Shown here: in pieces, positions 1 to 64,000 of the stretch
Numbering within the stretch: the stretch's first letter is position 1
How the letters are laid out: each line of letters opens with the position of its first letter
Source: Eledone cirrhosa
Taxonomy: Eukaryota
Assembly (NCBI GenBank): GCA_964016885.1
Contig: OZ024756.1
Coordinates: 31,248,001 to 31,312,000 of the forward strand
Direction of reading: 5' to 3'
Length of the DNA: 64,000 nucleotides
Translations under genes and position numbers: made by a program
Notes under the pieces: generated by a model
The model's input: the letters and a program-made list of their open reading frames with translations, nothing else
Told to the model about the DNA's origin: nothing
The model's database searches: none

Positions 1-240
1 TTATTTTTATTTTATAGATATCTAGTTTTTAGTTTTATTTTTATTTTATATCTAGTTTTTATTTTTATTTTTATTTTATATCTAGTTTTTATTTTTATTT
101 TTATTTTATAAATATCTAGTTTTTATTTTTATTTTTATTTTATAAATATCTAGTTTTTAGTTTTATTTTTATTTTATATCTAGTTTTTATTTTTATTTTT
201 ATTTTATAAATATCTAGTTTTTAGTTTTATTTTATTTTCT
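1..240. repeat. AT-rich minisatellite, ~30-bp unit (TATCTAGTTTTTATTTTTATTTTATTTTA)
   Basis: Unit anchored on TATCTAG recurs about 6 times. Confidence 0.85.
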
Positions 241-361
241 TACTTTCGTTTAGTCTCCGTCTTCAAAATAAAGTATAATCACAAATTATTCAAATTTTCG
301 GACACTGGACGAGTGCGTGCAGGACGGTTTCGTCGCCCTGCGCGCATCTCGGACATGCCCG

Positions 362-965
362 GCTGTGGAGGTATGGCGGTGTGTTTGGTGGTGGTGGTGG
401 TGGTGGTGGTGGTGAGGGTGATGGTTGTTGATGTATGGCAGTGTGTTTGGTGGTGGTGGGGTGGGTGGTGGTGAGGTTGATGGTTGTGGAGGTATGGCGG
501 TGTGTTTGGTGGTGGTGGTGGTGGTGGTGAGGTTGATGGTTATGGATGTATGGCGGTGTGTTTGGTGGTGGTGGTGGTGGTGGTGGTGAGGGTGATGGTT
601 ATGGATGTATGGCGGTGTGTTTGGTGGTGGTGGTGTGGGTGGTGGTGAGGTTGATGGTTGTGGATGTATGGTGGTGTGTTTGGTGGTGGTGGTGGTGGTG
701 GTGAGGGTGATGGTTGTTGATGTATGGCAGTGTGTTTGGTGGTGGTGGTGTGGGTGGTGGTGAGGTTGATGGTTGTGGAGGTATGGCGGTGTGTTTGCTG
801 GTGGTGGTGGTGGTGGTGGTAGTGGTGGTGAGGTTGATGGTTATGGATGTATGGCGGTGTGTTTGGTGGTGGTGGTGGTGAGGGTGAGGTTGTTGATGTA
901 TGGCAGTGTGTTTGGTGGTGGTGGTGTGGGTGGTGGTGAGGGTGATGGTTGTTGATGTATGGCAC
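362..965. repeat. G/T-rich minisatellite, ~57-60-bp unit built on (GGT)n
   Basis: GATGGTTGT(T/G)GATGTATGGCGGTGTGTTTGGT(GGT)n repeated about 10 times; explains the His/Pro/Gly ORFs. Confidence 0.9.
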
Positions 966-1226
966 CTCCATATTTTTCTTGTTTATTGTTCGCATCTACG
1001 TCTTTTTAAAGGTTGAGATGAATAGACTTCTTTATAAATATCTAGTTTTTATTTTTATTTTTATTTTATTTTCTTACTTTCGTTTAGTCTCCGTCTTCAA
1101 AATAAAGTATAATCACAAATTATTCAAATTTTTTCTCATCCAATGTTTGTGTTTCAATGATGTACAAGCACACACACACACACAAACAGACAGACACACA
1201 CACAAACACACACACAAACACACATC

Positions 1227-1260
<34 letters not shown>

Positions 1261-1318
1261 GGTATAAATATATATTCGCATAGGAAATTGGAACGTTATC
1301 CACTGAAGGTTCCTTAAA

Positions 1319-1354
1319 CCCTGATGAAGGGACTTTTAGATCCCGAAATATTGG
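1319..1354 (+). ncRNA. Minimal type I hammerhead ribozyme motif (PLE-type)
   Basis: cc CTGATGA a GGGA-cttttaga-TCCC GAA ATAT T gg: intact core, helix II, palindromic helix III, short helix I. Confidence 0.7.
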
Positions 1355-2405
1355 ACAAATAAAACAACAAAATATCAACAAAACAAAGATTACCAGGTAA
1401 CTTTTACTTTTCGTTACCTCGTCTTTCAGTCCATTTTGTATTGTTCAGCCTTCTATCTCTTTCAATGTTATAAATAATAAATAATAAATAATAAATGGGT
1501 GAGTTAGTTGTGTAAGTATATTCCATGGTAGTGGTGGTGCTGGCGGTGTTGATTCTGATGCTGCTAAATTTGGTGGTTGTAGTACTGTTGTTGCAGTGTC
1601 TGAGAGTGGTGGTGATAGTGCAGCTTTTGTTGTTGTTGTTGTTGTTGCTGCTGCTTGTGGTGGTGGTGGTGGTGGTTTTGCTGGCAGTGTTCATACTGCT
1701 GCTGTTAATTATGGTAGTTGTAGTGCTGCTTCTGCTGCTGGTGTTGTTGTTTGTGGTGGTGGTGGTGGTGTGTGGTGTGTGGTAGTGTTCACACTGCTAC
1801 TGTTTCTGATGGTGGTAGTGGTAGTATGCAGCTGTTGCCATTGTTGTCGTTGTTGTTTGTGGTGGTGGTGGGGTGGGGGGTGATACTGCTGCTACTGTTA
1901 TTGATGGTGGTAGTGATAATTCAGCTACTGCTGCTTTCGTTATTGTTGCTGGTGTTATTGTTATTGGTGTTGTTGTTTATATCATGTGTGTCCTATGTGT
2001 TATACGACAGACACATTTTCTTGCCAGTCAGTAATGATCCAACAATGGTTGGTTTGTTTGTTAAAGACAATTACCATTCTTTGAAGACGAACTATTGTAA
2101 GTAGTTGGAATAAATTCAAACGACATTTCAGTAGTGAGAGAAAAAGAAACAACAACAACAGCAATATTAACAACAACAGCTACAATAACAGCAACAACAA
2201 TGACGACAACAACGAGGACAACAACAACAACAACAGCAACAACAACTGATACACAGCAGCAACAAGAACAAGAACAGTGAAATTAACGTTTCATGTTTAT
2301 GGCTTATTAGAGGATGACAGAAAGAGGGAATGTAAGGTGGTGGGGAAGTGGTGACGGTGGTGTAGGTTGGAACAACTGTCATGCTATATATATATGTGCG
2401 TGTGG

Positions 2406-2472
<67 letters not shown>

Positions 2473-2540
2473 TGTGTGTGTGTGTTTTGATTGTATAAAT
2501 ATGTTTATACATATGTGTGTACACATTCATACATATATAT

Positions 2541-2750
2541 ATTGTTATACTTTGAGAGGGTCACGCTGTCAATAAAACACACGCAACTGTTGGTTTTCAA
2601 TTTAATTTATCATAAATTTCCGGTTGGTTGGTTCAATAATCGGATGGTTATTTATATAATCTCAAAGCTCTTTCGTCACATATTATGTGACCTCCTCAAT
2701 GACTGATTTCTGATTTTGTGTCTTTGCTTTGTTCTGTCCTATATTATATT
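2541..2750 (-). mobile_element. PLE-like terminal repeat fragment with degenerate hammerhead (2661-2703)
   Basis: Minus strand: tca TTGAGGA g GTCACAT-aat-ATGTGAC GAA AGAGCT T tga, ending ...ATAACAAT into (AT)n; homologous to 21256-21358. Confidence 0.6.
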
Positions 2751-2809
2751 GTTTTTGTGCGTCACACGAAAGCAACATGTAATACGAAATACCACTAACG
2801 AGTTATATT

Positions 2810-3065
2810 AAATATCTCATTAGGAAACACCAAATACAAATTTAAGATTGAAAAATAATAACAAATGTTATCTTTGATACTCAATAGCCTAATATTACAA
2901 ATTGAACCCAGTATACTGAGACTTGCTTTAAGGAAATACATACCAAAACGTTAAGCACTTTAAATATATAGTGACATTAGACATGTCACTGTGTCTCAAA
3001 TAGCGCTTTTTAAAATACCATTGAAAATTGCACTGTCTAACTTACTGACTCGTTACAGTGCTGGA
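2810..3065 (+). pseudogene. Possible decayed GIY-YIG endonuclease C-terminus of a Penelope-like element
   Basis: Frameshifted peptides GNTKYKFKI and YSDIR..SLCLK*RF resemble the PLE motifs YIGxTxxxFKxR and YSNxxKRCxLCLxEK; next to an inverted HHR-bearing repeat. Confidence 0.35.
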
Positions 3066-3376
3066 TGGATTGAATCAAGAAGAAGAAGAAGAAGAAGAAG
3101 AAGAGATAATTTATAGGAAGTGAGACTTATTATGTAGCAGAAATAGTACTAGTAGTAATAATAGTAGTAGGAAGTAGAAGTGAAGAAGAATTGCATAAAA
3201 GGATGTGAAATGGAATGTGCTGCGAGAAAATAGAAGCGAAATTGAAATGAAATGAAATAATGAGAAAATTATTTAGCAATAAAGGAACACAGTTGTGTCG
3301 AAGCGAAATTGAGATATTTGCTAATAGATCTTCAATAGACATTCCACTTACGGATTTAACAGTAGCGACAACTTAC

Positions 3377-3620
3377 ACTTGAAACATTGTTGAAATCTTA
3401 TTCCATTTACAACGTCGACGCCAGCATTTCTTCTATTTTAATAAACAATCGTGATCTGTTGGCGAAAATTGTCGTCGAAAATTACACTGTCTGTAGTGTA
3501 ATTCTGTTGAAAGAGTAGAAAGTTGGAAGTATTTGTCGCCATTTTAGAATGGAAAGGAAAATGAAAATGAAAATGAGGCTTTCGTCGTCTCTCTACGTTG
3601 TCGATCGGCGCGTTGGTTTC
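3377..3620 (-). other. Candidate first exon / promoter-proximal unique segment
   Basis: Locally CpG-rich non-repetitive DNA; minus strand has AAAATGGCG (YY1-like) and GTAAGT donor matches at 3371-3376 and 3346-3351; no long ORF. Confidence 0.25.
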
Positions 3621-3627
3621 ATGAATC

Positions 3628-4066
<439 letters not shown>

Positions 4067-4112
4067 AAGTTAAATAAAAAGTCAAATGTTTAAAATTTAG
4101 CTTCGTTTATTA

Positions 4113-4165
4113 CTGCTATATATATTTCAGTGACAGCCATCTTTGGCTGTGACCTCTTCGGGCAG
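4113..4165 (-). ncRNA. Minimal hammerhead ribozyme motif (one core substitution)
   Basis: Minus strand: CTGC CCGAAGA g GTCACAGCC-aaagat-GGCTGTCAC t GAA ATATATAT A GCAG. Confidence 0.65.
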
Positions 4166-4605
4166 TCCGAATTGGTATGTTAGAGACAAGTACATATGTT
4201 GTTGAGGTGTATAATATTGTCAAAACTCTAATATGCCCAGTACCTGGTTGGGTTGTTATTTCATTGAGGAACTGGAATCATAACCAACCTGCGCACTTCG
4301 TCGAGTGCTCCAGCCTGCATACTGAGGTGTTGGTATACAACCAACATATACTCAAAATCTCTCTCTCTATATATATATATATAATTGGAGGCTTAGTAAA
4401 ATCGAATCTTTGGCGGTGCAAGCAAATACGACCTACTATATGAATGAGTTAGCAAAGCACTCGACAAGGTAGGTCCTTAGAGTAATAACATACGTTTAAA
4501 TAGCTTGACAAATTGAACATTGTGGTAAGCAAAATCTAACACACAATACCAAAGTAACGAAAGAACTAAGAGGTTGAGAAAAAATACACAATATATATAT
4601 ATATA

Positions 4606-4803
4606 TAGGAAAAAGTATGACCCCGACGGCAGAGCTCAAGCCGTTTCGACGGCTATTTCTATACAGTCTAGAAATAGCCGTCGAAACAGCTTGAGCTCTG
4701 CCGTCGGGATCATACTTTTTCTTATTACCCACTCTACTACCCTAAGTATTGAGTACTCTGGTGCGTTATGGTCTATCTGGTTCCTTACCACAATTCCTTC
4801 GTT
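4606..4803 (+). mobile_element. Family A fold-back element (hammerhead-derived palindrome plus ~80-bp tail) in (TA)n
   Basis: ~56-bp inverted arms 4606-4724, then CCCACTCTACTACCCTAAGTATTGAGTACTCTGGTGCGTTATGG...CCTTCGTT; flanked by (TA)n. Confidence 0.9.
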
Positions 4804-4816
4804 ATATATATATATA

Positions 4817-5004
4817 GGGCGGTAGATTGGCAGTATCGGTAGAGAGTCGGATGCCATGTTTTCTAGCATAGTTACGTCCCTTTACGATCTGAGTTCAAAT
4901 CCCGCCGAGGTTGACTTTGCATTTCATCCTTACGGGGTCGATAAAATAAAGTACCAGTAATGCACTGGGTAATTGCTGGCCTTGTGCCTAAAGTAGAAAT
5001 AGTT
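4817..5004 (+). mobile_element. tRNA-derived SINE (family S1; central domain resembles the Meta/MESC type)
   Basis: A box TGGCAGTATCGG, B box GAGTTCAAATCC, body CTTTGC(C/A)TTTCATCCTTACGGGGTCGATAAAATAAAGTACCAG; about 30 copies in the window. Confidence 0.9.
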
Positions 5005-5048
5005 ATATATATATATATATATATATACTGAAAAGAGAAAACGCTATC

Positions 5049-5088
<40 letters not shown>

Positions 5089-5089
5089 A

Positions 5090-5189
<100 letters not shown>

Positions 5190-5437
5190 TACGAAAATCT
5201 TGGTTGAGCCAATAACTGTGCAAAGCATTATAAAATTAGTAGTATGTCAATAGGTTTCGTGTCTATAAGAGATTAAAATAGGTAGAAAACAAACAAACAA
5301 ATGAAGAAATAAATAGATTGTTGGTTGTCATGAATGGAAGTCATAAAAAGTTTTAGAGAAAAGTAGTCCAATGTTTGTTATAACATTTTACTACAAACAA
5401 CAGACAACAAAGATGGGATCTACAGCAAGAAAGGGTG

Positions 5438-5555
5438 GTAGTAAAATATAGCTAAAATATAGTAAAATAGAGTAAAATATAGTAAAATATAGTAAAATAT
5501 AGCTAAAATATAGTAAAATATAGTAAAATATAGCTAAAATATAGTAAAATATAGC
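5438..5555. repeat. 10-bp minisatellite (AGTAAAATAT)n
   Basis: About 11 tandem units. Confidence 0.9.
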
Positions 5556-5880
5556 CAAAGAGAGTAGGTGAAAGAGGGAGTGACAGAGGGAGAGAGGCAG
5601 TGAGGGAGGGAGAGAGAGAGTGAGTGAGAGAGGAAGTGACAGAGAGAGAGGCAGTGAGGGAGGGAGAGAGAGTGAGAGAGAGAGAGGGAGTGACAGAGAG
5701 AGAGGCAGTGAGGGAGGGAGAGAGAGTGAGAGAGAGAGGGAGTGAGGGAGGGTGAGAGAGAGTGAGAGAGAGAGTGAAGAAGGGAGAGAAAGAGAGTGAG
5801 CGAGAGAGAGAGAGACAGAGAGAAAGAGAGAGTGGGGAAGAGACAGAGAGTGAGGGAGTGGGCGAGAGAGAGACAGAGAG

Positions 5881-5917
<37 letters not shown>

Positions 5918-6141
5918 CATACACAAACACACTCATCTTTACTGAGACGTACACACATAGAGACCCATATATACTCAGACATATAGACACTCACACACAC
6001 ACACACTCAAACACAGTTATACATACTCAGATATGCATACACTTACATACACACATATACACATAGACCACACACAACACATTTACATACCTCACTTACA
6101 CACACACACCACACACAGACACATACACACACACACACAGT

Positions 6142-6244
<103 letters not shown>

Positions 6245-6359
6245 AGTGACACGCCACAAACAAACACATTTACATACCTCACTTACACACACACACATAC
6301 ACACACACTTACATACAACTATGTATATACACACACAGTGAGAGATAGAGAGAGAGATG

Positions 6360-6419
<60 letters not shown>

Positions 6420-6773
6420 AAGAAGTGACATACATACTCAGACACATATACAAACACACAAAGATACACACACTCTATCTATCATACACATACACATACA
6501 GAGACACATACACATACACATACACATACACGACACACATTTACAGCCTTCCCCCTCATACACAGATATAAACCGCACATGCACGCACAATAGCAAATCT
6601 TACCAAACCTTACCTTACCAAACAACACCAAACCAAACAACACCATACCAAACCATAGCAAACCATACCAAACCATATCATCCCCAAACAAACCAAACAA
6701 ACCAAACAAACCAAACAAACCAACAAACAATAAACATATATCAGAATGGTAGTTTTAGTTTTATTGTTGTTGA

Positions 6774-6847
<74 letters not shown>

Positions 6848-7062
6848 TCTGTCTCTTTGTTTTTGCTTTGTTTGTTTATTTTATGGTCCGACCATCAAAA
6901 GCAAAGAAATAACATTGATCCAACCTAAACTGATATCTGCGTGTGCAGAAATATTTTAACATTCAACAGGTTTATATGTCCGTATATATATATATATATA
7001 TATAAATATGCGTGTGTGTGTGTGTGTGTGCGTGTGTGTGTGTATTTTGGGGTTATAGCTAC

Positions 7063-7203
7063 TGTCGCCCAGAGAGTGGGATTGGCTCAGTGCATAGTCT
7101 TTCATCACTTTAAAAAAAAAAAGATTTCACGCACAGGCATTGCACGATAGCATTACTTGGTGATTATTTATAATGTTATATCGTGCAATGGCAGCCTCCA
7201 TGT
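7063..7203 (+). mobile_element. Diverged fragment of RTE-derived family R
   Basis: AGAGAGTGGGATTGGCT...TTCACGCACAGGCATTGC...TGGCAGCCTCCATG matches 48178-48455 with deletion. Confidence 0.6.
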
Positions 7204-7537
7204 GTGTGTATGCGTGTGTATATGTGCGTGTATGTGTGTGCATGTGTGTGCGTGGGTGTATGTATGTACGCATAAATATATATATGTATATATATATATA
7301 TTTATGTGTACATACATACACCCACGCACACACACACATGTTACCTACGTAACTATGTGTGCTTACACACTTTTACAAATTATCCCCTGATTGTTTCATA
7401 TGTTTATTTATATGTCAATTAAATTTTAGTTGTTATATATATATATATGTATATGTATTTATGAATGCAAGTATATATGTATGTTTTTTATTGTATTTTG
7501 TGGAGCAAGAAACTCCTAGACTTCGTTAAAACACCTC

Positions 7538-7805
7538 TCTAGGAGAAGGTCACTGCTATAAAACCTGTGACTTCGTTTTCATCCAATGATGTTGACCAGT
7601 TCTTCTTTTTAGGCAAATGCATTCGATGTTCAGAGCAAAACCTTTCCTCACTTAAAAAAGCTTCAAGCACAGGCATCGCTTTAAATGTGACATTTTTTGC
7701 GATGCTTGGCATTGCTGGCATTGCTGGACTAAAAAGCCACCTCCGTGACACTCATACTTAAGTATCAAGCGTTGGCATTATTCGAAATCGAGTTACAGCC
7801 GTCAT
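7538..7805 (+). mobile_element. Diverged copy of RTE-derived family R
   Basis: CTAGGAGAAGG, ATCCAATGATGTTGAC, GCTGGACTAAAAAG (AGLKSHLR) and CGAAATCGAGTT blocks are collinear with family R. Confidence 0.65.
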
Positions 7806-8718
7806 ATATGTCACCTTCCAATAATTATGCTTCATCTAACGACGCCGAACAACATTGATGCTACATAGGGACATCAACATATTTTATTCTACTCTGTAGT
7901 ATGATCTAAACCATCATTCATGCAGCCATTATAACAAACATGATACAGCTGCAAACATCTTAAACATGCAGCAGTTAGATTCTGTTAAATACTCAGTGAA
8001 GTCATGTTCTTTCATCTTCTATGTTTGCCTCCTAAATCAATGATAAATTACTTTCTGCGTTTCTTTTTTTTTTTCATCCCTGTGCAAATCAGTTGTAAGT
8101 AAAATACATTTTCCAAAAATATGGTGTCTAGCTACAAACTTAAGATATCCCACCTCCACATCACACTACTCATGTTCTATTCAATCATCTTATCAATAAC
8201 CAACGTGCATCTGCCTATCATTGTCTCTCTTTCCGCTCCTGTCATTCTCTTTCTTCCCTGTTATTTTTACCTATACATTTTTTTCACTCGCTCCCTCTGA
8301 TTCGATCTCTGTTATCTCTCTCCTCCTCACTCTTTCTCTATCACTCACTCTTTCTCTCTCTCTCACTTACTCGCTTTATTTCTCTCTCTCTCACTTACTC
8401 TCACTCTCTCTCTCTCTCTCTCTTACTCGCTTTATCTCTCTCTCTCTCTCTCTCTTACTCACTTTACCTCTCTCTCTCCCTCTCTTTCCCTTACACATTG
8501 TCTCTCTCTCTCTCTCTCTCTCTCTTCTATTTACGCTATTGGTCATGTTTTCCTTAAACAAACGAAGACGATGTGAAGCAGAAATGATGTTTTAGTGTTG
8601 CCGAGAACCTAATAACCGTAGTAACGCTGGCACTATGATAACATTCACGTAATACTGCACTCTTTTAACTGGTTGACCTAATAGAAATACTCGGGCCGTA
8701 AAAAATGTAATGAAATAT

Positions 8719-9380
8719 AATTGTTTCTACTTTTGGCACAAGGCCAGCAATTACCCAGTGTATCACTGTACTTTATTTTATCGACCCCGTAACGATGAAA
8801 GGCATTTGAACTCAGACCGTAAAGGGGCGTAAATATGCTAGAAAACATGGCGTCCAACCCTCTACCGTTACTGCTAATTCACTGATATATAATTGTTTTT
8901 ACTTTTGGCACAAGGCCAGCAATTATCCAGTGCATTACTGGTACTTTATTTTATCGATCCCGTAAGGATGAAAAGCAAAGTTAACCTCGGCGGGATTTGA
9001 ACTCAGAATGGCAAGGGCCGTAACTCTATGCGTCAAAGCATGGCGTCAGACCCTCTACCGATACAGTCAATCCAACGAAAATGAAACATCGGCCTCCGAC
9101 ACGTTGTGAGGCTCAGTAACCATTTATATATATATAACAATATTGCATATCTATAATCTTTGATATCCATTTATCATCGGGTCTCATAAGTATTGGATAC
9201 GGTAGATTGCGGTAGAGGGTCCGACGCCATGCTTTGCAACATAGTGTTATGACCCTTTACTGTGAGAGTTCAAATCTCGCCGAGGTTAAATTTGCCTTTA
9301 ATCCTACGAGTTCGATAAAATAAGGTACCAGTAATGCACTGGGTTAATTGCTGGCCTTGTACCAAAAGTAGAAACACTTA
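8719..9380. mobile_element. Cluster of three S1 SINEs (8719-8882 -, 8891-9073 -, 9199-9380 +)
   Basis: Match to the S1 consensus on both strands. Confidence 0.88.
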
Positions 9381-10022
9381 TTATTGGATGAATTCATCAG
9401 CTGCCGAACTCAGAAACATTTCAAATTAAGTACAACTTTCTCATCCTCAACACTATTTTCATATACAAAATCTTATTTACTTATACACAGTCATTGTTTC
9501 ATCTTATTGTTATTCAAATTCATTATTTTACTGAAAGCAGCCATATTTAGCTGGTGTCAACAGTAAACATATTAATATGGGTTTTAGCCAGCGCTATGTC
9601 TACTACTTATTCAGATATCTTAGCCTAGTTTCCATTATTATTGTCTATAATGTATGGAAATTAAGAGTGACGTTGGGGGGAAAGAAAGAAGGGGAGAGAA
9701 AGAAAAACAAAATTTGGTGACATAAATAATGTTAATTTAAAAACAAAGAAAGCAAAATGGAAGAAAACTTGTCAAACACGAAGGAAGCTAAGAGGAGAGC
9801 TACTAACGAACTAATTAATGAAACAAACAATCAACCTAACAAACCAATGAGTAAGTCTTTACCTGGGTTCTCCATATACTAGAAATAGTAGACAAACCTC
9901 CTTCAAAATAAGGTCACATTGGACAATACAAGCCTATATATGTATATATATATATATATACATTCCTATGTACACACATCGACACATTCCACATTAACCC
10001 CACCCCACGCATTAACACACAG

Positions 10023-10126
<104 letters not shown>

Positions 10127-10582
10127 CATTAAGTGTGTGTGTAATAAAAATAATAAAATGGACTGGTTATAACTGGAATGCCTTTGCTCTCAGTCTAACC
10201 CTTTCAAGTTTGATTCGAGACCAAACAATCACCGCATTATAGCCAAACAAGAGAGCATCTCCATGGCATGGTTGTAATTCATGCTAGAAGTGGCAGTCAA
10301 AAATACTTAAAATCACACAGTAGTATCTTTAAACAAAGAAACACAAAACGAAAAGAGCACCTCGACAAAGTAGTTCTAGATATAGGGAAAATCGATAAGA
10401 CGGTCACGGCTGGAAGATTTTTTATCATAAATCTATTCATTCATGACTGAATTGTGGCGACACATTACCTACAACATCAATATCACTATCTCAGTAATAA
10501 CAACATCAACATCACCACCAGCACTATCAACAACAACACAAACTACAACATCAACATCACCAATATTTCCACCGCTAATAAC

Positions 10583-11018
10583 AATTTCTAGTACAGGCAC
10601 AAGGCCAGTAATTTGGGGGAGGAGAAAGTCGATTAAATCGAACCCAGTACCTTATCGACACAGTAAGGATGAAAAGCAAAGTTAATCTCGGCGGGATTTG
10701 AACTCAGGCCATAAAGGGCCCTAACTCTATGCTGTAATTCATCGTGTCCGACCCTCTACCGATACTGTGCCAAGCCACCGCCATAATAATAAGGGTTACT
10801 TATATAGGCACAAGGCCAGAAATTTGGGGGAAGGGTAAAGTCGATTAAATCGACCCCAGTGCGTAACTGGTACTTTATTTTATCAACGCCGTGAGGATGA
10901 AAGGCAAAGTTAACCTTGGCGGGATTTGAACTCAGATCTAAAGAGGCGCAAAGGGCCATAACTCTATGTTGTAAAGCATGGTGTCCGACTTTCTACCGAT
11001 ACTACCAATCCACTGCCC
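10583..11018 (-). mobile_element. Two tandem S1 SINEs (long variant)
   Basis: Reverse-complement S1 with the extra GTCGATTAAATCGA segment. Confidence 0.88.
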
Positions 11019-11854
11019 TCTTCCACCATTAATAACATCATTGATAACAAGTAAAACCTAACAGACAAACCAGCAAAGCTATCAGAAAATTATTTCGGAA
11101 AGATAAACAAGAAAAAAAAATAAATTAAAATAAAATTAAATAAAATAAAATAATATAAAATAAAATAAAATAAAATAAAATAAAATAAAATAAAATAAAA
11201 TAAATAAAATAACAAACATAACAAAAAACATCAGAAACTAACGACAATAACTATCATAATAAAAAAGATATGAAACTAAACCCAAATGCCTTTTGGATAC
11301 ATAATCTTAATTGAGGGTATTAAGTTCAGAAAGATTAAACAGGAGAGTCTTACAACTCGACTGCCTGAAGCCAATAAAAATTTCCTTTTACTTTTGGTTT
11401 TGATTTTGGTGTCATGTATATTTATCTAATTTTATTTGCTATATATATTTTCTTCGTTATACTTTTGGAGAAAAATTTTGGTAAAAATATCTAAAAAAAA
11501 AGAAAATCGAAAATAGAATATTGTCTATCTATAAGTTTATTTTTATGTGTGTGTAGTGGTTTTTTGTTTTTTGTTTCTTTGATTTGGGGGGCTTCTTTTT
11601 TTTTTTTAATTTTAGTCGAGAGCTTTAGGGAAAAACTGAATTAAGTTAGGTTTAAATCATATAAAATATATAATCAAAAAAAAAAAATAACGTCAACAAC
11701 ATACTTTGCAATATTGTGTTCGTATAGGAAGACATGACAACAACAGCACAGGGGGCGAATGAACTTAAAGGGAGAGACTCAACATTCCTGTAGTATACTC
11801 TACTAACAAATATAGACTTCAAATTTAGGCAGAAAATTTGGATTTCAAAGCTGA

Positions 11855-12310
11855 TTAACTTAACCCAAGTACTCAACTTTTATATTATATTATCGAGAGT
11901 GTCAGGATGAAAAGCAAAGTTGACCCTCAATTTTTAGCTCTGATTTGAGCTCAGAACGTAAAACGGTGCAACTCTATACAATAAATCATATTGTCCGTCG
12001 CTCTACTGATTAAATCAACCCTAGTACTTAACTTGTATATTATATTATCGAGAGCGTAAGGATGAAAATCAAAGTTGACCCTCAATTTTGTGCTCTGATT
12101 TGAGTTCAGAACGTAGAAATTGTAACTCTATGCAATAAATCATGTTGTCCGATGCTCTACCGACACTGTAAATCCACCGGCTTTCTTTTTTTTTTTTTAT
12201 TTAGATAAATATTTGGGGATATGAACTCAGAATGTAAAGAGCCAGAACAAACTCTGCAATGTAATATTTCATCAGATGTTTTACCAAATTCTACCAATCT
12301 TCCATCCACT
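11855..12310 (-). mobile_element. Tandemly duplicated diverged S1 SINE fragments
   Basis: AGGATGAAA..CAAAGTTGACCCTCAATTT..GCTCTGATTTGAG.TCAGAACGTA twice about 155 bp apart, sharing a private insertion. Confidence 0.75.
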
Positions 12311-12732
12311 CTGCTAACAGATATTGCAACACATAACAAGAGAAGAGATTAATGATTTCCAACCAGTGTTAACTTCTTTGCTGAAATCTCTTGGGAAGGG
12401 GTCTACAAAGGTAAGTTGAGGCGTTCTGTAAGATAAATTCATAATTTGAAGAGGTTAATGTGTAAATCTTATCAATGATCACGATAAGGGAATTAAAATT
12501 TAGTTTAAGTTTTGTTTTAAGTTATGGTGTCATATATATATATATATAGATATATATATATATATTATATATATATATATATATAAATGAATGGTAGAGT
12601 TAATAACTCATACTGAAACCCTGTAATTAACAAGCTCAAGGTATAAATACTGAGCATTATAATATTTCAAACAAGTGTGGTTCTTCAACCCTCGTAATAT
12701 TAGACACACGATTTACTGTGTTTATTACTGCA

Positions 12733-12818
<86 letters not shown>

Positions 12819-13083
12819 TTTCTAATTCTTCTTCATTATAATTTGCGAGAAAAATATATTTATGAAAAAACAAGAGTAAATAATATGATTTGACACTAAG
12901 TTCATCTTTATGTAGTTTAAAGATTTTCAGACACCAGCCTCAGGGAAGAATTGAGTTAAGTTCTGTATTTTTTTTTTCTTCCTTATATCTGAATTCAGAA
13001 GAATTGTTTACACATCACTGTTGATTATTTATAAAGCTAAGGCAGCTACCTAAAAACCGGTTGCAAATCTTATCCTAAATCAT

Positions 13084-13143
<60 letters not shown>

Positions 13144-13288
13144 TATGTGGATGTGAGGATGTGTATGGGGGGGAGGGCTGTGTGTGGTAAAAAAAATATT
13201 TGCCTGATTTACAAAATTTGAAAATGTATCACTGCAGACAGAAAATTCATAGGTATATATATATATATTCCAATTCCAACCCATTCTT

Positions 13289-13324
13289 TCTTTTGATGAA
13301 GGACCTGCGTCCGAAACGTTAAGA
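13289..13324 (+). ncRNA. Minimal hammerhead ribozyme motif (C3->U) in a TA-flanked element (13268-13413)
   Basis: TCTT TTGATGA a GGAC-ctgc-GTCC GAA ACGT T AAGA; downstream part recurs inverted at 23832-23895. Confidence 0.7.
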
Positions 13325-13412
13325 GCCTCTTCCAACTATATCAAGCGTTAACCTAATATATTCCTTCCATATACTGTACCGATGTTGTTGTCATTTCTGT
13401 TTACCTTTTACA

Positions 13413-13447
<35 letters not shown>

Positions 13448-13538
13448 ATAACAAAGAGGGTGTGGTAAGATACCAGGTGGACCATAACGCACCAGAGTAC
13501 TCAATACTTAGGGTGGTATAGTGTGTAATAGGAAACCA
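13448..13538 (-). mobile_element. Family A tail-only copy
   Basis: GTGTGGTAAGATACCAGGTGGACCATAACGCACCAGAGTACTCAATACTTAGGG between (TA)n tracts. Confidence 0.85.
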
Positions 13539-13628
13539 TATATATATGTATATATATGTATATTAAAATGTTATGGTTTGCCTGAAGCACTGTATGTAAT
13601 ATATAATGTTGAAAGAGATAGAAGGCTA

Positions 13629-13700
<72 letters not shown>

Positions 13701-13872
13701 ATATTTGGGGATGGTTATGTTGCCAAGATTGCCAATAGAGAGAAACACACGCACCATATAATTTTCACTTTATCTTTTTGTACGTTATTCAAATAAATAA
13801 CGAACATGTCCATCCTCAAATATAACAATATCGGTTTCAGCAGACGATTTCATATTACGGATCTTGATATAT

Positions 13873-13962
<90 letters not shown>

Positions 13963-13991
13963 TGATAGATAGATAGATAGATTGATTGATT

Positions 13992-14077
<86 letters not shown>

Positions 14078-14081
<4 letters not shown>

Positions 14082-14271
14082 AAAAAGTATGACCCCGACG
14101 GCAAAGCTCAAGCCGTTTCGATGGCTATTTATGGACTCCAGAAATAGCCGTCGAAACGGCTTGAGGTCAGCCGTCGGGGTCATACTTTTTCCTACTTCCC
14201 TCTCTACTACCCTAAGTATTGAGTACTCTGATGCGTTATGGTCCATTTGGTTCCTTACCACAATTCCTTTG

Positions 14272-14273
<2 letters not shown>
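14078..14273 (+). mobile_element. Family A fold-back element
   Basis: Same palindrome plus tail as 4606-4803, flanked by (TA)n. Confidence 0.9.
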
Positions 14274-14327
<54 letters not shown>

Positions 14328-14329
<2 letters not shown>

Positions 14330-14413
14330 AAGTTTGTCCTCATCAGTGGCCTTCCAAACGTCTTTGGCATTTCGTCACGACGGTTGGAAGGCCACTGATG
14401 AGGACAAACTTTT
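14328..14413. repeat. Palindromic TA-flanked element with CTGATGA in both arms
   Basis: 35-bp arms (one mismatch) with a 16-nt spacer; relative at 23458-23558. Confidence 0.8.
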
Positions 14414-14429
14414 GCAGCGCCGCAGCTCC

Positions 14430-14524
<95 letters not shown>

Positions 14525-15121
14525 ACATATATATATATGAAACATATAAATTTACGCACATAAATATCGATGTATATCTAAGATGCGTATCCAGGATGTT
14601 GGCGAAACGACTGGGTACAGTGTGACAAGGGTTAATTAGTTTAATGCAAAATAGGTATAGTAGCATAATTTTATCGATGTTGGTTAGAAATTGGCCTCTT
14701 TCTGCTATAATATTCCGTAGAGAATTGGATAAGCAGTTAACCAAAGAAGCACATTCTATCATTCCATTCCATTATCATATCAATGGCGAATATCTTATCT
14801 AATTTAATTTCCAAAGAAGGAAACATTCTTTGATCTATGCCAGACGATATTTCGTGTTATTTATGTATTTTATCTTCGTTTTATTTTTTTATTCATTTGA
14901 TATTTTGCGATACTGAAGATGGGCATAGAGTTTATTATTCAGTCAGTCTCTCTCTCCCTCTCTCTCCCTCTCACTCTCTCTCTCTCTCCCTCTCACTCTC
15001 TCTCTCTCTCACTCCCTCTCTCTCTAGCTCTCTCTCTCTCTTACTCTATTGTCTATCTGTCTATATCTTCCCATCTTTATTTGTCTATATATATATTTAT
15101 AAATATGTATCTAATAAGTAT

Positions 15122-15205
<84 letters not shown>

Positions 15206-15307
15206 ACATATATATATGTATATTCCTCGTTTTTTTTAATTATATGTACATATATATATATATATATTACATCTATCTATCTATCTATATCTCTCTCTCT
15301 CTATATA

Positions 15308-15402
<95 letters not shown>

Positions 15403-15471
15403 TATTACATCGGTCTATCTATCTGTTTATATATATTTATATATATATATATATGTATATATATATGTATG

Positions 15472-15578
<107 letters not shown>

Positions 15579-15838
15579 CGCATACATATTGATTTACATC
15601 ACCCCACCACCTCACTGTCTCTTATTTATCGTTTGTTATAGTATATACGATGATACGCCATTTGCTTCCTTCCTCACCACCACCCGAACCCCATCAGCCA
15701 TTTTTTTTACCCTTTGTTTTACTTACATTTTTTTTACATTTTTTTTTTATTTCCCAGAGACAGTTTCAGTATGGATTTCCATCATTGCTGAAGATAGGTA
15801 ATAGTTATGGTGGTTGTTGTTTCATGCGGTGATGGATC

Positions 15839-15936
<98 letters not shown>

Positions 15937-16715
15937 ATATATTACATTTTCCATACACACTGCTTGTCTGAGTTTCTCCAACCAATCCAAATGTAGTCTT
16001 AACGTAATTGTTAGTAACTGTTGTTTTGTACGTTTATGTGGGCTGATGTATTTTTTTCCGTTTGTTTTTGGTGGTGGTTTTGTTGCTTTTCTTGATCATT
16101 GTTTTTTTTTTTCTGTTTTGCTGTTATAAACAGATGTGTATTTCTCTTTCTTTCACGTGTTTCTTTCATGCTTTCTTTATCTTTATATTTGCTGTTTTTT
16201 GTTGTTTCGATTGATGATATTGTTGTTGTTGTCGTTCTTATTCATATTCTTGTCTTTCTCCTATTTCTTTATTTTTTTTTTTTTCTACTACATCTATTTA
16301 CTACTTCCCTTCGTTTTCTTCGTTCTTTTCCACTTCTAACTCTTCTTCTTCGCCCGCTTCTTCCTTATTTTTTCTTCTTCAACCTCATATTCTTCTTCTT
16401 CTTCTTCTTCTTCTTCTTCTTCTTCTTCTTCTTCTTCTTCTTCTTCTTCTTCTTCTTCTTCTTCTTCTTCTTCTTCTTCTTCTTCTTCTTCTATTTCTTC
16501 TTCTTCTTCTTCTTCTTCTTCTTCTTCTTCTTCTTCTTCTTCTTCTTCTTCTTCTTCTATTTCTTCTTCTTCTTCTTCTTCTTCTTCTTCTTCTTCTTCT
16601 TCTTCTTCTTCTTCTTCTTCTTCTTCTTCTTCTATTTCTTCTTCTTCTTCAATTATATATATTCATTGCTGCGTTTTGCTTCGTCCGTAATTTCAATATT
16701 TTTCTAAACGATGAG

Positions 16716-16880
16716 GACGGCGGATTGGCAAAATCGTTAAAGCGTTGGATAGGAGGAGTTACGTTCTGAGTTCAAATCTCACCAAGCTCAATTTTGCCTT
16801 TCATCTTTCTGATGTCGATAAAATAGTACTGGGATCGACACAAGTACTGGGGTCGATATAATCGATTTTTCTCTTACTCT
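16716..16880 (+). mobile_element. Diverged S1 SINE
   Basis: GGCGGATTGGCAAAATCGTT...GAGTTCAAATC...TTTGCCTTTCATCTTTCTGATGTCGATAAAA. Confidence 0.75.
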
Positions 16881-17523
16881 AAAAAGGATCACACATATTT
16901 TAAACACAGAGTTGACTTTAACCATATGACTCTGTCCAATTTTTTACACTTCTAATGCCTTATATGCCCGCATTGTTCACCATTTAATAGTCAAACTTGC
17001 GTTGTAGTATCTTTACATAAGATAAACATACTTTTCAAAAGAGGAACATAGTTTTCAAAAGAGCAGCACATATTTCAAACACGGCTTTATTTGGATTCCA
17101 TGTAAAAATAAGCTAAAAAATATTTAAAACGAAAATAAAACATTATAACAAAACAACAGAAAAGAAACAAACAATCGAAGAAACAAAACAAAATACAATT
17201 AAGAAAGGTAAAAGAAACGTCAGGTAAGTAATAACAGTTTATAATTAATAATGCAACAAAAGTAATTATATCTTTTAAAAGACCAACTCATGAAATTATG
17301 CAATGTGTCAAATAGAATTTAACTAAATTTGGCAAATAATAATCGATATGCCTTGTTGTATATACAAGCATGTATATACACACATATATACATACACACA
17401 CACACACACATATATATACATACATTCACACAGATATACACACAATACAGACATACACACTCACAAACACATATATATATAAATGTGTGTGTGTGTGAGT
17501 GTGTGTGATTGTATATACATGTA

Positions 17524-17558
<35 letters not shown>

Positions 17559-17576
17559 GTATATATATATATATAT

Positions 17577-18470
17577 ATTGTTATATTTGGGGAGGGTCAT
17601 ATTTGCGTAATATTGCCAGAATTAATAACAGAACACACTCACTGTTTGGTTGGTTTTCGCTTCTCGCTGTCTTTTATATATATATATCTGCGATCTAACT
17701 TACTCGGTCCTCAATGTTGCCATTGACTGAGCGGCGGTCAAAAATAATACAGATACAATATAGACACAAACACATATATATAGTTTACATAATTTACATA
17801 AATCTTTCGTTGCACATCTGCAACATCGTCAGTGGTGTTATATTCATTGTTCCTCCTGTTGTGTTGTATGTCTACGCCATTTTTTTTTGTTCAGTCTGTC
17901 TATATATTTATTTATTTATTTGCTTGTTTGTTTATCTTATTTTATTTTGTCTTCTTTGCGCATGCGTTTGCGTGTGTGTATAGTGTTATGTGTGATGTGT
18001 GACTAGTGTGTATAGTGTTGTGTCTGCTGGGTGACTAGTGTGTGTTTATGTGCTTGTGTATGTATTTATTTATCTTATTTTATTTAATTTTATTTACTTA
18101 TTTATACTTCTCTTAGGTCAGTGTTGTTTGTTTGGGTGTTGTTGTTGTTCCACTCATTCTTTCTGTTTAGCTTTGGTCTTCTAATTTCTATTTCACTGGC
18201 CTCTCTGATTTGCCTATCTGCTGGGTCATTCCTATGTTTAGATATTATTCTAATTTCTATGTTGTCTATGTTACCGTCGTGTTGTTGTCTGGCATGTTCG
18301 TATAGTACTGAACCGTTGGTCAGTCAATGGTAAATTTGAGGACCGAATATATTAAATTAACCGTTATAAAAGACACAGAAGCGAAAACCAACCAAACAGT
18401 GAGTATGTTCTGTTATTAATTCTAGCAATATTATTACACAAATATGACCCTCCCCAAGTATAACAATATT
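17577..18470. mobile_element. Element bounded by ~170-bp imperfect inverted repeats (PLE-like terminus)
   Basis: 17577-17750 is the reverse complement of ~18300-18470; terminus ATTGTTATATTTGGGGAGGGTC abuts (TA)n. Confidence 0.7.
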
Positions 18471-19041
18471 TGTTTCGACACACGTTTTCATATCAAAAAC
18501 CTCGCAAAACTATATATATATATATATATACACACACATGTATAGAAGGGTATATATACCCCTGTATCATAGATGTACATTCATGTAATATACATATTTG
18601 CAAGCCACAGAGGAAAGTAACAAAATTTCCTTCATAACACACAATGGGGAGGACTTCCGTCGGTACCGACGAAGAGTATTCCAGTTGATGAAACCAATGA
18701 AATAGCCTGAGTAGAAATGTATGAGCATTTGACAGGCATGCGCACATTCATAGCGTAGTTCTCAGGGAGATTCAGCGTGATGTTATCTATAAAATGGTTG
18801 ATCTTTGAATTAGAGAGAGAATTGATTTTTTTGCTAGTTGTGTTGATTTGTCAACGCGAAATTAAGTGTCTTTCTCGAAGACACAACGCATACATGCTTA
18901 CATACATACATACAAACATACATACAAACATATATACATGCATACATACATGCATACATGCATACAAACATACATACTTGCATGAATACATACATGCATA
19001 CACACATGCATACATTCATACATTCATATGTATATATATAT

Positions 19042-19071
19042 CCTGATGAAGGGCTTATGCCCGAAACGTCG
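19042..19071 (+). ncRNA. Minimal hammerhead ribozyme motif
   Basis: CTGATGA a GGGC-ttat-GCCC GAA ACGT C: canonical core with GUC cleavage triplet; helix I 5' strand lost into (TA)n. Confidence 0.75.
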
Positions 19072-19202
19072 TTCCATGCCCCCCCCCCCCCCCACACACA
19101 CACACACACTCAAGAGCGTGAACCTAATAAACTTTTATTTGTACTGCCTCTCTGTTTTTGTTCCCGTCCAAGTTTTCACTATATTATATATATATATATA
19201 TA

Positions 19203-19398
19203 TATAATAAGGAGTTGACGGACCCAGCATATTTATCAATGCCAGTACCGGTTGTATTTCAGCGTACTCAATAGGTAATGTAGGATACATTCCCAGAGCA
19301 TACACATAGTTATTCGCTTCAATACAACACACGTAAAACGGGTGCCTATAATAGTTCCCGGACTCGAGTTCCAGCCGATCGACTTTCGTCAAATCGGA
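19203..19398 (-). mobile_element. Family B PLE-like 3' fragment with degenerate hammerhead
   Basis: Homologous to 50101-50275; minus strand TTGACGA a AGTCG-at-CGGCT GGAA CTCGAGT C cggg. Confidence 0.7.
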
Positions 19399-19454
19399 CC
19401 GAAGAAACAAGGTTTCTATTGGTCTTTCCCATTGCTAATACTATCTATCGGTCG

Positions 19455-19580
19455 CAACTCCAGGTAGAAAGAGCAACGTGCAATAAAGTGTCTTGCTCAA
19501 GGACATAATGCATCGCCCGGTCCAGGAATCGAACTCACAACCTCACGATTGCGAATCCAATTCCCTTACCACTCAGCAAC
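19455..19580 (-). mobile_element. 5' part of tRNA-derived CORE-type SINE
   Basis: Minus strand B box GAGTTCGATTCC followed by TGTCCTTGAGCAAGACACTT (CORE start); related to 48537-48880. Confidence 0.75.
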
Positions 19581-20054
19581 TTGACTATACTTGTATATGT
19601 AGAGAGGGGGGTGGAGATAGAGAAAGAAAGAGAAAGAAAGAAAGAATGGGAAGAATATACGTGAAAAATTTAGACATCTACACGATGGTTGAGGACAAGC
19701 ATGAAAGAATATATATGTGTAAGGCATATGTCAGTGTTATGCGTGTGTATGTGTGTCTATGTTTATACATACACCATATATATATATATGTGTGTGGGTG
19801 TGTGTGTATATGTATATATATATATGTGTATATATATGTGTGTATATATATAATCAAATGCATATATACACACAAATATATACGTATATGTATACACAGA
19901 GTTATAGATATAAATTATCAAATCATATATATACATATACATACGCACATGCACACACATACACATACATACATACATATACACACATACATGTACACAT
20001 ACATTCATACACACACACATACATACATGCATACATACATGTCACGTTATTAAA

Positions 20055-20241
20055 CGGATTGGCAGTATCGGTAGAGGGTCGGACGCCATGTTTTGACGCA
20101 TTGAGTTACGGTCCTTGCCATTCTGAGTTCAAATCTCGCCGAGGTTTACTTTGCCTTTCATCCTTACGGGGTCGATAAAATAAAGTACCAGTAATATACT
20201 GGGTAATTGCTGACCTTGTGCCAAAAGTAGAAACAGTTATT
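20055..20241 (+). mobile_element. S1 SINE
   Basis: Near full-length match to consensus. Confidence 0.9.
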
Positions 20242-20363
20242 AAACCAATCGTAATTGCTAATGTAGATGAAATGTATTTTCACTTTTTGAAGAAGAAAAC
20301 GACTATATATATATATATACGAATTCTAAAGCGACACCAACAAATACAATCTAAATAAATAAG

Positions 20364-20402
<39 letters not shown>

Positions 20403-20861
20403 ACAAATAAATGCATGAATGAATAAATAAATAATTTTTTTAAATAAACAAATAAATATAAAAATTACTCTATAAACTACTTGCCACAAAAAGATATTGA
20501 TTTTTGCACTTAAAAACTCATTTCTAGAGACATTTCTTGTCATTCATAATTGTGGGATTAAATTGAAATCGTAAATAGCCTGAAATGATATATTTAAGTA
20601 CTAAAGTTATTTGTCTAAAATAGATACAATGATAGCGTTCTTATTTCAACGATATTTCAATGGTATTAACAAAACAATGGCGGACTGTGTTATATCGTTC
20701 TGTATTTTCGTCAATTTTACTCTATCGCTAATCTTTTTTTTTTTTTTGTATTCTTGATGTTCTTTTTTTGCCCTCAGTTTCAATTATTAGACTGCGAGCA
20801 TACTGGAGCAACGTCAGTATTAGATCGATCATATCGACCCTATTACTTATTTTTCTATTTT

Positions 20862-21067
<206 letters not shown>

Positions 21068-21255
21068 CTTCCTCCTTAGTAAGAAGATAGGAGAAAAGTA
21101 AATGAGAGTTTATAGGTAAAATCCGTAAGAGCCTTTCAGCAAGTATGGAACTTTTGATATTTATTATTGCTTTTCTTTGTCCTACTGATTCTTCCAATCT
21201 ACACCATCAACATGGTGTAACACAGAACAAAGGAAGGACACACAATAGCAAATTA

Positions 21256-21477
21256 CTCACTAGTGAAGCCACAGAATGTGTGGCGAAAGAGCTTTAAAAA
21301 TAAACAAACAACTATCAGGTTATTAAACCAACCAACCGTAAATTCGGAATAAATTGAGCTCCGGCCGTTTTGACAGCTACATCCGAACTGTGGCCGGAGC
21401 TCAGCCGTTGGGGCCGTAACTCTTTTCCTATTAACCACTCTACTACCCCAAGTATCAAGTACTCTGGTGCGTTATGC
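21256..21477 (+). mobile_element. PLE-like fragment with degenerate HHR (21256-21297) fused to a diverged family A copy (21352-21477)
   Basis: ctca CTAGTGA a GCCACA-gaatg-TGTGGC GAA AGAGCT T; then GAGCTCAGCCGTTGGGG...CCACTCTACTACCCC. Confidence 0.65.
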
Positions 21478-21564
21478 AAACATACGCACACATATATATA
21501 TATATATGTATATATATATATGTATATATATATATATAAATATATGTGTGTGTGTGCGTGTGTT

Positions 21565-21651
<87 letters not shown>

Positions 21652-22675
21652 GTGTGCGTATGTTTGTGAGTGTATATATGTATATATATATATAAATCAT
21701 TACCAGATTTGTGTACGTAGACAATATATTAAAATAGGAAAGTAATCCTACCCCCCCCCCCATCCCTTTCCTTCAAAAGAACTTCAACTATTGTAACAAA
21801 ACCACCAACAATGACTTCAATAACAACCGTACATACATAGGCACGCTTGTACTTGAACATCCAGAGGCTCTCTCTCTCTCTCCCCCTCTCACTCTCTCTC
21901 TCTATATATATATATGTCTGTGTGTATATATATGTATATATATATATGTATATATAAGTATATATATCTGTGTGTGGGTGTATGTGTATGTATGTATCCA
22001 TATTTCCATTGCATAGATATATACAACAAACACAAACACACACACACATACATACATACATACATACATACACCCACACATACATACATACATACATACA
22101 TACATACATACATACATACATACACACATACATGCATACATACATACATGCATACATAAATACACTCACCCACACATACATACATACATACATACATACA
22201 TACATACGTACACCCACACATACATACATACATACATACATACATACATACATACATACATACATACATACATACATACATACATACATACGTACACCCA
22301 CACATACATACATACATACATACATACATACATACATACATACATACATACATACATACATACATACACCCACACATACATACATACATACATACATACA
22401 TACATACATACATACATACATACATACATACATACATACATACACCCACACATACATACATACATACATACATACATACATACATACATACATACATACA
22501 TACATACATACATACATACATACATACGCAATATATATTTCGAGGGGAATTATTCTAATGCAATCGGAGATTTGGTTTTCAGATAAAATGGTTTCGTATC
22601 ATGTTTTCGATATTGGTTACGTTCCGCTACACTGAATATATATATTTTTTCCTCTGTACCCATTCATAATGCAGT

Positions 22676-22743
<68 letters not shown>

Positions 22744-22960
22744 GATATACATCAGACATCCTATGACGTAAATATTACACAAAACATATAACTATATAAT
22801 ATATTGTACATTCCTATATATAAGCGTTCCATGGACCGTGTATTTGCCTGATATAGCATCATGGCTCATACACACAGAGAGAATCACGGGTATATATATA
22901 CATATATACAATACATATATATATACATACATACATATACATATATGTATACATATATAC

Positions 22961-23074
<114 letters not shown>

Positions 23075-23340
23075 ATATATATATATGTGTGTGTGTGTAT
23101 GTATATATATATATGCGTATACAACTATTTATATATGAATCTCCTCTATCAGTCTTATTAGACATTGGTGTGTTCTTATTCAAAAGTGAATACTAATGTA
23201 CGTAATCTTACAAAATACGTACACTCATAATAATATGCGCGTGGATATACTTCTATTTATTAGTCATTTCTAATCTTTCCTATTATTTTATTCCTCTCTT
23301 TCTGGCACTTCACATTCTTTTCTACTCACCTTCTCCCTCT

Positions 23341-23398
<58 letters not shown>

Positions 23399-23419
23399 CG
23401 TACATACAGTCCAGCCTCT

Positions 23420-23459
<40 letters not shown>

Positions 23460-23556
23460 CCCTTAAAGCGATGAAATGCCTGGGACGGTTGGAGGGTCAC
23501 TGATGAAGGACCTACTTTTTCATATGTACCCCATTTGCAACGCGCAGCTCATTATT

Positions 23557-23615
<59 letters not shown>

Positions 23616-23659
23616 GTACACCAGTTTAGCCTCCTGTTACTTCATTTATATATATATAT

Positions 23660-23794
23660 TGGGAAAAGTATGACCCCGACGGCAGAGCTTAAGCCGTTTC
23701 GACGGCTATTTTCCTATTTCCCACTCTACTACCCGAAGTATTGAGTACTCTGGTGCGTTATGGTCCCTCTGGTTCCTTACCACAATTCCTTTGT

Positions 23795-23795
<1 letters not shown>
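23660..23795 (+). mobile_element. Family A copy with internal deletion
   Basis: Left arm GGAAAAGTATGACCCCGACGGC...GGCTATTT joined directly to the tail. Confidence 0.85.
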
Positions 23796-23833
<38 letters not shown>

Positions 23834-23922
23834 AAAAGGTAAACAGAATAACAACACAGTCGGTACAGTATATGGAAGGGATATATTAGATTAGTGTGTG
23901 GGTTTGTGTGTGTGTGTGTATG

Positions 23923-23955
<33 letters not shown>

Positions 23956-24062
23956 TTATGCATAATATCTAGGATCTCGATGAATGTGAGGGGGCAACCA
24001 CTGCCAGAAAAAGGTATTCCATACGTTAGTAGAGTATAGAGATATTCATTTTATTAAAGAAA

Positions 24063-24167
24063 TAACTTCTACAGGACTAAAACTGTTTCATTTGTGAGAA
24101 ATCATTAGGAAAGCCTGACTTTCCTTGAGATTTCTTACGAATGAAACAGTTCTAGTCCTAGAAGTCA
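24063..24167. repeat. Imperfect palindrome, ~45-bp arms
   Basis: AGGACTAAAACTGTTTCATTTGTGAGAAATC..AGGAAAG / CTTTCCT..GATTTCTTACGAATGAAACAGTTCTAGTCCT. Confidence 0.75.
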
Positions 24168-24177
24168 TACTTACACA

Positions 24178-24736
24178 CGCCGAGGTTGACTTTGGCTTTC
24201 ATCATTACGGGGTCGATAAAATAAAGTACCCGTGATGCACTAGGTAATTGCTGGCCTTGTGCCTAAAGTAGAAACAATTATTATACAAAGTTTATTATAT
24301 ATTTTTTTCATTGTTAAATTGGTTTTGCCATTATGCAATTTAATTCGAGGTTATTGTAACCCCCCACCCCCCACCCCACTGCTCGTGTCTTTGTATTGTC
24401 CCCTATATGTCGGCCCTTGTGGGCCTTGGGATTGGCAGTATCGGTAGAGGGTTGGACGCCATGCTTTGACGCATAGAGTTACGGCCCTTGCCATTCTGAG
24501 TTCTAATCCCGCCGAGGTTAACTTTGCCTTTCATCCTTACGCGGTCAATAAAATAAAGCACCAGTAATGTACTGGGGTCGATTTAATCGACTTCCCCCTC
24601 CCCCAAATTACTGGCTTTGTGCCTATATAAGAAATCATTATTATTATCATTATTATTATCATCCTTACGGGGTTGATAAAATAAAGTACCAGTAATATAC
24701 TGGGTAATTGCTGGCCTTGTGCCAAAAGTAGAGATA

Positions 24737-24740
<4 letters not shown>
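24178..24740 (+). mobile_element. S1 SINE cluster (24178-24282, 24428-24640, 24660-24740)
   Basis: Match to S1 consensus. Confidence 0.85.
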
Positions 24741-24767
<27 letters not shown>

Positions 24768-24884
24768 GCGTTGAATTTTACTTTCATTTTGTTTTATATA
24801 TTTTTTTTTTTTTTTTTGCTTCAAGTCTTAATAATTTATTTTAGTTATCTTTTCTTTCATTTGTTTCGCTGTGTCTATTGACTG

Positions 24885-24952
<68 letters not shown>

Positions 24953-25818
24953 CAACAGCAACAATACCATTTAAAGAAATTAAAATAAATAAAACAAAAG
25001 CAATCATTTTTAAAATAGAAAACTACATTCACTTTCTAATTGCATTAAATTAGTTTGAGTTGTATGAAATTTGCGATTCTTTTAGGTTTTATAAAAGAGT
25101 TCTCGATGTTTCTGTTGCTGTCTTTCTTTCTTTTTTTTTTGTTTGTTGTTGTTGTTGCTGTTGTTATTTGTTTATGCAAGTGCTAATGTTTTTTTATTGT
25201 TTTCGTCGTCATCATCGTCGTTGCTGTTGTTGTTGTTCTCTTTCTTCTTCTTCTTCTTCTTCTTCTTCTTCTTCTTCTTCTTCTTCTTCTTCTTCTTCTT
25301 CTTCTTCTTCTTCTTCTTCTTCTTTCTTCTTCTTCTTCTTCTTTTTCATCCTGTTCTTATTTTCCTTTTTTCTTTTTTTTCTTCTTATTATTCGTCTTCT
25401 TTTTCTTCTTCTCCTCCACCTTCTTCTTCTTCTCCTTCTTCTTCTTCTTCTCCGTCTTCACCTTCTTCTTCTTCTTCACATTCTTCTTCTTCTTCTTCTT
25501 CTTCTTCTTCTTTTTCTTCTTCTTCTTCTTCTTCTTCTTCTTCTTCTTCTTCTTCATTTTCTACTTAATATTATTATAATTATTATTATTTGTGCTGTTG
25601 TTGTTGAGTTGTTATCGGCATTGATGTTGTTGGTGTTGTTGTTGTAGTTGTTGTTCTTCTTCTTCTTCTTCTTCTACACTTCATTTTCTACTTAATATTA
25701 TTATAATAATTGTTATTATTATTGCTGGCGTTGTTGTTGCTGTTCCTTTTAAAAACATTATGTTGTTAGTGAGTGTATGTAATTAAGAGCAACGTTTTAA
25801 CATTTTAGATTGCTTCTG

Positions 25819-25850
<32 letters not shown>

Positions 25851-26157
25851 GGTATTAGTAGTATTGTTGTTGTTGGTGGTGGTGGTGGTGGTGGTGGTGG
25901 TGGTGTTGATTATGGTTGTATTGGTAGTTTTGGTGTCGGTGATGGTGATGATGGTGATGATGGTGTTGTTAATCGAGGTGATTGTAGTTGTTGTTGTTGT
26001 TGTGGAGGTGGTGGTGGTGGTGGAGGTATTAGAAGTGTTAGTCTTCGCGTTATTGGTGATAATGTTATTATTGGTTCTATTCGGAGCTATAAACTAAACT
26101 AGAGAAATATTGAAACCAAATATAGTGATCGGTATTCGATTTGCTCATATATATATG

Positions 26158-26219
<62 letters not shown>

Positions 26220-26235
26220 CGTATATGTATAGCTC

Positions 26236-26292
<57 letters not shown>

Positions 26293-26829
26293 TTATTTAT
26301 TTATTTATTTATTTATTTATATTTATTTACCTATATATTCTTTATTCGTTTGTATATTTATATTTATATTTATTTATTTATATTTATTCTTATTCATTCT
26401 GTTTTATCCTGTTTTGTTTGGTTTTTTCTTTTGTTTCAGTCATTAGACTGCGGCCATTGCTATCTAGCAGCCATTTTCTTGAAGTTCTTTCACACAATTT
26501 CACAGAATTCGGTTGGTTATCCTCATTAATGTGTGCTACTAATGCTTCTCATTAATATTATATTTCATTATTATAGATTTTATTTTTATTTTTATCTTTA
26601 AACCACAAACATTATTTAGGTTGAAAGCAAATCATTTTATCGTGAAAACTTTGTCTGTCAACAAGAGGAAAAAATTTATACATGAAAATAAAACATGTAA
26701 AATAAAAAATGAAATCCTCTACAAAACATGAGAGAAATTATTTGTCAACAGAATTGAACTATATTAACTTCAAACTCCAAAACCAGCTTAAACCTGAAAC
26801 TCCAAACTGGATTGAACGAACGAGTGGAG

Positions 26830-27120
26830 GCACGAAGCTTAGTGGTAAGGGTGGTGGATTTATCATCATAATGTCGTGGTTTGCATTCCTGGACTGGGTT
26901 TTGTGTTGTGTTCTTGAGCTAAACACTCTTTGTTTCTTGTTGCTTCATTATACACAGCTGAAAATTAATACCAGCAATAGCTGGGGAGGAGGGCTTAACG
27001 CTGTGATGGACTGGAGTCCTGTCCATGGGAGAGTCTTGTACTCTCAGTTGCTTAACGACACGAAACCGGTGTAAGCACCAGCCTGACGAACTTCCCGGCT
27101 TGAGACAGAGGCAGACATTA
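26830..27120 (+). mobile_element. Old CORE-type tRNA SINE
   Basis: CTTAGTGGTAAGG head, TGTGTTGTGTTCTTGAGCTAAACACTC core, tail CTGTGATGGACTGG...GAAACCGG..TAAGC.CC.GCCTGA typical of invertebrate CORE-SINEs. Confidence 0.6.
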
Positions 27121-27635
27121 GAGTAAGACATATTTAAATAAAGAGTTTTATATTATGTTGTAGAAACAGTGACGGTTCAACGCGGTTTTACCAACAACCA
27201 CAGCAAATATCAAAACAACGATCAAGAATTTACAAACAAACAAACAAAAAAGGAAACCAAAAATAAACAAAAACAACTAACGCAATTACAAAAACCACAG
27301 CAACAATAACGACAACATTAATGTCAATAACCAAAACACCAATGAGAATATCTACAACATCAACGTCCCAGTGAAAGTTTAAAGCGACAAACCAAATTAC
27401 GGACCATCTAACTGAAAAATACGTCTGCCAGAAATGCAACCGAACAAACAATAAACAAATAGACGTAGAGAAAAACAAATGAGCGATGTCTCGTCTGCTT
27501 CATAGATTTGAATCTTCATTGCCAACTGAGTGAGTTTATTTTCCATCTGATACTTATGCTTAAAGATTAGCATTGCAGCATTTTGATATGATTGGCTGCA
27601 TACGTCTTGCAGCTTTCGGATGTATAAATTTCTAA

Positions 27636-27685
<50 letters not shown>

Positions 27686-27755
27686 GTGGGTGGGTGTGTG
27701 TGGGTGTGTGGGTGTGAGGGTGTGTGTGTGTGTGGGGGGGGGGTTATGTATGTAT

Positions 27756-28220
27756 GTGTTATATCAGAGTTTTCCTTCTAGAATTCTGCCTTGACAAAGG
27801 CTAAGGGGTCATCTCTCCCGGTGATTTTGGATGGCCATTGACTCTTAAGAGCTCCTTTGCCCTTTGACAGGTTTTGTTTTTAGTCCTGATGGTATCCAAT
27901 GATGTTAACTTTTTCTTCTTTTTGGTAAATATCATCTTGGTTAAGAGAGTGGGACTGGCTTTGTGCAGTGCCTTTGCTCACTATAAAAGCTTCACGGCAC
28001 AGGCATTGCTTTATATCTGGAGATCTCTCTGCATTTGTCGTCACATGGTACCATAGGCCTAGCACTATGTGTCAATAATTGTCACAAGTGTAGTGTTTGT
28101 ACCAGAGCTTTCAAGTCGCTGGCTGGACTAGAAAGTCACTCGTTCAGCGCATCGGTAGGGGTTCTCCTACATGGATATAAAGTAGTGGCCGTACTCGAAA
28201 ACGAGTTGGCAGCCACCATG
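27756..28220 (+). mobile_element. RTE-derived family R copy with inverted 5' segment (27756-27888)
   Basis: Inverted part matches 47975-48110; forward part encodes CSVCTRAFKSLAGLESH (RTE-type C-terminal zinc finger remnant); (TATG)n tail. Confidence 0.88.
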
Positions 28221-28245
28221 TATGTATGTATATATCTATCTATAT

Positions 28246-28289
<44 letters not shown>

Positions 28290-28391
28290 GTGTGTGTGTA
28301 TGTGTGTAGGTGCATGTGTGTGATTGTGTGTCTGTGTGTGTGCCTAGATGTGTGTGTTTAGGTGTGTGTGTGTGTGAGTGCGTGTGTGTGT

Positions 28392-28495
<104 letters not shown>

Positions 28496-28540
28496 GTGTG
28501 TGTAGTTACATATACAAAGAAGGTGTGGTAAGATACCAGA

Positions 28541-28780
28541 TTAATGTTCAGAGCCATCCTCAGCATTCTCGTGTAGCACCCATCCACCATCCAGAGTTGA
28601 CATTGCACTCAGTGCTCCTGTGTGAGCCCCTACATGGACACACTGGAAGAGGAAGACCAAGGTTAACGTATGTTGATGCCCTAAGGACAGACACTGGTCT
28701 GTTGGAGACGCAGGACATGGCAGCGATAATGAGGGACAGAGACTCGTCCATGGACCTCGGGAATTTTACCCGCCCTAGAG
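28541..28780 (+). mobile_element. RTE-clade LINE 3' end with inverted 5' piece
   Basis: Plus strand HPELTLHSVLLCEPLHGHTGRGRPRLTYVDALRTDTGL; minus strand VDGCYTRMLRMALNI; both are RTE ORF C-terminal motifs. Confidence 0.85.
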
Positions 28781-29089
28781 ATATATGCGTGTATATATAT
28801 ATATATATCAGTAATACAGATTAAATGTTGGATTTGTATGTATTATTACTATATATAAATATGTGTGTGCTTGTGTGTGTGTGTGTGTAATGTATATGTA
28901 TATATATTTATATGTGTATGTGTGTTGAATAATGAAAACAATGGGCGAAGTTTAGTTATTAATCAGTTATTAATTGTTTTACGATCGTTTCAGAAGGTTG
29001 ATATATCGTTGATATATCGTTTCAGAAGATCATGATATATCTACATAGTGACTAATCAATAGTAGTGATGTAACTCCATGATATTAGCT

Positions 29090-29308
29090 TCAATCTCTGG
29101 TGGTCAGGGTCGCTGTGGCCTTTTAATGGGCTTTCTCCACAAATGTCCCTCGGAAGTCTCCCCCCTATTGGGGAATTTTTCATTGTTATTTTTTTATTAC
29201 ATCCTCTGTTTTTTTTACACGCAGAAATGCCCATTTGTACCGTCCTGTATTGTCCTGTACTGTCCTTAATGTCTACTTTATGTAAACCCTTGTGGTTAAT
29301 AAAGAAAG

Positions 29309-29358
<50 letters not shown>
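29090..29358 (+). mobile_element. Probable LINE 3' UTR
   Basis: Ends CCCTTGTGGTTAATAAAGAAAGC plus (ATT)n; similar end TGTATTGTCC...CCCTTGTGG at 24392-24423. Confidence 0.45.
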
Positions 29359-29362
<4 letters not shown>

Positions 29363-29946
29363 TATCTTTATCGCCATTATAATCATAGCACACGTATCTA
29401 TCTAAAGCGAAAAGACAGCCATAGGGGTAGAGCGAAAAATCAATTATTTCAATTACATGCTGTATTGATTATTCAACAATTTGTTTGTTTTTACATTTGT
29501 TTGCTTAGTTTTTGTTTGTTTATTTATTTATACATTTATATATTTATTTATTTATTCATTTATTTATCGATTTATGCGTCTCTCCTATTGTATTATTTGT
29601 TGTATTTATTGAAAAATATGAAATATTGTGGTGAGGTTTTTTTTTGCTTTGTTTTTATCTTTTGTATTGTTTTTTTTTTTGCTTTGTTTTTATCTTTTGT
29701 ATTGTTTTTTTTTATTATTTCTTCCATTTTCTTTTTCAGATTTCTTTTTTCTTTTGTTTTTTCTTGTTTTGTTTTTTTTTTTCTTTTCTAAACCAAAATA
29801 TAACTGGAAGACGTTGTCACAGGTAGAGAGATAAGAAGGTGTGAGGCAGGTAGAAAGGGAAGGGGGGAGTGAAGCCTGTAAAAGAAAGTCATGTGAAAGA
29901 TATATTTATGTATGTACATATATATATATGTATATATACATATATA

Positions 29947-30036
<90 letters not shown>

Positions 30037-30323
30037 TATATATCTATATATGAATATACAGAGAGAGAGAGATTATATATATATATATATATAGGGAGAG
30101 AGAGAATGAGAGGCGAGTGGAGTGGACAATAGAAGAAGTGGGGGGCTTGAGATACAGACATGTGAAAAGGATGTATATATATATATATATATATACATAC
30201 AGAGTGCGAGGGAGAGAGAGAGGGGGAGAGAGAGAAGAACATAGAGAGCTGGGATGACAGAATTGAAGACGTAACGATGCGACGAAAAGAGGGGAGAAGG
30301 GAAAATACAGAGAGAGAACAGGA

Positions 30324-30445
<122 letters not shown>

Positions 30446-30491
30446 AAAAGAAAGAAAGAGAGAAAGAAAAAAGAAAGAAAAAAAGGAAGAC

Positions 30492-30529
<38 letters not shown>

Positions 30530-30581
30530 GAAGAAAGAAAGAGAGAAAAAGAAAGAAAGGAAGACAGAAAAAAATAAAGAG

Positions 30582-30618
<37 letters not shown>

Positions 30619-31081
30619 AAAGAAAGAAAGAGAGAGAAAAGAAAGAAAGAAAGAAAGAAAGAAAGAAAAAAAGAAAGAGAGAGAGAAAGAAAGAAAAAAG
30701 AAAGAAAGAAAAAAGTAAGAAAGAAAAGAGAAAGAAAAAAGGAAGACAGAAAGAAATAAAGAGAGAAAGAAAGAAATAAAGAGAGAAAAAAGAAAGAAAG
30801 AAAGAGAGAAAGAAAGAAAAAAGAAAGAAAGGAAGACAGAAATAAAGAAAGAAAGAAAGAAAGGAAGAAAGAAAGAATGAATGAAAAAAAGAGGTAATTA
30901 TAAATTTATGCTAAGCTTTCATTCTCGAGAATCTTTCGTCCTACAGCAAAATTATTTCCGCCCCCCCCCCCCCCCCCCCGCCACCTCCTACTACTTCTTC
31001 ATCATTACAATCATCGCCATCTTTATCTTCATCACTAATATCACCATCAACCACATTAAACATCACTAGAACCATAACAAA

Positions 31082-31132
<51 letters not shown>

Positions 31133-31278
31133 TACCAATATAATTGTTATAAGCATCACCATTATCATCATTATCACCGTCATTATCATCATCATCATCG
31201 TCGCCATCGTCGTCATCATCATTATGATCAACGGCATCAACATCATAATCATCACTATCATCATCATCATCACCATCA

Positions 31279-31309
<31 letters not shown>

Positions 31310-31389
31310 TATCATCATTTCTTCGATTTCTTTCATCGTGGCAATCAGCTTGATCGGTGTGATAAAGGTCGTTGGCACCATCTTTATCA

Positions 31390-31810
31390 TCATCACCGCC
31401 ATCACCACCCCGTCACCGCCATCACCACCCCATCACCACCCCCTCACCGCCATCACCGCCATCACAACCACCACCCCATCACCACCCCATCACCGCCATC
31501 ACCACCATCACCGCCATCACCACCCCATCACCGCCATCACCGCCATCACAACCCCATCACCGCCATCACCACCATCACCGCCATCACCGCCATCACAACC
31601 ACCACCGCCATCACCACCCCATCACCGCCATCACCACCATCACAACCCCATCACCGCCATCACCACCATCACCGCCATCACCACCGCCATCACCACCCCA
31701 TCAACGCCATCACCACCATCACCGCCATCACCACCCCATCACCGCCATCACCAACCCATCAACGCCAACACCGCCACCACCACCACCACCGCCACCACCA
31801 CTACCATCAC
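31390..31810. repeat. (CATCACCGC/CATCACCAC)n 9-bp-based minisatellite
   Basis: Directly visible; explains His/Pro-rich ORFs. Confidence 0.9.
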
Positions 31811-31866
31811 CTCTACAATCTAATCATTGTAAGATATTTTCCAAATGGATCGTTTGTTTTTTGTGA

Positions 31867-31932
<66 letters not shown>

Positions 31933-31935
31933 TAG

Positions 31936-31977
<42 letters not shown>

Positions 31978-31997
31978 TAGATAGATATATATATTTA

Positions 31998-32167
<170 letters not shown>

Positions 32168-32173
32168 TACATA

Positions 32174-32270
<97 letters not shown>

Positions 32271-32320
32271 GTGTATATGTGTGTGTGTATTGGGCTGTAC
32301 ATATCTATATATACATGCAG

Positions 32321-32394
<74 letters not shown>

Positions 32395-32396
<2 letters not shown>

Positions 32397-32496
32397 CGAA
32401 GGAAATGTGGTAAGGAACCAGGTGGACCATAACGCACCAAAGTACTCAATACTTAGGGTAGTAGAGTGGGTAATAGGAACGAGTTACTCGTTCCTA
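32395..32496 (-). mobile_element. Family A tail copy with short terminal palindrome
   Basis: AACGAAGGAAATGTGG...TAGGAACGAGTTACTCGTTCCTA. Confidence 0.88.
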
Positions 32497-32528
32497 TATA
32501 TATGTATATATATAATCATCACTATCAT

Positions 32529-32559
<31 letters not shown>

Positions 32560-32619
32560 TCCATCATCATCATCGTCGGTCGTCGTCGTCGTTATCATCA
32601 TTTCTTCGATTACGTTCAT

Positions 32620-32732
32620 CAAATCCCGCCGAGGTTAACTTTGCCTTTCATCCTTACAGGGGGTCGATAAAATAAAGTACCAGTAATGCACTGGGGTAAT
32701 TGCTGGCCTTGTGCCTAAAGTAGAAACAATTA
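32620..32732 (+). mobile_element. 5'-truncated S1 SINE
   Basis: Starts at the B-box remnant CAAATCCCGCCGAGG. Confidence 0.85.
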
Positions 32733-32945
32733 TAGAACACAGACAGTCACCAGCGCCATCTTCAGTGCCATCATTAACACCAACGCCGTAAGAGTCATTT
32801 TAACCATCACCATCACCATCACAATCACCAACGATATGATACATCATCATCATCATCATCATCGCCATAACACAATTAACTATCCAACATTCTGCAAGAT
32901 CTATGGTAACCTGAAATAACGCGCGAGGATTACAGAGCTCTGTTG

Positions 32946-32986
<41 letters not shown>

Positions 32987-32997
32987 ATATACATATA

Positions 32998-33155
<158 letters not shown>

Positions 33156-33243
33156 TGTGTTGCCACCATTAGTGGTTTTTAACTGTTTAAGCCGGATTAT
33201 CTTCACGGATAAAGACCGTAATCACCTGCACGATATACATACA

Positions 33244-33366
<123 letters not shown>

Positions 33367-33623
33367 ATATATATATATAAATGGAAAAAATGAAACGAAA
33401 TTTCATTTCTCACTCTTACTACTGCTGTTACTTAAATATAAGTATGTATACGTACTTACATATATGTATACAGACATACAGTAGTATGTATATATATATA
33501 CATACATGCACACACATATATATATGTACGTATGGATTTACCGAACATTTATTATAATGCTCGGTTTGTTTGTAATAAGGAAAGTATAACTTTGAGTCGT
33601 TCAATCATCTGGCAGGAAGGTAT

Positions 33624-33666
33624 ACGGTGCTGACGATAGCTAATAAGCTTGAAACTAGTACATCGT
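33624..33666 (+). ncRNA. Minimal hammerhead ribozyme motif inside a ~140-bp inverted repeat
   Basis: ACGGTG CTGACGA t AGCT-aata-AGCT t GAA ACTAGT A CATCGT: 6-bp helix I, intact core. Confidence 0.8.
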
Positions 33667-33873
33667 TCCTTTGTCAGCGTTGAACAAAAGGGCAACGATG
33701 GTTGCTAAACACTGTACTGTTTAATTCTGGATGTTTGTTTACAAACAAACCGAGCATTATAATAAATGTTCGGTAAATCAATACTTACATATATATATAT
33801 GTGTGCATGTGTGTATATATATACATACTACTGTATGTCTGTATACATATATGTATGTACGTATACATACTTA

Positions 33874-33936
<63 letters not shown>

Positions 33937-34222
33937 ATATACACACACATATATATACACACACACAGATACACACACACAAACATATATATATATATAT
34001 ATACCTGAAACTAATTTGAAGTTATATATTTGTCTAAAAAGAACGTATAATATATTATGCAGAAGAGCTAAATCTATATCCTACATTTCTATATTAGTAT
34101 ATTAATATATTATACTATGCTAGAAATAGACGTGTCCACAATATTTGAAAACTGTCGAAAATTCCACCATCTTTATACTGTCGTATCATGATTGCACATA
34201 GATTCACTGTTTGTCACCCTTC

Positions 34223-34325
<103 letters not shown>

Positions 34326-34360
34326 GTGCATATATATATGTATGTATGTATATATATATA

Positions 34361-34674
34361 TATAGTGAGCAAAGGCACTGCACAAAGCCAGTCCCACTCT
34401 CTTAACCAAGATGATATTTACCAAAAAGCTCACTATAAAAGCTTCACGGCGCAGGCATTGCTTTATATGTGGAGATCTCTCTGCACTTGTCGTCACATGG
34501 TATCATGGGCCCAGAACTGTGTGTTAATAATTGTCACAAGTGTAGTGTTTGTACCAGAGTTTTCAAGTCGCTGGCTGGACTAAAAAGTCACACTCGTTCA
34601 GCGCATCGGTAGGGGTTCTCCTACATGGATATAAAGTAGTGGCCGCACTCGAAAACGAGTTGGCAGCCACCATG
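34361..34674 (+). mobile_element. Family R copy with inverted 5' segment (34361-34428)
   Basis: TATAGTGAGCAAAGGCACTGC... is the reverse complement of the family body, then forward from GCTCACTATAAAAG. Confidence 0.88.
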
Positions 34675-34727
34675 TATGTATATATATATATAAAATTAGA
34701 ATTGGTGCTCTGAAATAGCGATGTATA

Positions 34728-34886
34728 TATGGACACACTAGAAGAGGAAGACCAAGGTTAACGTATGTTGATGCCCTAAGGACAGACACTGGTCTGTTGG
34801 AGACGCAGGACATGGCAGCGATAATGAGGGACAGAGACCGCTGGAGAGAACTCGTCCATGGATCTCGGGAATTTTACCCGCCTTAG
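34728..34886 (+). mobile_element. RTE-clade LINE 3' end
   Basis: Near-identical to 28634-28780; followed by (AGAT)n; tail-only copy at 40425-40453. Confidence 0.85.
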
Positions 34887-35074
34887 ATAGATAGATAGAT
34901 AGATAGATATATGAATGTATATATAGTGTATTTGGTAATACACTGTATGCTTAATTAAAAGCATTTTGAAGACCTTACGCTATTGTTTTAAAGTAGCGAC
35001 TATGTCACTTACTTGAATTACTGGAATTCTATATGAATCCAGCATTCATAATTTTCAACAAACAAGTGGAGTGC

Positions 35075-35122
35075 TGAGCTCTGAGGAATACCAAGAGTAT
35101 GAAACAGAGATCTGTCAGCTTA
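35075..35122 (+). ncRNA. Hammerhead ribozyme motif inside a ~104-bp inverted repeat
   Basis: TGAGCT CTGAGGA ATAC-caaga-GTAT GAA ACAGA-ga-TCTGT C AGCTTA: intact core, GUC triplet, 6-bp helix I. Confidence 0.8.
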
Positions 35123-35276
35123 TCTCCCTTTGTTTCTTCAACAAAGAAGTAAGTGACATAGCGACTACTTTAAAACAATAGCGTAAGGTCCTCAAAATGC
35201 TGTTAATTAAGCATACAGTCTATTACCAAATACACTATATATACATTCATATATATATATGTGTGTGTGTACACAC

Positions 35277-35362
<86 letters not shown>

Positions 35363-36109
35363 GCAGTAACTTCATAAAAACATACATACATACCTACTTA
35401 CATACATATATGCATATTTAAATATATACACAAACACACACACACATATAAATATGCAGACACACGTCTTTATACATACATATATATGTGTGTGTGTGTG
35501 TGTGTATGACATATATATATATATCATATATATACATATGTGATATATATATGTATATATATAAATATGTCTGTGTATCTGTCTATATACTTATATGTTT
35601 ATACAAATCTGACGTATGATGTATGTATAAAGCGAATAAGTAATTCCTCTAACAAATTTATCGTTATTCTATCCTAATACTTTGATATTTTTACATAAAA
35701 GCAATCATCCAACCTAATGTCTATCAATCTTTTATTTCTTTTCCTAGTTTTCCTCTTCTCGGAGACATTTTTTCACTCGGTTTTAGAAAGCGGACAGTGA
35801 AACCTAATCTTTCATCAGGATGAAAGGAAATCGTGGTCATGTTAAACTACCATTCACAGCTACACAGCTACACAGCTACACAGCTACACAGCTACACCTA
35901 TCCTCGTTCATATTATATCACACATAATACGACTATCATTCTGGTTCACGATTCAGACCCAACATGTGTCATTTCGAGAATATTCTCATCATTTCCCACC
36001 CTTTCAGCTTCCTTTAGATGGCTGCTAAATCGATTGTTTTCTCAAGAGAAAAACCAACTAAATTCAGTGTTTCGAAATCAGTTCAATGCTCTAATTATCA
36101 TCATAATAA

Positions 36110-36700
36110 TAATTGTTTATACGCTTGATACAAGGCCAGATATTACCCCCAGTGCATTACTGGTGCTTTATTTCATCGACCCCGTAAGGATGGCAGGCAA
36201 AGTTAACCTCCGTGGGATTTGAACTTACGCCGTAAAAGGCCGTTTATCTATGCTCCAAAGTATGTCGTCCGACCCTCTACTGATACTGCGAATCCACCAC
36301 CAATCATAGAAATATTAATAATAATATGGCAGAATTGGTAGAGCGTCGGACGCCATATTTCGTAGCATAGAGTTACGTCCCTTTACTTTCAGATATTAAA
36401 TACCGCCGAGGTTAGCTCTGCCTTTCATCCTTACGGGTTCGATGAAATATAGCACCAGTAATGCACTGGGATAATTGCTGTCCTTGTGCCAAAATTAGAA
36501 ACATTATTATCATCCACATGGCGGATCGGCAGTATCGGTAGAAGGTTCGACGCCATGCTTTGCAGCATAGAGAACACCCCTTTATGTTCTGAGCTCAAAT
36601 CCCGCCGAGGTTCATTTTGCCCTTCATCCTTACGGGGTCGATAAAATAAAGTACCAGTAATGCACTGGGATAATTGCTGGCCTTGTGTCAACAATTATTA
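36110..36700. mobile_element. Three S1 SINEs (36110-36300 -, 36327-36505 +, 36518-36700 +)
   Basis: Match to S1 consensus. Confidence 0.88.
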
Positions 36701-36719
36701 TCATTATCAATGTTTAGTT

Positions 36720-38080
36720 TGACTAGAAATAGCAATTTCTGTCATCGTACACATCTTCGTCGTCTGTTGTAAGGAAAGTAAGATTGTCTGAATCTAAATT
36801 TGTTTCAAAATGTGCTTGTTAAGGAAGCCAAATTCTTGCAATCATAGGCAATCCTAAACTGTACAATTCATGTAATATACAACAGTGATCCGCCATTTTT
36901 TTTTTTTTTTTTTTTTTTTGAACAGCAAATTAATTCTTTTTTTTTCAAACTCACACAACCCAGGTCTCATAAATGTTAAATAAAGTTCATTAGTTTTATT
37001 TGAGTATACAGCACGTTATTCCCTAATAGAATACTTGTTGCAATTAGAAGATGCAATTTGACAATGTATTTTAAATTGCACCCCAGTGGCTAAGTATTTT
37101 TTTTTTACATAGTTACTCCTCATATATCCTGTTGATGAAGTAGGTATCATTTAAAATGCTTCCTCACCATCGTTGATTAATTTATATATTTCCATGTAAG
37201 AGATTCTCTTTATAACTCTGATCTGTAGGAACCAGTTATAAGTTTCTCTTAACACATAGTCAATGTTATAAAGGTAATTATTCAGCACCATGGGAACAAG
37301 TTAAATGGTGTGAGTGGCAAATGCATTTTATGAGAAGCAACTCTCGACTATATAATTTCATTAATGTGCAAAGAGAATTAGTGTAGCTTGAAGCTGCGTC
37401 TGTTGCAATAGCGAAACAGTTTTTAATATAAATTCCCACATCACTTAAGGACGTTTTCACGACTCTCTACAACACCTTTGTAGAAATGTCTGTAACAGGA
37501 ATCTACCCTAAAATGTGTAATGCAATTGAATTTTGTCATTTATTGTAATATCCAGTATACACAAATAAATGCATTTTCGTAAGTAAAATCAGTTGGCTAC
37601 CATTATTCATGTCTTCAATTTGCCCTGTCAGTAAAAATGGAGCTATAACATTTTCATAAGTGCACTGTATTTTGTTCCTTGTAGTTTAAATCAGCTCCAG
37701 TTGGCATTGCAGGAATTCTTTTATTAATAAATTCTCCTAAATGACCGACACCACAAATACTTGCTTGACAAGTTCGAAATGTGCTCAAACTAGGGTTCTA
37801 ATTTTGTTATGTTGCTACTGGGAATAAAAAACATCGATAGTGTGTTTCAAATTTGAGTTATTGCATCGCTGTTTTCTTCCCTGTTTAGCTGAAGAACTCT
37901 GGTTTGTTAAATCGGTTCTGTGTGCTCTTATTTCAACAGGTTACATGTTACATAAATATTTAATGCTATCTGGGCTTCTTTCGTACTTTCTGCCAATTTG
38001 AAAATTGTGAATCAGTTATGTACAATTTTTGTAAGTTTTTATTGCAGTTAGACAAGCTTCCTCGTTGTAAAAACAGAAAT
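36720..38080 (-). pseudogene. Decayed hAT-superfamily transposase
   Basis: Minus-strand peptides in the expected order: IRAHRTDL, NVIAPFLL, AIATDAAS...LIKCICHSHHLTCS (catalytic D and CxxH motif), RETYNWF, EIYKLINDGEE, NELYLTFMRP..EFE, INLLF..ADH; many stops and frameshifts. Confidence 0.8.
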
Positions 38081-38128
38081 AAATTAAAACAATAATACTT
38101 AGTTTTTTTTCAATAAGCACAGGTATAT

Positions 38129-38280
38129 ATGTGTGAGTAAAAGGTTCGCTCTTCAACCAGGTAGTCCTTTGTTCAATTCCACTGCACGGCGGCATGAGAA
38201 AGCATCTTCTATTACAGTTGTGAGTTGACCAACGTATTGTAAGTGAAAATTGGTAGACGGAAACTGCAAACTCTCGTCGT
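38129..38280 (+). mobile_element. Diverged tRNA-derived SINE
   Basis: GTTCAATTCC B box, CATCTTCTATTACAG, tail TTGTAAGTGAAAATTGGTAGACGGAAACTG; tail fragment inverted at ~61636-61690. Confidence 0.65.
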
Positions 38281-38536
38281 ATGCATATGTATATGACTGT
38301 TATATCTCTCATAAGCTGTAATACATACCAGTTATACACTTAGGTTGTTTCAATTGAGGCTGTTTTTTTTCTTTCGCCCTACAACTTCGCAATTCTTATA
38401 TTTGATTAAGCCAGCAAAGTATGTCTCACAAAATATAAAATGTGACGGATATGTTAATAGTCAATTCTTTAAATATATATATACATACATACATATATAA
38501 GTAGATACATACATACACACTCACACACACACACAC

Positions 38537-38583
<47 letters not shown>

Positions 38584-38674
38584 TATATAGTAATAATAAT
38601 AAAATTGAAGACTAAAATCCAAAGAGGGCTCGATAAGGAAAATATATATCAAATATATAAGAACCATAGAGCAA

Positions 38675-40068
<1,394 letters not shown>

Positions 40069-40396
40069 TATACGTATACATATATTAGACGGCTTGCAAT
40101 GGAAATAATACATCAATGTTTTTTTTTTATTCCCAAGATGCTGCACCGTTTATTGCTGGTCATCAGAATAACTTGTCAATTAGGTAAGCTCTCTCCTCCC
40201 AGTTGTACAATTTCATACTTTAACTACATAAATAATTCCCTCGCTTGTAAAGTGAATGTCACTCTATATATCAGATAATTGGCGCAATATTTGGAGCTAT
40301 GATTCAACCCTTTCGTTTCCATATTCCTTATGAAAGACGTTGGCTTTTTGTTTCAATTTATTTTCAAAACAATCAAGACAATAAAGAGATTTGGTG

Positions 40397-40428
<32 letters not shown>

Positions 40429-41596
40429 ATCTCGGGAATTTTACCCGCCTTAGATAGAGATAGATATATATATATTAGGGTAAACATTGATGCAATTCAA
40501 TTCAAGCACTCAACGTTTTTTTTTATTCCCAAGATTTTGCACCGTTTATTGCTGGTCATCAGAATAACTTGTCAATTAGGTAAGCTCTCTCCTCCCAGTT
40601 GTACAATTTCGTCACTTTTCTTATTCTATATATATATATAACACTAAATCTCTTCATTGTCTTGATTGTTTTGATAATAAATTGAAACAAAATTCCAATG
40701 TATTTATATATATATATATATATATATTTGAAAAAATATTATATATATATATATATATATATGTTAATTTTGGTTAATTCCTAAGCCGAAATACGATTCG
40801 CGCTAATTTATATTTATAATATATATATATATATAACTATCCATCTCATTATTAAGCTGTCTTTTATCCAGACTATAACTTGACCAATTACATGCAATTA
40901 TGCTCAAGGCTTTCAGACAAATATAAACATTTTACAACATTATTCTTACTATACAGAATGTATCAAAACGCCTATATTTCAAAAGGCTATATTGTTTTGA
41001 AACAATACATGTCTGAATATAAGTTTTATTCTTATTTTATAACTTTTATAAATGTTTATAAAGTTATCTACACATTGAGCATTCGTGAAAATTGTAAATA
41101 TAATGGAATGATTCTTTTTAATAGACCCTGTATTTTTTGTGAGAGAAACTACCTATGAGTTCCAAATAATTTGAAAATAATCAAGCATTTCGAGAGATTT
41201 AGTAGTAAAGAAAGTTTCTCATTGTTAAGCTGGTATTTAGAAGATAACTTAAAAATGTTGCTTACATTAGATTATGTTGAAAGGCTTCTATAGATAAATA
41301 TAAACATTTTAGAAGAAACCGTTTTCTATTGTAGGACCAAGAATGTTTACAGATGGTTTGATATCAAATGAGTAATATCCTCTGTCGAATTTGTAGTAGT
41401 TTGTTGGAGAGTGAATGTGCTACGGGTGTTGTCATTGTCGTTGTTTTAGCCCCATATCAGCCCTGATTGTGTATAGCTATTATCAGAGAGGTTTTCATCC
41501 GTAATACCGTCTTGTTTTACATTTTGTATAACTATAACTACATTGTTTAATGTATGTTTCCTATGTTTTAAGTGTTTTAAGACGGTGAACTTTGAT

Positions 41597-41700
41597 TTGC
41601 TGACGGACTTATAGCTGTACTAATTCTCTCTGCACATTAATGAAATTATGTAGTCGAAAGTTGCCTCTCATAAAATGCATTTGCTTGTTACCATGGTGCT
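41597..41700 (+). mobile_element. Second fragment of the hAT transposase
   Basis: CTAATTCTCTCTGCACATTAATGAAATTATGTAGTCGAAAGTTGCCTCTCATAAAATGCATTTGC is the reverse complement of ~37317-37400. Confidence 0.75.
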
Positions 41701-42389
41701 ATTATAACTAGCAGGACAGGCACAACTATGAAATAGCCAATGATAACTCCTAATATTATCAATTCGTAAGAAGATCTCCGAAACCTATGTATATGTATAT
41801 CTAGGACTACATTGTCTAACGTATGCCTCCTATAGTTAAGACGGTAAAATATGTATTTTAGGAGAGTTTAACATGACATGCAACCATAAAAAGTCACCAA
41901 TAATTCTGATCCCTAATGTTACCAGTCGTGTAAACCCCTTAAACATATGGTATGTGAATCATCTGTCATTTCATTCACTTCCCGACATCTTGTCCCATAT
42001 ATTTCAGAAAGCTGTGCAAGTAGTTACGCGAATTTCTTAAAGGTAAGTTTCTGTATCATCGGAAAGATTATATGGTGATGGTGGGAGCATAATGGTGTCG
42101 GTAAAAGTAGCGGTGGTAGGATTGGTGGTGATGATTATGTTGATTTACACCCCACCCCCACATATATATATATATATATATAGAATGCTGTTAGCTTCTC
42201 GCTAAAACAATCTCTATACCTCTCATTTATATATATATATATATATATATATGAATTTTCATATGCTTACGTTTATACATACACACACACACATACACAC
42301 ACACATACACACACACATACACACACACATACACACACATATATATATTATATATATATATATAATATATATATATTATATATATATAA

Positions 42390-42445
<56 letters not shown>

Positions 42446-42446
42446 A

Positions 42447-42604
<158 letters not shown>

Positions 42605-42960
42605 ATATGCATACATATATGTGTATGTGTTTGTGTGTGTAAGTATTTATCTAAGTATCTTGATCAATCAATCACAGATATTTCAGACATGTAGTAAGTC
42701 CAAGTGTCGCCCAGAGCATTATGGGACCAGTCGGCCATATAATAAATAAAGATTATGCTTACTGAGACAAACTAATCCGATTTAGCTATTCATTTCACGG
42801 AGAAGATAGAAGACATTTGAATATTCTTCACCTTTGGTTCCTATATCAGAATCAGTGAATGGTTAGAGTCACTGATACCATGTCATTGGAATAGATGAAT
42901 GGTTATTTCTAGATTCTTTCATTTCATTGTCTGTTACTCGAGCAAACACAATGGAATTTC

Positions 42961-43350
42961 TGTGTCGTCTGCTCAAATGATTGAAATCAGCAGATAAATA
43001 TCCAGGTCGACACGACGGTTTGAACTCGGTAGATTTATAAAAGACAGTAGACTTTGAACGTCAAACAAAATATATTGTGGTATGAAGTTGTTGCGGGCTT
43101 TTTTTTTCTATCTTCCTCCGATCGAATCTTGTCTCGCTCGTAAGTCTGTTACACAACGTAATGTTTGTGCCATCTGTTCAAATGACTGAAATCAGCAGAT
43201 AGATATCCAGGTTGACACGATGGTTTGAATTCGGTAGATTTATAGAAGACAGTAGACTTTGGACGTCAAACAAAATATATTTTGGTTTAGAGTTGTTGGG
43301 GTTATTTGTTTCTACCTTCTTGCGTTCGATTCTCGTCTCCAGATAAGTCA
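42961..43350. repeat. Tandem duplication, ~205-bp unit x2
   Basis: TGAAATCAGCAGATA.ATATCCAGGT.GACACGA.GGTTTGAA.TCGGTAGATTTATA.AAGACAGTAGACTTTG occurs twice. Confidence 0.85.
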
Positions 43351-43479
43351 ATTATTGTGGGTCTAATGGAATTTTCCATTCTTCAAAGAAATCCAGGCAC
43401 TGCTTTACTTACTCAGTGAAAACCGTTATTGGTTTTTGCATGCATATCTGAGTTAGTGTGTATATATTACCACGTACCC

Positions 43480-43523
<44 letters not shown>

Positions 43524-43561
43524 ATGTATGTATGTATGTATGTATGTATGTATATATACAT

Positions 43562-43963
43562 ATGACCCCTTAGCCTTTGTCAAGGCAGAATTCTAGGAGA
43601 AGGAAAACTCTGATATAACACCTGCAACCCTGATGGTATCCAATGATGTTGACTTGTTCTTCTTTTTGGTAAATATCATCTTGGTTAAGAGAGTGGGACT
43701 GGCTTTGTGCAGTGCCTTTGCTCACTATAAAAGCTTCACGGCACAGGCATTGCTTTATATCTGGAGATCTCTCTGCACTTGTCGTCACATGGTACCATGG
43801 GCCCAGCACTATGTGTCAATAATTGTCACAAGTGTAGTGTTTGTACCAGAGTGTTCAAGTCGCTGGCTGGACTAAAAAGTCACACTCGTTCAGCGCATCG
43901 GTAGGTGTTCTCCTACATGGATATAAAGTAGTGGCCGTACTCGAAAACGAGTTGGCAGCCACC

Positions 43964-43966
<3 letters not shown>
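43562..43966 (+). mobile_element. Family R copy, 5'-truncated
   Basis: Highly similar to 48051-48455. Confidence 0.9.
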
Positions 43967-43998
<32 letters not shown>

Positions 43999-44000
43999 CA

Positions 44001-44038
<38 letters not shown>

Positions 44039-44040
<2 letters not shown>

Positions 44041-44144
44041 CGAAGGAAATGTGGTAAGGAACCAGGTGGACCATAACGCACCAAAGTACTCAATACTTGA
44101 GGTAGTAGAGTGGGTAATAGGAACCAGTAAGACCCCCTTACTGG

Positions 44145-44148
<4 letters not shown>
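44039..44148 (-). mobile_element. Family A tail copy with short terminal palindrome
   Basis: ...GAACCAGTAAGACCCCCTTACTGGTTC then (TA)n. Confidence 0.88.
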
Positions 44149-44206
<58 letters not shown>

Positions 44207-44627
44207 CGGTTGTGCTGATGATTAAAGCTTGCGTGATAACAAATGTTATACTATTACTTGCATCGAAGTTACTTCAATAATGTATCGATAGCCTCCCTTG
44301 AATGTTCCAAAGTTCTGAGAAAATTTGAGTCACGATTTAATTTCAGTGAAAAGAAGAAAAAAAAAATCTACTTTTATTTAACAACAGTTTTCGAATAATA
44401 TTTCATTTTCACGGTTGTTTTATAAGTTTTACGCAATCTATTTTCTGACATAAACACATACAAAAATAACACGACATGGCGTCTAATGGATTTCTTGTTT
44501 CACATTTGACCTGATCATAGAGCGATGTCGCAGTTACAGCTCTTTTATCCGGCGCACGTATGTATATATATATATATATATATACATGTGTGTGTGTGTG
44601 TGTTTATGTATGTATGTGTGCATATAT

Positions 44628-44668
<41 letters not shown>

Positions 44669-44906
44669 AATGTATGCATGTGTGTATATATGCATATATG
44701 TATGTATGTATGTACGTACGGGCGGGTGAATGCATTTATATAAGTATGCATGTAAGTATGCATGTGTATTTATATGTATGCGTTTGCGTATGCATGTATT
44801 TATTCATATGTACATAGATATGAGTAGTATACATAAATATCTAAATACACACACAGACGAATGAAAGCACACACACACACACAGACATATATGGATATAT
44901 ATATGG

Positions 44907-45055
<149 letters not shown>

Positions 45056-45224
45056 GAGAGGAGCGAGAGATTAGAATATTAGGTACCATAGTATATAAAA
45101 CATTGAAAACATTAACTGATTGAAACGCAAAACTGGTTGTTAAAGTGTAAATATTATATTCTAAATAGAAAAGTGGCAACATGGTTGCTTCACCTCACTG
45201 CAAGTTTAAGTGACTAAGCATAAA

Positions 45225-45560
45225 CTTGGCAGTATTGGTAGAGGTTCAGAAGCCATGCTTTACAGCATAGATTTAGGGCCCTTTATGTTCTGAGTTCAAA
45301 TCCTGTCTAGGTTAACTTTGCCGTTCAACCTTACGGGGTCGATAAAATAAAGTACCAGTAATAAACTGGGGTAATTGCTGGCCTGGTGCCAAACGTAGAA
45401 ACAATTATTAAGACTGATACTTTATTTATCGACCTCGAAAAGATGTAAGGCAAAGTTAAACTCGACGAGATTTGATCTCTGATAGCGCTGGTAGCTGGAA
45501 GAAATACCGCAAAGTATATCTACCCGTCACGCAAACCGACTCTGACAATACGCCGCCCTG
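45225..45560. mobile_element. S1 SINE (+, 45225-45410) and older S1-like SINE (-, 45412-45560)
   Basis: Match to S1 consensus; tail-to-tail. Confidence 0.8.
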
Positions 45561-46100
45561 TGTAGTTTAGCCAATATCAACCAATAATGATGTCACCCAT
45601 ATGAAATGTATTTCGGTGAGAGTGTAGACGGGTGGAGGTGTTTTCTACATTATCTTCGTAGTAAATTAAGAGAGAGATGAAGAGAAGAAGGGGAAGGTGA
45701 AGGAAAGGCATAAGAAAGAGTGAAGGGGAGAAACAAAACAGAGAGAGAAAAAATGAGAGAAAGAAAGAATAAAAGAGGAAGATGGTGGAAAGGCTGTAGC
45801 AAGAGAAGAGGAGATTGTGGGAGAGAGAGAAAGAAGAGATTAATGAGAGATAGGAAGATAGTGAAAGTGAAAGAGAGAAGATATGAGTATACCATAAAGA
45901 TATACTGAAATAGAGCGAGAAAGAGAGGGAGATGGATAGATAGTGATGGTGAAATATAATGAAAGAGAGAAGATATGAGTATACCATGAAGATATACTAA
46001 AAGAGAGAGAATGAGAGAGGGAGATAGTGAGACAGAGAAATATAGTGAGAGACGCAGTGAGAGAGGGTGATAGAAAGAGATTGACAGACAGATAGAGAGA

Positions 46101-46176
<76 letters not shown>

Positions 46177-46249
46177 CAGAGAGAGAGAGTGAGAGAGTGA
46201 AAGAAAGTGAGACAGAGAGAGATTGTGAGGGCCGCAAAGAAAATGAGAG

Positions 46250-46550
46250 ACAGAGAGAGTGAAGGAGAGATGCAGAGAGACAGAGAAACAGAGAGGGTGA
46301 GAGAGAGATGCAGAGAGACAGAGAAACAGAGAGGGTGAAGGAGAGATGCAGAGAGACAGAGAGTCAGAGATGGTGAGGGAGAGATGCAGAGAGACAGAAA
46401 GACAGAGAGGGTGAGGGAGAGATGCAGAGAGACAGAGAGACAGTGAGGGTAAGGGAGAGATGCAGAGAGACAGAGAAACTGAGAGGGTGAGGGAGTGACG
46501 CAGAGAGACAGAGAACGTGAGGGAGAGATGTAGAGAGACAGAGAGAGAGA
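46250..46550. repeat. ~40-bp GA-rich minisatellite
   Basis: GAGAGATGCAGAGAGACAGAGAAACAGAGAGGGTGAG repeated about 7 times. Confidence 0.85.
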
Positions 46551-47196
46551 CAGAGATAGAGACATAAAGATACACGAAGAAAAGAAATAGAGAAAATGAG
46601 ACGGAAGACAAAGAGAAAGAGAGAAAGATAGAGAAAGATATAGAGATAGAGAACGAGGGAGAGAGAGAGAGGAAGAGAGAGAGAAAGAGAGAGAGAGCTA
46701 GAGAAAGAGAGAGATAGAAAGAGAGAGAGAGAGAGAGAGCGAGAGAGCGAGAGAAAGACAAAGAGAAAGAGATAGTGAAAGAGAGAAAGAGATAAAGAGA
46801 AAACAATACTGATAAGAGAGAAGAAGACAGAAAGAGACACAAATAAAAATACGTTCCTCAGAGAGAGAGTGAAAGGAGAGAAGGGGGAGAAAGAAGTGAA
46901 ACGGGAAAGGTTTAGAGAGAGAGAGGGGGGGAAGAGAGAAAGATGGATGAAAGGAAGAATGAAGAGAGCAAAGAAGGGAGGGGAAGAGGAGGAGGAGAGG
47001 AAGATGAGGAGGAGAAGGAGGAGGAGAGATATCGATGATGCTACAGTGGTGTATCAGTCGACTTTGTGACATTATTGATTGGTGGAGGGAAGAAGGAGGG
47101 AAGAATTTATCACATGATGTGATGTGTGCTATGTAGTAGTAGTAATAGTAGTAGTAGTAGTGGTGGTGGCGGTGGTGGTAGTAGTAGTAGTAGTAA

Positions 47197-47272
<76 letters not shown>

Positions 47273-47318
47273 ACTAGTACTAGTAGTAGTAGTAGTAGTA
47301 GTAGTATTGGTGGTGGTG

Positions 47319-47374
<56 letters not shown>

Positions 47375-47457
47375 TAGTTACTATGCCAATTTACTAGTGA
47401 CATCAACATACATCATGATAATGCTTACGTCTCTCAAAAACTGTAGCTCTTTCTCTA

Positions 47458-47764
<307 letters not shown>

Positions 47765-47845
47765 CTGTGTATGTATGTATGTATGTATGTATGTATGTAT
47801 GTATGTATGTATGTATGTATGTATGTATGTATGTATGTATGTATG

Positions 47846-48455
47846 TCAGGTCACCAGTTGGTGCTCCTGGCAACATGTATCCCAGTACAACCTGTCTCAT
47901 GGTCGGGTCTTTGGCGACTAAACTGGCAACCCCACCAAGGTTTCTTGGTGAGGAGGGTGACTTTGGACATCCTGCAGGACTAAAAACAAAACCTGTCAAA
48001 GGGCAAAGGAGCTCTTAAGAGTCAATGGCCATCCAAAATCACCGGGAGAGATGACCCCTTAGCCTTTGTCAAGGCAGAATTCTAGGAGAAGGAAAACTCT
48101 GATATAACACCTGCAACCCTGATGGTATCCAATGATGTTGACTTGTTCTTCTTTTTGGTAAATATCATCTTGGTTAAGAGAGTGGGACTGGCTTTGTGCA
48201 GTGCCTTTGCTCACTATAAAAGCTTCACGGCACAGGCATTGCTTTATATCTGGAGATCTCACTGCACTTGTCGTCACATGGCACCATGGGCCCAGTACTA
48301 TGTGCCAATAATTGTCACAAGTGTAGTGTTTATACCAGAGTTTTCAAGTCGCTGGCTGGACTAAAAAGTCACACTCGTTCAGCGCATGGGTAGGGGTTCT
48401 CCTACATGGATATAAAGTAGTGACCGTACTCGAAAACGAGTTGGCAGCCACCATG
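47846..48455 (+). mobile_element. Longest copy of RTE-derived non-autonomous family R (~610 bp)
   Basis: RTE 5'-UTR-like motif CTAGGAGAAGGAAAACTCTGA fused to zinc-finger-remnant 3' end; (TATG)n on both sides; no ORF. Confidence 0.85.
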
Positions 48456-48536
48456 TATGTATGTATGTATCTATGTATGTATATATAAATATGTGTATAT
48501 ACATATATGTATATACATTTATATGTACGTATATAA

Positions 48537-48880
48537 AGACCCGTTTCGGTCGGTCATGAGTGATCTTAGGTTTCGCGCCCAGAAAGTTCCCCACCAAGAC
48601 ACAAGTGTGGACCAAGTGTTATTTGTTGAAAGCCAGTAGTCACCCATGCATATAAAGCCAGTAGTCACCCATGTATATCAGTCTCCTCTCTCCATTCCAC
48701 CAGTGTTATCTAATGGAAAAACAAAGGCCGATGCAGTTCGGCTTCACTGACGTTACAACTCGTTTCTACAGATGACTGAAGAACTGGAGCAAAGTGAAAA
48801 AGTTTCTTGCTGAAGGACACAATGCATCACCCAGTCCGAGAAACGAACTTACAACCTCCCGATTGTGAATCTGACGCTCT
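48537..48880 (-). mobile_element. CORE-type tRNA SINE, near full length
   Basis: Minus strand head GTAAGTTCGTTTCTCGGACTGGG then TGTGTCCTTCAGCAAGAAACTT core. Confidence 0.7.
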
Positions 48881-49264
48881 CTGTCTCCATCTTTATCTCC
48901 ATCTGCCCGTCTCTCACTCTTTTTCCCTCTCTCTCTCTTTATATATATATATCACATAAGAAACGGAGAATCAGTGTTGCGACGAATAACATTTATTAGA
49001 CATATTACAATCGTTTCTCTGGCGACAAGCTCGAGGCACGATCGATGTAATGATCGAACCTGACTCTGAAATCGCGATACTTTTCTTAGTATGGCTTCCA
49101 TACATGACTGCCCTTAATAATACCAAATACTTTGTAGAGTATACTAATTGCATTTGTGTCTATTGATTAGTCACTGTGAGAAATTGTATCTTTTATCCCC
49201 CAAATAATAAACACACTCTACTTATGTATCGAGTAGGTATTGTGTGTATTCTCTCTCTCTTTCG

Positions 49265-49639
<375 letters not shown>

Positions 49640-49804
49640 GGAAGTGAGTTTTATTGTAGTACAATAAAGCAATGCAGATATCGGATAAGAAGCACTCTAC
49701 AGTTTGTAGGACTGGAGTATACATAATATAAGATCAAAAGAAGATATGTTGATTTAAAACTGCACTATCCACAAGTGTTTTTTAGCCTTCATATCATGTT
49801 CTCC

Positions 49805-49876
49805 TGTTTTATCTGATGAAAACACAAATATTATTGCATGATGATGTTTGTTTTTTGAAATGCGCATAATAAAATA
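49805..49876 (+). ncRNA. Hammerhead ribozyme motif with extended helix II
   Basis: TTTTAT CTGATGA [aaacacaaatattattgcatgatgatgtttgtttttt] GAA ATGCGCAT A ATAAAA. Confidence 0.7.
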
Positions 49877-49915
49877 CATGGAACTCCTTTAACCATCTTT
49901 TGATCTTATATTATA

Positions 49916-49958
<43 letters not shown>

Positions 49959-49994
49959 TGTGTTTGCGTGTGCGTATATATATATGTATGTATG

Positions 49995-50025
<31 letters not shown>

Positions 50026-50275
50026 AATGAAGCCGCATAAGCCGATTGTGCATGATATATGCAGACAGATGGTGCAGTGCACCTTACTGCTGCATTAGTG
50101 CGGCAGAAACTCGAGTCCGTGAACCTTATAGGCACCCGTTTTACGTGTGTTGTGTTGAGGCAAATAACTATGTGTATACTCTGGTAATGTATCTTACATT
50201 GCCCATGGAGTGCGCTGAGATACAACCGGTACTGGCATTGATAAATATGCTGCGTCTGTCAACCCTTATTATTAT
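50026..50275 (+). mobile_element. Family B PLE-like 3' fragment with 5'-clipped hammerhead
   Basis: ATGA a GCCGCA...TGCGGC a GAA ACTCGAGT C; body homologous to 19203-19370. Confidence 0.7.
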
Positions 50276-50280
50276 TATAT

Positions 50281-50373
50281 AAGGTTAACTTTGCCTTTCA
50301 CCCTTACGGGGTCGATAAAATAAGTACCAGTAATGTACTGGATAATTGCTGGCCTTGTGCCAAAAGTAGAAAC

Positions 50374-50380
<7 letters not shown>
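50281..50380 (+). mobile_element. 5'-truncated S1 SINE
   Basis: 3' half of consensus. Confidence 0.85.
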
Positions 50381-50428
<48 letters not shown>

Positions 50429-50461
50429 ATAAATATATATATACATATGTATATACATACT

Positions 50462-50492
<31 letters not shown>

Positions 50493-50864
50493 CATTTTTA
50501 TATATTCTCCAATCTATGTAGAGAAAAAATTCGTTGTTGCTTACTGCTATTTTTTTAGCAGCCAAGCCATTAACAAGTCTATAATATTCCCGCTTGCTCT
50601 AGTGGCCAGGTCACGTACGGGTCACTTTAACGGCTATAGCCCATACGTGCTGGTAGTTAGCATTATATTTACTGACCGTGGGACAAATGTCCTATAGAAT
50701 GGAAATAGCTATCTGAAGAAATCTACTTTCCGTTGGAAATTCTCCAAATTTCCAATCTTTTGTAGATGGAAACCGCCGGTAATAGCATTATGAACAGGTA
50801 GATATTTAAATTATTTTTTAATTTATTTAAAGGATTGTTTAATGTTTGTTTGTTCTGCTCATCA

Positions 50865-50908
<44 letters not shown>

Positions 50909-51313
50909 CTTTCACTACAATCTCGTATTTAGTATTTTTCTCCACCTATTAAACTTTTCTATAGTTTAGCAATACCAATGAGAGATTTGGTGATTGGGGG
51001 GATGGAGTAGTTACCGGAAATTGTTTTTTATATATATTTTTTTTAATATATTTATTTCCTCATTTACTTATTCCTTCAGTCCCCCCCCCCCTTCTCCAGT
51101 ACACTTTTTTCGACCTTCTATACATCATTCTTAGAATCTACTGTATAGATTTCACTTTCAACGCTTGACTGGGTTTCCCCCACTCCCTCTTTGTTCTACA
51201 GGCAAGTTCAGCTACCCTTACCTTCCACTAAATGCCATGATAGAATCATCTATCTTTACAACAAATTTTTGACCAATCCTTTTGACAATTACTATCTTCC
51301 CATATATGAAATT

Positions 51314-51408
51314 ACCCCCTGAGAAGTTCGGCTATTTATTTACCAGGCTAAACATTTTTATATAGTCCCGAATTAGCCCCGAAATGGCCTGAGCTCTGCC
51401 GTCGGGGT
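51314..51408 (+). ncRNA. Near-complete parental hammerhead of family A
   Basis: ACCCC CTGAGAA gttc GGCTA...TAGCC cc GAA ATGGC-ctgagctct-GCCGT C GGGGT: helix I ACCCC/GGGGT; core differs from CTGANGA at one position. Confidence 0.7.
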
Positions 51409-52384
51409 CATACTCGTTCCTATATATATATATATATATATATACATGCATATACACATGTAGATAGAGAGATATGAAATGGTGTTCTACGTGTGACATA
51501 AGCTTTCGTGATGATTAAATAATTCCAATACTTTCATCAAAGTACTTCGATTATTTATCGATGTCGTCGTCTGAAATTTTCAATAACTTCTTAGAGAATT
51601 TAAGTCACGATTTAATTAGATAAAAAGGAAGAAGCTTTAAGTTTACTTCGCATCACTTTTCGAACAATGATTCCTTTTCAATGTCAGACTAAAAGCTTTA
51701 AGGCATTTACTTTCTTCCTTTTAAAATCCAGGTTTGAAAAAAATGCCACTGTTTTAACTTTGCCTTTCATTTCAATTCTAGGTAGGATCGATAAAATAAA
51801 CCCAGATTACTGTTATTGATTTTGTAGTTGTTATTGTTTTGCTCGTTTCAATTGTTGATGTTGTTTTTGTTGTTGTTTTGCATCAAACCAGATCTAATCA
51901 ACCAGACAGATCGATGATCAAAGGCAATTTAACCATGCTCATCCGGGTTTTTTCCTTAGAAATAACTAATCAAGCTACAGATTTACAATGTGTGCTTCCT
52001 ATCTAAGTTGGTAGGATTTGGATTGAATAAATTTGCCCTTTTATTTCTAGCATGTAAAATGACTCTGTTCATACAATTAGGTGTCAGAAATATGAGCTAT
52101 CATGAATATCTTCTCTGCTATATTTTCCCTGCAGCCAATATCTTGCAACTGTTCAAGGAAGCCAACAACACTGCTACTCATATCGCATTGGGAGTAGGGA
52201 AAAGCTGGGAAGGCCATGGATACGACACCTTACTAAGAGAAATTACATTACCAAAATATCAAATCTGATTAAGTAAAGTAAACTACTAAGCTCAAAGTGG
52301 TTCCAACCTTGACAGTCGCATAAAGGCGTATTAGAACCCATATATTATATGTCTACGTATAATGATTTATTTATTCTTTACTTC

Positions 52385-53462
52385 TAACATAGTCCCAATT
52401 TATTGAGCGGAAGAAAAAAGTCGATAAAATCGACTCCAATAGTTGACTGGTATTTTACTTTATCGACCCGGGTAGGATGAAAGGTAAAATTGACGCCGAC
52501 TGGATTTGAACGTAGAAGGTTATATCTAAATAGTGCAAATAATTTTATCAGACGCTCGACAGATACCATCGTATACGTATGTCTACTGTAGTCTCGCTGT
52601 GACTATTTAAACAGTGATTATGTCACATATCATTGTTTCTACTTTTGGCACAAGGCCAGCAATTATCCTAGTACATTACTGGTACTTTATTTTATCAACC
52701 CCGTAAGGATGAAAGGCAAAGTTAACCTCGACGGGATTTGAACTCAGACGGTAAAGGGACGTAACTATGCTAGAAGGCATGGCGTCCGACCCTCTACCGA
52801 TACTGCCACAAATAGAATGCTGTGCGATATTCATTCCGTCTCTCTGCTCTCTGAGTTCAAATGCCACAGTCGTCAACTTTACCCTTCATCCATTGAGGTC
52901 GATAAAATGTAACAATCTAGTATTGGGGACTTTTATTAAAATATCTATTTAAAAATAGTGTGACAACTTCTTTCCGTCCGAGACCTTTAATACCCAATTT
53001 TTTAGAGTATTTTTCATAGTAAAAGAATACGTTGGACCTTCTAAATTTTCAATAAATATATAACCACTCAACAGATCTAAAAATATTCCATTGGTGGTTT
53101 GGCAGTATCGATAGAGGTTCGAACGCCATGCTTTTCAGCATAGAGTTACAGCCCTTTACAATCTGAGTTCAAAACCCGCCGAGGTTAACTTTGCCTTTCA
53201 ACTTTACGGAGTCAATAAAATAAAGCACCAGTAACGTACTGGGGTCGATTTAATCGACTTTCCCTCTCCCCAAATTACTGGCCTTGTGCCTATACTAGAA
53301 ATCATTATTAAAATATCATCGGAGGGATTTGGACTTTACGGACTGAGTTCAAATCCCGCCGAGGTTAACTGTGTCTTTCATACTTACGGGGTCGATGAAA
53401 TAAAGTACCAGTAATGTACTAGGGTAAGTGTTGGCCTTGTGTCAAAAGTAGAAATAATTATT
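52385..53462. mobile_element. S1 SINE cluster (52385-52570 -, 52632-52810 -, 52845-52930 +, 53092-53310 +, 53335-53462 +)
   Basis: Match to S1 consensus at varying divergence. Confidence 0.82.
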
Positions 53463-53983
53463 AAATTAGCAGTCCACTGTTAGTAATCAATTATAAGCTC
53501 TCGAGTTTATCAAAACGCAAATTCTCCCAGTGTGTATGATTGTTCATATATCTGGTAATAGACCCAGGTATATACAGCATACAAATAAAGATACATTGAC
53601 GACACGGGTTCACTAGTTACTAAATAAATATCTTTGAACAGATTTAATTAAGAAGCTGTAATAAATTTTGGAAGTATCTGGTAATCTTTCAGTGTTTAGA
53701 ACATTCCAGAGACACAGAAAAATAAAATTCAAATATACTGAAGACTTAATACATAATTTACTAAGAAAGAAAGAAATATATTTCAACTAAAATAAGAATC
53801 GATATGATTTAAAAGCGCCTGGTACATTTACATATATACATACAAGTATATTCGCTTTTATATATATGTATATATATATATATATACGCATTTACATATA
53901 TATATATGTATTAACACAAGTTCATATATATATATGTATATATATATATACATATATGTATATATAATATATATATATATATA

Positions 53984-54023
<40 letters not shown>

Positions 54024-54107
54024 GGTGTGTGTGTGTGTGTGTGTGTGTATTTATATATATATATATATATACATGTGAATATATGTATGCATAGATGTAT
54101 ATACGCA

Positions 54108-54198
<91 letters not shown>

Positions 54199-54229
54199 CA
54201 CATATACATATACACATATACATATGCAT

Positions 54230-54262
<33 letters not shown>

Positions 54263-54699
54263 CATGTGAATATATGTATGCATATACGTGACTACGACTA
54301 CACATAAACAATCACGCACACACATACATACATACATACATACATACATACATACACACACACATACATACATACATACATACATACATACATACATACA
54401 TACATACATACATACATACACACACACATACATACATACATACATACATACATACATACATACATACATACATACATACATACATACATACATACATACA
54501 TACATACATACATAGACGTCTCTCAAAGATATCTATTTCAGTGATTATTTTAATTGAATCCACATTTGAATTAATTCAATTACATTTAAATATTTTTAGC
54601 TGTGTGGTCAGGCACACAGTCAAACCTGTCTGAATGCCATCATATATATTTGTTTGGTGACCATAATACATACCAAGTTAATTATTTTGAATTAAACCG

Positions 54700-54905
54700 T
54701 AAGGCCAGCAATTTGAGCGGAAAAGAAAATCGTATTATATCGAATCGCGCTGTCTGACAGGTATTGTATTTCATTGACTTCGGAATGAGAAAAGGTAAAT
54801 TTGATCTCAATAAGATTTAGACTCAGACCACAAATAGCAAGAATTAATTAATACCACAAAGCATTTTATCTGACACCCTAGCGACTCTGTCAGCTCAACG
54901 CCTTC
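54700..54905 (-). mobile_element. Old S1-like SINE
   Basis: AAGGCCAGCAATTTG...GAAAAGGTAAATTTGA...AGACTCAGA...CTCTGTCAGCTCAACGCC. Confidence 0.6.
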
Positions 54906-55040
54906 CAAATATGCATACATGCATCATCCTGGGGGAGTCATAAGGACGCCATATTGACATACAGCGTGTCTATGCCATTTTTTTTTTAAACCAGAGCCTG
55001 AATACTGCAGATTTCTTCCAGAAGGATAGAACGTGAGAGA

Positions 55041-55109
<69 letters not shown>

Positions 55110-55574
55110 GGACAAGATATAGAAGAAGAACCTACTCCAGTACTTAAATGACTCATTTACATCGACCCCTAATCGAAAGGTTGACAATGCACCACGCCAA
55201 AACCATTAATTTGGTCATAGAATCATCTCGCAGAACCGGTGGCATGAATCGAAAAACTTTGGTTTGTCCAACATGCTAACATTCTTCTGGAAATTTCCAG
55301 CAGCTCATTTTTTACGTAAATGAGCAATAGCAAAATGTAAAACCCTAAAACGAGAAAGAATTACGATTCCTGACGTGAAAATTATATTACACATTGAAGA
55401 GATATTGAAAAAAAAAACTAGTGAAGAATATGTTGCCGCATTTTCAGTTTCAGCGATATAGATATTTTCTTCTTAATTCCATCAATCTCGACGCTACTGT
55501 TAATCCAATAACAAAACTTAATATTAAATAACAAGATATATATTAATAATAATTAGAAAATGTTGTAAGGAAGG

Positions 55575-55634
55575 TTTTATAGCTCTGATGAATCCTACGG
55601 TTACGTAAGGAAGAAACATTGTAAGCCAATAAAA
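55575..55634 (+). ncRNA. Minimal hammerhead ribozyme motif
   Basis: ttttataGCT CTGATGA a TCCT-acggttacgta-AGGA a GAA ACATTGT A AGCcaataaaa. Confidence 0.75.
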
Positions 55635-55712
55635 ATCTTTTGATGTTGTAGACGCTCTTGTGTTCTTTATCATATATATATATATATATATATATAGTGA
55701 GAGAGAGCGAGA

Positions 55713-55751
<39 letters not shown>

Positions 55752-55779
55752 TGTGTGTGTGTGTGAGAGAGAGAGAAAA

Positions 55780-55857
55780 AGTCAGGAGCCCGATGGCTGA
55801 GCTCCGTCCGTGCGTTATGGCGCACCTGGTTTCTTACCACACTTTTTTTGTTTGTTA
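55780..55857 (+). mobile_element. Deleted family A copy
   Basis: CCCGATGGCTGAGCTCC joined to GTGCGTTATGG..CACCTGGTTTCTTACCAC. Confidence 0.7.
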
Positions 55858-56912
55858 TATATATATATGTGTGTGTGTGTGTATAGTCTCGTGTGTGTGT
55901 ATATGAATATTATATATATGTGTGCGTATATGTATATGTGCTTGTTATACGTAAATATATTACAGATATACATATTATATAAACATTTATAATCAAACCA
56001 CAACAAATATATTAGTCGAATAAGACCGTGATCTATGCCAAGAGGGAGACAATATCTATCTTGGCGGCTCCAAACGACTGAAATACCTATCCCAAGCTAT
56101 TCCCAAGCACGGCTCATCGCTTCCGTCTTATCCAATGTATATGCCATATTATTGCCAGAGGCTTAACTAAGCAGACAATATGATCTCTATAAATCATATT
56201 TGACGAGAGAAACAGTAGCAAAGTTTTGAAGAAGCATGCCAGGCTGGCGTTACGATTGCTATTTTAGTGTGACAGCGAACAAATCCTATTAAATATTCAT
56301 GTTCACGCTAGACTGCTTTAAAAGCTGCCTGCAAGTCATATTTACTTCAAAAGATCATAAAACTCTTTTTTTTGCTTTTCCAATATTGTACGAAGAATGA
56401 AACATAAAAATATAAAAAGATAAAAAATCAACCCCCGGAATTTTAGTTTTATTTATATATATAAACTAACTACATCCGTCACACACAATCGAGTCTGTCT
56501 TGGCTAAAAGTTTTAGGTACCCATGTTGAAACGAAAACGAAGATAGAGGGAAGTACGATATATAATAGACAGATAAAACAAAAGCCTGAAATAACTATTA
56601 AATTATTGAAAAACACACAATAATTAACTCAGATATGATTATATAACTACGAAAAATATTAAAAATGGTGTGCTTATGCGCGATGTTATAAAATAGCTTA
56701 TATGATAGGGTCAAGTCCCGTAAAGACAGATGGTAACTTCTTTTTCTGTCCTTAAGTGTTCTTACCCTCTTTTATAAGTCATTCTATAGCATCTCCAGTC
56801 ATAGGTACACCTCACTTTATATTTACTTTATACCCCCAGCGCTTCGAAAAAGTGTTAGAAATCGGCAAATATACATGATGTTTGTTGGCAAAGAAAAATG
56901 TTACTGATCGCA

Positions 56913-57380
56913 ATGACACTTGCTCAAGATGTCACCTCAGTAGGATCGAGTCCCGGAGCTAATACTTACAAGTCTAACTACGTAATGGTAGATGACACTC
57001 GCTCAAGATGTCATACCGGAGCTAATGATTATAAGTCTAACTTCTTAACGGTAGATGACAGTTGCTCAATATTTCAGCTCAGTGGGAATGAGCCCTGGAG
57101 CTAATCATTACAAGTCTAAGTTCTTAACGGCAGATGGCACTTGCTAAAGGTTTCACCAAGTAGGATTCAGCCGTGGAGCTAATCATTAAAAGTCTAACTT
57201 CTAAACGATAGATGACAGTCGCTCGAGGTTTCACGTCAGTAGGATTCAGCCCTGGAGCAAATCATTACAAGACTAACTTCTTAACAGTAGATGACACTTG
57301 CTCGAGATTTCACACTGGAGAATCGAGTCCCGAAGCAAATGATTACAATTCTAGCTTCTTAACCATTCAACCATAAAGCG
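56913..57380 (-). repeat. Minisatellite of six ~79-bp units derived from a tRNA-SINE head
   Basis: Unit ATGACACTTGCTC..GA..TCAC..CAGTAGGA...AG.CC.GGAGCTAAT.ATTACAAGTCTAACTTCTTAAC.GTAG; the second unit has a ~16-bp deletion. Confidence 0.85.
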
Positions 57381-57613
57381 TCCATTCAACCAATAGTACG
57401 TCTACAATATCAACCTAGTTGCATTTGGCTTCTGTAATGGAATTACTAATTAAATTTGTTTCATTATAAGAAGATAATACAAAAGTCTGGCGAGCAATTT
57501 GCAAATGTGTGTTCCCACTTTAATAATGAAGAACTGATAGTTAAAATATACCCCCCCCCCCCCCTGCCGCCATGCACACATACACACACATATACACGTA
57601 CACACACACACAA

Positions 57614-57722
<109 letters not shown>

Positions 57723-57746
57723 TATGTATATATGTACAAATATATA

Positions 57747-57838
<92 letters not shown>

Positions 57839-57879
57839 TGTATATATATATACTAATATATATATACTAATATATATGA

Positions 57880-57958
<79 letters not shown>

Positions 57959-57963
57959 TATTA

Positions 57964-58052
<89 letters not shown>

Positions 58053-59035
58053 AATGAAAGGTATAGAAAACACTGCAGCGAAAAGCCAACAGCACTCCAT
58101 AATATATATATATATATATATATAAATACGTGTGTATGCATGTATGAGAGTGTTTATGTGCTTGTAGTTGTGCCTGTATGTGTGTTTATGTATGTATATA
58201 CATGATTTCAAAAACAAAACAAAACAACAACAATAAACAAAAAGCATGAATTATATTACAAATCTTTGTTTGATTAAAGAATCATGGTAATTTCATTAGT
58301 CTTTCACTTAATTGTTCTCCTAATTGGACTTCACGATTATTCTATTTGAAGTTACAGTTTTTCTTCTTTTTATCATGTTTTTTTCTTATTATTTTTAATA
58401 ATTTCTCATTTATCAAACCGGATTATCAAACCAAATAAAACATTGATTGATCTGTGTGCATTTTATTTTTTATTTTTTATTTTATTTTATTTTTATAGTC
58501 TTTTATTTATTTCTGTATTTTTTTTTTTTTTTTATGTTTATATATTTATTTATTTATTCGAAAGTACATCCGTCATCCATAGCTTGCAGCTCTGTACAGA
58601 GCATTGTGTTATATATATATATATATATATAAAGAGAGATAGAGGAAGAGTGAGAGAGAGAAAGGAAAGAGAAGGAGAAATATTAGTGCTTGTAAATCCT
58701 TCACCATATATATTTACAACTTAACGATTTATATATATATGACCTATAATAGCTAAAGAACCATTACCCTTTGACCCTGTCTGGGATTGGGCACATATAT
58801 CTATGTGTGTATCTGTGTATATCTGGCTGTGTGTGTGTTTGCCTGTATGTGTGTGTGTTTTCGTGAGTGCGGTTTTTTTTTTAAATGCGTATATACAGAC
58901 GTAGTAAGCAAAGACCCATTTGTATGTCTTTGTGTTTGTCTGTGTGTCTCTATGTGTGTCTATGTGTGTTTATTTTGAAACATTGCTTTCATACAGACTC
59001 AGTTGGCAAGTGTCTATTTGTACGTGGTTATATAG

Positions 59036-59093
<58 letters not shown>

Positions 59094-60543
59094 GTGTGAA
59101 AATCTGTGTCAGTGTATGTCTGTATGTGTATGTGTTTCTTTGGAAATATTCTATTTATACAGAGTACCAATCCACCTCCCTTGAGATACAAGTAAATAAT
59201 AAAGATGAACCCTGTTAGTTTTGTGTAAACGTACATACTGATTTATATATGGATAAATACATTACAATATTTTCGTCTGTAAAGGCGGGGGGAGCTACTC
59301 TCTAAACTATGTATGACATTATAGGTGAACTATTCTGTCAGCAAGTAGTGATGAAATGTATTTTGTTCGATGTATTTGACTAAAAGTATTAAAAGTATTA
59401 ATGTAATGTTAACGTGAAAATAATCTTAGGTCAACCTTGATAGGATGATATGAAATTATGTCTTCAGTAATCATATACCTTTAGATTTTGGTACTGAAGC
59501 ACGCTCTTATACGTGTTTTTCTTTAAGAGATACTAAACAACATTATTATAATAGAGTAAATGATTCTTCTTAATAATAAGGTGGTTTTGTCACAAAACAG
59601 ATGAAATGTTTTAACTTAATAGAACGTCGAAAGATCTCAGAATTATATTATGATCGAGAACGAAAATAAACACTAGTTGTTTTGATGATTTAAAGTAATT
59701 CTCGCTTAAGTAAAGGAGATTATTCTTAACTTTTAGGCTGTCATTATGTTCGAGTCCCGTTCTCCAAAATATTGTTCAAAAAAGAATTTAATTACATCTG
59801 TTTACGTAAGTACGAAGATATTTCTTTCCAATAAACTACAAAGACCAATAATACGTGACTGAAAACGTCTGAATTTACATACAGTCGAATACATGACTTA
59901 TAATTTTAATCTAAAGTTACCGGAATTGAGAAAACTTCTATTATCTAACCTAACGTAACTATTATTTATCGTAATATCTACTGCAACTAGATGTTATGAA
60001 TCTCGCTCAAGTATTCATATGCAGACGACATTTGTCTGGGTGTTATTTGTTATTAAATAAATCTAGATAATAATTACAGATCTACAGATTCTGTAATGTA
60101 AGGTACTTAGGCGTATAATGTTCTTGAAATAACTTCATAACATATTATGTATAAAGAGAGAAAGGAAAAACGAGAACTGATCGGTTAGACCAAGAAACCA
60201 AACCAACATGAAACCAGAGATTTAGTAGACTAAGTTCGGAAAGGTTAAACAACTGTTAGAGTCCAGTATCTTCTACGCATGCAGTTCATAATCCGTTCAG
60301 AATATTTAGTTAATAGACATTTTGTAAACTAATCTTTCAAATTCTTCCGGCGTGTAGAACAGGAATAACTTATATGATATTTTATATACACTTTAGTTCT
60401 TGAAAATATACTCTATTTTAAATTGAAATTAATCTTTCTCTTTCTCACTTTCTCTCCCTTTCTTTCGTTCTCTCTCTCACACACTTTCTTTCTCTTCATT
60501 CCTTTCTTTCTATCGCTCTCGCTCGCTCTTTTTTTCCTTCTTA

Positions 60544-60583
<40 letters not shown>

Positions 60584-61114
60584 TTCTTTCTCTCTCTCTC
60601 TCCCTCTCTTCCTTTCGTTCTTTCTATCTCTTTCTCACTCTTTTTCTCCTTTCTCTCGTTCGCTCTCTCTTTTCCTTTCTCTCTATCTCTCCCTCTCTCT
60701 CCTCTCTCATTCTCTCCCCCTTTTTTTTTTCTCTCTCTCTCTCACTCTCATTTTCTTACTTTCCTTCTCTCTTTCTGTCTCTCTCTAACTTGAACTTGTA
60801 CTTGAACTTCCAAATGTACGTCGACGAAAATGTTTCATTAAATTTATTGGGATTAGGAAACATTATTGTTTCACCAATGCCGTTCCTTCAGTGAATTAGC
60901 TGCTAGACTTATTTATGATGTGACCATATTCTTAATGATAACACTAGCTTCCATAAACTATCTTCTTAGTTTTCCAAATGCATTATCGTGAGCAATCAAT
61001 TAGATGTGGGCAATTGCAAGATATATTACTGTGATTAGAATTATTTTCATGTAATTTACTTTTATTTACATTGGCTTAAGTTTGTTCTAGGCTGGATGCG
61101 ATAGCATATAATAT

Positions 61115-61435
61115 TGGTTTCAGATTTAGGCACAAGGTCAGCAATTTGGGGGCAAGGGGAAAAGTCGATAAATCGACCCCAGTGCATTACTGATACTTTA
61201 TTATTTTATAGCCCCCGTAACGATGAAAGGCAAAGCTAACCCCAGCAGAATTTAAACTCAGAACGTACTAGGCTATATATAACTCTATGTTGCAAAGCAT
61301 TGTGTCTGACGCTCTACCGATTCTGCCAATCCACTACGATGGGATATAATAGTGGTTTCTCATTTAGGCACAAGGCCAACATGCTTTATGTCACAAAGCA
61401 TGTTGTCCGACGCTCTACCGATACTGCTAATCCAC
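61115..61435 (-). mobile_element. S1 SINE plus internally deleted copy
   Basis: Reverse-complement match to consensus. Confidence 0.8.
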
Positions 61436-62644
61436 AGAATATTATGTTTATGTTATATAAGAATGCATCGAAGGTATAGACAAAGAGGATGATGATGATG
61501 ATGATGATGAGGAGGAGGAGGAGGAGGGGGGGGGGGGGGGAAACGGGGGGGTAGTAAACGAAGAATTTACTCTATATATAAACAAACACACACCTTGGTA
61601 TAACTCATTAAAAGTTATTGGCGGGGGGGGGGATCTGCAGAGTTTCCGTTTAACCAATTCCATTCACAAGATTTCGGTTGATTCCAAGCAGCACAATGAG
61701 ATTCTTAATTTTGTTTTTGTTGTTGTTTTCTTGTATTTTATTCTTGTTGTTTATTACCAAGAGTCTGTACTGATCAAATGAATTCCAGCTGTCACCAAAC
61801 TTTAGTTTATCTTAGACCATATGTGTTCAAAAATTTATTATCAAATGTATTCTTCTTACACATTGGCCAATATAGTCTAGACATAGAAAAAGGAGACGGA
61901 TTGTCTTTGTTGGAACACCTGTATAATTATTCTGTTTTCTAAATCAGGGTTGACCCGAATTTAACCAATAATATCACAATTGCTACCAACGTTAACAGCA
62001 ACAACAACAACAACATTAAACCAACCATAGCAACGCTTTATTTCAAGCAGTCGATCTTTTTTAAGACATTCAATTTTCATTATATCAATCATCCTCTTTA
62101 AATTGACAGCAATATTCGGACAACGTTGAGGGAATGGAGTTGGAATGGAGGTGGAAAGGAGGTGGAAAAGAAGTGGAAAGTAGGTGGATGTCGTGGTAGG
62201 AAGGTTGTTATCACATGTCTAATTCTGATAGAATGCTTCTCGTTTCTCCTAATCCCATTTCCTTTCAGCAATATCGATTAGATTCAATGTCACTTACAAA
62301 TTAGTACCAGCAGGCAATCCACAATGTGTTCCAGAATATTAAAACTGAAAAACGAAAACAATAAATCAATAGTATAGAACTATATGAAAAAAAAGAATAT
62401 TTTTTATTGGATTTCAACATCGAAAAACGTGGCTTTATTATTATGCAAGACTAGAAAGCCTCATGTTGTGAGCTTTAGAGATATTAAGAAAGAATATTTA
62501 TAATGAAGGTAACCATATCCTCACACACCATTGCTAATTATTTTAGAACAAGACAACACTCAATGATTCTTCTAAGTCGCTTGACCTCCTAGAAATAATA
62601 GCTAAATGTGCTTGCATACATTAATTTCAAAACTCTTATTATTA

Positions 62645-63425
62645 TTAACTGCATCAGGCGGTGGATTGGCAGTATCGGTAGAGGGTCGGACGCCATGCTT
62701 TCCAGCATAGAGTGACGTCCCTTTACGATCTGAGTTCAAATCGCGCCGAGGTTGACTTTGCCTTTCATCCTTACGGGGTCGAGAAAATAAAGTACCAGTA
62801 ATACATTGGGTAATTGCTGGCCTTGTGCCAAAAGTAGAAACAATTATTTAATAACTGCATCAGGCGGTGGATTGGCAGTATCGGTAGAACGTCGGACACC
62901 ATGCTTCGTTGCATAGAGTTACGGCCCTTTATGATCTGAGTTCAAATTGCGCCGAGGTTAACTTTGCCTACGATCCTTAGGGGGTCGATAAAATAAAGTA
63001 CCAGTAATGCACGGTTATAATTGCTGGCCTTGTGCCTAAAGTAGAAACAATTATTAATAACTGCAATAGGGCGGTCGATTAGCAGTATCGGTAACCAATG
63101 CTTCGTAGCATAGAGTTACGGCCCTTTACGTTCTGAATTCAAGTTCCGCCGAGGTTAACTTTACCTTTCATCCTTACGGGGTTGATAAAATAAAGCACCA
63201 GTAATACACTGGTGCCCATTTAATCGATTTTCCCCTACCCCAAAATTGCTGGCTTTGTGCCTACAGTAGAAACAATTATTATTAATAACCGCAATAGGGC
63301 ATTTGATTGGCAGAATCGGTAGAGCGTCGGACACCATGTTTGTGGTATGGAGTTATGTCCTTTTACGGTCTAAGCTCAAATTCCGCCAAGGTTACCTTTG
63401 CCTTTCAACCTTACAGGGTCGATAA
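62645..63425 (+). mobile_element. Head-to-tail array of four S1 SINEs
   Basis: Copies at ~62657, 62863, 63069, 63297, each preceded by the spacer TAAC(T/C)GCA. Confidence 0.9.
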
Positions 63426-63852
<427 letters not shown>

Positions 63853-63885
63853 TGTATGTATGTATGTATGTATGTATGTATGTAT

Positions 63886-64000
63886 GTGTTATATCAGTAT
63901 TTTCCTTCTCCTAGAATTCTGCCTTGATAAAGGCTAAGGAATCTTCTCTCCCGGTGATTTTGGATGGCCATTGACTCTTAAGAGCTCCTTTGCCCTTTGA
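63886..64000 (-). mobile_element. Family R inverted segment (runs off window)
   Basis: Matches 27756-27869 and starts at the same breakpoint after (TATG)n. Confidence 0.85.

What the first reader, a model, noticed from the sequence alone, without database searches (positions are those of the whole stretch)
4606..4803. Abundant (TA)n-targeted fold-back mini-element built from half a hammerhead ribozyme (family A)
Seen: about 14 loci in 64 kb (4606, 13448, 14078, 21352, 23660, 28517, 32395, 39694/39906, 44039, 47562, 49408, 51314, 55780, 63426/63613), nearly all in (TA)n. The right arm reads helix II strand - GAA - ACGGC TTGAGCTCT GCCGT - C - GGGGTC, i.e. hammerhead GAAA, palindromic helix III, GUC cleavage triplet and helix I 3' strand. 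Where CUGANGA should be there is an inverted copy of the same arm, pivoting in helix II. Established: PLEs carry minimal type I HHRs and often show inverted 5' repeats. Inference: reverse transcription stalls or folds back at helix II, or a second cDNA is primed on the opposite strand, giving a stereotyped ~200-bp non-coding palindromic retroelement. A 3'-half HHR could also be cleaved in trans by an RNA supplying the CUGANGA half.
Basis: partly seen in the sequence, partly recalled or inferred. Interest (0 to 1): 0.85.

Follow-up and report, generated by a model that had tools for sequence, protein, structure and literature searches.

The report
Twin run-off copies of Penelope retroelement
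These 200-base palindromes, present in tens of thousands of places in this genome, are two short copies of the front end of a Penelope-like jumping gene joined head to head, and an extra G at the join suggests that each copy likely ran off the capped start of the element's RNA, which would lie inside its own ribozyme.

Summary
The family is real. It is not an independent element: each palindrome is a minimal insertion of a Hydra-clade Penelope-like element (PLE) found in this genome, whose repeat holds a whole type I hammerhead with a U3-A8 core (67 of 81 copies), not CUGANGA. Inverted repeat, tail and (TA)n targeting are known PLE traits, and the scan noted similar fold-backs in two other genomes as ordinary. 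New here: one arm nearly always ends at +60 and the other at +141 (85 mixed, 2 tail-tail, 0 short-short, 26 unclassified of 113); both arms stop at one base in hammerhead loop II (46 of 91 tail arms within 8 nt); and a non-parental G precedes that base (28 of 50 full junctions have one G:C pair between the arms, in either orientation). I infer two target-primed cDNAs, one per reverse-transcription start site, running off a capped sense RNA and then end-joined. This argues against fold-back at helix II, antisense self-priming and a master MITE. It implies transcription starts inside the ribozyme. No RNA data were available, so cap and start site are inferred. Verdict: new variant of a known kind; interest 0.55.

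The parts
4605..4660 (-). Short arm: parent positions +60 to +5 (0 = first A of AGTCC), inverted; 3' end at the first start site, joined to (TA)n through a shared TAT
4661..4664 (.). Head-to-head junction (4 bases); differs from copy to copy
4665..4725 (+). Tail arm, positions 0 to +60: inferred RNA start (4665), 3' strand of helix II, GAAA (4683-4686), helix III with palindromic loop, GUC triplet (4703-4705), 3' strand of helix I
4726..4806 (+). 81-nt tail (+61 to +141), which is the start of the parent's 5' UTR; 3' end at the second start site, again through a shared TAT
   Evidence: (tail runs on into UTR and ORF in L031, L040, L041, L044, L048)
4593..4604 (.). Left (TA)n target
4807..4816 (.). 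Right (TA)n target
14077..14278 (+). Fold-back copy, short + tail
49403..49602 (-). Fold-back copy, short + tail
23658..23798 (+). Short arm plus tail arm that begins near +52
39689..40012 (.). Single tail arm (39689-39830, minus) beside a short + short palindrome (39905-40012), the exception to the pairing rule
44034..44150 (-). Tail arm beginning at +41 (the predicted ribozyme cut) with a short inverted stub
47561..47717 (+). Older subfamily: short arm reaching 0 plus tail arm from about +52
51092..51423 (+). Non-inverted long arm ending at +60; whole hammerhead at 51314-51408 with a C3-A8 mismatched core
63422..63750 (.). Single tail arm (63422-63548, minus) and a short arm reaching -1 plus tail arm from about +65 (63612-63750)
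13448..13535 (-). Tail fragment
32392..32479 (-). Tail fragment
21352..21476 (+). Older subfamily, partial fold-back
28515..28540 (-). 26-bp scrap of the tail end
55780..55852 (+). Older subfamily, stub of short arm plus end of tail

Best explanation
Each palindrome is two short copies of the 5' end of a Hydra-clade Penelope-like element joined head to head in (TA)n, likely made when the element's enzyme primes one cDNA on each target strand and both likely run off the capped 5' end of its RNA. Shown by sequence: the parent (RT, C-terminal GIY-YIG, 3.1-kb unit, whole U3-A8 hammerhead in its pLTR); two fixed 3' ends, +60 and +141, paired one of each; a shared 5' stop at the A of AGTCC in loop II; a non-parental G before it; varied junctions. 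Inferred: transcription starts at that A, so the RNA's 5' end carries only the 3' half of the ribozyme; the endonuclease nicks both strands of (TA)n; each nick primes through a TAT match at one of two internal start sites 60 and 141 nt from the cap; reverse transcriptase copies the cap as C; host end joining fuses the two cDNA 3' ends with small losses or templated inserts. The products are most likely dead ends. Long copies have the same short + tail head-to-head layout but cross position 0 without a mark, so they likely come from a template without the cap stop: a tandem read-through transcript or a ribozyme-made circle (not resolved).
For: Parent found upstream of the same sequence; Atlas neighbours carry RVT_1, HTH_animal and GIY-YIG at scores 0.95-0.98. 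3' ends fall at +60 or +141. Pairing: 85 short+tail, 2 tail+tail, 0 short+short, 26 with one arm unclassified, of 113; in the first 91 tail-end matches 59 have an adjacent inverted partner and 48 of these end exactly at +60; 10 of 12 hand-picked long head-to-head pairs are also short+tail. 5' stop: 46 of 91 tail arms and 46 of 59 partners within -8..+8, only 2 of 91 between -99 and -9. Extra G, hand counts from listings: of the first 50 of 477 junctions with both arms at 0, 28 have one G:C pair between them, 4 have C-W-G (a G on each arm), none G-W-C, 4 a single A/T, 6 nothing, 8 other; arms joined straight to (TA)n with G or C at -1 show G in 68, C in 27 of 95; in long arms G at -1 occurs 3 times in the genome, against 10 at -2 and 5 at -3. 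The single G lies on the tail arm in 7 and on the short arm in 8 copies. Both arms come from one subfamily: 51 of 73 pairs agree at 8 diagnostic columns, shuffle mean 21, maximum 30. 52 of 58 mini arms share a subfamily signature with a long, ribozyme-bearing arm. Context TTAGT or TCAGT at the stop and a TATA-like 8-mer at -29 to -31 (promoter consensus recalled). Literature: a PLE protein nicks and extends both strands and starts at two internal sites that define the tail (PMC11167929); an extra G marks capped 5' ends in L1 insertions (PMC11702581).
Against: No RNA evidence for a start site or cap. A non-templated C added at any RNA end would give the same G. G is a minority at -1: in the first 100 matches the base was T in 68 (29 of them long parent-like arms), G in 20, C in 11, A in 1, and 8 or more of the G cases can also be read as part of the opposite arm; of the four arms joined directly to (TA)n in that list none had G. 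Some arms extend 1-5 parental bases past 0. 35 of 91 tail arms stop well short of 0. One short+short palindrome is in the window (39905) and one of 12 long pairs is short+short. The samples behind searches were picked by patterns that favour young, complete junctions, and nearly all come from the first listed contigs.
Confidence: 0.75

Rival explanations
1. Same two-cDNA mechanism, but the stop is a structural stall at the base of helix II, or an uncapped processed RNA end, and the G is a non-templated addition.
For: The stop lies in a predicted structured region; 5' ends scatter over several bases; no RNA data.
Against: The stop is in the loop after the enzyme has passed helices I, III and the 3' strand of II; an unexplained G was seen in only about 4 of about 55 (TA)n-joined arms that start at +33 to +42 (hand count); initiator-like context kept in all subfamilies.
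Confidence: 0.12
2. One cDNA folds back and self-primes at helix II, or self-priming on an antisense template makes the head-to-head palindrome (proposed in PMC3846280).
For: Near-perfect palindromes; a few junctions hold templated duplications; rare variants shared by both arms in a few copies such as L195.
Against: Fold-back at helix II would keep the parent's loop and 5' strand, which are absent; it does not explain a G on each arm (4 of 50), single arms with the same G and stop, short arms joined to tail arms that do not overlap them, or the fixed +60 end.
Confidence: 0.06
3. A master non-autonomous palindrome (MITE-like or SINE-like) is copied as a unit and its centre decays afterwards.
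For: High copy number, terminal inverted arms; some centres recur (15 of 85 share one centre).
Against: 58 different centres in 85 copies; the commonest centre occurs in both orientations to the tail (8 and 7); mini subfamilies match long parent subfamilies (52 of 58); long insertions share the layout; no transposase-type ends. A minor contribution from transcribed mini arms cannot be excluded, because their products would look the same.
Confidence: 0.04
4. Strong-stop cDNA jumps from the capped 5' end to the 3' repeat, as in LTR elements, and minis are failed jumps. This concerns the long copies only.
For: Terminal redundancy from 0 to the predicted cut at +40 would allow it.
Against: No excess of G at -1 in long arms (3, against 10 and 5 at neighbouring positions); all 5 full-length copies seen extend 140 bases or more upstream of 0.
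Confidence: 0.03

Closest known systems
Hydra-clade Penelope-like elements (Craig et al. 2021, PMC8557442, section 11 and supplement S1/S2)
   Same: C-terminal GIY-YIG, DKT, RW[K/R], CxCX5C linker, CxxC and CxH around E and N, no CCHH, (TA)n target, hammerhead in the repeat, inverted 5' copy and tail
   Different: Unit 3.07-3.23 kb in four of five full copies (most listed are under 3 kb); U3-A8 core where all 24 listed Hydra rows have CUGANGA; hammerhead differs from the listed Hydra-1_oBim; 81-nt tail against the usual 30-40; minimal twin insertions dominate
Poseidon of Anolis (PAc) in vitro (Frangieh et al. 2024, PMC11167929)
   Same: AT-rich target, both strands nicked and extended, two internal start sites that bound the tail, uncut RNA as template
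   Different: Other clade; sites 81 nt apart and in the 5' UTR; here the two sites are paired one per strand, whereas that paper saw no strand difference; in the parts I read it does not describe head-to-head run-off products or a cap mark
Inverted pLTR with junction palindrome in rotifer Penelope (Arkhipova et al. 2013, PMC3846280)
   Same: Head-to-head inverted pLTR, tail on one side, Inr-like and TATA-like motifs in the pLTR
   Different: That paper favours self-priming on an antisense template; the G mark here points to a capped sense template
U3-A8 hammerheads of Schistosoma Cercyon PLEs (Cervera and De la Pena 2014, PMC4209133)
   Same: U3-A8 core, unpaired base near the 5' end of helix II, palindromic loop 3, pairs of motifs on opposite strands 100-700 bp apart
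   Different: Here helix III is a full 5-6 bp stem and loop II is about 30 nt and holds the inferred start site
L1 twin priming and cap-derived G (PMC11702581)
   Same: Second cDNA primed from the other target end; extra G at full-length 5' junctions
   Different: L1 arms copy adjacent parts of the RNA; here both arms copy the same first 60 nt from fixed start sites
Non-LTR retrozymes (bioRxiv 10.64898/2026.07.22.740005)
   Same: Small non-coding PLE-derived units tied to type I hammerheads
   Different: Retrozymes are head-to-tail tandems with whole ribozymes; these are head-to-head and lack the 5' half of the core

Membership tests
EN+ Penelope-like element (parent) | Single ORF with RT and C-terminal GIY-YIG | tested here: met
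   (LYRDDG, VIY..YIG in open stretches; no unbroken ORF among 20 loci); Atlas; Pfam scan found nothing
EN+ Penelope-like element (parent) | pLTRs from partial tandems, inverted 5' copy, optional tail | tested here: met
Hydra clade | DKT in place of DKG | tested here: met
   SDKTG in L031, L034, L037, L040, L041, L048
Hydra clade | RWK motif | tested here: met
   present as RWR
Hydra clade | CxCX5C linker; CxxC and CxH flanking E and N; CCHH absent | tested here: met
Hydra clade | Insertion into (TA)n | tested here: met
Hydra clade | Generally shorter than 3 kb, canonical hammerhead | tested here: inconclusive
   unit 2.66-3.23 kb; core is the U3-A8 variant
Hydra clade | Placement in an RT tree | not tested
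Type I hammerhead ribozyme (parent pLTR) | Core with 3-8 pair, free position 7, GAAA, NUH, three helices | tested here: met
   67 of 81 U3-A8, position 7 takes all four bases; 51 of 81 pass every pairing check with GUC, and the fold is within 1.1 kcal/mol of the minimum in 31 of 52 folded; Rfam gives no hammerhead hit
Type I hammerhead ribozyme (parent pLTR) | Self-cleavage | not testable with these tools
   weak genomic hint only
Type I hammerhead ribozyme (the mini-element itself) | 5' half of the core in cis | tested here: not met
   replaced by the inverted arm
MITE / non-autonomous DNA transposon | Fixed internal sequence copied from a master | tested here: not met
   58 centres in 85 copies, both orientations
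MITE / non-autonomous DNA transposon | Fixed target-site duplication | tested here: inconclusive
   hidden by (TA)n; no empty site recovered
Non-LTR retrozyme | Head-to-tail tandem units each with a whole hammerhead | tested here: not met
   one 4-unit tandem of short arms (L244) also lacks the 5' core

The most novel reading that the evidence does not exclude
The promoter sits inside the ribozyme and acts as a switch. The capped RNA starts in loop II, so its 5' end is half a hammerhead. Uncut, it yields only cap-ended twin minis. If the whole ribozyme at the 3' end pairs with that half through the palindromic loop 3, it cuts off the capped 41-nt leader, the RNA closes into a circle, and the same two start sites then give more-than-unit, full-length copies. 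Over a hundred thousand minis would be a fossil record of the uncut branch, and every PLE insertion a pair of cDNAs, one per start site.
Probability: 0.3. Interest if true: 0.8.

Novelty: new variant of a known kind. Interest (0 to 1): 0.55.

Why it matters
How PLEs make their inverted repeats, tails and pLTRs is called an open question in the papers read (PMC8557442, PMC3846280, PMC11167929). This family gives thousands of natural single-base read-outs of the reaction. They point to a capped sense template, to one start site per target strand, and to a start site that splits the ribozyme. Each point can be tested with the existing in vitro assay or with 5'-end sequencing. For annotation: about 1.6 x 10^5 loci by a rough estimate (20-21 in 390 kb) look like MITEs or miRNA hairpins but are PLE debris.

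Tried and rejected
Rfam: no hammerhead match in the window (best 150 of 297 rows seen, nearly all microsatellite-driven miRNA hits) or in the parent pLTR. Pfam: no family for two parent fragments. CTGANGA..GAAAC in the window: 4 matches, none at a family locus. Sequencing runs: no RNA holder listed. Laying four runs of contigs from one study on the focal locus gave no empty site; it showed loose (TA)n ends at +60 and many different joints from the pivot. Cap-retaining strand transfer: no support. Pile-up of 5' ends at the predicted cut (+41): about 20 of about 55 loci in a pattern that favours that position, about 13 direct joins against 1-6 at neighbouring positions (up to 11 for +39/+40 together if CpG decay is allowed); weak, used only as a hint. 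Spliced leader or 5' exon before the AG: rejected, since only one G precedes it. Downstream promoter element at +28 to +32: no match by eye to the recalled consensus. One search dropped identical young copies through a faulty duplicate filter (66 of 91) and was replaced. One search crashed and was rerun. The protein alignment mixed N- and C-terminal fragments and was used only to read motifs. No homolog search, tree or structure prediction was run.

Full report
Observation. The element lies at 4605-4806 between (TA)n runs. Exact patterns give 3,927 fold-back junctions and 28,802 tail ends followed by (TA)3, with no control matches. In 39 evenly spaced 10-kb stretches (one of 40 asked for did not exist) there were 20-21 loci, roughly 1.6 x 10^5 in the 3.0-Gb genome (Poisson range about 1.0-2.5 x 10^5).

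Parent. Among the 30 closest genomic copies several continue upstream without inversion, and L026 leads into an ORF. A search with that ORF gave 20 loci, five with pLTR, tail, UTR, ORF and second pLTR. The unit is 2.66-3.23 kb with the ATG at about +231 (position 0 is the first A of AGTCC). No unbroken ORF was among them. The open stretches show RT, a C-terminal GIY-YIG, DKT, RWR, CxCX5C, CxxC, CxH and no CCHH, the features that define the Hydra clade (PMC8557442 section 11). Pfam found nothing; Atlas neighbours carry RVT_1, HTH_animal and GIY-YIG, and the top clusters are mostly molluscan on very few records. No tree was built. The host is not established by any search.

Ribozyme. The pLTR holds helix I, UUGANAA, helix II with a long loop, GAAA, helix III with a palindromic loop, and GUC. 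A pattern allowing either core matched 6,838 times. Of 81 copies in hand 67 are U3-A8, 12 C3-A8, 2 U3-G8 and none C3-G8; position 7 takes all four bases (part of this set came from a pattern that required A8, but one search did not and showed G8 in 2 of its first 100 rows). 51 of 81 pass all pairing checks. U3-A8 is known from Schistosoma PLEs (PMC4209133); the Hydra motifs listed in the supplement of PMC8557442 all have CUGANGA. The C3-A8 form should be impaired, yet makes 21 of the first 100 rows (hand count) and includes the window copy at 51314. This weighs against an obligatory cut, as does the finding that ribozyme mutants still insert in vitro (PMC11167929).

Two 3' ends, paired. Arms end at +60 or +141, each at a TAT shared with the target. 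The 81 nt between them are the PLE tail, which PMC11167929 ties to two internal start sites of reverse transcription on a protein that nicks and extends both strands. Of 113 junctions found in all loci then held, 85 pair a short with a tail arm, 2 two tails, none two short arms, and 26 have an arm I could not classify. In the first 91 tail-end matches, which were not chosen by their 5' side, 59 have an adjacent inverted partner; 48 of these end at +60 and 2 (one locus) at +141. Ten of 12 hand-picked long pairs are short + tail. Exceptions: the window's 39905 palindrome and one long pair are short + short. Arms of one insertion share their subfamily (51 of 73, shuffle mean 21).

One 5' stop with an extra G. 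46 of 91 tail arms and 46 of 59 partners begin within 8 nt of position 0; 35 tail arms are shorter, 8 are long, 2 lie between (a few values near -4 are inflated by the palindrome). Where both arms reach 0 (477 junctions), the first 50 show one G:C pair between the arms in 28, C-W-G in 4, G-W-C in none, one A/T in 4, nothing in 6 and other inserts in 8 (hand count). The parent has T there, or C in one subfamily. Arms joined to (TA)n with G or C at -1 show G in 68 of 95 (hand count after removing 5 duplicate rows); all 20 such G-bearing loci that I fetched start cleanly at G-AGTCC, most as single arms of either length, from several subfamilies. Mutation does not explain it: long arms have G at -1 three times in the genome. 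The G is still a minority form overall (20 of 100, against T in 68). An extra G is the mark of a capped template in L1 insertions (PMC11702581). The stop sits in TTAGT or TCAGT with a TATA-like 8-mer 29-31 nt upstream; these resemble promoter motifs as I recall them, and as homologous copies they are one observation, not many. D. virilis Penelope has an internal promoter with an initiator (PMC2377424).

No master copy. The 85 junctions have 58 centres; the commonest occurs with the G on the short arm in 8 and on the tail arm in 7. Several centres hold short templated duplications, as expected of end joining (the pathway is inferred). 52 of 58 mini arms share a signature with a long arm.

Mechanism. 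Most likely the element is transcribed from position 0, the enzyme nicks both strands of (TA)n, primes once at +60 and once at +141, both cDNAs run off the cap, and the ends are fused. This differs from the antisense self-priming favoured for head-to-head PLE palindromes in PMC3846280. Long copies cross 0 with no G and all five full-length copies extend well upstream, so they need a template without the stop. Read-through of tandems and a ribozyme-made circle (proposed in PMC4209133) both fit. An unconstrained two-strand fold of the 3' ribozyme with the first 50 nt of the RNA gives the dimeric hammerhead with the leader's GUC at the cut site. Arms that start at +41 are modestly over-represented.

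Novelty. The architecture is known, and the scan recorded similar fold-backs in two other genomes as ordinary (not checked by me). I did not find the cap mark, the one-site-per-strand pairing or a start site inside the ribozyme in print: searches and 76 of an open-access library that lacks most subscription papers, among them the 2005 and 2006 PLE reviews. Papers seen: PMC11167929 parts 1-2 of 4 (all results); PMC8557442 passages, section 11 and supplement part 2; PMC4209133 parts 1-2 of 4; 10.64898/2026.07.22.740005 parts 1-2 of 5 (its supplements are closed); PMC3846280, PMC11702581 and PMC13282606 passages; PMC2377424 passages and abstract. Supplements of PMC11167929 were not read and may show similar genomic ends.

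Noticed in passing
window 4817-5003 and many loci (L004, L011, L014, L022): An abundant SINE-like repeat of about 190 bp follows the focal copy's (TA)n; from recall it resembles octopus tRNA-derived SINEs, not tested.
   Followed up: no
window 19043-19067, 33630-33655, 35081-35105, 55585-55617: Four CTGANGA..GAAAC motifs against 0.38 expected; probably hammerheads of other PLE families.
   Followed up: no
window 51314-51408; 21 of the first 100 rows: A subfamily with a C3-A8 mismatched core has multiplied although that core should be impaired.
   Followed up: partly
L244 (G000:C3:187249900-187250600): Four head-to-tail copies of a G-started short arm with a 74-bp period.
   Followed up: no
window 39689-40060: A tail arm, a short + short palindrome and an inverted copy of the spacer between them form one larger inverted structure.
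   Followed up: no
window 21352, 47562, 55780; L051, L061, L066, L150: Older subfamilies with different helix II and III sequences keep the palindromic loop 3 and the same stop position; their full ribozymes were not fetched.
   Followed up: partly
window 28541 onward; L021: A fragment that translates like the 3' end of an RTE-type LINE, also next to (TA)n.
   Followed up: no
L004, L045, L266/L267, L063: Family members often insert into the (TA)n flanks of earlier members, forming clusters.
   Followed up: no

What the first reader, a model, noticed from the sequence alone, without database searches (positions are those of the whole stretch)
51314..51423. Surviving parental ribozyme of family A with an enlarged helix II
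Seen: the only copy where the arm is preceded not by its mirror image but by ACCCC-CTGAGAA, complementary to the GGGGT after the cleavage site, with GGCTA/TAGCC closing a ~40-nt helix II insert. About 400 bp of unique upstream DNA (50905-51313) lies between (TA)n tracts. Inference: this is a longer, less truncated remnant of the master element and ties the palindromes to a hammerhead. The G8->A change would probably inactivate this copy.
Basis: partly seen in the sequence, partly recalled or inferred. Interest (0 to 1): 0.75.

Follow-up and report, generated by a model that had tools for sequence, protein, structure and literature searches.

The report
Long-stem hammerhead in Penelope-type repeat
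This is a decayed, unusually long copy of a very abundant animal repeat that is likely the end of a Penelope-like jumping gene; related copies are predicted to fold into a hammerhead self-cutting RNA with an oversized stem and, likely family-wide, an odd catalytic core whose activity is untested.

Summary
The motif is real: helix I, CTGAGAA, a 55-nt helix II span, GAAA, helix III and a GTC cleavage site at 51304-51423. It is the only one of 18 family-A arms in the window that keeps the 5' half. Public reads show that the 'unique' upstream 400 bp is a high-copy repeat, and gap-free contigs link it to the core and the long helix II. So this is a less truncated copy of a likely (TA)n-targeting Penelope-like element; no protein gene was seen. 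The 'private G8->A' idea is not supported: in 2 of 4 runs all five A>G places lie outside the core, so the A is likely the family state. The box fits the Penelope consensus CUGANGAH with N7 missing, or a C3/A8 mismatch; none of 56 published motifs has either. This copy is decayed in its stems (27 of 32 named pairs). With majority letters all 32 pair and the predicted fold has all three helices. Activity is untested, and a U3-A8 subfamily is not excluded. A second long-helix-II hammerhead with a canonical box lies about 600 nt upstream. Rfam misses both.

The parts
50871..50904 (.). (TA)n tract at the 5' boundary of the copy
   Evidence: sequence
50905..51313 (+). upstream body of the repeat (inferred pseudo-LTR); single in the window, high-copy in reads; longest stop-free frame 67 aa
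51174..51201 (+). pyrimidine tract ending in CAG, a candidate splice acceptor (untested)
   Evidence: sequence; one contig in run X3 joins 50969 to the letters at 51202-51211, but there is no GT at 50970
51307..51311 (+). distal helix I, 5' strand (pairs 51417-51421); 2 of 5 pairs broken in this copy, 5 of 5 with read-majority letters
51314..51318 (+). proximal helix I, 5' strand ACCCC
51319..51325 (+). 5' core box CTGAGAA: CUGA-GA-A (N7 missing, extra A before G10.1) or C3/A8 mismatch; likely the family state
   Evidence: comparison with 56 motifs
51326..51380 (+). enlarged helix II: G10.1-C11.1, small U loop, 9-bp lower stem (51329-51337/51371-51379), internal loop, 7-bp upper stem (51346-51352/51361-51367), 8-nt loop; 3 pairs broken and one base missing in this copy
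51381..51384 (+). GAAA core box (G12-A15.1)
51384..51402 (+). helix III, 5 bp, with a palindromic loop containing GAGCTC
51401..51403 (+). GUC triplet; predicted cleavage between 51403 and 51404
   Evidence: sequence; hammerhead numbering
51404..51408 (+). proximal helix I, 3' strand GGGGT
51354..51374 (+). stretch in which the 5' ends of 14 of the 17 other arms in the window fall
51409..51423 (+). internal loop and distal helix I 3' strand; tail-less 3' end (CCTAT) of the copy
51421..51444 (.). (TA)n tract at the 3' boundary

Best explanation
This is a decayed, less 5'-truncated copy of a high-copy repeat that is likely the pseudo-LTR of a (TA)n-targeting Penelope-like retroelement, and its family is predicted to fold into a type I hammerhead with a two-segment helix II and a likely family-wide one-base-short core (CUGA-GA-A), which would cut slowly or only with help. 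Shown: the anatomy; the link to the short inverted arms and their optional tail of about 85 nt; the repeat nature of the upstream DNA; the family-wide length of helix II. Inferred: the element's endonuclease nicks TA tracts and its reverse transcriptase starts at two internal sites, the tail's far end and the CCTAT end. Two short cDNAs give the inverted arm-plus-tail insertions. Most cDNAs stop in the upper part of helix II, while this one ran on for at least 519 nt. Templates were mostly uncleaved, since 16 of 17 other arms run through the cleavage site. After insertion this copy lost stem pairs and is predicted to be inactive for that reason. Of the readings of the core I rank 'N7 missing plus the usual extra base, weak or protein-assisted cleavage' first (about 0.35 on its own).
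For: Inverted arm plus optional tail in (TA)n at 13 tail loci and 18 arms matches the published Penelope-like insertion pattern (PMC8557442 passages). Two internal RT start sites that define the tail, and a protein-assisted ribozyme that is dispensable for insertion in vitro, are reported in PMC11167929. Reads cover all 29 bins in 4 of 4 runs; contigs X1-8, X3-23 and X3-24 span the core and helix II with 0 gaps; X2-16 spans 51244-51408. In X1 and X3, 5 of 5 A>G places lie outside the core, and none of the 12 listed indels falls at 51297-51423. Majority letters take the named pairs from 27 to 32 of 32 and give an unconstrained minimum-energy fold with helices I, II and III; the helix II region goes from z -0.4 to z -4.0. 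Ten random substitutions plus one insertion gave the three helices in 0 of 1000 trials. 54 of 56 published motifs carry an extra base before helix II, consensus CUGANGAH, which makes the final A the expected extra base.
Against: No RT or endonuclease sequence was found or linked, so membership and clade rest on structure alone. The core state is read indirectly: 112 substitution rows and 4 indel rows were not shown, and 8 of X1's 16 C>T places are hidden, so T at 51319 in up to about two thirds of copies (a U3-A8 core) is not excluded. The 65% figure is my inference from the shares of the 40 listed rows. Copies too diverged to align at 80% are invisible. The majority letters may come from different subfamilies; A at 51373, for instance, is polymorphic among window arms, and two changes (51379 and the added base) rest mainly on window arms. 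The distal helix I and upper helix II were named after seeing the alleles. G10.1-C11.1 has pair probability only 0.1 in the model, and 54 of 1000 random variants reached the same energy. I found no precedent for an active core lacking N7. The tail is longer than the 30-40 bp in PMC8557442.
Confidence: 0.6

Rival explanations
1. Same element, but the family's ribozyme is catalytically dead (C3/A8 mismatch or lethal loss of N7). The family spread anyway, and the helices were kept for another role, such as protein binding, or were simply inherited from a recent founder.
For: C3-G8 single mutants abolish cleavage without affecting insertion in vitro (PMC11167929). 16 of 17 arms run through the cleavage site, and no pile-up of read ends is listed at 51404 (6 of 7 rows shown).
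Against: GAAA, GTC and all three helices hold in majority letters, and GAAA plus the palindromic loop recur in diverged subfamily arms. One arm (44136, minus strand) starts exactly at the cleavage site, though 1 of 17 could be chance.
Confidence: 0.3
2. The active master has the known U3-A8 covariant core (UUGAGAA). This copy belongs to a sub-lineage with C at position 3.
For: U3-A8 is natural and active (PMC3088659 section 8) and occurs in 2 of 56 Penelope-type motifs. Hidden C>T rows could include 51319. One joint seen in X1 and X2 resumes alignment at 51320 with 37 letters on its shorter side.
Against: A private T>C would appear as a near-100% row, as 51309 and 51389 do, and none is listed. 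Both published U3-A8 motifs have an 8-nt box, whereas this one would have 7.
Confidence: 0.2
3. One reading: the master has canonical CUGANGA and this copy alone was inactivated by G8->A.
For: This copy does carry other private lesions. A canonical subfamily too diverged to align at 80% would be missed. One unlisted A>G place exists in X2 and in X6.
Against: In X1 and X3 all 5 A>G places are outside the core; gap-free spanning contigs exist; no indel is listed in the core.
Confidence: 0.07
4. The 5' half is not a ribozyme half but a deletion-riddled mirror arm, from decay or a long-read error in a palindrome; ACCCC, CTGAG, AAG and CGGCTA do occur in that order in the mirror arm.
For: The word order is shared with the mirror arm, and the mirror also contains CTGAG.
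Against: Global alignment to a mirror arm scores 0 with many gaps. Independent contigs carry the same 5' half without gaps, joined to the upstream DNA.
Confidence: 0.02

Closest known systems
Type I hammerheads in pseudo-LTRs of metazoan Penelope-like elements (Cervera & de la Pena 2014, PMC4209133; read parts 1-2 of 4 and supplement file 2 parts 1-2 of 3)
   Same: Type I topology, 5-bp helix I, G10.1-C11.1, palindromic loop III, an extra base before helix II, and most genomic copies truncated.
   Different: Helix II span is 55 nt against at most 23 nt in their 56 motifs (read by eye; their descriptor limits size). Helix III is a stable 5 bp. The box CUGAGAA is absent from all 56.
Penelope-like insertions with inverted 5'-truncated copy and tail; Naiad and Neptune microsatellite targeting (Craig et al. 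2021, PMC8557442; 12 of 22 passages seen)
   Same: Inverted truncated arm, optional tail, (TA)n targets. They also note eight Naiad 'half core' cases with the two boxes 35-50 nt apart.
   Different: The tail is about 85 nt, not 30-40. No ORF was seen, so the clade is undetermined. Naiads are described as lacking canonical hammerheads.
Poseidon element of Anolis carolinensis (Frangieh et al. 2024, PMC11167929; parts 1-2 of 4)
   Same: Hammerhead followed by two RT start sites that bound the tail; AT-rich targets; cleavage not needed for insertion in vitro.
   Different: It has a C3-G8 core with tested activity; here nothing is tested.
Natural core-variant hammerheads (Perreault et al. 2011, PMC3088659; passages and section 8); extra base between A9 and G10.1 (De la Pena & Flores 2001, seen only as a citation)
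   Same: Natural cores tolerate some changes (U3-A8, A6C, insertions).
   Different: No N7 deletion or C3/A8 active variant is named in the text I read; figure panels and supplements were not seen.
Non-LTR retrozymes (PMC7229834, passages; bioRxiv 10.64898/2026.07.22.740005, part 1 of 5)
   Same: Non-coding, type I hammerhead, related to Penelope-like pseudo-LTRs.
   Different: Retrozymes are head-to-tail tandem units; no tandem unit of this family is seen here.

Membership tests
Type I hammerhead ribozyme | Three helices around the core, open helix I | tested here: met
   32 of 32 named pairs with majority letters; 27 of 32 in this copy, which is predicted to misfold
Type I hammerhead ribozyme | 5' box C3 U4 G5 A6 N7 G8 A9 (or U3-A8) | tested here: not met
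   CTGAGAA in this copy and likely in the family; a U3-A8 subfamily is not excluded
Type I hammerhead ribozyme | G12 A13 A14 A15.1, U16.1, H17 | tested here: met
   GAAA 51381-51384, GTC 51401-51403; retained in window arms
Type I hammerhead ribozyme | Rfam hammerhead model score | tested here: not met
   the models also miss two canonical-box motifs in the window, so the test is weak
Type I hammerhead ribozyme | Self-cleavage after H17 | not testable with these tools
   no assay available
Penelope-like element | Inverted 5'-truncated copies and optional tail | tested here: met
Penelope-like element | Dispersed high-copy repeat with 5' truncation, AT-rich or microsatellite targets | tested here: met
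   18 arms in 64 kb, mostly ending in (TA)n or the tail; arm depth about 6-7 times core depth
Penelope-like element | ORF with telomerase-like RT and GIY-YIG endonuclease | tested here: inconclusive
   none in 50490-51423 (longest stop-free frame 68 aa); no genome is held; the rest of the window was not scanned against protein families
Penelope-like element | Retained spliceosomal intron in the pseudo-LTR | tested here: inconclusive
   acceptor-like site 51174-51201; no RNA data
Non-LTR retrozyme | Head-to-tail tandem units, each with a hammerhead | tested here: not met
   no tandem unit of this family in the 150 of 222 TRF rows shown or in self-comparison

The most novel reading that the evidence does not exclude
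A Penelope-like family in thousands of copies uses a natural hammerhead whose core lacks position 7 (CUGA-GA plus an extra A) and is still active, supported by a 55-nt two-segment helix II. Such long-helix-II hammerheads, one more of which lies about 600 nt upstream, escape Rfam and published descriptors and may account for some (TA)n-targeting elements reported to lack a ribozyme.
Probability: 0.25. Interest if true: 0.7.

Novelty: new variant of a known kind. Interest (0 to 1): 0.45.

Why it matters
Hammerheads in Penelope-like repeats are known, so the link itself is ordinary. Two things are not in the papers I could search: a helix II more than twice the size of the 56 listed motifs, seen here in two different motifs, and a 5' core box that seems non-canonical across a successful family. 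Either result of a simple cleavage assay is informative. Activity would add a natural core lacking N7. Inactivity would give a genome-scale case of a Penelope-like family spreading without cleavage, which bears on the open question of what these ribozymes are for.

Tried and rejected
No whole genome is held, so no true family alignment could be built. Rfam found no hammerhead. Pattern scans: 0 hits in metagenomes and viral contigs for the arm; 3 metagenome and 16 prokaryote hits for 19-mers, all 19 rejected as chance because identity did not extend beyond about 24 nt. No RNA holder was listed. Earlier-scan look-ups by sequence or place found nothing. Mirror-decay or sequencing artefact: rejected. 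The helix I register first tried for the distal stem was off by one and was corrected. Coding signal in the tail: an ATG opens 12 stop-free codons in 12 of 12 full tails, but minority letters by codon position are 9/14/16, so it is no evidence of coding. One arm starting at the cleavage site (1 of 17) was judged too weak as evidence of cleavage. A transcription start inside helix II (TTAGTC at 51362-51367 resembles the Drosophila initiator, recalled) could explain the clustered 5' ends, but in D. virilis Penelope the start lies upstream of the intron and ribozyme; it is kept only as a minor idea. Paper searches for an N7-less core and for octopus plus hammerhead plus Penelope found no precedent. 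Lunse et al. 2017 was not held, and supplement file 1 of PMC4209133 could not be searched; either may list such variants.

Full report
OBSERVATION. The window is AT-rich, microsatellite-laden DNA of animal type. An abundant dispersed repeat in it resembles an octopus SINE, but that is recalled and no call tests it. At 51314-51408 the sequence shows ACCCC, CTGAGAA, a 55-nt segment from G51326 to C51380, GAAA, a 5-bp helix III with a GAGCTC palindrome, GTC and GGGGT. A profile of the arm finds 18 arms in the window, and only this one has the 5' half. ACCCCCTGA arises in 0.5% of simulated upstream stretches. A relaxed hammerhead descriptor finds 4 loci in the window against 1 in ten shuffles. Rfam finds no hammerhead, and this copy folds no better than its shuffles (z -0.9).

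THE FAMILY IN THE WINDOW. The typical locus is (TA)n, an inverted arm, a direct arm, a tail of about 85 nt and (TA)n; 13 tail loci were found. One arm ends at CCTAT directly on TA, the other continues into the tail. This matches the inverted 5'-truncated copy with optional tail described for Penelope-like elements (PMC8557442 passages). It also fits the two internal reverse-transcription start sites shown for the Anolis element (PMC11167929). The copy in question is of the tail-less type. Of the 17 other arms, 14 have 5' ends in 51354-51374, on the 3' side of helix II, and three start further 3'. Sixteen of 17 run through the predicted cleavage site; one starts at it.

THE FAMILY IN READS. No genome is held. 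Of eight listed runs I laid four at 80% likeness: three contig sets of one sample and one reduced-representation raw run, so at most two samples. Whether they are the window's species is not shown. All 29 bins are covered in all four runs. Summed contig depth in X1 is about 814,000 on the arm, 115,000 on the core and 330-58,000 upstream, against 5-20 for single contigs. The tool warns that this is no copy number, but it shows the upstream DNA is part of the repeat. Contigs X1-8, X3-23 and X3-24 span the core and helix II with no gaps, and X2-16 spans 51244-51408 with two. The long helix II and the spacing of the core are thus family traits, and the mirror-decay idea fails.

THE CORE. Table 1 counts five A>G places in X1 and five in X3; table 3 lists five, all outside the core (tally). 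So G at 51324 is under 5% in those runs. X2 and X6 each have one more A>G place that is not shown. No row is listed between 51310 and 51352, and none of the 12 listed indels lies in the ribozyme. The 40 listed rows all reach about 65% in some run, while 112 rows are hidden, among them 8 C>T places in X1. T at 51319 in a large minority of copies therefore cannot be excluded. In the 56 motifs of Cervera and de la Pena, read by eye, every box is YUGAN(G/A)A; 54 have a further base before helix II; the two with A8 have U3; none lacks N7 or pairs C3 with A8; and the longest helix II span is 23 nt. Their descriptor demanded such boxes, so this set is biased. Against the consensus CUGANGAH the simplest reading of CUGAGAA is N7 missing with the usual extra base.

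DECAY OF THIS COPY. Ten majority letters and one added base were taken and from window arms. With them the named pairs rise from 27 to 32 of 32 and the unconstrained fold contains helices I, II and III, with mean pair probabilities of 0.58-0.93. In this copy helices II and III are at 0.01 or less. Random changes of the same number gave the three helices in 0 of 1000 trials, though 54 reached the same energy. Caveats: the letters may mix subfamilies, two stems were named after seeing them, and G10.1-C11.1 is weak in the model (0.1).

HOW IT LIKELY WORKS. Inferred from the anatomy and from PMC11167929: the element's protein nicks TA tracts and copies its RNA from two internal sites. Short cDNAs join into inverted insertions and usually stop in upper helix II, by stalling or because the RNA begins there. 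Rare ones run on through the pseudo-LTR, as here. The ribozyme would cut after C17 slowly, as a dimer through the palindromic loop, or with protein help, which fits mostly uncleaved templates. Odds for the core: N7-less and weakly active 0.35, dead family-wide 0.3, U3-A8 master 0.2, private G8->A 0.07; the remainder is unassigned.

A SECOND CASE NEXT DOOR. At 50708-50786 on the same strand, beyond a (TA)n tract, lies a motif of different sequence: 5-bp helix I, CTGAAGAA (an exact CUGANGAH box), a helix II of 6 bp, a 5x5 loop and 10 bp (z -4.4, 0 of 200 shuffles), GAAA, a 3-bp helix III and GTA. It has no second copy in the window and was not covered by the read call, so whether it belongs to the same element is open. 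A third, short canonical motif is at 35076-35121 inside a 102-bp inverted repeat. Rfam misses both. Craig et al. mention eight Naiad cases with core halves 35-50 nt apart, which may be the same kind of structure.

COMPARISON AND VERDICT. It works like the hammerhead-bearing pseudo-LTR of a Penelope-like element. Membership in that class is supported by insertion structure but not by a protein gene. Strict hammerhead membership fails on the 5' box and on Rfam, and activity is untested. Searches for a precedent found none for an N7-less core or for helix II of this size in a Penelope-like motif. Lunse et al. 2017 and some figures and supplements could not be seen, so absence from print is not established. 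Two earlier scan notes were seen as leads only and not checked. I rate it a new variant of a known kind, interest 0.45.

Noticed in passing
window 50708-50786 (+): A second long-helix-II hammerhead-like motif with the canonical Penelope box CTGAAGAA; helix II folds at z -4.4. It has an A.G opposition at the base of helix II, no Rfam hit and no second copy in the window. An ATG and an AG/GT follow within about 20 nt.
   Followed up: partly
window 35076-35121 (+), within 34913-35248: A short canonical type I hammerhead (CTGAGGA, 4-bp helix II, palindromic helix III) between 102-bp inverted repeats of 94% identity: likely a second Penelope-like family.
   Followed up: partly
window 51362-51367 and homologous arm starts (e.g. 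4665+, 14137-, 39952+, 47622-, 63672-): 5' ends of short arms cluster near the AGT of a TTAGTC/TCAGTT word, recalled as initiator-like, in the upper stem of helix II; it could be a start site or an RT stop.
   Followed up: partly
window 44117-44136 (-): One direct arm begins exactly at the predicted cleavage site; 1 of 17, may be chance.
   Followed up: partly
family-A arms, e.g. window 39961-39978: AGCCGTC occurs twice in the arm, so AGCCGT-CGAA-ACGGCT can form a hairpin that hides the GAAA box, a possible off-switch in truncated or nascent RNA (from the sequence).
   Followed up: no
family-A tails, e.g. window 4766-4801: An ATG opens 12 stop-free codons to the tail end in 12 of 12 full tails; codon-position variation (9/14/16) does not support coding.
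   Followed up: yes
window 51174-51201: Pyrimidine tract plus CAG, acceptor-like; one contig joins 50969 to 51202 without a GT donor.
   Followed up: partly
window 4817-5003, 8711-9077, 10569-11035, 24429-24736, 36104-36707, 52627-53466, 62630-63548 and others: A dispersed repeat with up to 27 overlapping matches in self-comparison; recalled as resembling an octopus SINE, not tested.
   Followed up: no
window 13289-13325 (+): A weak minimal-hammerhead candidate with TTGATGAA box and 4-bp helices; may be chance.
   Followed up: no
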